A stretch of DNA of 64,000 nucleotides from Vicugna vicugna (taxonomy: Eukaryota). The notes beneath the pieces were generated by a model. The model saw only the letters and a list, made by a program, of their open reading frames with translations, had not been told where the DNA came from and did not search any database. Shown piece after piece: positions 1 through 64,000 of this stretch (its first letter is position 1; every line of letters starts with the position of its first letter). The position numbers were made by a program, and so were the translations under genes. Where the stretch lies: the NCBI GenBank assembly GCA_013265495.1, contig MU058000.1:2232001-2296000 (forward strand), given 5' to 3'.

Positions 1-232
1 AGTGATAAATTGGGAGTTTGAGATTTGCAGATACTAACTACTATATATAAAATAGATAAACAACAAATTTCTACTGTATAGCACAAGGAACTATATTCAA
101 TATCTTGCAGTAACCTATAATGAAAAAGAATATAAAAATGACTATCTTATGTATATATATGATTGCACTATTATGCTGTACACCAGAAATTGACACATTA
201 TAAACTGACTATACTTCAATTAAAAAAACAAA
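1..232 (+). mobile_element. L1 LINE 3' UTR end (artiodactyl/camelid-type), truncated by window start
   Basis: 'gataaattgggagtttgagatttgcagatactaactactatatataaaatagataaacaacaa...gtaacctataatgaaaaagaata...ctatacttcaattaaaaaaa' is the typical recent artiodactyl L1 3' end with A tail; closely similar to copies at 3478-4097 and 24076-24488. Confidence 0.9.
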
Positions 233-234
233 CT

Positions 235-1020
235 TCTTCCTTCACTATATTCCTGTGGGACTCTGAATGTAAGCCCCACTTACTATCAGAGCTAAGTGAA
301 GTGATTTGGGGCCAGTCCCTCAGATGGCAGCTGTGAAATTAGGAAACTAGATTAGATCAACAAGCTCCTTCCAGGGAGATCCTGGAAACTTGATTTTATC
401 CTTGAAGTGAACCAGAGGGAGAAGATGGGTGAAGCACCCCCTGGTATCCCAGGGCTCCAGGGAGGAAAACAGTCAGCATCTCCGTGCATGTTAATTAGGA
501 GCTGGACCCTCAGGCTGCAGCTCAAAATGCACGCAGTTAAGCTCCTTCGGAGGAATGACTAACAAATGGGTTTTTCTGCCTCCTCTGCTCTGAACCCTGA
601 GGGCATAGCCACAGCAAGTAGGTTAAGAATTGCCTCTTTGTTCTCTATAGTCCTGTGGGACTCAAGAATGTAAGCCCCAGTGGCTTTCAGCCCTAGGTGT
701 TTTGGGGACCCATCCTTGGGATGGGAGCCTTGAAATTTGCAGTGGTGGGTGTGCTGTACAAATCCTTTACTCCTTGGTGAGAAGCTGGGAATTGGGGGTC
801 CCCTCCTGGTTGTGTAATGCTGTGTCGAGGATGGAGTTTATGGCAAGAGTGTGCGTCAGTCTGTTACACATTTTGATGTGGGCATGTGCTCTGCCACCTG
901 CTACATTGTAGTTACTCGGCTAGCTTCTGGGTCTTTCTCAGAAGGAATTGTTCCATGTGTAGTGTATGGTGCATCCACAGGAGGGGAAAATTCAAGAGCC
1001 TGGTATATTACATCTTGATA
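235..1020 (-). mobile_element. Old L1 5' UTR/promoter region, antisense
   Basis: Ends in '...catcttg' (reverse of the 'caagatgg' motif at L1 5' ends); contains a duplicated monomer-like motif 'tcctgtgggactc..gaatgtaagcccca' at about 251 and 651. Confidence 0.6.
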
Positions 1021-1205
1021 AACAAAAAACAAAATCCCAAACTTTGCCATCTGCTCTCAAACGAGGCTTTAATTTATCTTCACAATATGATGTAGTGAAT
1101 ACCCTTGTCATGTCCATTTCAAGAATGAAAAGTCTGAGATTTAGAAACCCTCAAGTAGCTTGTTCAGACAAAGGTTAGCAAGGGATGAATCTAGCATTTG
1201 TGATG

Positions 1206-1557
1206 CCATGTTCTACCAATTCTAAGGTGCCCTTTTTTTTTTCCATTTTGCATCTCTGAAATCAGGATTCATTTCATGATCACTTTTAGTCAGACAGCAA
1301 AGGGATCACTTGTCATTGCCTGTCAGTGATTTAAACCTGGTCATAGCCATTCTCAATGTCATCCCTTCAACTGAGTTATGTACCTTGTTAAAACTACAGA
1401 TGTTGAGGGTAATTGCCATCTAAAATGTCTTCAGACATTGCATTATTCTACAGTTCAGCACTAAAACTAAAAGTTACAGTTTAGGCATTTTTTTTTCCTT
1501 TCAGTGTGGTACATAAAATAATGATGTATTTTACAGTTTAGATTGAACAAAATCCGA
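1206..1557 (+). mobile_element. TcMar-Tc2 non-autonomous DNA transposon (Kanga1/MER104-like)
   Basis: 5' end 'attctaaggtgc..tttttccattttgcatctctgaaatcaggat', internal 'taaaatgtcttca', and 3' end 'gtggtacataaaataatgatgtattttaca..ttagatt' match the recalled Kanga1/MER104 consensus. Confidence 0.7.
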
Positions 1558-3477
1558 TAGGTAGGTTTATATTAAAATCTCCAAAATCGGCATAATAATA
1601 TTGTTCTGGGTTTTTTTTTTTTCCGAAATGCTGATATGTGCTACTGCGTAAATGCCACAGAAGTGTACCTGCAATTATATTATTAAAAGAAAGATACATA
1701 CTTAAAAACAAAACAAAAGTGCTACATAAATAATTTGGTGTTGTTAAGCATGCAGACCCTTAATAAATGAATACAATATTTTCTCATTCAAGATAGTCAA
1801 GGAGAAACTGGATCAGCCAGTAAGTGGATTTTGGGAATATGCAAAGTCCATGCCTTCATGTATTTCAACTCTTTCTTTGTGTGAGCATAAAAAATTTCAG
1901 AAAAAGAAAAAAAAGATGTGTACTGAGAAGTGTGTTCCTTCTTCTAATAGACCAAGTTACTCAGACTTATGTCCAGCTTTTTAAGGAGCATAACTTGACC
2001 TTAGAAATTAAACTAAGTAGTTAAAATCTTGGTGTTATTTTAGGCAGATTCTCAGGGACAAAAACATACACAAACGCCTCAGAAAGATTTCACGTGTGGT
2101 AAATAACTGCAGATTAGCAAATCAAATGTTGTTTTCCACTAGCTTCTCTGCCTAGCAAATTTCTTTTACAACCTCTCTCATTCTCATATCGCTCTAATGA
2201 TATCTGTCCACTATTGATAATTAATCTAGATAATGACATCCCTGAATATGATGCCACATCTCTGGACACTGAAGTGTGTCCAACATGCCATTAAAATCTC
2301 ATTAAAACTTTATTTACCAGCCTCAAATTAAAAATAAACATTGGTTGTACATTGGAGAGAATAATGATCACCATGACCTTGGAACGTTCGTTCTCAAAAA
2401 CCTAAGGACTGAAGTAATGGTGAGCTAAGACCGGAATATTTGGCGAAGGAAATCTAACTAGTAACCTTGGCAAAAGAGCCGGAATATATGTAATTCCTTA
2501 TTTATCTTTAGCAAATACAGTTTAGGATGTTCCCTAAATAAAATACACTATCAGAAGAAAAGTTTTCTGAATTGTATTTTGTTTTTTTAAGAAGCCATGA
2601 ATATTAATAACTTAATATAAAATTTATTACATACCAAAGGGACTTTTACGCACTTTTAGCCTCCTATCTTAACTTTGGGTGTTCTAATTTTGGTGGGACA
2701 TCCTGGATTAAGTCTAGGTTGAATTTAAAGTAAATAGTTGCCATCTGGCAAACTACTGAAATAAGATCCCAGATGTTTTCATTTTTTTGGAAGCTAAAGA
2801 AATTTTGTAACAGAATTCCAGTTCTGTCTAATACGGGAGTTTATCTTCATCCTAGTGAGTTAAAAAAAAAAAACTACTAGTGTGAGCTAGTGAGTGTCTA
2901 TTTGCAGGGGGCCCAACCTACTTCTATGAGAGAATTGTTCCTAAGGTAAGAAATAGCTAGCTGTCATTAATTTAATGTAGATACCAAGCCTTGATGCTCA
3001 AAAAGAACAGAGAGTGTTTCTGAGCATAGCTCAATGGCTATTACTGAAATATTTTCTTTTCCTGTCTTTGAAGCTATGTAACTAAGTCCTTGAGGAAAAT
3101 AACTTCAGGTAACCACACTTGCACTGTGTGGTTAAGCCGGGGAATGCATTCCAAGCCACTCTTTCATCTTTTGTGACTCAAGAGATCAAATTACAGCGTA
3201 AAAGGAAAGATGGACTCTTCCTAGCTCTGCCATGAAATGTCACGCAGCTTTGATGACGTGAGTACTCAGTGGATCCCGTGGAAAAGCTGAAAAAGATACT
3301 ATACAGTGCAGCCAGTAAACAGAGCAATAGATGCACCTGCTATGACAATCAAAGGTGGCACCTCCCAACCCCAAAACCCACCCAGGGAACTACTGACCAT
3401 TTGGGGCATCAAGAGGGACCGTGGTGTACAAGAAAAGAGCCCTGAGGAATGATGTTAATGCCTGACTGGTAAAGCAC

Positions 3478-4097
3478 CACAAAATGTTCACAGCAGCACT
3501 ATTTACAATAGCTAAGACATGGAAACATCCTAAATGTCAATTGACAGGTGACTGGATAAAGAAGCTGTGGTATATTTATACAATGGAATGCTACTCGGCC
3601 ATAAAAAAGAATAAAATAATGCCATTTGCAGCCACATGAATGAAACTGGAGAATGGCATTCTAAGTGAAGTAAGCCAGAAAGAGAAAGAAAAACACCATA
3701 TGATATCACTTATATGTGGAATCTAAAAAAAGATATAGATGAACTTATTTATAAAAAGAAGCAGACTCACAGACATAGAAAACAAACTTAATGGTAACCA
3801 GGGTTGGGGAGGGGAAGGGGTTGGAAGGGATAAATTGGGAGTTCAAGATTTGCAGATACTAATATATATAAAATAGATAAACAACAAGTTTATACTGTTT
3901 AGCACAGGGAACCATAGTCAATATCTTGTAGTAACTTCTGGTGAAAAAGAATATGAAAATGAATATGAATATATGGAGAATATGATAATGAAAAATGAAT
4001 ATATGTATATTCCTATATGACTGAAATATTATGCCGTACACCAAAAATTGGAACATTGTAAACTGATTATACTTCAATAAAAAAACTATACATATAC
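3478..4097 (+). mobile_element. 5'-truncated recent L1 insertion (3' UTR) with TSD
   Basis: 'atgttcacagcagcactatttacaatagctaagacatggaaaca..cctaaatgtc' through 'tatacttcaataaaaaaa'; flanking direct repeat gtaaagcac at 3469-3477 and 4098-4106. Confidence 0.93.
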
Positions 4098-4745
4098 GTA
4101 AAGCACAGCCTGGGAATTCAAAGAAATGCTTGGAAGAAGGCAGAACTTAGCTGGGGCTAGCTGTGGTCAGCAGATACAGATGATCACTGTAAGCCAATGA
4201 CATTATGACACATATTAATGAGCCCTTATGTTATACATGGACTAGTGACATTTGAGTTATTAAATAATCGCACACCTTTCCTCTTCACAGTGCCCTAATG
4301 ACAATATCATGTTACCCCCAGATGTTATGCTGGAGTTCAGTCAAGATACTCTTAGAACACTGTTAAGAAAAGGGTTGGTTCAGGTGCAGGATGAACTGCC
4401 TCAGATGGATGTCTTTTGTGTCATGTAGGTACATGGTTAGGACTCATAGTCCTGTCTTTTTTGGTAGATTCTAAATATCAGAGTCAGAATGAAAGTGGAG
4501 CTGAGAAGGCGAGCCTGAGTTCGGTTAAAAAAAAAATGTAGAACTTAATCTGTGATGTTCTTCAGAATGCTCTATGTGCCAGGTTGTGGTTTATCAGCGT
4601 AACTCCCAGGCAGTCCAGAAGTTCTCAAAGATAGAAAATACTCATAGTGTAAACACTTTTCAGCCTAGGTTGCATCTTAAAGCTGTCAAGAACAAGGAGA
4701 TGAAATATAAGATTTACACACTGTCTGCTAAAAGTTAAGTCAGAA

Positions 4746-5467
4746 TGTGGTTTTCTTCCACACCAATGACAAATTCTCCAATTTTCCAACAAACAATGAG
4801 GTATCCAATAATTCAATTAAATCCTGACACTGTCTGGAGTTATCCCAGATCCCACAGATTGAAGGCTCAGTCTCACAAGACTGCCCTGACTTGCGACATC
4901 GGTTGCAAGTCCCAGGGGCCATCTACACTTTTGATACATCAACTATATTCAGGAGTCCCCATAGCCACTCCTCAGTTTTGATAACCTGCTAGAATGGCTC
5001 AGAGAAAACCACTCTACTCAGGAAATCGTGTTAGTTAACCAGTTTATTTTAAAGGATACAACTCAGGGACACATGAATGTAAAGAATGCATAGGACAAGA
5101 TGTGGGGCAGGGGTTGGTGTGCTGCCTTCTCAGCACATCACTGTGGCCAACCTGGAAGCTCCTTGAGCCCCAACATTTAGAATTTTTTATGGAGGTTTCA
5201 TTAACGTGGGCATGATTGATTAAACTGTTGGCCATTGATAACTGACCTTGATCTCCAGTCCTTTCTCCTTCCCTGGAGGTCTGGAGGTGAGGCTAGAAGT
5301 CCCAGCTCTCCAATCAAGGCGTGGATTTTCTGGTTACCTGCCCCATCCTGAAGGTATCCAGCTCCCATCCCTCACCCTCCCAACAGTTACCTCATTAGCA
5401 TGAAAGCAACAGTAAATTCCCTGGGTGTTAGGAGCTCCATGCCATATTAATTTTTTATTACACTACA
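4746..5467 (-). mobile_element. Solo LTR, MER21-like
   Basis: 'attcaattaaatcctgacact..ctggagtta..cagatcccacagattgaaggctcagtctcacaagactgccc' and 'tttttatggaggtttcattaacgtgggcatgattgattaaa..ttggccattg' are hallmark MER21 segments in antisense. Confidence 0.8.
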
Positions 5468-6992
5468 GAGGGGAAGGATAATGTCTCACTATAAAATACT
5501 GCGTAGAGGGGAGGAATACATTATAACATCCAGATAGTCTCTCTGAAGGCAGTGAGGAACTATCCACTAGCACCCGGTATATAATAGACACAGACTTTAA
5601 AACTTTGCCAAGTTTATTTTTAACTTTTGTTCCTCTTACGTGATTATGAGTAAAAACCAAAGAGAATAAATATTCTGAACACTGAAAATATATCTTTCTG
5701 GACAAAGAGAAAGAGGAAAGAAGGGAAGGCACTTCATCCAAAATTAGACTTATGGTAAAAAAAAAAATACAGAAAGCAGAACCTGTGGTTACCATTTCAA
5801 AAGAAGCAGCAGCAGGCAGAGTTCTGAGGCTGTAACAAGAACGCCAAGGGGATTACATAAAGCCGCATATATAAGGGGAGTGGAGAAAAGTCATCTTTCC
5901 AAAAGAAAAACCTATGTGGGTTCCTCTCGTGATTTACTGCTCCATCTGGTCTTGCATGGTCAAACCAGCAGTATTCAAACATTATAAAAGCTGGCTTTTG
6001 TGTAACGGGCTCAACTGTCAATTTAACCAACTAAACTTAGATTCAAATGTTTTAACAAAAATGTTAGAGTAACTTCTGACATTTTTGACCATCAAAACAT
6101 CAGACAAGCCAAGCATACAGAATAACCCCAGATTAAATATGTGACACAAAATCAACAGCAAAGTAAAGGGGATCTCAACAAAGCAGAGATCTATAACCTT
6201 GCACCACATTTCTTCTGTGTAACTTCTAAAATACGAAGTTTGAAAAAATATACATTTTGTTTCCTTTTAATATTATTTTTTAAAAAGTCATGTTTACACT
6301 ATGGGACACTTTCTAAAAACTATTAAATAGAAATTCTTGGAAATTTTTACCAATTGAATCATTAGATTAACACTGGTAATAGCAAGTCATAATTGTAAAA
6401 GAATTTTTAAAAACTAGGTTACAAAATAACTATAAAAGAGGCTGAAATACAATTTATTATCGAACAATAAAAATTAAATTTACTAGATTAATATGGGCTT
6501 TTGGAATTTATTTAAGAAGTGGGAATAGTAAAATATAAAATATTTTTATTAATCAGATATTAGAGTCCAAAATGTAGTTATTTTTGACTTAAATGTATGT
6601 TTATAATCCCTTAAAGTCTAGATATGTCAGTGATTTCTGCTTTCTTATCCATCTCCCCCGAACTTTCACTTTGCTGAAGGAAGACGGTAGATAAGTGTAA
6701 ATGTTTTAATACATTCTTCTAAAATGCTCCCTGCATAATTCATTTTTATTCTCAGGGTCTGTTGGACCAATTTAAAATGCCAGATGAAATTTCTTAATGC
6801 CTCAGTGATTCACAGTTGTACAATTAAATCACACAAAAATAGGATAAAATAATAAAAAAGGAAACACCCATAATGAAGAGCTTTAACTTTTTAAATACCC
6901 AACATATTGGTTCCAGAAAGAATTCCAGGTTGGGTGAAAGGATATTTGTTTGACAATCTCCTTATAAATAATAAACCTCAAAATAATGTTAC

Positions 6993-7052
6993 CCGTTCTT
7001 ACAGCATCTGTGTGTAATGCCACCGTTCTTACAGCATCTGTGTGTAATGCCA
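6993..7052. repeat. Perfect 2 x 30-bp tandem duplication
   Basis: ccgttcttacagcatctgtgtgtaatgcca at 6993-7022 and 7023-7052, identical. Confidence 0.98.
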
Positions 7053-7929
7053 TGCATCTCTCTGCCAGTAAGTTAAGAATTTCAGAGAAACGACCTATTA
7101 GTTCTGTATGCATGTATATTTGCATCGTGAAAACAGAAAAGGTAACCAACATTTGATTCCACTTTAGCTTTGATTTCCTTGTTCAAACTGCTACTTTTTT
7201 CGGGGGTTGGGGGGTGCAGTTGATATAAAAATAGGACATTTTCTGGCACAAACTCTTTTCTCTCCAAACACTACTATAATATTCCCTTGTTCCTCTGAAA
7301 ATCCCTTAGCTTAGTAAGGCTCAAGGAATTTATAGTCCAAGGAAAATAAGCATATGATTAAGTCACAGGCCTCCCCAATCTAACCAGACAGAAGTAGGCT
7401 GAGCCTCGGCATGAGTGGTGAAGAGAGGGCCTCTGCCTTAAGATCTTCTCTCTTTACCATCGGTTTTGGGAAATACATGTAATATGAAAATTTGAGAATC
7501 CAGGTCAAGATGATGCTATCAGTAATGATCAAGTCAGTTGAAGGAATTTAGAAACTGTGAGATGCAAGAAACACACTTCAATATAGCTTTGCTGCAAAAT
7601 TCTCAGCTTTTCAGGGCTTTAGGGGATAAAGAGAATATAGAATGGGAAAAAGGAAATGAAAAGTCACCACTTAACAGCAGGAAGTAAGGAAAATTATTTG
7701 GAATATATTTTGATACACTTGACGATAACGGAGCGTGTAAATTGAATTGAGTTCAAAGCTGAGCTGAGTGATAAAGCTCAAAAAGCCACTGCATTTTATT
7801 TATCTTTGCCTCTTATAATCTAAACTAAAAATACTATACATGTGTATAGAAAACAAGATGTTCAAAGATGTTTCAGAATAATTACCTATTTTTGTCTCCA
7901 TAAATGTCTTGCAGAATTGTGGAGATTTT

Positions 7930-8065
7930 AGTGATTACCATTTTGCAGATGAGAAAACAGTAGAAATAAATCAAGATCTTTGGAAATCACATGACGAGCT
8001 GTGACAGAGCTGGAACTCAAATGCAGTTTTTCTGAATCTCAGATCCAGACTCCTCTCGCTGTAAT
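7930..8065 (-). mobile_element. MIR SINE fragment
   Basis: 'ccattttgcagatgagaaaac...tcacatga..gtgacagagctggaactcaaatgcagt..tctga' MIR core. Confidence 0.75.
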
Positions 8066-8489
8066 GCACTAGATGTAATGCATTGCACGTTGTTACTTTT
8101 CAGAAAGAAATCAGAGAAAAGTAAAAATCTTTTCAATGTCTTTCGAGAATATTTTGTTCAACTTGTCCCACGATACGAATGAGTAGGTATACAACCTTGG
8201 CCAAGGTCCTTTTCCATGGTTTTGGAGTCCCAGGCCCAAGTGCACTTTTGAAAATGTTTTTGCATGGAAGACTGAAGGTTTTCTTTTTTCTTGCATCTAT
8301 TAGGAGAATAAATATATTTATACATATGGATATATATGAAACTGAAATGAGATAGTGTAAATGCATGGCACATATTAGGCAGTGACTATTTGAAAGCAAT
8401 TATAATGGGTAATCACTTTCCATTTCACAAATGAAAGGATGCCCTATGCTTTCTGATAACTTCTTTTCTAGAGTCAAATATAATTCCTG

Positions 8490-9000
8490 TGTTGGAATGG
8501 CCGAAGTGTTGCCTCCAACTCTGTGACACAGTGACACCTAAATTCCTTGTTAGAATACTATGGTAAAAATCAGTGTTTGCTTTGTTGTGTATTATTTTTC
8601 AAGGAGAGAAGATGTGCACAGGAACACAGATGCAACACACCACTAACTGTTTGGGAAACTATGACAGACAGACAAGTCCCAGAGGGCGCCTGGCTGCAGA
8701 GCACCCCCAGCCCGGAGAGGATGTGTTTAGGCTAGACGTCCCTACGGAAGCAGCACAGAAGCACTTCGCACAGAGATTTCCCACGTGTCTGTAGCACTCT
8801 CACCTTTCATAATGAAGGGAAGGCGAGGGGTAGCTGGTGCTTACGTAGCAATGGCACCTGCTGGTCCAAGAAAGGGTCAGGTTAGAAAGGAAGGCCCCCC
8901 GAGCCCAATTGATCTAATGGTTATTCCCTGAGTTAACTCAGATCTACTTAGACTGCTCTTTGCTCAGTTCCAGAAAATACAGAAGAAATGAGTCTCTGGG
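8490..9000 (-). mobile_element. Possible ancient LTR remnant (family unresolved)
   Basis: GC-richer island starting 'tgttgg', LTR-like composition, 'ctaatggttattccctgag..aact..a'; no confident family match. Confidence 0.3.
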
Positions 9001-9197
9001 GACATCTTTATTTGTCTCTCCACGAATGGTTAGCTTCTAGGGCAATTTTGCTTCACATTTTTCTTATTAAAAGGAACGTGTCTGCTATGAAGACAGAGAA
9101 CAAAGCCCATAATCTTAACCAGTCCAACATACTTTGGTGTGCTGTTACACCATCTCGTGGGGGCCAGGGTTTTGGGGTGACGGAAGATCTGATTTGG

Positions 9198-9341
9198 AAT
9201 ATTTGCCAATTTCCATGGTAGAAACCACTGCTATTATTGCTGATTTCAAGCTACTGACATGATGTCACTGGATGTGGCATTGAAAAGAGCCACACACACA
9301 GAACTCTTGCCAGCTGGGAGGAGCCAGCCTCACTACACCAT
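9198..9341 (-). mobile_element. MER63-like hAT-Blackjack fragment
   Basis: 'tttgccaatttccatggt..gatttcaagctactgacatgatgtcactg...gagccagc..cacca' is the reverse of the MER63 5' end. Confidence 0.75.
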
Positions 9342-9479
9342 AGGGGGGAACATGTAATATGTCGCCAAGACTGGTACAATTTTTGTAGTTAAAGGGGTAC
9401 TGTTAATATTTAAAGAGGGATGACAGATGTAAATCAGGACAGGTCCAAACAAGTGGGGACATATAAATGCTGCAACCCT
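9342..9479 (+). mobile_element. MER94-like hAT-Blackjack MITE
   Basis: About 138 bp with aggg...accct ends and internal 'aaaggggtactgttaat...gacagatgtaaatcaggacaggtcc...gggacatat'. Confidence 0.7.
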
Positions 9480-11487
9480 AATAGAACACAAGTATCTGGA
9501 AGACAATCAAGGAACCTTCCTGACATAACCCACACCTTCAAAATTCTTCAGGTTTGGTTGGAATGGGAACTGTAAGAGTTCAATGAAGTTTTGTAAATTA
9601 CTTTTCTTCCTGGATTTTGAATGTAGAGTGAAGTTTCATAGGATAAAAGAAACTTCCCACCAACCCCTCCCCAACCTCCCAACTCCCAAACTTCCCTTGA
9701 AGAGACATTGCTTTAATTTTGATACTTATTTTCACTGGAACTGTCCAGACTCAGTCATTTTTGCCGTCTCTGGTTGTTCAATTTGGCTTTGTTTCAAAGT
9801 GTGAGGTCCCCTATAAATTTCCAATACTACTGAACAATTTCTCCTTTTTCTCTTTCCTTGTATGTTATAATGACTAGAATTGGTTCTGTTGCTTGTTACC
9901 CTCAACACAGTGGGATTGTTGGGATGAAATAAAATGAAAAAGAAAAAGTTTCTGTGTCTTCAGACACACTCTGGACCACAGATAAGACTGCTGGAAATGC
10001 AAATCCACGCAATCCCACCGAAATTCCAAGCACTCCTGGGAGGGACGGTGTGGTTAGAAAATTCTGTAAAGAAAATTTAAGAACATATTTGTGTAAATTG
10101 TCTTAAGCAAGCAAAAACAAATGTTCTTTATGGGGACAATTTTACAAATCAGGATTAGGTCAAGTATTTGAAGACATTTGTCCAGAGGTACAAAACCAGA
10201 TGAAAGAGACAAGCTTCCAATTCAGTTTCCGTTCGTTGCTCTTTCTCCTGGGCTCGCTTGTATTCACTTGATCGCACTTTTCAAAGGTGTCGAAGTTGGA
10301 TTTCTAGGTGATAATGTCAAGCAAATTTATTCAGCATATATATCTCATAGGACCAAAAATCAAACCTACTTATTTTTAGTTTAGTTTACCTCTTTGTTTA
10401 GAAATCCACTTTTCTGAGAATACATGAAAGGAAATTCTGTAACCTTTGTTTTTTCAACGATATGCCACAAAAATTCAATATAAGTGTATTTAAGAGAAAA
10501 ACTTTCCTAGACATTCAACCATTTATTCAACAATTATTTATTAATCTTTAATTTTTTTGGCTAGACGCTATCCTAAGAACTTATATTTATGAATGCATTT
10601 TGAGACTAGATTATGGCAGGAAATGCTGGCCCTTCCCCAACAGTGCAGGAAAGTGGTTGATCTCTCATCTCCATTGTGTAATTTCTTCTAGAACACTTTC
10701 TGGAGGTCTCCTTGAATCAGGCAGATGAGAACAAACAAGTCGTCATCGGTACACCTAGCTCCTCCTCAGATGCTCTCTCTTTGCTCAGATGATGTGCACG
10801 AGTGGAGGAGAAAGCACATTCCTCACTCCTCTGTTCTTCATGGAAATCGCCTTCCCCCCGTCCTCCAGGCATCTGGTGCCTCTACTGTGCTGAGGGAGAG
10901 AGGCTTACCCGGTTGTGGATACCGCTTGATGAAACTTCCTGGAATGGGCTGAATTAGTCTAATGAAAGTCCTGAGCACAAGAAATTGAGGATTTTTCTCT
11001 CTTCCCTCTTTTGGGTGAGAGGCAGCAACCCAGTGACTGCAGGCTGTGTTCACTCCACAAAATCAAAATTTATCACAAGTGGGCTTTCCCAAGGCCTTGA
11101 AGGGGGTAAGACTTGGGAAATTTGGAAATCTGTTTTGCTCTCCAATAAGCTACATCTCTTACTAGCTTTCCGATAATAGAGGTGCTACTTTCTCTACTTG
11201 CTGCTTCCTTTGTCTTATTTCTAAAGTTCAGAATTCCAGTAGGGAACTTGATTATTTTTCCACATACTAAGAATGATCATTTTCAATCATGGAGTTGTTG
11301 GATAAAGTTATAAGTATGCAGTGCATACTGTTGGGTTTTACAAGCAGCCAAAATGTCCCTATTTGACTACATTAGTTGCTGTGCGGAATTGTATCCTTTT
11401 GCCTTGGCAGTGTTTGGGTTGCTGTGTTTGGAAGACTCAGTATGAAAGTCTAACCTCTAACTCACAACGTTCTGCTGACCTTTTCAG

Positions 11488-11535
11488 ACACACAAATCAC
11501 AGTGAAAGACTGGCCTCATGCATTGCACAGAAAGG
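11488..11535 (+). other. Candidate 48-nt exon (host transcript unknown)
   Basis: Branch-like ctaac x2 and ctgac upstream, acceptor ccttttcag|, donor agg|gtaaga; length is a multiple of 3; non-repetitive context. Confidence 0.35.
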
Positions 11536-13479
11536 GTAAGAAGAAAGCAGGGAATCAGCAATATTATCTCATAAAGAAAATGCATTGAAAGTAAATTAGT
11601 TGGATTCCTTCTATTATTTTTAATATATTTCTTCTAAATTAAAGTTGAAATTGTCAATGAAGCCTTAGCATAGCTGCTAAAAATGAGGGAGACAATAATT
11701 GAAGAAACCAAAGAATCTGATGACCTCTGTTACTTAAGTCCATACAAATCAAAAATAATCCATAGCAATTTGCTGTTTATTTGCTTCCTCTGTGATCATT
11801 AGTTTTCAGAGATTACAAGTGCAAAACACCCTTTCAGATGTAGGAAGCATTTAAAATATAGGGCTATAGTCCACGTTCAAAATGAAATCTGAAAATGAAT
11901 AGGTTCTTGACTTACATTTTTTTAACTTTCCTTTTTACGACTGTATGCAAACAGGTTCCTTCACATGGCCCCAGTGAATAGAACTGAAATTTCAAAGCTT
12001 TCTGATGCCAAAAGTTAATTGTATACTTTCATGCTATTTTACGGTGTTAAAAGGCAAATATTTTCTTTGCTTTTTCTTCTTAATAATATTAATATTACAT
12101 TTTATTATTATAAATATAGTTAACATGTCTTTAGATTCTTTATAAGAATTTTCAAAGCACAGGAAAGTGTAAATGTTATCATTATAATTTTACTGAGCTT
12201 CTTCTAAAATCTTTACATATGTGATTTCAGTTTTACTCAGAAGGAAGACCTTCACTGTTGGTATAATTTATCCAAAAAACAGAAGCTTCATCTACGTGAT
12301 TCATTCACATCAGGAGTTGTTTCATAACGCAACAGGTCCAGAGAACTGATTCAGCGTGGCAGCACCCTGGACACCACACCCAACCATCACATCAGAATCA
12401 TGAAAAGGCTTCTTCACGATCTTGGATGTGGTCCACCATCAGGCAGAAATCTAGTCCGGCTAGTGGAAGCACTAACTCACACTCTTCCTGTTTCTTCATT
12501 CCTATTTTACCTCTAACTTGCCAAAAAGAGCTTTAAATTTAACATAGAGCTCGATCGCTTTCCCAAAAAATGATGATTAAAGAAAGAATAAATAGGATAT
12601 TGAACTCTTGATTGATAGGATGTATTTTCATCAATATTGTCCATTATAAGAGGAAAAGTAAGTCAGAAAGAAACTCAGAAGTCAAGTCTGTAAAAACAAG
12701 AGAGTGTCTCATTGGAGGTTAGAAGCATTACAATACATGAGAGAAACCAAACACACTTCATATTTTTCATGTATTCACAGTGACAAACATTGAAGTTTGC
12801 CTTTATTGACATATAAAGGTTATTGTGGGCTGTTATGACACATTATTTCTTGCTGTCTCTTTTTTTTTCTTAAGGACTTTCCTAAGATAATGTGATGTAA
12901 ATTGCTACTAGCATAAAACACTTTTCCAGCAATAGATAAAAGCAGAATTTTGGCTGCAAGAAGCCGATATTTCAACGCCTGCTTCAGGCAGAATACATTG
13001 AATTCTATGCCCTCTGTTGTTATTTGAGTCATGCTGTTCCTGTTGTTTCTCTTCGGGGAGCTAAAATACTAATATCTTAATTTTCAGACATCAATATTAG
13101 TTTAATGACTGAGACATAATTGTAAAACTTGCTAACAAGGCCCAGACTGAAAACGTCTTTAATAAAATAGCAAAATCAGCAACTCAAAGCTTAAAGGAGT
13201 TGCGAACTTTACCAGAACATAAATCATCAACTCTCTCTAGAATCAAAGTCAATAAAGAGAAGGAGATCTTTTTTTTCCCCTACATCAGTTGATTTGCAAT
13301 AAATAGGCTTAAGGCCCAAGTCTGCCATATGCACAATATTACCATGCAATAAAATAACATTTTAAGAAGCTATATTTTGTTAATTAAAAAAACTGTCAAT
13401 AAATAATACCATGCTAGCTATTAAGCTAATTTCTACAAGTCTAAAGAGAAATAATTCAGTATTGTAGATCTCCAGGGCA

Positions 13480-13970
13480 CTCTTTAAAGGAATCAGACAA
13501 TACATCCCGTGTAAGAGGTGCTACAGGTGAGCTGGGACAGCTCAGGCGGGTGTTGAGAATGGGGTGAAGTGAGGTCAGAGGAAACTTCCATGGGCGGTTA
13601 ATGTCTAAATGGTCAAAGAGGAGTCACGCCCATGATGTTACTGAGAGCCACAGCTACAGAGGCTCAGGACAGAGAGGGGACCTGGTGGACTCTGGGAGCT
13701 TCAAAAGCTCCTGTCTGGTTTGAATATGGACATAAGGAAGAGAGACAGGTGAAGGTCTGTCATCAAGTATGGCATGTACCGTATTAAAGAGATCAAATTT
13801 TTCTAAAAGCTACTGGGGGCTAACCAAGAAAAGCTTTCATGTAGGAAACTGATATATTCTGATGGGTGGTCCACTCTGGCAACAGTATCAACCGCAGATT
13901 GGGGGTGGGGACCTGGAGGTGTGACAGATGTGACATTAATTTTGGTGACAAATGATAAGGTTCCCCATTG
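13480..13970 (-). mobile_element. L2 LINE fragment
   Basis: 'ggtcagaggaaacttcc...ggtgaaggtctgtcatca...ccactctggcaacagt..gcagattgggggtgg' typical antisense L2 3' region. Confidence 0.6.
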
Positions 13971-14249
13971 ACGCAAACATGAAAGGTCAGTAGTGGTAGA
14001 TTTTTTCTATTTAGTGCAATTCAGCTTCCCAACTATGCATATGAATGTTTTTACAGGCAATAAACTGAATATCAAGTAGATATGATGTGGACAATACAGA
14101 TCAATAGTACATGCATTTACAAAACAATATTCTTCTTAGTCCAAGGATCGAATACCATTTTTGCCAAAACCTATTTCTATGGAGAACAAAAAAAAGTAGC
14201 ATTCATTGGTCCACAGCTACCAAACAGCTGTGTGATTAATTCTGTAGAT

Positions 14250-14420
14250 TTTGCCTTCTTTAACTCTGACCCCAAAAGCTATGAGTAGGGGCTCTTATTC
14301 CTCTTATAATGATGAAGAAACTGAGATAGATAATGTGTGACTGTCCAAGGCTTCACAGCAGGCCCGGGAATGAAAACCACATCAGTCTGACTTCAGGGAC
14401 TATGGTCTTAATCTCTATGA
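14250..14420 (-). mobile_element. MIR SINE fragment
   Basis: 'ctatgagtaggg..ttattcctctta..gatgaagaaactgaga..tgactgtccaagg..cacagc...gtctgacttcag'. Confidence 0.75.
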
Positions 14421-16029
14421 AATATACCGCTTCCCCTAATTCATGTATTTGGAATTCTCTGCACACTGTTACAGTAAATTCTATTCTGAAGCTGAAATCA
14501 AGTTCAGCAGGTACAGCATCCATCAACCAGGTGATCTGATGCTGGCTTGTGAAAAGGTTTTAGGTAATGGATACAGGCTTGGCTGCAGGTGACAGGCCTG
14601 CGCATTTGTACCTTAATGACCGAGGAGGGCTGATGCGCGGCTATGGTGACAATCATGGCTCCAAGGGAAGGGGACAGGAGTGAGGACAGACTGCTGTGAG
14701 GGCAGAGCGGAGGTGGGAAGCACTAATGCCATCAATATTAATGCTGGTCACAATGTGAGCTCAGAGCCAGAGAGGCTGGTGGAGTAGGCACCCCTGAGAG
14801 CCTAACAGCCACGTCGGATCATCAAAGGGCAGATGTTAAATGTGATGCAGAGGAAAAGTGCGAGGAAGTGCTGACAAGTGCACGGCTGAAGGAATAGGCA
14901 AGCACACATGGTGGGAATTGTCAGACACAAGTGTCATCTCGGAAAAAAGCGGAGGACGGGGGAGAGGGGACTCACTTATTCCTCAAAAATCCACCATTTT
15001 AGCTTTTAGCCCAAGCCAGGGGCAAGCAACACAAAGTGACAAATATTTAAACATATTCACCAGTCCCCATAATTAAAGATCAAAACAAGTGGTTTCTCCC
15101 GAAGGAAATCTTACTGCACAACGATAGGTGTAATTTTCTCCAAAAAGCTCTTTGCTTGAGGGAAAAATAGAGTGAAAAAAAATATTCAGGGCTGCCATGA
15201 TTTCTTTTGTTTGTCTCCATGTATCCGTAGGTGGCTTTTCCGGTGTGTGCCGGTCCTCACCTCCTTTGAGCATCTGTGTTTTGTCGCTAAGGCACGTTGA
15301 TGAGGCGAGCAGAATTTCTCCCCGGTGCTGCTGAAGTAGTCATTGTTCATCTGTGAATTGTAGACTCACAGCACTTCAACCAGTTTACCAATTAACACAA
15401 AAGATCCCTATTTGAAAGGATGCAGAACAGGATGCAAGCGTGTGCCTGAAAACATAAAACTGTATGTGACTTTGACCTTCTCCATCACCTCCAGTGGAGT
15501 GAAGTATTTCCCACTGCAGCAAACATCACTACTCAGTCATGCCGTGGACCTAGAACAAATCATCCTTCCAGGCAAAGAAATGTCTTCAGACGTCAGATGC
15601 AGAGTGGTAGCTGCTCGTGCATGTCTACCCGAGGCAGGTCGTTTTAGAAGCAAAAGTGAAATGACCATCGCAGTTATTCACAATCTGATAGCCACAAGCT
15701 GAATTACCCTCCATGTTGGAGGAGCGATATTGTGACTACAAATAAAAAGTTAGGCTGGCTTGGCTTCTAGTGATGTTTAGCGTTAGAATAACTGTGCTTA
15801 CTTTGTACGGCTGGATAAATATTGCATTTACTTGAATTAAGAAGAGAGGAGATGTGTGAGGCAGAGAAGTGAAAAAAAGAACAAATATAAGACGATGAAA
15901 CACAGAAGGTTGAAAAAAAGGCATTAAATTGAGAGGTACAGACATGGCTCTTTCATACACAGTATGTTTGTCGATAAAACAAGGAAGGGGATGGAAGCAG
16001 GGGAAGGAAGAATAAGACTTCCGCCGCCA

Positions 16030-16192
16030 TAAAGCCTAGTACCTCAGTCTGCCGTGTCAAGCTCTGTTCTCTATGTAAACCTCATAAGGACCTAATTTAG
16101 TTAGATTGATTACCTCACATCAAGATGATCTGTATCTCCACTTAAACTAGCGACTGGCATTTTATAAGACGTTAACAAATATTTGTTGAGCG
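16030..16192 (+). mobile_element. L2 3' end fragment
   Basis: 'tgtaaacctcataaggac...tgtatctcca...ctggcat..taagacgttaacaaatatttgttga' L2 terminus. Confidence 0.55.
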
Positions 16193-16467
16193 GAAGACTG
16201 CATGGAGCCTGGAAGCTGGTCTTTCCAGCCCCGTGTTTACGTTTTCGCTTCCACTTTCACATCTTAAGCTGCCCTTTTTGAATCTTGTACAAACGAGTCA
16301 AGAGCCCTTTTAAAATTCTCGTTTCTTTGTAGACTCTGTTTGGACAATTTTAGCCCCAAATAATTTATCTTATGAAATCACAAGGCTTATTTTTGGTTCT
16401 ATTGACATAACTGGTTTTATACTGTGATATTTTATGGAGTTATTGTGTGGTGTATATATTTAGTTTT

Positions 16468-16488
16468 GTGTGTGTGTGTGTGTGTGTG
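16468..16488. repeat. (TG)n microsatellite
   Basis: Direct reading. Confidence 0.95.
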
Positions 16489-18860
16489 CATTTCTATACG
16501 ATACCATGGTAAGTTTCTTGAGGGTTGGGAGCCCAAAGGTGCACATTTTCCATCTCTCTCATTCCCAGCATAATGTTATATCATGATGTGAGTTCAATAG
16601 TCATTGAAGGGCTCATTCCACAATCATTGAGGAAATGGGAGAATTATGGGAAAACAGCTGAATGAAGCCAAGTCCTAGACTCTTTCACCTACAACTTCAG
16701 GAAACGAGAAAAAGTAATTGTTGAGTAATTTTCGCTTCAAATTCAGTTAGAATAGGAGAGACTGACAATAATTTAAATACAGATTTGCTCAGCAAAGCAT
16801 TTGCAATGGTGCTTCTCTATAGTAAGAGAGAAGCTTTTACAAAATTGGTACTATAAAGAGGTAAATTAAACAATAACGCAAAACTTCCAAGAATTATTTT
16901 CATTCAAAGCTTCATAATCTGCAAAGGAATGATGAGGACAATCTCATAGATTGCTTTTCCTTTATTATTTGATATGTTCATTTCACCTGGCAAAATACAT
17001 ACATTAAATTTTCTACTCACCAGAATACATTTAAAAGACTGGCTGTTTATAAACGAGCAAGGACAAAGACGGGGGAAAGAAAGAACAGCAAAGGTATCTA
17101 TCTGTCGATGCCATCTTGAAAGACAGAAAAACGATGGCTACAGTAAAACAGAGAGAACTGGAATATAAATACTCATGGAGAGGGATAATTATAAGAAACT
17201 AGCTGAGTCACCTTGGGGGACAGAGGAGACTCTCAGGGGTTGGACAGCCCACTGAAGAAGATGGAGATTCACTCAGATGATGCAACTTGGCTTAAACTGT
17301 GTGGACCAGTTTGACTTCTGTTCTCATCGTTGACCCACTGGCAGTTTAAGCCAGGTTTGAAATTTTTCATAGGATATCGATAGCCGTGATCAAGAAGAAA
17401 AATGATCTGAGAGATATATAGAAAGCACAGAACATACAAAATCAAGAAAATTATTATTAAAAATGAGGAGAGAAATAAAATGAAGGGTCACATATTCAGA
17501 TCAATAGTGAAGAGCATCATAATAAAAACTATATATATTGACTCAAACAAAGAAAGTAATTATATAGTGAAGGTGGAAAAGGAAAAAATTGGCACTACAA
17601 AGAATATAAGAAATCCAAAGTCCTCAAATATAAAGGCAAAATATAAAAAAAATAACTACTTAAAATTTTAAATGATATGACACCATAGTATGCTCATATT
17701 ATTTAGACATAATGGAGTTGATAGAAGCAAAATATGCTAACGTGGTGTAAAATTATTTCTTCTGGGGAGTAAGAGACTTGAGGACTGATTCTTTTCCCTA
17801 AGGCATGTAGTTTACTTTTTAAAAAATCGATCTAATAATTTGATAAATAAATGTAATCATAAATACATTTCATGGTAAAATCATGAAAACATTCTTCTTT
17901 ATACAGTAACATTCTCATGTTCCCTAAGTACAAATATTTACTTCATCAAACTAACTTACCAGAACATATGATATATTGGACACACACAATCAATCTCTAA
18001 ACTATACCAAAATTACAATAAAGGCTTTCTTAAAGGGTGATAAAATGAGGGCAAAGAAAACAAGAGGAACAAAGAAGACATTAAAAAAGAAGTAAAGAAA
18101 GCTTGAAGTGAATAAATATCCAAGGAAGGAAGCATCTAAGCTGTTGGTAGAAGTCAATGAGCAACTCAATTAATCTAGATGTGGATGGAATTCAGGGCTT
18201 TTGAAAGAAGTGAGATTGAAAGAAGAGGGTTGTTAAAAAATATTGAAGGGAGGATCAGTAACAAAAAAGAAAAAGAGACAGAGACAGAAAATGTAAAGGA
18301 AAAGGAATGACCTGTAGAGGGAAGTAGCAAACATTGGAACAGATGCACAGACAGGGATAGAAGTTAAACTTCACTGATTGTGCTTTGTTTTGTAGATTTG
18401 ACTTTGCCTCATGTAGGTAATTATAAAACAAAACCAATTTTAATATAAATTGAGGACTGATTCGTTATTAAAAATAAAGAGGCTAATTAAACAAATCAAT
18501 CTAAGTGTGTTTCAAGTGAGATATAACTACAGAAGAGAGAAATTATTTTAAGTTATATTTGACAGTACGTCACTGATAGACTACATGCTAAGTAAACAAA
18601 GTAAATTAAAAAAAAAACTTCAAACCTCCTTTAGTAATGAAATTATTTTGGTATTGTTACTGATTCTGTGACTATATTGAGTGAGTATCATTTGTTACCC
18701 AGATTTTCAGAATGGGAGAAAGGAGTTTAAGATGTAAAAATGAATGAAGTTAAGTAACAATCTCGTAGTCCTGAATATGAATAGGAAACATCACTGTGAA
18801 ATTTATGACCAATCCAGTGGCAGTGAACACCATAGTTCTCAGATTATGGCTTCTCTGTAC

Positions 18861-19075
18861 CAGTGGTTCTAACTGGGCACAGTTTGAATACATAGTGGGG
18901 CATTTAACAATGTCTGGAGATATTTTTGGTTGTCACAAGTGAATGCGAGTGACACTACTGGCATTGAGTGAGTGGAAGAAAGAAATGCTGCTTAAACATC
19001 CCACAATGCAAAGCCTGCTGACAACAAAGAGTCATCCAGATCCAAATGCCAATATTTCTAGGTTGAGAAATGCTG
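18861..19075 (+). mobile_element. MER20 (hAT-Charlie MITE)
   Basis: 'cagtggttct.aactggg...ggcatttaacaatgtctggagatatttttggttgtcacaa...ctactggcat...aaacatcccacaatgca...ggttgagaaatgctg'; partial TSD ctgtac on both sides. Confidence 0.9.
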
Positions 19076-19840
19076 CTGTACGTCATACTCTACTAAAAAC
19101 TCCTTACATAAATGGCTGGTACCTGATATGGGAAAATAATTGTACAAGATGAATCTAATATACTTTGTCTTACTTGAAAGTAAAAGAGTTACCAAGGTCC
19201 TGTCAAAAAAGCTGAGAAGTCAATTGAAAAAATAATTACTCTTTGCTAATGATGAGGCAATTGTGAATATAAATCAGAATTGTGATTAGAATAAATTGAA
19301 ACACATCAAATATATATAATGGTATGCTTTCATAATAAAATTAAACAACAGCAACAAAGGACCAAAAACACCCTCTTAGCTTAACCTAGGAGGAAGTCTG
19401 GGAGTCAACTGATTATTCTGAAAATGGATAAGTATAGGAGAAGAACAAAATTTCATCCTTCATTTCTTATACAAATTGTACCTCAGTGTCAGCAAATAGT
19501 TGATGATGGGAAGATTTTTTAATCAAAATATTATACCTACATAATGAAAAAACCATAGCTAGAATATCACAGAGAAGAAGATAAAATATCAAATTTTACC
19601 ATAGGGATTTAGTCATAAACATCCAAGCTATTGGAAACTACAGGATAGGGACAAATAAAACAATTTCATCATCAAATAAGCTGATAGAAAAAAGAAGATG
19701 GAATACATTGAGAATATAAGATTCTTAATGAAAATATCAATATAGACCTTATTCGGATCATAATTCAGACACACATACACACCCACACAATATGGGAAGT
19801 GAGTCCCTGACTATAAAGACTAATGCAAATTCTAGGCCGT

Positions 19841-20418
19841 TGTGTTTGGTGTTCCCAATACCACCCAAGACATCACAATTTGTCAGAGGGATTCATGAGA
19901 CTCAGAAAAGTTGTTATACTCACAATTATGAGTCATTACAACGAAAAGAGACCGGTTAAAACTAGAAGAGGGAAAAGACTCAGGGAGGCAAATCCTGGAG
20001 GAAGAAAGAAACACACTTTGAGGTGTCCTCTCCCACTGGAATCACGGCCATACTTAATTCTCCCAGCAGAGACGTGTGACCGCACGTGTGAGGTATTGTC
20101 AGCAAGGGGAGTGTCCCTGAGCCTTGGGGTCCAGGGTTTTTATTGGGGGTCAGTTGTGTAGACACGTAGTGTCTGTGTTACTAACCTTAGCTATTCAGAC
20201 TCCGTCCTCCCAGCACAAAAACAGATCCCATCCTTAGGGTAAACTATCTGATCAGACTGACCCTGCATGGCACACAAAATCACTTCTTTAAGAATATACC
20301 AAGGGCTCAGAGTTCACCTCCTACGAGCAGGCAAAGAGCCAGTCTTGAAGACAGACGTTCTTGAGATTGTGCATGGTTTGAACAACCCAGGCCTGATGAG
20401 TTAATCTTTGCCTGCACG
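19841..20418 (-). mobile_element. Solo LTR, MER21C/MER77-like
   Basis: 'gactcagaaaagttgttatactcac', 'gagccttggggtccagggtttttattggggg', terminal 'gaacaacccaggcctgatgagttaatcttt.cctgcac'. Confidence 0.8.
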
Positions 20419-21239
20419 TAATGGTGCAGGTCCTGTTATTTTGGTTCTATTAACAAAGAACCTTGCTCTTTTAGACTTCACATCAAAATGTTTGAAAATG
20501 AAATGTTACGATGTCTGAGATTTTCATCTATATTATGTGATGGAGGGGAGAAAATATATTGAACTATTGATGAAATAAAATTGATTGTGAGTCAGTAATG
20601 GCTGAAGTCGTATATTGAGGGGTTCCTATGTTAGTCTGTCTACTATAGATTTTCAGTTTTTTAAATAATTATTTTAAAATAGACATAAAAGCAGTTAACT
20701 CTACAGGATTCCTCATAGTATGGCTGGGTGCTTCTCCCTTTCTCAAATTAAACAGAAGATGGGTGGTTTAACCTCTGATAGGACAGAGTAGTGGGACCAG
20801 AACTGGGAAGCAGCACATGAGGATGAAGGGACCACACTGAAACAAAAACATTTCTGAAAGCCAGTACTTTACATTTAGCATTAAAATCCAATACCTAATT
20901 AATGAGCATTAGTGAGAATAAATAAACAAGAAAGTAAATTATCAAGTATAACAATTCAAGAACAATTTCCAGATTTGAAAGATGGGTGGCATAAATTGCC
21001 TCCAAAATTGCCAAGTGTGAAACTATTTTTAGTGGGTTTCTCTGTAAAATAGAGCAAATTGCTTTTCTCATTAAAGAGAATATGGCAGCTTGGCAACAAT
21101 TAGACCCCCAAGAAACTTCATCAAGGTGGTAAGCCTCTGAGTTTCTGTAGGGAGATTCTGCTTTGATATTTCTTCCATGGGATTTAGTATTCATTGATAA
21201 TTCTCCGTTGACTAGATTACCATAACAGTTGAGAAATAA

Positions 21240-21870
21240 TGATAGTCTAATGCCTTCTTGCCTCCTATATTTATTAGTTAGCATTTTACTTAAGGCAGAA
21301 TTCCATTCTTCTCCATATTTTATTAATTTATTTAAATTATTTATGCAAGTGTGGACTATATTATTAATTAATTACTATCAATATTTGTTTCAATATTCAA
21401 ATTGTCCCAGATTGGGTGAGTCCCTTCAAGATGCTTCCTTTATTGTTTTGAGATCTCATCATTCTGTGAGCACTCTTTCAACACAAGGCATTTTAAGTTC
21501 ATCGTGAACTTTTCCTGCCCCAGTCCTGAGATCAGCCATTACTCTAAGGAGCTCTGATTCCTTTTTGTGGAAAATATTATTTAAAAACCAAGATCAATGT
21601 TATTTCTTCTATATCCTTGTAATGGCCAGATAAGATAAATGTAGGCATGGTGCACACACATGCACACACACACTCAATTATTTCCACACATACATACACA
21701 CATATCTACCTAGTTTTCTAGTTAATCTATCATCTGTTAAAAACCTAGATTCTGTCCATACTTCCTAATCCAGTCTAACATTTTGAGGTTTCTGTCTTCC
21801 CGTATTTCTACATCCCTTCGTCAACAATAAGGAATCTTCCACTTACTGCCCTCAGTATGTTCACCAGTCT
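21240..21870 (-). mobile_element. Old L1 3' region (L1MC4/5-like), antisense
   Basis: 'tcaaattgtcccagatt.gg..gagtcccttcaag', 'ttttcctgccccagtcctgagatcagccatt..tctaaggagctctgattcc'. Confidence 0.75.
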
Positions 21871-22143
21871 TCTCCTAAATATCTCCGGACAAGGTGGGCT
21901 GCTTTAGCCCATACCCATAGGCCCTGTCCATGTAAATTTTTTTCTTGACTGAAGTCACTGAACAAGCTGGCTGAGTTTTCTGAATTCATCCTAGCCCTCT
22001 AATGCCGCCAATCAGGATAGCCACTCTGACAGAGAATCAGAAGGGCAATCACTTAGAAGAAAGGTATATGAATTCATTTATTGGACTTCTATGTTTAATA
22101 TCAGCCAGATGCTATAGAGTGAGTATCAAAACTGATACACTTT

Positions 22144-22294
22144 TTAAATTTTTCCCCTTTTTTGGGGGGAGGGGAGTAATTATGTTTATTGATTTATCGA
22201 TTTTTAAATTTTTTTAATGGAGGCAGTGGGGATTGAACCCAGGACCTCGTGCGTGCTAGGTATGCACTCTACCACTGAGCTGTACTCTTTCCCC
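22144..22294 (-). mobile_element. tRNA-Ala-derived SINE (camelid Vic-1 type) with 16-bp TSD
   Basis: Reverse strand reads 'ggggaaagagtacagctcagtggtagagtgcatacctagcacgcacgaggtcctgggttcaatcccc' (A and B boxes) then an A-rich tail; TSD aaaactgatacacttt (22128-22143) / aaaactgaaatacttt (22295-22310). Confidence 0.88.
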
Positions 22295-24075
22295 AAAACT
22301 GAAATACTTTGATCCACAATTTAGATTATATCCTAGTGGGTTTTTTTTTCCCCTAAAACATAAAAGTTAGAAAAAGATTCTGAATGACAAATAATCAATT
22401 CTTTTCCATGCAGCTTTCCTACAAATAGTTAAGTAATATATAGTTTGAATTGCACAAGTTCAGCTGGATGCTGACAGCACAGTAGAAGCCAAGAAGACAG
22501 AAGTAACCTGAGTTATTCTGGGGGGTAAAGACTCTTGTCTTCTTTTTCTGTTGTTTACAACGACTCATCTTTAGACTTTGTTCTCCCTCAGCATTTGTTC
22601 TCTGAGACAGCACTATCATTACACACACACCCCCCCCCAAAATTTTACAGTGGACTTCAAGGTAATAGCTCTTACCGCTCTATCAGGTCTCATTTTGTTG
22701 CACCTAGAATACGGCCTTTTAACTGACCATTTCAAAGCTTTTACGGAACAAATCACCTTTGCTCATTTCCACTGTCACCTTCATTCAAGCTTCATTTTAT
22801 TCATCCCCTCCCCAAACTCATAAAATGCCATGCTGTCGATGGACATGCACTTCAATTTCCAAAGAGGTAAATGCAAGGTTTACCTAGTTACCAATTCAGG
22901 GTTGACCTTTAAAATTTAAACATAACAAGAAGAACTTTCTAATTCTATAGGAAAGGGCAGTTTAAAATATCTTCAACAAAGTTCTCAAATACAGACGTTT
23001 CTCTCCCTAAAACTTCATTTGCCCCCCCCACTTCCTTGCCTTTCTCAATGAAATATATGCTTAGCTTGAAAAACACATATAAAGTAAATATCTTTTGGCT
23101 TCAAAAAGAAATTAAAAGCAGCAGAGCATGTTATCATGGTCTTAAGGCTTTGTCTAGACTTAAAAAATAGATGTTGTGAAGCAGATTATTTTTATGTCTA
23201 TGATTTGAACCAAGCTCATGGGAGTGGATTTTCTCACATTTTATACATTCTTCTTTCTGAGGTGTCATCTACTCGGTAGCACAAAATGCAGAATTATTCA
23301 AGATAAACAATCTGGTATTTGGTAATGATGACAGAGTGAAGTGATTGTGCAGACCCTCCTGTAAATAATAATTCTAAGTACTAAATTAGTTGTGAAGACC
23401 AATTATTTAAAAGAACTAGAAAGTGTCCAAAAGAGAAGTGTTTACTCTTGAAAAGCTACATGTAGGTGAAAAACCACGAAAGTCAGAATATTACAACAAT
23501 ATTTTCAAATCACAAAGAAAAGAACTGTTGACTGAGAATTCTTTATCTGGCAAATTTCAGATAAACAAAAACTGAGAATATCTGGAAGCAGCAGAAAGGC
23601 TCTCCAAGAAATGCTAAAAGTGGAGTGTGACACCAGAAGGCAACTTGGATTTCGGAAGAGTGATGAGCCCTAGAAATGGCAAATAAGTGGATAAACACAG
23701 TATTTTGTTAGTCAAATGTTTACCATTTCTTTTCTTAGTTTCCTTTAAAGAACATTATCTGTCGACAAGAAAATTAATAGATGCTGTTGAGAAATTAATA
23801 ACAACATATATGATCATAGTGACACAAAGTACAGAGTAGTGTGGGAAATGGAAAGATGGGGCTCTAGAGTTTCTTTCTTTACTAGAAGTAAGTCAAAATC
23901 AACTCTGAGTAGATTGGGCTATGTTAAAGATACATATTTTAATTCCTAGACCCTTAAAGTATACACTTCAATTCCAATTCTTAAAAATAATGCAAACAAA
24001 TATAGCTAGAATGCAAAAATAGGAAATAAAATGGAATACCAAAGAAATATCTGATTAACAGAAAATTAGGCAGGA

Positions 24076-24488
24076 GCAGCAACCTGGATGGACCTAGAGA
24101 TGATCATACTAAGTGAAGTAAGTCAGACAGAGGAAGACAAATATCATATAATATCACTTATCTGTAGAATCTAAAAAATGAGACAGATGAACTTACTTAC
24201 AAAACAGAAACAGACTCACAGGCATAGAAAACAAACCTACGGTTAACTAGGGGAAGGGAGGTCGGGAGGGATAAATTAGGAGCTTGGGATTAACAAATAC
24301 ACACTGCTGTATACCAAATAGATAAACAGCAAGGACTGACTTACAGCACAGGGAACTATATTCAATATCTTGTAATAGCTTATAGTGAAAAAGTATATAT
24401 ATATATATATGTAAAACTGAATCACTAGGCTGTACACAAGAAACTAACACAACGTTGTATATCTACTATACTTCAATTTAAAAAAGGA
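24076..24488 (+). mobile_element. 5'-truncated recent L1 3' end with 16-bp TSD
   Basis: 'gcagcaacctggatggacctagagatgatcatactaagtgaagtaagtcagacagag...tatacttcaatttaaaaaa'; TSD agaaaattaggcagga (24060-24075) / agaaaataaggcagga (24489-24504). Confidence 0.93.
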
Positions 24489-24599
24489 AGAAAATAAGGC
24501 AGGAAAAAAGGAACAGAAAAATAAGAAAAGTGAAAGAAAATAGCAAAGAGCAAAATGGCATATCAAACCATATTTCTATTAAACATAAATAAAGTCACC

Positions 24600-25114
24600 T
24601 GTTGTGACTTTGCTAAATTAAGATTTGTTAAGAGGAGCCCAGGGTGCCAGATGATGAGCTGAAACTCAACAAGAGACCACAAGAGAAACTGAAATAGAGA
24701 CGTTTATCATTCACGGGTCCTGCAGGGTGTACGGGTCCTGCCTCGAGGGGGCACACAGGGAGGGCAAAGTGGAGGGCAGAAGAGAAAGGGGCAGGACCAG
24801 GGGCACATGTCTTTATTAGCGTCCGTGGGTGAAATGCTTTTGGGTTCTCAGGCCTGAACTGGATAGGTCAATTTAATCCGAAAGAACAGGGGTTTTGGTC
24901 AGCCCCCCAAGGGTCTTATTTAAGCAGCACGTAGGCACAAGGCACTGGGAAGCAGGAGAGACTGTTCATCGCTAGGGCTTTTGGGGAAGTCCTAGCAGGA
25001 ACTCACATTTGCTTCTGACTCCATGGTTAATATCTGGAGCATGTGTTTTTTGGGGGGCTAGTGTAAGTTTAAAGTGCAATACCATGGAGTAGCTTCGCTA
25101 AACTCTTGACAACA
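24600..25114 (-). mobile_element. Solo LTR (ERV class I/III, family unresolved)
   Basis: Ends tgttgt...acaaca (terminal inverted repeat); GC-richer island inside an old L1; antisense polyA-like 'gtttatcattcac' near the left end. Confidence 0.7.
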
Positions 25115-26539
25115 CTCAGTCAAAATGCAGTGATTTTTAGACCATTTACAAAAGTTTATGTAGTCTAAAAGAGACATGCTTTAAATACAAAACCCAAATA
25201 GACTGAAAGTAACAGCATGAAAAAAAAAGATATGCTGTGTAGGCAGTAAGCTGAAGAGAGTTGGAGGTGTCATATTTGTATCAGTAAAAAACAGGCTGCA
25301 AGAGAAGGAAGGAGAATTACTAAAAACAAACAGGAACACTTAATAGTGATGAAAGTATCAATAAATAGAAAAATATAGCGTAAAACATATATGTGTCTAA
25401 TAACACATTCAGAACTGAAAGGGGGAATCAGCGTGAATGGAACTTTCTAAGTATTTCCTACATAAAACTAGCCAAAGTAATAGTAGTAATAAAGATGTAG
25501 AAGATTGAAATGACATTATTAAGTACCTTTTAATCCGCTGACATTTACAAAAAGATTACATATCCAAACTGCAGAATGCACATCTGTTAGAATATGTGTG
25601 AAAAGAAAGTACTGAATTCAATTATTTAAGCTACCTTTATAGGCAGCATAAAAAATAAAGAGAAAATTTAATATTAAATAAATGGACGGATACATATAGA
25701 TTATAAAAATAGAATAAAACAGAAATAAAAAATAAAATGCAATTCTTTAGAAGGATCAAAAAAGGCCACCACAGACACAAAAATGCTCACCATCCTGTCA
25801 CAAGGAAAAGACCCTTTCAGCCAGAATGAGACACTTCTATATGCCCATTAAAATGGCTAACATGAAAATTACTTGTAATGCCAGGTGTTAGAGGGAAAAT
25901 GGAAAAACTGAAATTCTCATACACTGATGAACATCAAAAATATTTCACTGTTTGAAAGAAGTCAGACACACAAGAGCACATGCCATACGATTCCCATTGC
26001 ATGGCATTTAAAACAATGTAAACTTTTATAGTGACAGAAAGCCAACCGGCGATTGCCTGGAGACTGGGAGAAGAGAGAGGGATTAACTACAATGTGCTTG
26101 AGGAAACGTCTGGGGTGATAAAAATGTTCTGGATTGTGACTGTGGCTGGAGTTCGTGGTTGTGTATGTCCATCTAACTCATTGCATTCTGCACATTAGAT
26201 GGTGCAGTGTATTGTATGTCACTTACACCTCAATGCAGTTTGTTTCAGAAATAAATGGAAAACAAGGTAAATAAAAAGATTAAACCATTGGTCATGAGAA
26301 GACTGGATCATTTATTCTAGAGTCAAGTCACTGCAAGGGAGATTTGTGTTGTTGAGAGGAAGGTATTTAAGGAAAAGAGAAGAAAGGATCGATTATTGAA
26401 TGGCTTGGGACAGGAAATTTACCAATGTACTCAATTTCCACAATGGTATTCTAACAAGGATGTGCTCGCCACCTTAAATCTGAGAACACTGTTCAATAAC
26501 ACATTATACTAGATCACAGAAGAGTAAATGGTAGGTCAC

Positions 26540-27210
26540 TCAGATCTTAAAAATAGTGCTCTTTGTTACATCTCAGCCCTCTTTGTTGCCTGCTGCTCAC
26601 AAAATAGCTTGTGAAAATATTATGAAAATGGCTTTTAAAGACCTTCTTTGTTTTTATCAGTAAACAGCCGAGAGTAACACAAATGGGTGATAGACTTTAG
26701 AAAGCAAAGAGAGTGGATTTATTTATTTTAATTCCATATTAAAATCTGTTGCTGTTGCTAGCAATGTTGTGCTGGTCAAGGTTTAAACAACCAGTTTGGT
26801 AGAAAGGGAACAAGAAAAACCTGAGCTTGGAGCGTTTGATGATTTGCATGGTGTGAATATTCCCAGCATGATGATTTCAAGCTACAATGCAAATGCCAAG
26901 TTGGGAAGAAATGTGAACAATTGGTTCTTCCCCCTACCCTACTCTCCCACCCACCCCTACCTCCTGCTGGTGCAAAGCAGCTCCAATGCATCACTGCTTT
27001 TAGCCTGCGTAATAAACAGGATGGATGGAGATTTGTTAAGTTTATTTTCCTTCGCAACTTTTTCATTAATAGCGAATATCTTTGGCAGGTGTTAAGTTGA
27101 GTTTCATGCACTCATTAATAGAACTGAAACTCATTAGCAGATTTGCATTACTTACAAGAAGGACATTTCCTGATAACAAGGTGATCTAGTGCATCAACAA
27201 ATCAGGTGAC
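26540..27210. promoter_or_regulatory. Candidate developmental enhancer (octamer/SOX/homeobox-rich unique block)
   Basis: Octamers at 26842-26849, 26887-26894 and 27141-27148; several ctttgtt/aacaat and cattaat/cattag motifs; no repeat similarity seen. Confidence 0.4.
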
Positions 27211-27313
27211 TTCATTCTCCAAACACATCTCTTTATGTGATGGTACGTTTATAAAAGGAACTTCAGGCCTTCCTTGATTCATTTTTTTCCCAGCTCATTT
27301 TCTGTCCTTCAGA

Positions 27314-27414
27314 AATCCTGATCAGCTTTGCTAAGAACACACATCTCACCCCTTCTCACCTTCTCGTGGTGAGAAGGGGTGAGATGTGTGTTCTTAGCAA
27401 AGCTGATCAGGATT
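27314..27414. repeat. Perfect 47-bp inverted repeat with 7-nt spacer (hairpin/cruciform)
   Basis: Left arm 27314-27360 aatcctgatcagctttgctaagaacacacatctcaccccttctcacc; loop ttctcgt; right arm 27368-27414 is its exact reverse complement. Confidence 0.98.
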
Positions 27415-27551
27415 CATTCCTGATTCCACATTCACTTTGGCACAATTCGAGCATTGCACCAGCCCCCTGACCTGCCTCTCGTCCACTCTCACCCTCCCGT
27501 GGTCTAGTCTAAATTAAGTTGTCAGCATGATGTGTCTAACAACTCAGTGTG

Positions 27552-27757
27552 TTTTTTTTTATTGAAGTATCAATAAAATTAGTATCAACTGACTTAAAAT
27601 ACTCATGAATTTCAAGCATGCAACATAGTGATTCACCATTTTTATAGATCATACTCCATTTAGAGTTGCTACAAAATAATGAGTTTATCTCCCTGCGCTG
27701 TACAGTATATCCTTGCTGCTTATCTACTTTTTATATAGTAGTTTGAAGCTCTTAATC
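27552..27757 (-). mobile_element. L1 3' end (artiodactyl-type), antisense
   Basis: T tract then 'attgaagtat...caacatagtgattca...tccctgcgctgtacagtatatccttgctgcttatcta.tttt.tatatagtagtttg..ctcttaatc'. Confidence 0.85.
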
Positions 27758-28689
27758 TTATTGTTATCTGAACCCTGCTTAGCTCAAATCCCTTTTGTGA
27801 TTCTGCATCACATTCACGGTGAAGGGCAAGGTCTTCATGAAGCCCTACAACAGGGGACCACAGGGTAGGCACCCCTGTCTCCTCTCTAGCTCCATCTCCT
27901 GTTACTCATCCCCCTCACGCATGGCTCCTCTAATGCCCCTGACACTCTCTGCCTTAGGCTGCTTTCTTGGTCTGCAACTCTCTCCTAGATTCCCATAGAG
28001 TTGCCACCTTCATTTCCTCCATGTCTTTGCTCAAATTGCCTTCAGAGTGAGGTCTTTCCCTCTGCTTTCTTTAAAATTGCCCACCACCTCTCTCTTCCTC
28101 CAGCCTTGCCCTCTGCCCAACCTCTCCTCCTTTCCTGCTTTATTTTCCCCACAATACTTATAGCCTTCTAATCACTATTAAATTTACCCATTTATTGTGT
28201 TAACTGTGCCCTAATTCCTCACTGCAGTGGTATACAGTATCTTGTCAATTGTAGATGCTCAATACTATTTTTAAACATAAGAGTGAATTGTAATGTTAGT
28301 AATACATTCACCATGCATTTAGGGAAACATCTGATTATAGTCTTTGTCTTGTTTCCCATTAGAGAATTGCCTTTGTGTCTAAGAAAAAAATTTCCTGAAG
28401 CAAAACATTAAGTAAAATTTTATTTCATTTTATTAAATAAAAGCAGTTCGGCCCAGAAGAAAAAGATATGCCCAAATCTCTATTGCTGGAAATGGAGCAG
28501 AAAAAGAATGACAAAACTCTGAGTTAACTACCATAGGATTTTGCGCACGCTATAAATAGTTATTAAGACCTCATATACAGTGTGAGTGGGGCTCTCAGGG
28601 GCCCTGCTATTGGGTGGAGTCCTGATGAAAATGGATTTCTTTAGAACGAGTGATAATTCTTTGTAAATACAGCTACGTGAATAGTCTTA

Positions 28690-29061
28690 CAAGTCAGGGT
28701 TCATCCAGAGAACCAGTAGGAGATTATATATTTAGAGACTTATTGCAAGGTATTATACAATTGTGGGGTCTGGCTAGAGAAGTCTGAAATCTGTTGGGCA
28801 AGCTGAATGGAAGGGCTGCTTGAAGCTACAGTTTACAGGTAGAATTTCTTCTCCTAGGAAATCTCATTTCTGCTCTCAAAGACTTTCAACTGATTGCATT
28901 GTGTCCACCCAGCTTGTTAGGATAATCTCCTTCACTTAACGTCAGCAGATTATGAACATGAATTACATCTACAAACTACGTTCACAGCAACACCTCCATT
29001 AGTGTTTGGTTGCTTAACTGGGGACCGTAGCCTAACCAAGTTGAAGCATAAAACCATCCCA
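28690..29061 (-). mobile_element. MLT2-type (ERVL) solo LTR
   Basis: 'gtcagggttc.tccagagaaccagtaggaga..gagacttattgcaagg', 'catctacaaactac.ttcacagcaacacct..attagtgtttg..taactgggg..cgtagcctaaccaagttga..cataaaac'. Confidence 0.85.
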
Positions 29062-29349
29062 AGTACGGACTGAGCTTTCAGTCTCTCTCTTTCTCTTGCT
29101 CTCTTTCTGCCTGCGGTATCCTTTTTCATGCCCTCACATTCAATGCCACATTTTTGGAATTATGTCTTTATTTTACTGGGAAATATACTGTCAGTTTCTT
29201 TGGCCCGTTAAAAATTCATGCCATCTGTATCAAAACTCAGTACAAATATGCAGCATCCTGCAATCAATTCTGTAAAGTCAATTGTGTTGAGTGATACAGG
29301 ACTTCAGTTCTCTGTCCCTCACTTTCTAATCCGTTACTTGTTACTCATG

Positions 29350-29503
29350 GATGTACTGCAGAATCATTCAGAGAGCTGTAGTAACATAATCGTGTATCAG
29401 ACCCCTAAAACTGAAACTTCAGAATTGGCGCTGAGGAATGCACAATTTTAAATAAAATACTTCCCCCAGATGATTCAGATACACAGTCAGTGCTGAGAAC
29501 CGT
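29350..29503. mobile_element. MER5-like hAT-Charlie MITE
   Basis: 'gaatca.t..gagagct...cagaccc...tcagaat..ggaatgcacaattttaa..aa..ttcccc.agatgattc.gatacacag...tgagaacc'. Confidence 0.65.
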
Positions 29504-29951
29504 GTTATAAATTGCACGGGTGTTCATTTGTGCTCTTTCCTAAATACAGCTAAATAAAAGATTTTAAAAAGTTTTCTCCTTTTCTTCTTAATTATTTTCC
29601 TTTTTTCATTTTTAGTAAAGGTGAAGATAGAGTGCTTTTCAGAGCAATCCTTTGCTTGGAATTCAACCTGAAAATAGATTTTTTTTTTTTAAAGAAGAGT
29701 CAACATGAAACTATATGTGAGGTATCAGTAAGCACACAGCCTGACCTTCCATAAAAGCCCAGGGAAGGTCGGTCTTCAATATTATCTGTACTGTGTTAAA
29801 ATTACACTCCCCCACAGCTGCCAATCTATATCACATTTTCCCAAGAGGGACTATATCCAAAGGAAGAAGGTTTCAACTTTATTAAGTAGTGAGGACTTCT
29901 AGCCCCATTGAACTGAACCACATGGGGATGAATCTGTTTTTCTTAGAATTT

Positions 29952-30492
29952 TCTATTAGTCAAGCTTCTCCAGAGAAACTGAATATATGTGTGTGTGTGT
30001 GTGTGTGTGTGTATCCATATATACATGAGGAGATTTATTATAGGAATTGTCTCACGTGGTTATGGAGTCCAGGAATTCCCACAGTCTGCTGTCTGCAAAC
30101 TGGAGACCCAGAAAAAGGCCTCTTGTAAAGTTTTAACCCAAGACCGAAGGCCAGAGAGCCAGGGGAGCTATGGTGTGATTATCACTCCAAGAACCAAAGA
30201 GCTGCTGGCGTCTAGAGTCAAAAGGCCTGAGAACCAGGACCTCTGATGTCTGAGGGTGAAAAAGTTGGACATCTCAGCTCAAGAAGAGAGAGGAAGTTCA
30301 TCCTTCAGGCCCCTCGTAGACTGGGTGAAGCCCACCTAAACTGGTGGGGGTGGCTGTCTTTACTCAGCGTACTGAGACAAATGCTAAACTCTTTAAGAAA
30401 TACCCCCCCAGACAGACCCAGAAATAATGTTGTACCAGCCCTCTGGGTACCCTTTCGGCCAGTCAAGTTGACACGTAAAATTAACCATCACA
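29952..30492 (-). mobile_element. MLT2B/C-type (ERVL) solo LTR with internal (TG)n
   Basis: 'tattagtcaagcttctccagagaaac..gagatttattataggaattg.ctcacgtggttatggag..cccacagtctgc.gtctgcaaactggagacccag...ccagtcaagttgacacgtaaaattaaccatcaca'. Confidence 0.92.
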
Positions 30493-31033
30493 ATTGTCAA
30501 TCCTGATGTTTCCACAAATGTGTAATTGGTCTATCAGGGGCAAGAGCTGACCTTTTCACAGGAGCAACCACAGATGAGAGCAGGAAAGGTCAGTGTGGCA
30601 GCAGCATCATGATGTGCATTAGCAAAGCAACTGGATCACTCCCAGGGTCTTTCTTTTATCTTGATGTTGGAAATATGTTTACTTCCATTTATACCTGTGG
30701 TTTAAACATATATATGGTCTCACCTTAGATTTTCTTTATTCTTAGGTAAAGAAATAACCCCCCACACTACAGTGTTTTGAAGTAGCATTTGTCACAAGCA
30801 AGTGATATTTATATGCAAAACAATTCAGGAAAAGCGCATGAAACTCTTTGCTGGGGAAATGCAGTGAAGTTAACGACTAGCTGTTAATTAGCGCTCCCAG
30901 GACCCACCCGGTTACAATAGCCAAGGGTAGTCTTTCCAGGAATAGTTAGTTTCAAGCATTAATTGCTATTATAAATTGTTTTCTCCAGTTCCAAAAGGAC
31001 CATTGTTTACTACAGTAACAGAAGATAATCACA

Positions 31034-31053
31034 ACTTAGCCAATTGGCTAAGT
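31034..31053. repeat. Perfect 20-bp palindrome
   Basis: acttagccaattggctaagt equals its own reverse complement. Confidence 0.95.
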
Positions 31054-31764
31054 GCTTTAATAATTTCAGAGATTTAGACTTTACATGCTAATTTATTGAA
31101 GATTTTTGAGTAGTTTTCCAATAGACATCAGTGACTAAAAGAGATGTTATCTCTACATTTGTTGAGAAATCAAGTCTTAATTTACTACTAGAAAGTGCTA
31201 CAGAAGGCACATTTTTGTTCATATGGAAGGGATGATGATGATGATGACGAAGATTATGAGGATAATGGAAATGGCCACTTGCAGGGAAATGGAAACTGTT
31301 CAAATGGAACCCATCATTTTGGCGCTGGTCTCATTTATTAGCATGTAAATTTATTTTGATGGAGACTATATAATATTAGCTTTTTAATAATTTAAATATT
31401 TAGGATAAAAAGACCAGCAACTCCTGTTGACCAGTTTCATTGTAAAATAGAGCTACAGAAGTGTATTCATTTTGAGTGGTTGAAGGTGCTGGCTTTGCCA
31501 AAGGAAAGTCAAGAAGGAATGAAGGAAGGAATGAAAAAGGAATGAAAAAAAAAAAAAAAGAAGAAATCAAAGTAACAGGATGAATTTATTTTACTCCTCA
31601 AAAAGACCAGTTCTGAGTTGAAAATTGTTCTTAATCTGCCCAAATTTTCTTTTTAAAATGTACTTATTATACCATTGATGAGGTCAAGCCGTATCCTCCT
31701 GTCACTGGTAGGTCTAAGAAATCTGTGGTGAGGAACTTTCTTATTTACCTGAAGCCTCTTTATT

Positions 31765-31787
31765 GTGTGTGTGTGTGTGTGTGTGTG
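31765..31787. repeat. (TG)n microsatellite
   Basis: Direct reading. Confidence 0.95.
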
Positions 31788-34700
31788 ATGGGAAAAGCTG
31801 AGAGTAAGACAGAGAATTCACTTGGGGGCAGACATCATGAGGAAGGTGTAGTCAGCCTTGGATAAGGAATAATTGCTAAGAATCTACGAGGCAAGAGTTC
31901 AAAGAAGAGTTTTGCCCGGGAAACTCAGAAGGAAGGCATTCTTGAGAGTTATTCTTTGTGAAATGCCTTCATTGCCAAGTTGAACTTGAACTTGATGAGC
32001 CATGGAATATGAACAACTAGCCTGCTCAACTTACAAAGTTGAATAGTTTCAGCAGAATGGCTTGGGTATGGTTGGGGATGTCTGCCATCAATAATACATT
32101 GCCATGTGTAAGGAGGTTATCTCTCCTGAAAAACTAGAAACCATCCCACTAATGTCCAAATGAAAATATTTAAACACACCGTTATCTCCAACATTATCTA
32201 TCTCCAATAAATTCTGTCATCATCTCCTTATCTCTAAAGTCCCAATGAGATATATCTTATATTAAACAAATACCAAGCATTTCTATATAAAGGAAGATGT
32301 ACTGTCTTTCAATTCAGTTGTCACATTATGTTTTTACTCCTTCAAATAAAATTAATCTAATTTCATTCAGGCAATCACTTTAAAGTTAAACAAAACTGGC
32401 CATCCCATAGGAATAAGACACTTCTTTATGGATAGAAACAGAAATCAGGAAATTTTCTAGTTATAATTTTTCCCAATCATCTTTAGGGAACCCCCCCTAT
32501 TTTTTTAATCTAGTTTTTATCAATTAGACTTTCTAGAACTATGTCCTTGCAAAATTACCTCAAAATATAGATTAATAATAATATACCAAGAAAAAATAGA
32601 CCACAAACATGGATGGATGTAATGGAAATTTTGCAAGGAGCTCAAAATTAGCTTTTTTTAAGTAGTAAAATCTGTATTTTATACAAATTAATTATTTCAA
32701 TGCAATTTCAATAGAAAGCACTTACTTTTTAAGACTGATAGTTGAAGTAGGTGAGACTGTTTTTGGTAAAATAAAACAGGAAAGGGACTTGGATTTACAT
32801 AGTGATGTGAAACATGTCATGTATTTAAATAACTGCTTCAGGTGTTAGCTAGTGCATGCACTGTGCCCTGCAGCAATTTCCTAATAAGAGAAAAATCTGG
32901 AGGGTAACTCACTACACTTGCAGAGGAATGAGATACCACCAGATATCAGTGATGACTGGACATTAAAGGGAAAAGCTATGACCCTTGTTGTGACCCTAGA
33001 TTCAATATGAATCCAAGTGACATGTTTTAATGTCTTGCATTACGCAGTACATGAAAAATGAGTATTGATACCAAGACGAGGAAGTAAAACTACGAACCAG
33101 TTCCTCCCATTAAAACAGAGATTAATACAAGCAAGTGAAGAACATTCAGATGCTTGGAACTTTTAATTTTCACGGGATATTAATTTTCATAACACAATTC
33201 AAAACCTTTTAAAAAGTAAATTAGATTTTATTCAACCTAGACTTTTGCATTTGAATACATTTCATAAAAGTTGTCAAGGTGGTTCTTCCTCTTAGAAGTA
33301 TTTGCATTATATTCTAAAGAAATAGAGTTTCAGCTTTAGATCTTAGATGGTAATATTTCATTCATTTAAATAGACGGACTTTTGAGTTAAACCTCCATTT
33401 AAGTCAATAAATTAGGAAGTTTCACGGACTGTTACCTCAAAGAATATAATGTGTCTTTGAAAGATACATATATATATATGGACATTTATATGGATGTATA
33501 TATAGGAGAAAGAGGGGTGAGGTGGAGAGAACGCACGTGCAAATGAGCCTGGGTACCCAGAGAAGGCAGAAAAGAGAACTGTCCAAGACGTTGACTTAGA
33601 GCATCAGTGTTATTTCTTCTTGATGAAGGCAACTGTTGGAAGTTTGGGATTTTGGAAGTGCAGTATCAGAGGAAAATGAACTGAAGTTCCTTCTTTTTAA
33701 GAGTCATTGCCATATGGGTCATGTCTGTGGTTATGGTTCCAATTCTAATGCTACCATCACATGGAAGATACAGGCAGCGTTGGTGACAGCCTGGTGACAT
33801 TCTTTGGATACGGTTGTAATTGTGGTCCTTCTTCATCCTTCCTTGTAAAGTGAACCCACTGTTGGTCCTTAGTGGGTCCATTTCTTTTTACTTCAGGGCT
33901 TTTGTTGAATATAGGTTGCTGTTACCATGGTATCACAGGCACTAAGCTACTTAGTCATAATAAAGCCCTTCTGAATTTTAATGGGTACATTATTCTGTGA
34001 CTCTACTAATAATTTATTCATTTACTTATTCAACAAGAACTTAGTGCCTCTTCCATGTCAGCAGTTACCCAGACACTGGAGCAGTTTCTCCGTTACCTTG
34101 AGACACATGAATGTTAATAAGAATTAAAACAAGGCAGAGCTTAATCATAATGAAATGTCACACATGCTAAAGCAATGAGCTAATAATGAATTATATACAG
34201 TTACATAGGCAAATACATTAATATAATAGGATAAATGTGCAGTGTCTTATAATAGTGAGGTTACATATAACTTACAGTTTCTTAAAAATATAACAAATAA
34301 AAGTACAGGGAGAAAAAACAAACGTCTTGACCACCACCACCCTTGAGATGCTGTCCCATTTCTCTGTTCTTCTTCACAGCAAAACTCTTCCAAAATACTG
34401 TCAGTATTTCTGGTAACCCTCTCCCTTGTCCCATTCTTGACTTTGGATTTTTTTTTTTTAACTGAATTCCACCAAAAGAGTTCACATGAAGATTTATCTT
34501 GTCAAAGTCTATCTATATTTTAAAAATATATAAACTAGAAGACAAAGATGTAAAACACTGCTGGATCTTTATTGTTTGTGTTTTGATTTATAATTGGTAT
34601 TTAAATAATTGTTCATCATATATTCTTTTGCTAAGGGTATATCTCATTATTGGACAGAATTAATTTAATTTCATTGTTTCATTTCCTAAAACCAAGATCT

Positions 34701-35030
34701 TTTACCTGCTGCCTTGCCATTCTCATCCTAAGTTCGGATGAATTTGTTAGGCTGTTAAAACTTGGCACATTTTAGGCAACATTTTGCTTCTGTTAAATGA
34801 TGATATCGTTGTACTGAAAATGATATCTTTGCTTAATAAATTAAAAGTAAACAAAATAAACTAGTTATGCTGAATGGTGTTGCAGGAACTGCAAAGGGGT
34901 GAGAAATTATTTTAGATATCTTCTTTCTAGTCTTATTAAAAAACAACAACAAAAAAGAAAACAAAAGTTAATTTATGTCCAGTGGGGGTGGGAGGACCTT
35001 GTCACTTAACAGTAAAAAATCTATAAAAAT

Positions 35031-35674
35031 TGTCGGAGCCAGCCGACAATCGATCAGGTCCAGAAACCTATGCTGCAGGACTGAGAAAAGAAAGACAAGA
35101 CTAGAAGGTGGGGTTGAGAGGGTCTCACTCTAGCCCGCAAGACGCTAAGTCAAGAGTGGACCTCGAGTTTATTTCAGGCAGTTAATTTATACAAATTCAA
35201 GTGACTACCTTGTGCAGTGCATAGTGCATTCTTGCACGTAGGCACAGGTATTGTTTTATGGTTTAAACACAGTGTGTACTAAACTCACTAACTTGTGCAT
35301 AGTTCTATAGATCAATGTTGTTTATAATACTCATAAACTAGGGTATATGTTCCCACATACCAAGATCACTAACTAAGGTTGTTGTTTCTCTAAGCTAACA
35401 TCGTGACTCGTGTACTATTAACTCAGGTGATTGTTCTTCAAGCTAAGATCACTAACTTGTGTGCCGATTGTATCTCTCCTTCCAAAGGTCCTTAGTGACT
35501 TAATAGCTCAGGATGCTCCTCAGGCTCTAATGCACCTGGTGCATTCTTCAAAGGGGTGGCGGGACAGAGATTGTCTTTGTTAGAATCAACCTCAGAGCCT
35601 GACGCCCTGCACAGTGGGAGTTTAGGCCCAACCTCTGTGCTCGGCAGTCCTCAGGTTATGAGTGGCCCCCCGCA
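35031..35674 (-). mobile_element. Young ERV2/betaretrovirus-like solo LTR (644 bp)
   Basis: TG...CA ends (minus strand begins tgcgggggg and ends ccgaca); perfect 6-bp TSD aaaaat at 35025-35030 and 35675-35680; minus-strand TATAAAT (35185-35191) closely followed by AATAAA (35168-35173); many CpGs retained. Confidence 0.9.
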
Positions 35675-35864
35675 AAAAATGACTTTTATTTTCCAATCCA
35701 ATACCAAAAAATTATACTAAAAACAGATTTGTAGAAACATCACAATTCTGCCTTGAGAGTAAAAAAACGTATAAAATACCTGAGAATCTTTAAGAAAGAT
35801 TACATTTTCTTTGATCTTTTGTTAAAGTAATTTTTAGTGGGATGAAAGATAGAAAACTAGAGTA

Positions 35865-38262
35865 AGGAAACACTTTGTTTTATTGTGCTTTGCAGATATT
35901 GGTTTTTTTTAATTAATTAATTAATTTATTTATTTATTTATTTTTTACAAATTGAAGGTTTGTTGCAACCCTTTTTTGAGCAAGTCTATTTGTACATTTT
36001 TCCAACATAATTTGCTCAGTTTGTGTCTTAGTGTCAAATTTTGGTAATTCTCACAATGTTTCAATTTGTTTATTAGTATTGTATTTATTATGGTGATCAG
36101 TGATCTTCGATGTTACTACTGTAATCGTTTTGGGATGCCGCAAACTGTGACCACGTAAGATTACAAACTCAATCAATAAATGTGTGTGTTCTGAGTGTGC
36201 TACCAACTGGCCATTCCCCTGTCCCTGTCCCTCTCCTCAGGCCTCCCTAGTCCCTGGGACACAGCGATATTAAAACTTGGCTAATTAACAATTCTACAGT
36301 GTCCTCTAAGTGTTCAAGTGTAAAGAAGGATCTTAAGTCTCCCACTTTGAATCAATAGCTAGAAATGGTCAAGCTCAGTGAGGAAAGTGTGTGGAAAGTC
36401 AACACAGGCTGAAAGCTAGGTCTTTTGCATCTGATAGCCAGGGTGTGGATGCAAAGGAAAAATTCTTAAAGGAAATTGTAAGTACTGCTCTAGTGGACAC
36501 AAGAATGATAAGAAATTTAAATAGTCTTATTGCTGATGTAGAGAAAATTCTAGTGGTCTGGATAAAAGATCATAGGAGCCACAACTTTCCCATAAGCCAA
36601 AGCCTAATCTGGAGCAGTACCCTAACTCTCTTCAGTTCTGTGAAGGCTGAGAGAGGGGAGGAAGCTGCCGAAGGAATACCTGAAGCTAGCAGAGGCGGGT
36701 TCATGAGGTTTAAGGGAAGAAGCCATCTCCATAACACAAAAGCTTAAAGTGAAGCGGCAAGTGCCAGTTTAAAAGTTGCAGCAAGTTATCCAGAAGATCT
36801 AGCGAAAATAATTAATAAAGGTGATTACACTAAACAACAGATTTTCAATATAGATGAAACAGCCTTATATTGGAAGAAGATGTCATCTAGGACTTTCATA
36901 ACTAGAGAGGAGAAGTCAATACATGGCCTCAGAACTTCAAAGAAAAGGCTGACTCTCCTGCTAGGAGCTAGTGCAGCTGATGACTTTAAGTTGAAGCCAG
37001 TGCTCATTTACGATTTTGAAAATCCTAGGGTACTTAAGAATTTTGCTCAATCTACTTTGCCTGTGCTCTACAAATGGAAAAACAAAGCCTGGATGACAGC
37101 ATATACATTTACAACATGGTTGACTGAATATTTTAAGGCCACTGTTGAGACCTACTGCTCAGAAAAAAAAAAAATTACTTTGCAAATATTACAGCTCATT
37201 AACAATGCACCTGGTCACCCAAGAGCTCTGATGGAGATGTAGGAGATTAATGTTGTTTTCATGCCCTGTTAACATAGCATTCATTCTGCAGCCCATCAAT
37301 CAATGAGCAATTTCAACCTTCAAGTCTTACTATTTAATAAATATATTTCTTAAGGTTATAACTACCACAGATAGTGGTTCCTCTGAAGAACCTGAGCAAA
37401 GTAAATTGAAAGCCTTCTTGGAAGGATTCACCATTCAAGATGCCATTAAGAACATTTCTAATTCATGGGAAGAGGTCAAAATGGCAACATTAACAGGATG
37501 GATGAAGTTAATTCTAACACTCGCGGATAACTTTGAGGGATTCAAGACCGCAGTGGAGGAAGTAACTGCAGGTATAGTAGAAACAGGAAGCAACTAGAAT
37601 TAGATGTGAGTCTAAAGATGTGACTGAACTGCTGCAATCTCACGATAGAACTTTAACAGGTAAAGAGCCACTTCATATGGGTGAGCAAAGAGAGTGGTTT
37701 CTTGAGATGAAATCTACTCCCTGTAAAAAAATCTGTGAAGACTGTTGGATTTAGAATATTACATAAACTTCATTGATAAAACAGCAGCAGAGTTTGAGAA
37801 GATTGATTCTAGTTTTGAAAGAAGTTCTACTGTGGGCAAAATGCTATTAAACAGCATTGCAAGCTACAGGGAAATCATTTCTGAAAAGAAAAGACAATCA
37901 ATGTGATAAGTTTCATTGTCTTATTTTAAGAAATTGCCACAGCCACCCCAACCCTCAGCATCTCCACCCTGATCAGTCAGCAGCCATTCACATCAAGGAA
38001 AGACTCTTCACCAGCAAAAAGGTTACAACTTGCTGCAGGCTCAGATGATGATTAGCATTTTTTAGCAATACAATTTTTAAAATTTTCCTTTTTGCTTTTT
38101 AAGATGTAATGCTAATGGACACTTAACAGAATACAGTATAGTGAAATATAACTTTTTTTATGCACAAGGAAAGCAAAAAAATTGTGTGACTTGCTTTATT
38201 GTGGCATTTGGTTTCATGTGGTGGTCCGGAATGGAATCTTTACCACCTCTGAGGTATGTCTG
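35865..38262 (+). mobile_element. Near-full-length Tigger1 DNA transposon with disrupted pogo-family transposase
   Basis: 5' 'ttttattgtgctttgcagatatt..tacaaattgaaggtttg' and 3' TIR 'ctctgaggtatgtctg' followed by TA; ORF pieces 36391-36747, 36880-37242 and 37406-37597 translate to Tigger1 transposase ([38 protein letters not shown]). Confidence 0.96.
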
Positions 38263-38814
38263 TATTCACAAAGATGGTAAAAACTCCTGCCAGATATGAG
38301 TCAGAGTTAAATAGAATAAAATATTTGGCAAAACTTAATACAGTGCACTGTGTCTTTTAGCCTGAAAAATCAAGCCTTGACAACCAGTTAGCTGTGTGGG
38401 CATGCCTGTCCACACCTATGTTTCAGCTATGAAATGTGTGGAGAAGTTTGAATTAGAATTTGAAAAAAATTATCTAATTGTATAGGTACTCAGTATGTAC
38501 TTGAGTAACTCTAAAATACTTAAATTGGTGATACTCTGTCTATTTTTTGTATTTTGGGAGCTAAGAAGCTAGCCTGGCTATGGATTTTGGTGAGGGAGAA
38601 GAGTTTACTTATTAGTGTTGAATTTGGTAGAATCACTCATATAGAACTTTATTTCAGAGTAGTAATTTGGTTGTCAAAATGAATTCTCTCTCCTAATTTT
38701 ATTATTTTGAACTATTATTAAATATATAATACAATGAACATTTTTGTGTCATATTTTCAGTATATTTTTGGGCTAAGTTCCTTTATTTTTCCCCTTAAGG
38801 AGGTTGTGAGATAT

Positions 38815-38957
38815 GTGTGTTTGGGGGTGTGTATATATATATATATATATACATATATGAAATAGTAAATTATTATATATGTAATAGTACATTTATACAT
38901 GCATAAATATGTATATACATGTATACATTTATATATAAAAATGCATATATATGTATT
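38815..38957. repeat. (TA)n/(TATG)n low-complexity tract
   Basis: Direct reading. Confidence 0.85.
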
Positions 38958-39724
38958 CAAATTAGTAAATGGAATTCAGGTTTCTGAATTAGGTTTTATC
39001 TCACCAGTTAAGAGACCACCAAGTAATAAAATCATATGTGAAATCTCTAATAGAAAGAAGTTAAATCTTTTTTTTTCTCAAGTCAGAACCACAATAGCCT
39101 GAGAAATGAGTTCTTTTCATGAGATTTAGTAGCTAAGTAGTTAAAGCAAGAGCCAATAATGTGAGCCAAAGCATCTCTTTTTTTCAGGCTATAAAATGGT
39201 CTTTTAACATTAACACACTAATAAGTCGGGGTGTTTGCTTCCCTTTGGATATATTAGAAAAAACAGACAAGGTCCTTTCCTCTCCACATGCCTGTTATAA
39301 GACTCCAGGGAGAGAACCATTGTGAGAATTCAGACAGAGACAGTCAATTGCCTTATTTGCAGATTTCTTTTCCTATCCATTAATACATTTCAGAGAGTCT
39401 TCCTAGAGGACCGCCAGCCATTTGCACACTTTAAATGAGGCGTTCAGCGGCCCCCTGTTTTGCTATCCTTATTAACTAAGACGGGGAGCATTTCAGGGGA
39501 TGTTAGTGCTGCTCCTAGAAACACAGGTAACTTCAATTTCTACAGTCCTTCCTGCTCTCTCACTATCCCCCTTGTTGCAGCTTTGGGGACTTTGTTCCAA
39601 TTGGCAGTGGTACCCGGTCATCTTGCTTCATGCTTTGATGTCTGAGCAGCACTTACATGGCTAATAGCTGCTTTGAGGGACTACAGCCACATGCGACAGA
39701 TATTATGCTGATTGAAACATATGA

Positions 39725-39890
39725 CCCAGCTCATCTAATCTTCGGGCAAGTCTGTGAAGTAGGTGTTGTTATTACCGCATTTCAGAGATGGGAAACTGAA
39801 GCCTAGAATATTATGTAACTTACCAGAAGTAGCAGAGTTTGTGCTAGACATAAGGTTTGAACAAATGACGTCTGATTCTGGAACTGGCTC
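39725..39890 (-). mobile_element. MIR SINE
   Basis: 'ctcatctaatctt...tgtgaagtaggtgttgttattacc.catttcagagatgggaaactgaagcctaga...taactt'. Confidence 0.85.
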
Positions 39891-40384
39891 TTATGGCTTA
39901 CCAGTTAGTTAGAAAAAAATACTGAGTCTTTAGTCATCTGCATCAGAGCCTAGGAAATAGGAACGGATAAGGATGAAATGTCACACACCCAGCCGAGAAG
40001 AGTGGCATAAGAAGCTATAAAGTTAGAATGACTTGCATAAATTAAAGGCATGTCAGGGGTGAGATTCTGTGCTGTTTATGGCTTTATAGTATGATTCAAG
40101 TCCCACAGAAGCTGGAAAATAAATTCCAGCTACCCAACAAGTTCATTTTTTTCTCTTTTTTTGCTTATTTAGTGTATCAAAATCCCCAAGTATTCCTGGC
40201 CAGAGTCTGGAAGAGTTTTCAAAGGATATTTGCTTTGACAGACTCAGAATCTCAAAGTCCCCAAGTGAATCTAACATTGCTAGTAGTAAAAATAGCTATT
40301 TGTAAATGATGAGTAACTGTGTATCACCGACAGGCAGATCTTTCTAAGTATTGTTTCCTTTCTGTTGAACTTATTTTATGAAAA

Positions 40385-40407
40385 CACACACACACACACA
40401 CACACAC
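40385..40407. repeat. (CA)n microsatellite
   Basis: Direct reading. Confidence 0.95.
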
Positions 40408-40783
40408 GTCACTGCACACATGACACTGTTGAAGTATGCATTTTTCTTTAAAAAAGAATACCAGGGGTGGATGAAAATTGTGGTTGGAATGTTCACATTC
40501 TAATATCTACAGCAAGGAAGTCTATAGTGCAGATCAGCACATTTTCCCCTTGCTCATGTCCCCAAAGAAGCATAGCTGAAAAATACCTTAGTGATACATG
40601 CTTTTAGCGTTAGAAAACCAACCGACAGTCTTTGAAAACATTGTATTTAATGATAAATGCCTTCACAGCCTAGAAGGTGACAGTGCACTTTCTTTTGATC
40701 CTGAAAATCTACACATACACACACACACTCAGAAAAAAAAACCCCCCAAAATCTTCTGCGTTTGACGTGCTATACCTACAATC

Positions 40784-40802
40784 CAACACTAGAGGGCAGT
40801 GC
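40784..40802 (+). promoter_or_regulatory. Candidate CTCF binding site
   Basis: caacactagagggcagtgc closely matches the CTCF core CCAC(C/T)AG(A/G)GGGC(A/G). Confidence 0.55.
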
Positions 40803-42519
40803 AGCTATTGTCATTCCGACCTGCCAGGTTTTGATCACATTTCCTGATGCTATTATAGAGTATAGAAAGCATACATTAATTTAAAATAAACTGCACGCAT
40901 TTGTTTTAAAAGCACTCAGCTTGTACCTGATCGTTAATAGATGTGAACTGCTTGGGGCCCTGATGCACACAGAGTAGTGAACATAATGAATCTGGCAGAT
41001 TTTTTAAAGCAAGTGGGAGGGTAGACAAATATGAACTAAAGTTTTTCATTTGCCTTAATACCTTAAGGGGAAAAAAAATCAGAAATAATGAAGAACCATT
41101 ACGAGCAAGCTGGTAGGTATAAGTATTCTTTTACATTTAAATGAAAATAGCGCACAAGAGAAGAAAAGATGTGATTCAAATAGTTTCAAGCGTCTCATCT
41201 GAAATGCAAAAGAGCGATTTGTATTTATGTTAACTTCGGTGGATGCCTCTGGTTTGTTTGGTCCTTCTTAAAGATTCGTTTCTATTTACCTGGGCAATGG
41301 GCATTTGGAATTTGAGATGGAGGCTGTACGAAAACTTCTTCAATGTGAAGCATAGAAGGTTTGATACTAACAGGAAAAAAAGAGCGTGGTGACTTGAACC
41401 CCCCCCTCAGGAAGGAGAAAGGGACAAAGTGGAACCAAGCAATACCTTAGGACGTTATTCCCTTTCACTGGTAAAACTTAAAAGAATAAACTTATAAACA
41501 CAAGGCACCAGAAATAAAAACATCCTTTCCTTCTATTTCCTGCAGTGACAAGAGATATATATTCTAGATTGTAGACAGAGCTGCCTTGGAGATAAATTGT
41601 CTGATTTCAGCATCTCAGCAGTGGATAATAGATTCCCCTCAGAACCACATAATTAAAAAATGACATTTCTGCTACTTTGTGCCAACTCAGTACTGCTGCT
41701 GCCCCTGGCTTCCGGTCCTGAGAGCCCTGCAAGGTACAACCAAACAAATTTTGCATTATTCAGTGGGACAATGTAAGGTCGTGTTAACAAAAAAATTCCT
41801 TCTGGGGGGACCAGAGGACTTGATTACATTCTTCTCTGGAAATTTCTCTTTCTGCTTTCATTCTCTCTTTTTTAAGGAAAAAATCCTGCCAACAAGAAAA
41901 GGATATGAATGATGGGATTAGGACATCCACGAACTACAAGCTGCAAGATGAAAGGAAGCACGTGTGACTAACAGAATAAATTAAGAGCCTAATTTTAGCA
42001 CTTTTTTTTTTCTGCAAACGGGAATTCAGAATCAGCCAAAAAGGAGGCCAAATGCTATGAGAAAATATATAAATCAAAGTGCTTATCAGGTCCATATCCT
42101 TAGCTGTCTTTTGGATGAGAGGGTTAATCCGTATATGGATTCTCCCCCGCCCCCGGGAGCTTCCTGAAAGGCAATTGCCTGCAGTCTGAACACCTGCTCT
42201 TCATGGGCCTCTCTGTTCACTGTACATCTCTAAAAAAGTGTGTATGCTCGACAAGCCTCCAATTAACAGGTACTAAAGTGTAAATGGATTTCCAAATGTC
42301 ACATAGCTGGTAATTAGCGAAACCAAGACTAACAATGGATCTCCTGATTCCTATTTGAAGTGTTTAAATAACAGCCAATATTCTGCAGGTGTCTTTACTT
42401 CAATTAATAAAAGCCCACCTAAGAATATTCTTTTCTTAAGACAATACAAGACTCCTCAAATACATATTATGCAATGAATCTACATGTTAGCTTTTGAACC
42501 ACAAATCTGAGAGTTTTTT

Positions 42520-42680
42520 GAGACTTCAAGCCAGGGTGTCAATCCTAGGATCACAATTTATTGTCCTGTGATTCTGAGGATTTCACTACACCTTTCATGG
42601 ATGCATTGTACTCATGAGTAAAAACGAGTATGGTTACCTGGGCTGGACTGCCTTTCTCTCAGACTTATAAAGAACATGGA
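42520..42680 (+). mobile_element. MIR fragment
   Basis: 'agccagggtgtcaatcctagga.cac..ttta..gtcctgtgatt.tgagga.ttcact..acctt...ctcatgagtaaaaacgag'. Confidence 0.55.
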
Positions 42681-42758
42681 AGATGTTGTGTCTACTGCCA
42701 ACTGCTAGAAAAAAAGTACTGGAAGTGATTATAGACATTGATCAATGTATAATGCCTA

Positions 42759-42784
42759 TAATAATAATAATAATAATAATAATA
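42759..42784. repeat. (AAT)n microsatellite
   Basis: Direct reading. Confidence 0.95.
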
Positions 42785-43079
42785 CCATAGAATAGAAGAA
42801 TACATAGAATAATACCATGGCAGTCTTGGGGTTGAGAATAAATTTTTTAGAATACTAATTTCCTAGGGCCACATCTGACATGCACTTATAAATTGCCCAC
42901 AGAGTTATGTGAATTGGTGTTGGTCATAAATCATATCCTTATATTTCTGTAAAATTTGCATAATTATTAAAAATCATGAACATTTATACTTATTTACAGT
43001 GACTTTGAATCATATGCACAGCAGTTTATATATTGATGGCTCAGATAAAATGGCCTAATTGTCTTTCATTCCATTATTA

Positions 43080-43815
43080 TAACATGAAAATACTTATGCC
43101 CAAGATTATTCATTTAAGCAGTGTTAGTAATTATAAAATAATGGATACAACCTAAATACATACATAGAAGAGTACATAAGTTAAATATAATTATGCACAG
43201 AATTGAGTACAGTGTAACTGTACAAATGGAGACAGATTTCTATGAACAAATCTGGACTAATTCAATAAACTCTTGTTAAACAATAAAGCAAAGTACAATA
43301 AAGTATTTATGATATATGTCATATAAGAAAGGTAGGAATATAACAAGTTATAGATGCATGTTCTTATTTGTGAAGAAGCAGCACAATGGCAGGGAGAAGG
43401 CTAAACAAGATGAAAAGAATGGGGGGAAGAAATGGAGTAGTTCAGATGGACAGGCAGTGACATTTTCTGAAGTATACTTTTAGGATAGCTCAGAAACTAC
43501 AGTCATGGTAAGATTTCCACACACCAAAAATACAGATGGAAAAATTAGAATCGACCAGGATGTGAGGGAAACCTAACATGGAATTCAGGCAGTAGCTAAT
43601 GAACCTAATTACATTATTGTTGGGTAACATAACCACACTAAAGAAGTTAATGGGAGTATAGTCATGTTATTTTTTTGTTTTTGATAATGTACTATGGTTA
43701 TGTAAATGTTAATTTTAGGGGAAGTTGAGTAAATAACATATTAAATAAAACTGTTATTTTGCAACTTTTTATAAGTCTTAAAGTATTTTTTAAGTTAAAA
43801 AAACAAAAACAAAAA
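43080..43815 (+). mobile_element. Old L1 3' UTR (L1MC/MD-like)
   Basis: 'caagattattcat..gcagtgtt..taat..aaaataatgga.acaacctaaat', 'ttgataatgtactatggttatgtaa.atgttaa..ttaggggaag...ttttgcaactttt.ataagtc.taaa'. Confidence 0.7.
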
Positions 43816-43850
43816 ATATTCCATGGACACTGGCACTTCATTATTTAGTG

Positions 43851-46060
43851 CCACAGATAATATAATACTCAATGGGGAAAAGCTAAAAGCTTTTCTTCTA
43901 AGATCAGGACCAAGCCAGGGTGTCCACTTTTGTCATTTTTTTTTCAACATAGCATTGGAAGTCCTAGACACAATAATTAGACAAGAAAAAGAGATTAAAA
44001 AAATTCCAGTTAAAATGAAAGAAGTAAAACCATCACTATTTGCAGATGACAGAATTCTATATACATAAAACCCTAAAAATTACACACACACACACAAACT
44101 ATTGGAAGTAATAAAAAATTCAGTAAAGCTGTTGGATAAAAAATTAATATATAGAAATCCATAGCATTTCTATACACTCATAATGATCTACCAAAAAGAG
44201 AAATTAAGAAAACGATCTCATTTAAACTTTCATTAAAAAGAATGAAATGCCTAGGAATAAATCTAGCTGGGGAAGTGAAACATCTGTACTCTGAAAACTA
44301 TACAAAATTGATGAAACAAATTGGACACATATAAATGGAAAGATATACCATGCTCACAGGTAGAAATAATTTATATTGTTAAAATATCCATACTACCTAA
44401 GGCAATCTGTTCAATGCAATCCCTATCAAAACACCGAAGACATTTTTCACAGAGCTAGAACAAATAATCTCAAAGTTTGTATGAAATCACAAAAGATCCC
44501 AAAGCAATCTTGAGAAAGAAAAATAAAGCTGGAGATATCATACACCCTGATTCTAAACGATACTGCAAAGCTATAGTAATCAAAACCACGTAGTACTGGC
44601 ACAAAAACAAATAGCTCAAGGAACAGGACAGAGAGCCCAGAAACAGACCCATGCTTATGAGGTCAATTAATCCTTAGCAAAGGAGGCAAGAATAAACAAT
44701 GGGGAAAAGACAGTTTCTTCAATAAATGGTGGTGGGAAAACAGGACAGCAACATTAAAAGAATCAAACTTGACTACATCCTCATACCATATGAAAAATAA
44801 ACTCAAAATAGATTAAAGACTGAAATGTAAGACCTAAAATCATAAATCTCCTAGAAGAAAATATAGGCAGTACAGTCTTTGACATTGATCTTAGCAATAT
44901 TTTCTTGGATCTGTCTCCTCAGGCAAGGGGAACAAAAGCAAAAATAAACAAATGGAACTGTATCAAACTAAAAAGTTTTTGCACAGTGAAGGAAACCATT
45001 AACAAAATGAACAAGCAGTCTATTGAATGGGAGAAGATATTTGCAAATAATTTTTCAAGAAGGGGTTAATATCCAAACTATATAAAGAAATCACACACAT
45101 ACAAAAAAAAAAAAAAACAAAAACAAAAAACAAATCAATCTGATTAAAAAATGGGCAGAGGACCTGAATAGACATTTCTCCAAAGAAGACATACAAATAG
45201 CCAACAGACGTATGAAAAGATGTTCAGCATCATTAATTATCAGGGAAATGCAAATCAAAACCAGAATGAGATGTCACCTCACACCTGGTAGAATGGCTAT
45301 GATTAAAAAGATAAGAGGTTACAAATGCTCGTGAGGATATGGAGAAAAGGGAATCCTTGTGCCCTGATGGTGGAAGTGTAAACTGGAGCAGCCACTATGG
45401 AAAACAATATGGAGGTTCCTAAAAAAAATTAGAAGTAGAACTACCATACAATCCAGCTCTCCGGCTGCTAGGAATTTACTCGAAGAAACCAAAGTCACTA
45501 ATTTGAAAAGATATATACACCCCTATGTTCATTGCAGGATTAGTTACAATAGCCAAGATATGGAAGCAACCTAAATATCCATCAATAGATGAATGGATGA
45601 AAAAAATGGAACATTATCAACCATAGAAAAGACTGAAATGTTTCCATTTGCATAATCTAGAGAGTATTATGCTAAGTGAAATGTCAGGCAGAGACAGACA
45701 AATACTATATGACTTCACTTATATGTAGAGTCTAAAAAGCAAGCCAAAGGAACAAGTAAAATAAAACAGAAACAGATTTAGATAGAGAACAAGCTGGTGG
45801 TTGCCAGCGAGGAGAGGGTAGAGGGACGATCAAAATATATGAAAGGTCTTAAGAGACACAAACTTCCGAATATAAAACATCAAAGTCATGGAGATGTAAT
45901 ATACAGCAAAGGAATATAATAAATACCCTAATAATTTTGTATGATGATAGTTACTAGATTTATATTGGTGATCATTTCACAATGTATGTGATTATCAAAT
46001 CACTGTGTTATATCCTTTAAACTAACATAATATCATATGTCATTTATACTCAATTAAATT
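43851..46060 (+). mobile_element. 5'-truncated L1 (RT C-terminal part of ORF2 through 3' UTR, L1MA9-like), disrupted
   Basis: Translation [19 protein letters not shown]...[25 protein letters not shown]; continuous L1 ORF2/3' UTR motifs to 'tgtcatttatactcaattaaa' plus A-rich tail; many frameshifts. Confidence 0.95.
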
Positions 46061-46379
46061 AATAGATTAGTGAATTAAATAACAAAAAAACTGACAAAAG
46101 GAAAAAATAGAAAAAAACCTTAAAGTTGAAAGTGAATTTTTAACACGTTTGGAAAAACATTCTAATTTCTAGTAATGATAATGATTTTATAATTTAATTA
46201 CTTATTACAAGCCAGTGAAGTGGGATGTAAGCCTTACCCCAACTTTACGAGATAGACAGCAGTGTTCTCTCCATTTCAAGGAGGGGTCGAATAGCAATTA
46301 AAGGGTTAAATTATTTGCCTAAACGCAAAGTCCAAATTTTTTTCCTATGTTCTAAAAGAAGCTTTTATTTACTGAGTAC

Positions 46380-46600
46380 CTAATGAGATTGTCATTTTGC
46401 ATACTATATACATTATCACTGTAAAAATAACTCATATCCTTATTTAAACATTAGAAAACTGAATTCACAGAGGCTAGGTAATAATCACAAGTAACTTAAA
46501 TGAGCATGTTTTTGGTTCTACTTCTGTTCTTTATAATCGTCACTGCTAACTTCACCTGAGATCAACGTGGCTGATTCAAAAATCCATATTCTTTTCTAGA
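46380..46600 (-). mobile_element. MIR fragment
   Basis: 'tatccttatttaaaca.ttagaaaactgaattcacagaggctaggtaa'. Confidence 0.5.
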
Positions 46601-46904
46601 GATTATATTGAATCTCTAGCTAAAAGAGGTTAATAGAAATTTTAGTTTGTCGTGTGTTTTTTATTAAAATGTAAACACAAACAATATATATCTGTATAGC
46701 CACGATTAAATGACAAATACATGTTTTTAATTCTGTAGATAGAACCAGACAGTAATATTTTCAATAAAATTGAACACTACACACACACACTTACACACAC
46801 ACACACACAAACTCACAACTGATCCATGACAACTAAACAAACGTAGATACCCAAAACTTTTATTCTTCATTTCTTTGTCTATAAATTCCTCTCCACGTCT
46901 TATT

Positions 46905-47600
46905 TAGTGTATGTCCTAGGGAGAAGCAACGTGATGGCCATAATCCCATTGCTAACTTGTGTAACAGAACTAAGCCTGAGCCTTGACCTCTGCTCAGTTT
47001 GGAGGGTCAAACTTTTCTGGTCTTTTCCAGTGCACTTGTGGGCCTGGCGGCCAAAAATTTATTTGTGTGAAGAACTGAAGAAGGAACTCTCCGAAGGACA
47101 AAGAGGAGTAGACAGAGAATCTTAGACAAGAGTCAGTTAGTAGTGTGGAAGAGGATTTGGAATAGAGCAGTGGGTTTGATTTTCCCTAGATGTACCCCTG
47201 AAGGGAGGGGACCATTTGGGACCACGTTTGTGAGGTCTGTGAGGATTAAGAGGAGGAAACAACGTTAGGAAAAAATTACAAAGTTGCTTTCACTGTGACG
47301 TGCAAAATAACAGAAAAAGGAGCAAGTCCCCTCTCTCAGCACCTGCCAACCACACAAGGTCCTTGTTCTCCTGAGGCTCAGAGCACACCAGGAATGTAGA
47401 TATATTTATTTCCAGAGTTCTGGGAGCGCCTGTGCCTGGTGGAAGGTCTTCAATGCAAGTGCCAAAGACGGCAGTGTAGACTCCTTCACAAAATGAGGAC
47501 TGCGGAGGACTTTCTAAGAAATACGACCCAAGGTCATCCAAGAAGAGAGGAAGGGAGGAAGTGGCAATATGAGACAGAGGCAATGCAACTTCCTGTGTAG
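46905..47600. mobile_element. Possible ancient LTR remnant (Gypsy/ERVL-like, unresolved)
   Basis: GC-richer, purine-rich island with LTR-like composition; no confident family match. Confidence 0.3.
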
Positions 47601-47849
47601 GGGAGACACCACTTCTGGAGGCTCTTCAGAAAAAAATTGAGTGAAGTTGTATAGAAGTGTTTTTTGGTGAGAATTTTTTGTTACTTGTGGGGAGAAATCC
47701 AACAGAATAATTTTATTATACTTAATTCATTCATCTTCATTGTAGCCTTGGAAAACAAGCGATACCAAACATTGAGCTGCCATTCTTTTATTTAGAAAGA
47801 AAAAAATATTCCTAAAAGTATTTAAAGCAACTAAAACATATTCCTTCAG

Positions 47850-48253
47850 TGAGTTAAGGTGCACTAACTAAACTTCAATTCAAAGCATCTAATGGCTTGA
47901 ACCAAAAGTAAGTTCAAAGAACAGTTCTAAGAGGGGCATAGTCTGGCCATGGAGGTCTCCTCCACGTCATCACCCAGGGCCTGGATCTGAAGGAGGCTCT
48001 GTAATCTTCTATGTGCAGGTTCCCAAACTGCCCTGGAGGTTGCCGCCTTTCTGATAGCCAAAGGGATAAAGAGAATGGGCTTGTTGCTCATGGGAGGACT
48101 TTATAGTTCAAGCCTGTAAGTAGCACATACCTCTTCAGCCTGCCTTCCACGGTTCAGAAAACACTTCATTGCTGGAGAGCCAGCCAGTGTCATGGGTGAG
48201 CCTAAGAAGAAAAGGATACAGGTTTTGGCAAATAGCCAGTAGTCTCTGCCACA
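47850..48253 (-). mobile_element. MLT1 (MaLR; MLT1K/L-like) solo LTR
   Basis: 'ctcctccac.tcatcacccagggcc', 'gcctg.aagtagcacatac..cttc.gcc', terminal 'ggttttggcaaatagccagtagtctctgccaca'. Confidence 0.7.
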
Positions 48254-48319
48254 CTCAACAGGCATTCTTTAAACTAGTTTGGTTTTTTTTTAATATACTC
48301 TACTGTTAATGTTTTTTAA

Positions 48320-49280
48320 CATGTTCTACTATGAGGGATGGGCCCTTAATACAGAGCCTGCAAGTAATAAGTATTCAATAAATCCTTGCTGAATCAATAA
48401 ATGAGTCACATCCTCCAAAATAAGCTCAATTTTTTAGTGACTCGTAAATGCTTAAATGAAAGTTAACCATTGCATTTCATTATGTAGAGAGATGATTTAG
48501 CTAGAACTTACTTCATTAGACCAGTCAGTAAATTTATTCAGTGTACATTTATAGAAAATCTATGATTTGCCACTGTCCTAGGCATAGAGAATACAGCAGT
48601 GAAAGAGATGATTCAATTTTCTAGTCTAACAGAGAATACATTCTAGTGGTGAAGGCAGCCAGTAAACAAATGAGCAGTGACATATATCCATTAATTCAAT
48701 GTATTATAATTTACATTGAAATGAATGCAATTAATTTCACTACACTAATGAATTTAATTCGTTTTTTGAAATGTTTGAGGCACTTTCCTAGGTGCTAGAA
48801 ATATGAATGAATATAAAATTATTTTCCTTTCGAGAGTTCATATTCTAGTGGAAAGATGGACTATATTATTAACAAACTAATTAAGTTAGCAGTATATTAG
48901 GGGCCATTAATAGTCTGGTGGGGAGAATGGAGCAGGGAGAAACTAGAAAACCCATTTCCCAAGCTGGGCTCATGGACAATAATGGTGGTGGAGTCTCTGA
49001 GTGTAGGAGAGTTACAGAAAGCAGGATGTGGACCAGGCTATGGCTGGGGGATTCCTGTGCAACAGCCAAGCTAGGGTTCTCCACGACTCAGCTCAAACCA
49101 GATTGGATAATCATATCTTAAGCATTATGACATGATTTGATGTAGAAATGGGTCTTGAGTCCTCAACTAGAGTGACAGCATAAAGGATGTCTTGTTTAAG
49201 GAATGGTGTTAAGAGAGACAAAAGATGAAGGGGCCTGTAGAGTTTTATTTTTCAGAAGAAGAGAGTGTTTAGAGGCTGAT
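48320..49280. mobile_element. Cluster of L2 3'-end fragments (both orientations)
   Basis: 'acagagcctgca..gtaataagtattcaataaat.cttgctgaat.aataaatg' (+); 'cactgtcctaggca..gagaatacagcagtgaa...acattctagtgg' twice (-). Confidence 0.7.
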
Positions 49281-49757
49281 ATAACTGATTGGATTGGGGC
49301 AGCATCCAGGAGCTGCCACTCTGCCCCTAGGTGAATGTCCATCTATGACAAGTGGCTACCTGAAGACCACACAAGGTATGGGTGGGGAAGTCTGTATTCT
49401 TGGGATGGTGACCCAGGTACTAATGTCCATCCTCCTTTTCTCTTAGGTGAGGTGAGATAGACTTCAAAGAAATAGCTGCATTATAGAGAAACCAGCACTT
49501 ATGGGAAGTGCATGCGGGAGAACCTGGGAGCTTCCCAGACTTTGGCCCAGTTACCTTTCTTTCCCAGTTAGCCATCAGTCTACCAGGGTTGAGAATGCAG
49601 AGATAAGGCCAACTAAGTGCACTGCTGACATTTTTGAACCGAGCACAAGTGTCACAAAACTACCCTCATTTTCTGGGCGATAGTAGCAGCCTATGGATCT
49701 ATGCCCTTTTCCACATGCCTCCATGATGCCAACCACTTCACACCCATTTTACAGAAG

Positions 49758-50217
49758 TACTGGGTGAGACGGTCCTCCATGGGTTCCTTGAACTCCTACT
49801 TGTCTCTCCAGGTACGTCAAGAATGTCAGGCCTTCAATGCTCTCTAGCTGGGCCATTTCTCAGGGTTGTGTTTGTAGAGCACAATCTTGAAAGATGATGT
49901 AATATTCACATCAGGGACAGAGAGCAAGTTTGCCTATGGTTTGCTGTAAATAGTGGATTATGCAGAGTCAGAGTTCCTTGGCAGCAATGAAAGTTCGCTG
50001 CGTGTGTAGCATCTATCTGGCCCTTTTCACATCATGGCACTTGGGGGCAAGGAAAACAACACAAATATATTGATGTCATACTGTTTGTGGTGTTACAAAT
50101 AAAAAAGCCCTTTGTCTCTGACCCTAGAGTTTTGTGTCTTCTGACAGCAATTATGAAGTAGTGCAGGCTAATTTATTAGCTTAGAAAATGGGGTGAAATC
50201 AAATCCCAGACCCCACA
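49758..50217 (+). mobile_element. LTR40-type (ERVL) solo LTR
   Basis: 'gagacggtcctccatgggt.cct...caagaatg.caggcc...gggccatttctcagggttgtgtttg...aataaa..ccctttgtctctgaccc.agag'; TSD agaag/ggaag. Confidence 0.85.
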
Positions 50218-50219
50218 GG

Positions 50220-51065
50220 AAGTCTGCAGATGGAGTTCACATTTGGGCAAAGTGTGTTTGAGATGTTTAATTAAACATCTAAGTCAAGGTGTCTAGTGCC
50301 TATCGGGATACACAATTCTGAATTTCACAGAAGAGGTCTGGGGCTATGGGTAACTTTAGGAAGTCATCAAGATATACATGGTTTTTAAAGCTTTGGGCTG
50401 AATGAGTTCATCAGGGAGTAAATATAGTTAGATAAGAGTAATTAGAACTGAGACCTGAGACACTTCAATGTCGATAAACTAACAGGTGCCAATAAGTGTG
50501 ATGGAGTGTTAAGTGTTATTTTATTACCGTGTCAAGAAAACAACACTGACTTCTGAGAAAGAAGAGAAGAATATGCACTCTGGAGCATGACAGGCCTACC
50601 TTTCCATCTCATCTCATGTTTATTACTTTAGAAATATTGGATGTCTTTATTTCTTGAGCACACAGTTTTTCCTACCGCATGTCCTTGCCTCGTTCACATT
50701 TCTGGGCTTGGAATGCTCTTCTCATCTAACTTTTGATAACTCACTCCTTCTGACCTGTTAGACATCTGCTAAGATGTCATCTCTTCAGTGAGGGCTATTC
50801 CAACCACCTCAAACCTACTTATGTTTTATCACAATATCCATTCACTTCCTTCATGGAATGTATCACGTCTTATATATTTACTTATATGTTAACAATGTAT
50901 ATTATTTTATACATGTTTATACATTTACTTGTACACTAGCCCTGTCACACATCATACTTCTTGAGGGCATGGATGTCAATGGTCTTATTCTCTGCTACGT
51001 TCCCAACATCTGGTCTGGAATCTGGAATTTGGAAATAGCTCAGTAAGTATTTAGAGAATGAACCC
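50220..51065. mobile_element. L2 fragments (minus about 50220-50480, plus about 50690-51065)
   Basis: 'tttgagatgttta.tta.acatctaagt...gaggtctggggct...gaatgag.tcatcagggagt' and 'cttggaatgctctt...gatgtcatctcttcagtgagg...ctcagtaagtattt..gaatgaa'. Confidence 0.75.
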
Positions 51066-52539
51066 AAGTCTGTTGCATGCATTTGGGCTTCTTAATTTAT
51101 CTGAGCTTCCACTCACTCCTCTGTAGAATTTTATCAGTTTTATAGTTGTTGTGACGATTAATTAACCTTGTTTATCTATGCTGTCTGAAACATTAGTAGG
51201 CCCTCAGTAAATGAAAAATTAAATGCTTAGTATTGGAGGACCAGATAGGAAAAATACACTGGAAAATATCATTTACTCAAAGGTAGAATTCTTTCTGCTC
51301 AGGAAGAGAAACAAATGGGTTAGACTCGTCTATGAGTGAGTAAAGAGCACAGATAGAAAAAAGGCTAATATTGAAGATTGAAACTTCAAAGGCTGGGAGA
51401 TTGGAAAACATCCAAAATGAAGCTAAAGAAACTAGTACCAAAATGAGTAAAGATCTAAGCAACAAAATAAAAAGAACATTGTACAAGAAGTGTCCATAAA
51501 TTTAAGGAGTATTTCTGGTTCAGAGGGAGCAAGGGGAGAAGACAGGCAGTGAGGGATGACAAAGATTCTCCTTCGACAGAAGCGGCTGAACAGTCCTAAA
51601 ATCAAAGATAATACTTTCTCTTCAGAATAATAAAAGAGAGTAATGGAGAAGAGATGCAGAAAACACAGGTACAGCTTCCAGATGAAGTGTTAGGCATTGA
51701 TTTTGAAATCTATCAGTCTTGGGTCTAAATAACTGACTACAAATTAAACATTACGTGACCTTGACTGAACTGTCAGAAAACTATAACGTATAAGAAAGAA
51801 GTCAAAATGCCATAGTTACTATTTTAGGAGAGTCATCTTTAAAAATATATAGTAATATGGTCAGCTTTTTTTCCTGAAATAGTGCTTAGGATGTAATTAT
51901 ATTAACATACATAAATATGGGCTTTGTGTATATGTGTATATGCATAAATATATAATTTAAGGAATAAAATAAGAAATATAAACCCAAAGACTATTTCTAA
52001 AAGAATAACAAGGTTCATGTACACATATTAAACACAAAGTAAATATTTAGGTCTACTTGTTATAATTCGTGGTAACATTTTGCTTATTACAAACTATTCT
52101 TTGCATGAATGCTATATATAGATATAGATATATATCCAGAGCCCCCTTGAGGACAAGAGTGCCTGGCTCAAGCTGAAATTCTGGGATCTTGAATTGGGCT
52201 TTACAGTGAGCAAGAATCGGTCCTCAAATGACAGAGTATAAAAGAGAAGTTTATTGGAAAAATTGTATCATGGATTGAAACTTATATATCATAGGAGGTT
52301 TCAGAACCAAGGGTCTCGGTCGAGGGGTAGAATCCAGGCGAAAAGAAGCACAGTGGAAATGGTGTGAGAGGAAAGAGAATGAAATCAAGAAGGTAGAGCC
52401 TAAAAAATAGTTTTTAGCCATCAAAGGATTACACGGTCAGTTCTGGATAAGGAGGGAGTTGTTACGAGTGACGTGGTGGCTGAGGAAATAACTATGGATA
52501 CTTGGCAATGACGTCAGTTGCCAAGTTTGCTTTGACCTA

Positions 52540-52895
52540 TGCTATGGGTTTGTGTCCTCAGAAAACGTATATATTGAAACTTTAATACCCCATGTGATGG
52601 TATATGGCGATAGAGTTTTGGGGAAGTCAGGTGATGAGGGTGGGACCTCATGACAAGATCAGTTCCCTTATAAGAAGAGACAAGAGGGAGCACACATCCT
52701 CTCTCCTTTCTCCTCATTATGCAAAGACACAAGACGGTGACCACCTGCAGACCAGGAGTAGGGCTCTCACCAGGAACCAAATCAACCAGCACCTTGATCT
52801 CGGACTTCCCAGTCTCCCAAACCAGGAGAAATTAATTTCTGTTGTTCAAACCATCCAGTCTATGGTATTTTGCTATAGCGACCTGAGCTGATACA
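52540..52895 (+). mobile_element. MLT1A-type (MaLR) solo LTR, apparently nested in an older LTR-like segment (about 52150-53050)
   Basis: 'tgctatgg.tttgtgtcc.cagaaa..tattgaaac.taatacccca.tgtgatggta...ctcaccaggaacc.aatc.accagcaccttgatctcggacttcccag...ctatggtattttgctatagc...ctgataca'. Confidence 0.92.
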
Positions 52896-53257
52896 GGCAG
52901 CTTGCTACTCCAATGAAAGAAGGTGAAGATCTTTTAAGCAGATGCTTCAGATTAGTGTAATCTGAAGGAACTCATTCTCAAGTAATATCAGGTCCCTAAG
53001 ATTCCTAGCATCAGCTCCCTCAGGCTACTGGCCTTGTAGGCATCAAAGAATAACTTTTGATATGTGTCTCATTTGAAAGGAAAACTGTTGTGCCACACTG
53101 ACATTCTTCCTCCCATTTCCAGATAATAACTTGCTAGTAATAGCGTTGTGAGATTTGCAATAGAATTCTGAGACAGCTTCAGTAGAGATTTAATAAAACC
53201 CTGGTGCTGACCTACATCACTCACATGCTGTTTCTTACAATAATAAGGTCCCAGATC

Positions 53258-53400
53258 AGGGGTTGCTAAACTTTGACCAGTAAAGCAAATTTTCAATATA
53301 AAGTTTTATTGGATTTTAAATGCAACCTTTCCCATTCTTTTCTTTATAGTCTTTGGCTGTTTTGGAGATGTTGATGTATTATCATTGGATACATTTTCCA
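53258..53400 (+). mobile_element. hAT-Charlie MITE fragment (MER58-like)
   Basis: 'caggggttgctaaacttt...aaagttttattgga...cccattc..ttatagtctttggctgtttt'. Confidence 0.55.
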
Positions 53401-53759
53401 CTGTGGGAACCCAGTGTTCAGTTGCACCACATGTGATGGGACAGCCTCAAAAAAAAGCTTCTATAAGATTTCCTTTCCAAACTTCATGATGCCGCTTCCT
53501 GCATCTCACAAATAAACACATACATACATACTTTCTCAATTTATCTGGGATGTTTTCAGATATTTGAAGAAAAACCAACATACTACTCACAGGCACAAGG
53601 TTAGTAATTTTGCCTTCTGAAGTCTCGGCTTTAGTAGATTCTGATTGTTTGAAGAATCTTCTAGAAACTACGATGTTGTTTTCACACAGAGACACAGAGA
53701 ATTCTTTGGTTCGTCATCACTATTCTTCATCCAAAATGTGGAAATAGTTTTTTGTTCCC

Positions 53760-54250
53760 CCATCACTAGTTGTCCTCCATGCTTGCATTCCATCTTCTTC
53801 TCCAGCTATTCACCTCTTTGAAACATTATGATCGCAAACTCCTCATCCCCTGCAGGATAAAGTCTAAATTGCTTAATTAGGCATTAAGGGCTTTGCATTG
53901 TGTGACCCTAATTCATCTGTCCTGGTTTGTCCTTCACCACCTTTGTATACTCACACTTTGCTCTTGCCACGCATCATGGAAACTCCCTCACGCCTCCAAG
54001 ATTTTGCACCTTCTGTTCTTTATGCTCCAAGGAACTTGTGCATCTCCATATATACAGTGCTATTCATCATTCATTTCTTTAATCCCTCCCATTCATCAAG
54101 TATTTATTGACCACCTGCTCTGTTTCTGGTTCTATGAAAAGCCTGGTGGGGGGGATCAATAGATATGCATGGTCTCAAGGAATTAATAATCCATGGGAGA
54201 CGTCAACCACATAAACATTTAATTGCAATGCAGTATCATAATTATTGTTA
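53760..54250. mobile_element. L2 fragments in both orientations
   Basis: 'caggataaagtctaaatt.cttaa..aggcattaaggg.ttt.ca' (+) and 'cattcatcaagtatttattgaccacctgctctgt' (-). Confidence 0.7.
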
Positions 54251-55169
54251 AGAAAAACATACATTATTTGAAAGCAAAAGAAACATACATGTTATAATAT
54301 TTTTGTAAGAAATAGCCTTATTCAGAATGCAAAAAGGGCCTGGATCCCATCAAAAGTGGCACAGAGATAATTGACATTACTCAGAGTTGTCCACATCCAT
54401 CAGTCTGATTCTCTTTGAATTCCTACAATTATTTCCTATCCTACATTTATAGCTAACTAATAGATGCAATCTGAATATTCGCTAGCACCTCACAAATTGG
54501 TAGCTTCATATATGAACTCATCATCATATCCGCCATACATAGGTTTTTTGGGTAAGGGTTTTTTTTTTTTCCTGAACTTCCTATGTGTAAAGTCACAAGC
54601 ATCTTCTGAGTCTTGTAAACATACACACATACACAGACGCATGTGTGCTCGTGCAACTTAACATTTCACGTAACTCTGAGAACCTAGGCTAGTCTGTTAT
54701 CTTCATTCACACATTTCTATTATTTTCACAATGTTGATCACCATAGGATTAGGTACCACATAAAAATAATAATTTAAATTTAATCTCTACCCCTCTCTAT
54801 CCTACAAGACCACAGCTGTTTATAGCTACGTGAAGAATGATCCAGTGTACTAGTACATAACCTAGTCTCTGGTAAAGAGTAAATAACCAATAAATCATTA
54901 TTTGATGAGTAAAAAGACATTGATTTTCATGTCTAATGATCTTCTTAGATTTGTTGAAATTATTTCAATACCAACCTTGCATTGATACATTTTGCCCTGA
55001 TTTTTGTAAATTTAAATCACTAGTCTTCCACTTCTGACCTATTTGATACAGAGAAGTCAAATTACATCAGTTGAACTACTGTTCAAATTTACTTTACTAA
55101 CTCAAAAATGTGCAATAATTTCACATTAACAAAAGAATAATATCTAATCTTTTTAAACTAGTAATCAAA

Positions 55170-55567
55170 TCCTTAAATATTTTTTTTTCCTGGAATCTAT
55201 ACAGCATTTTCCAACTGGCCTTAAAGTTAGGTGTGTACGTATAACTGAGTGCTGTAAATGGGAAATGAAACCATATCAATGTGCCTTACTTCCAGGACTT
55301 GTCTATGAGCAACTTCAACACACGATTCTCCACAACCTTCCCTTGTCTCTTGGCTGGATGTCAAAAGGCAGGACAATTTTTGAAACTTTATATTAAAGAT
55401 GGCATCAGTCTATATGATTGAATGGGTCGAGCAGACAAACTCCCTACACATTCAACACATCTATCAGTTATATTTTACATGATCAGAAGTACATTTCTAT
55501 TTGGTAAAGTCCTTGAGATGTTAAGGTTTACTAATTACATCGTGTAGTATTGCTTAGCTCATATACA
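55170..55567 (+). mobile_element. MLT1J-like (MaLR) solo LTR
   Basis: 'cattttcca..tggcctt.aagttaggtgtg..cgtataactgag', 'aagatggca', terminal 'aagt.cttgagatgt.aaggttta.t..ttaca...taca'. Confidence 0.65.
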
Positions 55568-56139
55568 TTTACTTAATGTTAATAATCTTTTGAAAGTTTC
55601 CTCAAGTCAAAGTGATTTTTACCATTTTCTCTTTACACACATAAAAGACATACCTGGTAATATGTGTAAGGCACATCTAACAGAAGCGAGGCCTTATAGA
55701 ACTAACGTCACGTTATCCCTGGCTGAAGTCACAAGAGCTAATAGTAAATCATGGCTGCAACTGAGTCAAATCCATTCTTTCTCCCAAACTGGGACAGAGA
55801 ATAACTGAATTCAAGGTGAACGGGGATGGAGGCACCGTTTGAGACAGTCATAATGGACCAAGTATCAGAATAGCAGAGAACACCTATGTCTCTTCAGAGG
55901 GAATCAATTAAAAAATAACACACAGAGAATCAGAGATGAGCACTCGTTTTCCCTTAGATAGACAGTTATATTGGGGTGTCAGCCTAGTTCAGTGCAAAGC
56001 CCTCTTTCTCAGCCTCTACTCTTCCAATGAAGAAGAAAGAGGTAAAAAATAATCAACGCTGAGGAGCAGTGGTGAGGTGCTGCAGTAAGATGTCCCAGAG
56101 ACTGACAGGCGTTCTAGTTTGGGAAAGTGGTGATAAGGA

Positions 56140-56680
56140 TGTAGGGGAGGAAAAAAAATTTTCCTTCCACTCTTCTGAATTTTTATATGAGACCCCTGAA
56201 ATGAAAGATTAACGAGAGAAAAACAAACAGAAGTTTATTAACATGTATGTCTCATGTATACGTGGGAGATAGCCAGGGGAAATGAGTAACTCCCTGAGGT
56301 GGCTTAGTATTCAGAATTAAAAACCATCTTAATAGGGCAAGGAAGAAGGGGATTATAGATCTCTTGGGGGGCAGAAAATGATTTTTAGGAGCAATGAAGA
56401 AGAGATGGCCTCAGATGCCCTTAGAAGAATGGGTGAGAGGTACGGTAGTTTGCGAGTGTGTCTGGATGTGGTGTCAAATTCTAGTATCTTCTGTGATGAG
56501 TCAATCTTCTGTGGTTGATGAAACTTCCAGGGCAGGGATTTATAACAACTGAGTTCCTTTTGAAGGATCTGCCTTTAGGAGTTCAGAGAAAACCCCTCTT
56601 TACATTTGCTGTTTTTCAAGTGCCTACAACTCAAAATAATTAATATTCCCAGGCAACATAGCCTATTCTGCTACCCTACA
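56140..56680 (-). mobile_element. ERV1-type solo LTR (MER34/MER39-like)
   Basis: Terminal inverted repeat tgtaggg...ccctaca; antisense polyA 'gaagtttattaacatg'; 'tttttcaagtgcct.caactcaaaataat.aatat'; 4-bp TSD agga/ggga. Confidence 0.88.
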
Positions 56681-56756
56681 GGGACATGCTCAGATGGCCG
56701 AGAGGTGTGGCCACACAGAATATCAGTGATTTAGGATAGTGTTTAGTGTGACTTAC

Positions 56757-56771
56757 CTTGGATGCTACGTC
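56757..56771 (-). other. Candidate 15-nt micro-exon
   Basis: Minus strand: ttcctttgtcattttaattccttccag|gacgtagcatccaag|gtaagt; consensus donor and good acceptor; frame-preserving. Confidence 0.3.
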
Positions 56772-58599
56772 CTGGAAGGAATTAAAATGACAAAGGAATT
56801 TGAGGAGAGAAACCCAGGTGATACACACCACAGGCAGAATTGGAGAAACACGGTCTGCGCTCAACCTACTGTCTCATCACCAAACACTGTCGATGAGCTG
56901 AAAGCATTTTTTGTTATAAACTTGATTAAAACATATTAAGTAGGAAAATGTGTTTCTGCCCAATATGTCAATACTTAATGCCACCTGCTCCTTCCTTCTC
57001 AAGAAATCTCATGCTTAATAATTGGAAAGAGGCTCATATTAATAAGAGGAATCAAGCAATCTCAGAGATGGTGGACTTTCCTATTCAGAGCTATTTCAAC
57101 ATTACCATCTGGAATCCCACTCTTGGCTTTTGTTTTATTTCTGCTTCATTATGTCCAGGCTTTGAGAAGCTTATATCCCCTCGACAGATTGCAGCCAAAC
57201 CCAACTTCAATTTAGGACTGTAGCACATTCATGCTGGCTCCATGCTCTTTTCCTTTTAAACAATTTCTCCATACCTTTTGGAGGGGACTATTGCTTTTTT
57301 TCTTCTTCTTCTTCTTTTTTTTAAAGAGGGAAGTAAATTCCTGAAACCCTGAGTCTAATTGCTGGTTGTAAAGTAACTATGGCTTGCTTCTCTTTCCACA
57401 GCTAGAGAGACTGGCCAAATGCATCATGCAGCCAGCCAGGAGAGGGCTTGGGCAGTGGGAAGATGGGTTGTACCTGACCCCAAAGTTGCAGGAACCCAGC
57501 CACGGCCATACAGCTTTTGGACCAAGCAAACATCAGTACAGAGAGGCTTTTCTGCTGAGATGGCATTCTTGCAAACCAAATGGGCTCAGGTTCCCTTGAA
57601 AGTAATGGGGTCATTGAGAAGCCAGAAAAATAAAGGCTTTTAATGGAGTAAAAGTTACAAATGCTGTATGGCATATGGAATAAATTGTGAAGAAGTAATC
57701 ATGAGACTTGAGGCCATAGATTTAATAAGACTCCATTTGCACCACACATACAAACAGAATTAGAAATAAACCCTGTATGATGGCTTGGGCAAAGAAGCCC
57801 AAGAACACCTATGATATATATACTTTTATTTATTTGGGTTTTTTTAAAGGAAAAATAAATGGTATTCTATGCACTTACGTCAACTCTTGCAAACAAATGC
57901 ATGTCATAAAATAAGCATAATGCTTGAGGGATAATTTTTAAGATTTTCTTCTTCCTCTCTTTTAAACAATTCACCTATCATATGATACTATATTTAGAAG
58001 TTTTGCTTTATCATCAAGAAAACTCATGCCTTCATAACTCAATATAATTTTTTGTATCTTTTTCCAGCATTGGAGCTGAGGAGAGCTAACAACATCTGAG
58101 AGCTGAAATTTTTCTCTGTGAATTTAATTTAATTTTATGTTTCACTCAGCATGGTGCATATATAGAATGATCCATTTAGCTTTCGGCTTCTCAAATATTT
58201 TCTCCATATTCTTGCGTTTGGGTATCTTAAACTATGGGAAAAGGCTTAAGTGTAATACTACTTGAGCTTCTTTTCAATGCAGAAAAGTAATGGTGGTGGG
58301 GTGTCCCCTATTAACCGCCAACTTAGGAACGAAATAGCAGCTTTAAATCTGAATTTGCTGATATGTTCAATTTTCCACTTATACAAAATAAAATGGAATT
58401 TAATATAAAACTGATTACTCGAAGAATACCTTTGAAAGCTCCATAGTTCATGCTCCAAGCCGTAAAAACTAATGCAGTTTGAAATTAAATTATTTTACTC
58501 TCCATTGGTGGCAATTATATTAATGACTGAAACAAACAGTTTTTGTTATTGTTAGTGTGAAGGGTTTACCCATTCTCCTTTTCCAACTCTGAATCACGT

Positions 58600-60450
58600 T
58601 ATTTCAGGATTTGAGTCATATTTTTAAAAAAATTCAAATAAGATTTTGCACATGAAATTCATATATATTTTATACTTTTACATTATAGAGACATTAATGA
58701 ACTTCTGTGTATATACTTTCCTTTTAAGCTGCCCCTGTGCTTACTCTAATCACATTGCCCTGGGCTCTTTTCCAGGACTAACCACTATCCTGAATATTAT
58801 GTTTATAATTGTTTCCTATTTTATAAATTATAATTTTACTACACTTGTATGTAGTCTTAACCAACACATCACATAATTACTTTTATTTTAAAAGTTCATA
58901 GAAGTGTTGTCATATTGTAGGTAGTGGTCTGTAATCGGCTTGACTTGCCCACCGTTTTGTTATGACCCATTCAGTTTTTTGCGTATAGTTGTGACTTGTT
59001 TATTTTCACTGCTGTGTACATTGCTTTGGGTGACTATGCTGTAATTTATTTATCCGTTGTCTTGATGATTAACATTTGTGCTGTTTTCAGCTTTGTTTGA
59101 TCTTGGTACTAAGATATATTGTATTTTACATGTCTCTTGGTTCCAAACTTTTCTGATAGTGACCCATAACTAGAAAAATTTCACCATATGGCCAGGAAAA
59201 TGTTGTGAAGAACTGTGCAGAGTGTGGGATACTCCCCTCCTCGCAAGCTAATAAACTTGCCTGTTACTATTTCATGGATACTGACTGAAGACATGAAATC
59301 TTCAAGTCAGAGACAAAAGACCTCATGACTCGCAGCAGAGTAGCAGCCAGAGCCTCACATTGGCTAGCATCAGTTTCCCACGCCCCCAAGTCCCACAGGT
59401 GCAACATACAGGGCTCCGGATGGACGCCTGAATGTGCTGTGAGCTCTGTTAAGGACAGAAATGCTGGGTCTGGTCAATCTTCTGCTTATAGAGCAAGTCT
59501 GCATTTTGTCTGGGGAGAGACATTACCTCATCCCTCAAAGCTGTTCACTGCAAACACAGCCGTGAATTCTGGGCAAAGTACCTGGGCAAAGAGTTGGCAG
59601 AGCTTCATACTCTTGGCATCCCCAGCAGGAATGTGCGAGTCAGCCCGGGCTCATGGTGGATTGCCTCTCCCAACAAACACGTGCATAACCGACCCCCTTA
59701 TTCCTAACACATTAGGTGAATATTGTTTTTTTTTTTCTTTACTATTCTATTTCATTTTCAAAAACCTGTGTATGACCCAACAAAATGATGGCACAACCTA
59801 ATACTTAGCAACCCTCAATAAAATAAATAAATAAATAAAAATCAATATATTAAGTCATATATCTGAGATTGTAATTGCTGAATTATATTCAGCCCTAAAA
59901 TATAATGTGAGCTGTTTTATAAAATAATTTGTCACTTTTTATCACTCTTTTTTTCATAAGCAATGTATGACTATTCTCCTGGTATGTATCTTCATCATCA
60001 CTTGGTTTTGTTAGACGTTTTATGTTTTTATAAGCTAAAGATGCAAAATTATATCTGATTTTTTGTACTTTGCATGTGAATTATTATTCAGTAATGATAA
60101 ATATTAATGATTAATAAGCTTTGTCTTAGATGTGTAGGTCATTTGTGTTTCCTTTTTTGCCAAACAACCAGTCACGACTTCAGCCCATTTTTAAACTGAG
60201 ATATTTGTTCCTTTTAAATTGATACATGAATTATTTACATTTGTCAGTGTTGCACTGTGCCAATATCTTCTCACTGTTTGGGGTTCAATTTTTCAGTCAG
60301 TTTCTCGTGGTTTTTATAAATGGCATTTCTATTAATGTTTTCATGTTTTCAATTTTGAATTTATATTTGTAATTTTTGTCATGTATAAGAAATCATTCTA
60401 GACCATTAATCATAAAGACATTCTCCTAAATTTCCTTCAAAACATTTAAA
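58600..60450 (-). mobile_element. Old L1 (L1ME-like) 3' region, antisense, interrupted by a Charlie4-like MITE and an LTR
   Basis: 'taaccactatcctgaat', 'ttattttcactgctgtgta..attg...taatttatttatcc', 'gtcatttgtgtttcctttt.tg..aa...cagcccattttt'. Confidence 0.75.
59204..59675 (-). mobile_element. LTR40-type (ERVL) solo LTR
   Basis: 'tgtgaagaactgtg...gcaagctaataa..ttgcctg..atttcatggata.tg..gaagaca.ga...gtcagagacaaa.gac' to 'atggtggattgcctctcccaaca'; reverse-complement similarity to 49758-50217. Confidence 0.85.
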
Positions 60451-61480
60451 TGCCTCTAGTATCTAATTCTCAATATATCTATACTGATAAAATCATCGAA
60501 CTGAACCAAATACCTAAGAAAAACTGTCACGGAAGAAGAGAGAAGCATATAGAGAATAATTATAAAACATTATTGAGCGGGCATCAATGTGACCTAAATA
60601 AACAGATAAATAAATGTTCATGCAATAAAAGACTTAGTGTGGAAAGAAGACAATTATCTCCAAATTCATCTCAAGTTCCAAGATAAATCCCAACGGGAAC
60701 TTTTTTGACAATTACAAACTTTATGAATATGAAGTTTAATATGAATTAAAATTCACATAAACATTCAAAGGGCCAAAAATAGCCAATGCAATCTTGAAGA
60801 AAGTGACTATAATAGGACTAGGACTCCCAGGTATCAAAACTGATTTGAAAGCTACTGTAATTAAAGGAGCGTGTTACTGGTGCACAAAAATCACCCGAGA
60901 GAATTAGAGTTTAGAAACAGGCCCAGACATATTTAGATACTTGATTAATGATAACAGTGACACAACAGAAAGGTGAGAAAATGAGTCATTTCAGTAAATT
61001 GCTTTTCATCAACTGGACATAAAAAAGAAGATTTTGATCTACTTACAGTATAAACAATAATTATTTCAGGTGGACTTTAGATTCTAATGTAAAATTAAAA
61101 TAAATTTTTCAGAGAATAAGGTGGAGAGTATCTCCATTGCAGTAGGGTGTACAAAGATGAAACAAGATGCAAAAAATTCTCTAATTGTTAAAAAAAATTG
61201 ACAAGTATTATACGGGAATCAAGAAACTGTGTTTCTCAATTTACTCTACACCTTGAAGGGAAGTGAAAAGGCCAGCCATGGAGTGGGACACTAGCAATAC
61301 ATACGACTGAGAAACATTTGTTTCCAGAATATATAAAAAATAATTCCAATACAGTAGTAAAGAAAGGAAAGAAAACTCAATGAAAAAAATGGCCAAAAGA
61401 CTTGAACAGGAACTTCATAAATGAGGATATTCAAATGGACTTGATACTTATTACTCATCCAGGAATTTCAAATTGAAACT
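60450..61480 (+). mobile_element. Old L1 ORF2 3' fragment
   Basis: 'aaatacctaagaa', 'ggccaaaaatagccaa.gcaatcttgaagaa', 'aaagctactgtaattaaa..agcgtg.tactggtgcac', 'aaatggccaaaagacttgaacagg.acttcat'. Confidence 0.8.
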
Positions 61481-63424
61481 ATAATAACGAATACAACTAG
61501 AGAGGCAATAAATAAGAGGATGTCTGTGAAAATATGGGGCATTTTCTTCAGCATTTTGTGCCATGTGAGTGGATAGCTTTTCTCATTCCCCAAAGAGTCT
61601 TTGTAGCATATAATATCCTGATCATAACTGGAATGATCGATGATAAATTTATAATCTATGAATGAGTTCAGCAAATGCACAACTACCATATTTGTGGTTA
61701 AAAAAGTAGTTCTTTGACCTTCAGAACCCATCTTCGGAAATACCATTCTCCAATATGCAATTTTTATGTTTTGTTCTATATTTACCACTAACCTCTTTAT
61801 ACATTCACATTTTTTTTTAATTTAGGTGTTACTTTATCCATGCTACACTTATTGAGACATTGTAGATTTATTTAAATACACTCAACAAAAGTTGGCAATT
61901 TGAGCAGGCAAAATAAAATCCACAAGTACAGTTCTGTTCTGTTTTGTTTTGTTTTTCAGTTCTCGGATTTAAATATTTCTCATATTGCTCTGTACCCAAG
62001 TATCTCTAAAAGTCGGGAAGACAGAAAATAAAACATGAAATCCATGGTTGTCTGGTAAAGAGAGTTTATTTCTTTATGGGACTTCTTTGCAAGAATGAAC
62101 AACTTAAGAAAACATTAAGAAACCAATGATTATATGATCCATGACAGTTATTCAGAAAATATGTGGATGATGCATTTCTGAGCTGAAAAAAAGGACCAGA
62201 AGTTCAACAGAATTTGAATGGAAAAAAAAAAAAATGAAACGCCTGCAAAATTCAAGTCTGTTTTTTTTTTTCTTTATACAGGGCCCATTTTGTTAATTTG
62301 CATAAACTGCCCTGTGAGGATATGTAAGTAGGAGATCTCTGTCCTAAAGTCTTTTTTTTTCCCCCTAAGGAATTCTTTCTCTTCATTATGGATGGGCTGA
62401 GTCTATTCTTAGAAGAGTTCAAATTTATTCTCCTGATGGAATCATCAAATCTGCCTCCCTTTTCCACATTTCTTGGGGATGATTTTTCATCTCTATGACT
62501 GGTACGATTTCAAACCCAGACTTGCATCTTGACATTTTTATGAATCCTCTTCAAATTACATTAGTTCATAAAATCCTGTTATTTCTGTGTATTTTTCTTG
62601 CTTCTAGAATATATATCTACTGGTGTAACTCATCACACTCTCATAGGCATTTTCTATTATATTTGTGTAAATGTCAAATCAATGTAACTGATTTGCTTTT
62701 TATTTGTCTTACATCACCTACATACCTTGCGTAAGACTGAAGCCAATAACTATATGTTGAACATAATCTCAAAATGATGTCACTGACACTAACTTCCAAC
62801 TTAACTTAATTTTTCTCCCACAATGGCTCGATCATTATTAGGTTCCTCAGTGGACTCTGAATCCCAGTGATACCTGCCCTGTTCCAGTATTCTTGTGGCT
62901 GGTTTAAAATCATCCTATGCTTTTGGAGATGTTATTTATCAAAGTTTCCTCTTAACATCTTCAATGTTGAAGATCTGATATTAGTGGAGTTGTAGAAGTG
63001 GAATTATTAGGGTGTCCTTAAAGTCCTTTTCCATAAATGAATGATTTATTGGGGCAATGAAAAGAAGGAACAAGTTTGCCTGCTCAGTATTGCCCGTCAC
63101 TTTTGATGAATGTGATTCACCTTTCTATAAGAAGTCCAATTTAGCACTGGGGCCATTTCTTGAATTTTATAGAGAAGGAAATTGTAAAATACCTTAGAAA
63201 TGTGGCCGTGGAAGAAACAAACTGGGGCTGAAAGGTTCAAAGTCTGAAAAACATTGGGTGAAACATAAAGTCAATAATGTTCAATGTCAAGGTAGCCACA
63301 GGATAAAATTTGGCTTTTTCTTTTTGTAGCAACATTTGCTTGGTGTTGACTACATGGTAGCAACACTTTACTTCACTATGTCTTTTATGTTCAGATTAAA
63401 CTGTAGCTTCTGTTGAATGACCTT

Positions 63425-63561
63425 CGGTGGTGTGCTGGGCTGGCTTGCAACATTTTCTGAGTGCACTGTGTACATTTCTTCCTGACTCCATCTTGAGTGA
63501 CATTGTGTTGACAGCTTGAAATTGGTCACACTGAGGGCATTTGCACCATGAAAATTGGTAC
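63425..63561 (+). mobile_element. MER63-like hAT-Blackjack fragment
   Basis: 'cggtggtgtgctgg.ctggcttg...catttctt.cctgactcc..gtgacattgtgttgacagcttgaaattggtcac...atttgcaccatgaaaattgg'. Confidence 0.75.
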
Positions 63562-64000
63562 ACCCTGTACACGTCGGAACTTCCCCCTTTCCAGGGACCC
63601 TGGGCTAAGCATTTATCAGCACAACACTACACTACCACCTTCACAAGGATGAACTGCAGAAGCCTCTCAAACTTTCACCAAAGCATCCATGATTACTTTG
63701 TCAGTATGATATTCTGGTCATCTGTAAACACACAAGTGCTTTCCCCTTCACAACTTTGCTTGACTATTACCAACTAGTGACTAAATGAAATGAAATACAC
63801 CAAAAAGATTAATTGGTGCACATTTATTCTCAGGTAATATAAGATATATTTAAATATAATTCCTCTTTTACAAAGTAGACTTCCCATCAACTACAGAAGA
63901 AATGAAATATGGGGACTTGGGGTTTAATTTTAGTTTCATTTCTTATGTTTATAATGAAAGTGATCTTGAAGAAATTATGCAGTTTCTCTGAGCTTCAGAT

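Follow-up and report, generated by a model that had tools for sequence, protein, structure and literature searches.

The perfect hairpin at positions 27314–27414 of the window (the whole stretch of 64,000 nucleotides analysed here) is a real feature of the genome, and we consider it quite probable that it represents the neutral scar of one local template switch, which was later lost by slippage in some chromosomes. Template switches of this kind are well known, the present one is older than the preliminary description had claimed, and an allele that has lost the entire hairpin is probable.

Anatomy of the hairpin and origin of its right arm

The left arm (27314–27360, + strand) and the right arm (27368–27414, − strand) are complementary at 47 of 47 positions and flank a spacer of 7 nt (27361–27367). 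Among perfect inverted repeats with spacers of up to 30 nt this is the sole one longer than 12 bp in the 64-kb window, runners-up reaching 10–12 bp, while in 30 of 30 block-shuffled windows the longest perfect inverted repeat had 10–13 bp. Thus, the 47-bp stem with a 7-nt loop, reported in the preliminary description, stands far beyond the shuffled maximum of 13 bp. Exact reverse complementarity, which is expected of a template switch, extends over all 47 nt of the right arm and exceeds the length of chance matches (12–13 nt). The first base pair beyond the arms is a mismatch, and 4 of the 15 next outer positions pair, which is approximately the chance level, so that pairing stops abruptly at 47 bp. 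RNA folding of the region 27290–27440 gave −97.3 kcal/mol with a z-score of −15.4 (none of 200 shuffles equalled it); the hairpin RNAs of the two strands folded with −98 and −100 kcal/mol, and the hairpin folded as single-stranded DNA with about −59 kcal/mol.

Two pairs of short direct repeats, which had been noticed before at both junctions, were found again. The motif TCCTGAT occurs at 27316–27322 (+ strand, 7 nt), in the basal part of the left arm, and at 27418–27424 (+ strand, 7 nt), 3 nt past the right arm, where it can also pair with 27406–27412 in a mini-hairpin of 7 bp with a 5-nt loop. The motif CCTTCTC begins at 27351 and 27359, and the pair (27351–27365, + strand) overlaps the loop and the adjoining end of the left arm within a low-complexity pyrimidine run. 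Since a 7-nt repeat at the TCCTGAT offsets is found at 412 of 63,300 window positions, this repeat is probably tied to the event. A near-copy of the loop region 27354–27370 is located at 27487–27503 (+ strand, 15 of 17 positions), and its tie to the event is uncertain. Both mismatches are C against T; it is the only match with at most three mismatches in 128 kb (both strands), and 4 of 250 random centres did equally well. Should this likeness be real, that segment may have served as template of the loop, which then primed the fold-back.

The two arms differ in strand composition. On the + strand the right arm contains C and G with frequencies of 0.09 and 0.38, while in the left flank, the left arm, the right flank and the downstream tail C varies from 0.29 to 0.38 and G from 0.09 to 0.16. 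Since composition is reversed in the right arm only, the left arm, C-rich and G-poor like the flanks and collinear with both of them, can be taken as native sequence and the probable template, and the right arm as its inserted copy. The same polarity had been proposed earlier, and it is the right arm that appears as the compositional odd one out. The pyrimidine-rich host region (27240–28220, + strand, limits approximate) is interrupted at about 27546–27758, and its two segments, 27240–27540 and 27760–28220, resemble the 3′ part of an L2 element, with the left arm in register. The interruption is a younger interspersed repeat (27546–27758) inserted in the L2-like host, with relatives at 21–234, 3858–3936 and 24288–24443. 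No convincing second L2 copy was found in the 64-kb window; none of nine frames matched Pfam; all 17 hits of a metagenome search for other L2 copies with three motifs shared nothing with the locus but the motifs themselves and correspond to chance (highest z 2.0), and the four protein hits of a 43-residue frame were all tandem-repeat proteins, that is, artefacts. The argument for template switching is independent of the L2 label.

The template was local, with no distant donor, and the locus is single. A second copy of the arm core is absent from the window, where the best other match has 15 mismatches in 38 positions, and neither a contig from elsewhere nor a loose end was listed on the arm in the three DNA runs described below (80% likeness). 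Moreover, the right arm pairs with the first TCCTGAT copy and with 2 nt of the flank beyond it, and therefore was copied from the locus itself. This is an inverted copy of native sequence at one place, as expected for the kind of event suggested in the preliminary description. Alternatively, an older imperfect inverted repeat might have been perfected later by quasi-palindrome correction or gene conversion. This is a known route to perfect arms (PMC5453318), and many L2 microRNAs are reported to derive from two opposed L2 copies (PMC6433296), but the abrupt end of pairing at 47 bp, with only chance pairing at the 15 positions outside it, is not what such a history would leave. The composition of the left flank resumes right after the arm, which argues against a longer opposed element, and we regard this alternative as unlikely.

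The template switch itself is deduced from the anatomy of the hairpin, and it may be imagined as follows. During replication the growing strand would switch template just past the loop, copy 47 bases of the already passed sequence as their reverse complement and then return to its own template, in a switch of either the four-point 3-2-1-4 type or the mirror 1-4-3-2 type. The TCCTGAT copy outside the right arm may have served as microhomology that set a switch point, or may be the product of a second short fold-back. With the four-point switches of Loytynoja and Goldman (2017, PMC5453318) and Walker et al. (PMC7954356) the hairpin shares one perfect local inverted repeat, a short spacer, an abrupt end and short repeats at the switch points. 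The single-inverted-repeat pattern accounts there for 31% of 794 high-confidence human–chimp events (PMC5453318). Copied fragments in apes have a median of 12 and a maximum of 128 nt (PMC7954356), so that the piece of 47 nt copied here is long in comparison with the median, but within the maximum. According to the same accounts, both studies had the parent allele at hand and excluded repeat-masked templates, whereas here an old repeat may contain the template and the switch is read from anatomy. Hairpins of this origin arise in thousands per mammalian lineage, so one more of them matters little by itself.

Presence in independent runs and age of the hairpin

Public sequencing runs were searched with the segment 27000–27560, and 24 of them were listed, each characterised by 60 sampled words and ranked by the share of words contained; an order based on word share yields no allele frequency. 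Among the runs listed, 18 of 24 contain at least 0.92 of the 60 words. Five of them were flagged as a possible source, and the other 13 belong to seven studies and three organism labels. All 13 listed non-source runs with at least half of the words reach 0.92 or more. No RNA run stands among the holders listed, which says nothing about expression. These shares cannot type alleles, as the pre-switch allele is expected at about 0.88 and could pass as 0.92 (P 0.28), while the share expected for an animal having only the form that skips the hairpin is about 0.79.

Contigs were compared for four of the 24 runs: X6 (organism A), X12 (organism B), X15 (organism C) and X19 (organism D, RNA by guess). 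In all four cases these were contigs rather than raw reads, which show presence, not absence. The hairpin form was observed in three of three DNA runs, X6, X12 and X15, which come from studies P4, P7 and P8, none of them flagged as source. Contigs of X6 cover the left flank with arm (27000–27343), the 47-nt arm, the 67-nt loop piece (27331–27397) and the right arm with its flank (27385–27559). In X12 a single contig, 27348–27559, spans loop, right arm and flank, and in X15 the loop contig 27331–27397, the arm and both junction pieces are present. In X6 and X15 a 47-nt contig without branches represents the left arm; contigs that connect the right arm with the right flank occur in all three runs. 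We infer that these piece sizes are those expected of a 47-nt inverted repeat in a graph of 31-letter words. Most pieces extend 30 letters past the junction, one letter below the bridging rule of the tool, and only the X12 contig bridges a junction in this sense, that of the right arm.

A single-assembly artefact is thereby excluded. Perfect fold-backs are a common form of artefact in general, but the loop and the junctions are represented by identical pieces in three runs, each from a different study and none flagged as source, and the 13 of 13 non-source runs with high word shares also contradict a chimeric read or an assembly error. The probability that we leave to an artefact is therefore close to nil, and the preliminary description, which had made the reality of the hairpin dependent on this point, is answered by the contigs of the three runs.

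Depth in X6 falls toward the hairpin centre (27331–27397), where it amounts, per copy, to 0.53 of the flank depth for the loop and 0.65 for the arm; hence hairpins of this sort are under-read in short-read data. No single-base difference between organisms A, B and C was listed across 27000–27560. For organism D, X19 gave one 189-nt contig on 27109–27291 with a depth of 3, which ends before the hairpin and is therefore uninformative about it and its transcription. It has 5 differences in 183 flank bases, which may include errors, and two of the four differences listed are A to G, for which species difference, error and editing are not distinguishable.

Since the hairpin allele is common to three organism labels (A, B and C), it points to an origin before the split of these three related organisms, or to gene flow or hybridisation between them. 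Between llama and alpaca gene flow is described as extensive (PMC7331169). Using values published for South American camelids (7e-9 per generation, 5 years; PMC7331169), the probability of zero changes in the 94 arm sites is 0.72 at 2.5 My and 0.27 at 10 My, and the perfect arms place a 95% bound on age near 23 My. The divergence of organism D (5 of 183), with half assigned to each lineage, also leaves 0.27, although based on one contig with a depth of 3. L2 elements entered the genome 100–300 million years ago (PMC6433296). Perfect arms cannot match this age, so that the hairpin is much younger than any L2 insertion, just as the preliminary description had stated. Its further claim of a very recent origin is not borne out, because the allele is found under three organism labels and the perfection of the arms allows about 23 million years. 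The hairpin thus demonstrates that a very recent origin does not follow from the perfection of arms this long.

A form that skips the hairpin

In X15 a contig of 53 nt joins position 27315 to 27418, omitting 102 bases (27316–27417). The whole hairpin is gone, and the seven letters that fit either side of the joint are TCCTGAT, of which one copy is left. This is the pattern of a slippage deletion of a hairpin, with breakpoints in a direct repeat and one copy kept. Accordingly, the repeat seen at the junction in the preliminary description is indeed there, while its role as the ends of a 102-base skip had escaped notice. The skip contig has a depth of 3.9 against 11.2 and 10.6 for the X15 flanks. 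Flank contigs of this run break at the two repeat copies (one ends at 27322, the other starts at 27418), while those of X6 continue through. The share of the skip form at the two X15 forks is 0.44 and 0.53, and the relative depth of the X15 hairpin pieces compared with X6 is 0.45 for the arm and 0.48 for the loop. Taken together, the fork shares and the halved depth of the hairpin make the pattern of a heterozygote. The skip form is represented by one contig with a shorter side of 23 letters in one of three DNA runs. If the skip form occurred in X6 at the rate found in X15, its contig should have a depth of about 8.5 there, and X6 has none; contigs lose rare variants, so that X6 and X12 cannot prove the skip form absent, and X12 is too shallow to judge.

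Based on these data one can assume that X15 rather likely carries a heterozygous germline deletion of the whole hairpin; the product as such was registered in this run, and its germline origin is our inference from the depths. In a second step, following the template switch, the arms would fold in the single-stranded template, the polymerase would stall at the base of the stem, and realignment between the TCCTGAT copies would remove 102 bases by slipped-strand bypass. Neither step would require an RNA function. A hairpin with flanking direct repeats is described as the standard substrate of slippage deletion (PMC4134008). The likeness to that system consists in an inverted repeat with direct repeats, from which the hairpin and one repeat copy are lost. 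As presented in that source, deletions were obtained in vitro with purified polymerases, whereas here they come from a mammalian sequencing run and may represent a germline allele. A further difference from the published model is that one repeat copy lies here inside the base of the stem, not outside it.

Alternatively, the hairpin may be a real template-switch scar while the skip contig of X15 was produced by polymerase slippage during library PCR, with no allele behind it. When direct repeats flank a hairpin, Pfu and Taq slip over it as early as the first PCR cycle (PMC4134008), and so make the same deletion in vitro; the contig is single, it comes from one run and a library of unrecorded type, and the loop depth of X6, reduced to 0.53 of the flank, indicates that the hairpin disturbs sequencing anyway. 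Against this, a skip contig is missing in X6 where it should be visible (libraries may differ), and both the share of about one half and the halved depth of the hairpin pieces fit a heterozygote. We therefore keep PCR slippage as a possible explanation, clearly the weaker of the two.

The existence of a form free of the hairpin also invites the opposite polarity, in which the short form came first and acquired the 102 bases by insertion, together with a 7-bp target-site duplication, as a miniature inverted-repeat transposable element (MITE) or a templated insert. Indeed, the insert is almost wholly a hairpin, an exact direct repeat of 7 nt marks its two ends, and X15 provides an "empty" site. 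In an insertion of this type, however, the right arm should not extend its pairing through the first repeat copy into 2 nt of the flank, as it does here; no donor or second copy appears on the arm in three runs, and the left arm continues the flank, presumably L2-like, in register. These observations make an insertion very unlikely, and the skip form is best read as derived, because it lacks the native sequence of the left arm. Particular elements were considered as well. A hAT-like element predicts an empty site 91 bases shorter, while 102 were observed, and it was rejected on length and on repeat position. A MITE was rejected since the first direct-repeat copy lies inside the left arm and not outside the terminal inverted repeats, and a MITE with many copies since the arm depth in X6 is 30.7 against 23 and 24.2 in the flanks, with no foreign contigs. 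The pre-switch allele, having the left arm without the right one, was not found in the contigs of the four of 24 listed runs, and an orthologue search of metagenome contigs with a 20-nt flank pattern gave 0 matches.

If the deletion is germline, a single site records both how a long hairpin was gained and how it was cleanly lost. It would then provide an example of removal by slippage and a natural control for any influence that the hairpin has on RNA or an adjacent regulatory element.

Possible transcripts and other features of the window

The preliminary description proposed that the hairpin may be a de novo microRNA precursor. For transcription and processing to a functional small RNA (a candidate new microRNA or a short endogenous siRNA) speak the very stable fold on both strands, persistence under three organism labels, a GUG apex in the fold of the + strand, and the origin of at least 18 stringently annotated microRNAs of humans by template switching (PMC10710096). 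The geometry is less favourable. A stem of 47 bp and a loop of 7 nt deviate from the favoured 35-bp stem and loop of at least 10 nt (PMC10710096), elongated hairpins are reported as poor substrates of human Microprocessor (PMC12553114), and basal UG is absent on both strands. The base rate is also low, as 57 of 6,054 right-sized genic template-switch hairpins are in miRBase (0.9%; PMC10710096); among human inverted duplicates 7.8% were counted as expressed (PMC5398296). The 422 open frames of at least 48 aa contained no recognisable exon of a host gene, although a large intron would look alike, and the only hits of these frames were three to transposase and one below cut-off. Rfam gave no match at the gathering score in the 64-kb window. 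All 12 matches in 26500–28500 were below the gathering scores, and 11 of them coincide with the hairpin on one strand or on both, a result that its structure by itself would produce. Thus, since the geometry is unusual, a host gene was not found and the base rate is 0.9%, the microRNA proposal is left unsupported, and a functional small RNA seems to us most unlikely.

The likeness to template-switch microRNAs (Monttinen et al. 2023, PMC10710096) is limited to a perfect stem formed in one step from unstructured sequence. In that account the microRNAs lie for the most part in introns and show stacked reads, and mismatches were later gained by most of them, whereas here no host gene was found, the stem is too long and the loop too short. 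If the L2 label holds, it also resembles the L2-derived miR-28, miR-151 and miR-708 in having L2-like sequence in two orientations (PMC6433296). One can imagine the life cycle of a proto-gene at one site, where the switch wrote the hairpin together with the repeat for its removal, a putative small RNA or dsRNA pairs with L2-like transcripts, the hairpin lasted across three species, and a knock-out allele segregates. Such a scenario is hardly probable; if true, a comparison of the two alleles within heterozygous animals could reveal its effect.

A search of open-access main texts revealed no publication on such a locus in camelids. Several other features of the window were registered. The segment 36382–37594 contains a broken transposase of the Tc5/Tigger type with HTH_Tnp_Tc5 and DDE_1 hits in three frames. 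Frames in 43799–45331 gave RVT_1 at E 0.034, below the cut-off, and resemble L1 ORF2 remnants. An open frame at 21226–21504 has a sub-cutoff match to Lipid_desat (E 0.00027 among 422 frames), probably by chance. Finally, a perfect 30-bp tandem duplication (2.0 copies, 100%) at 6993–7052 is another young local copying event.
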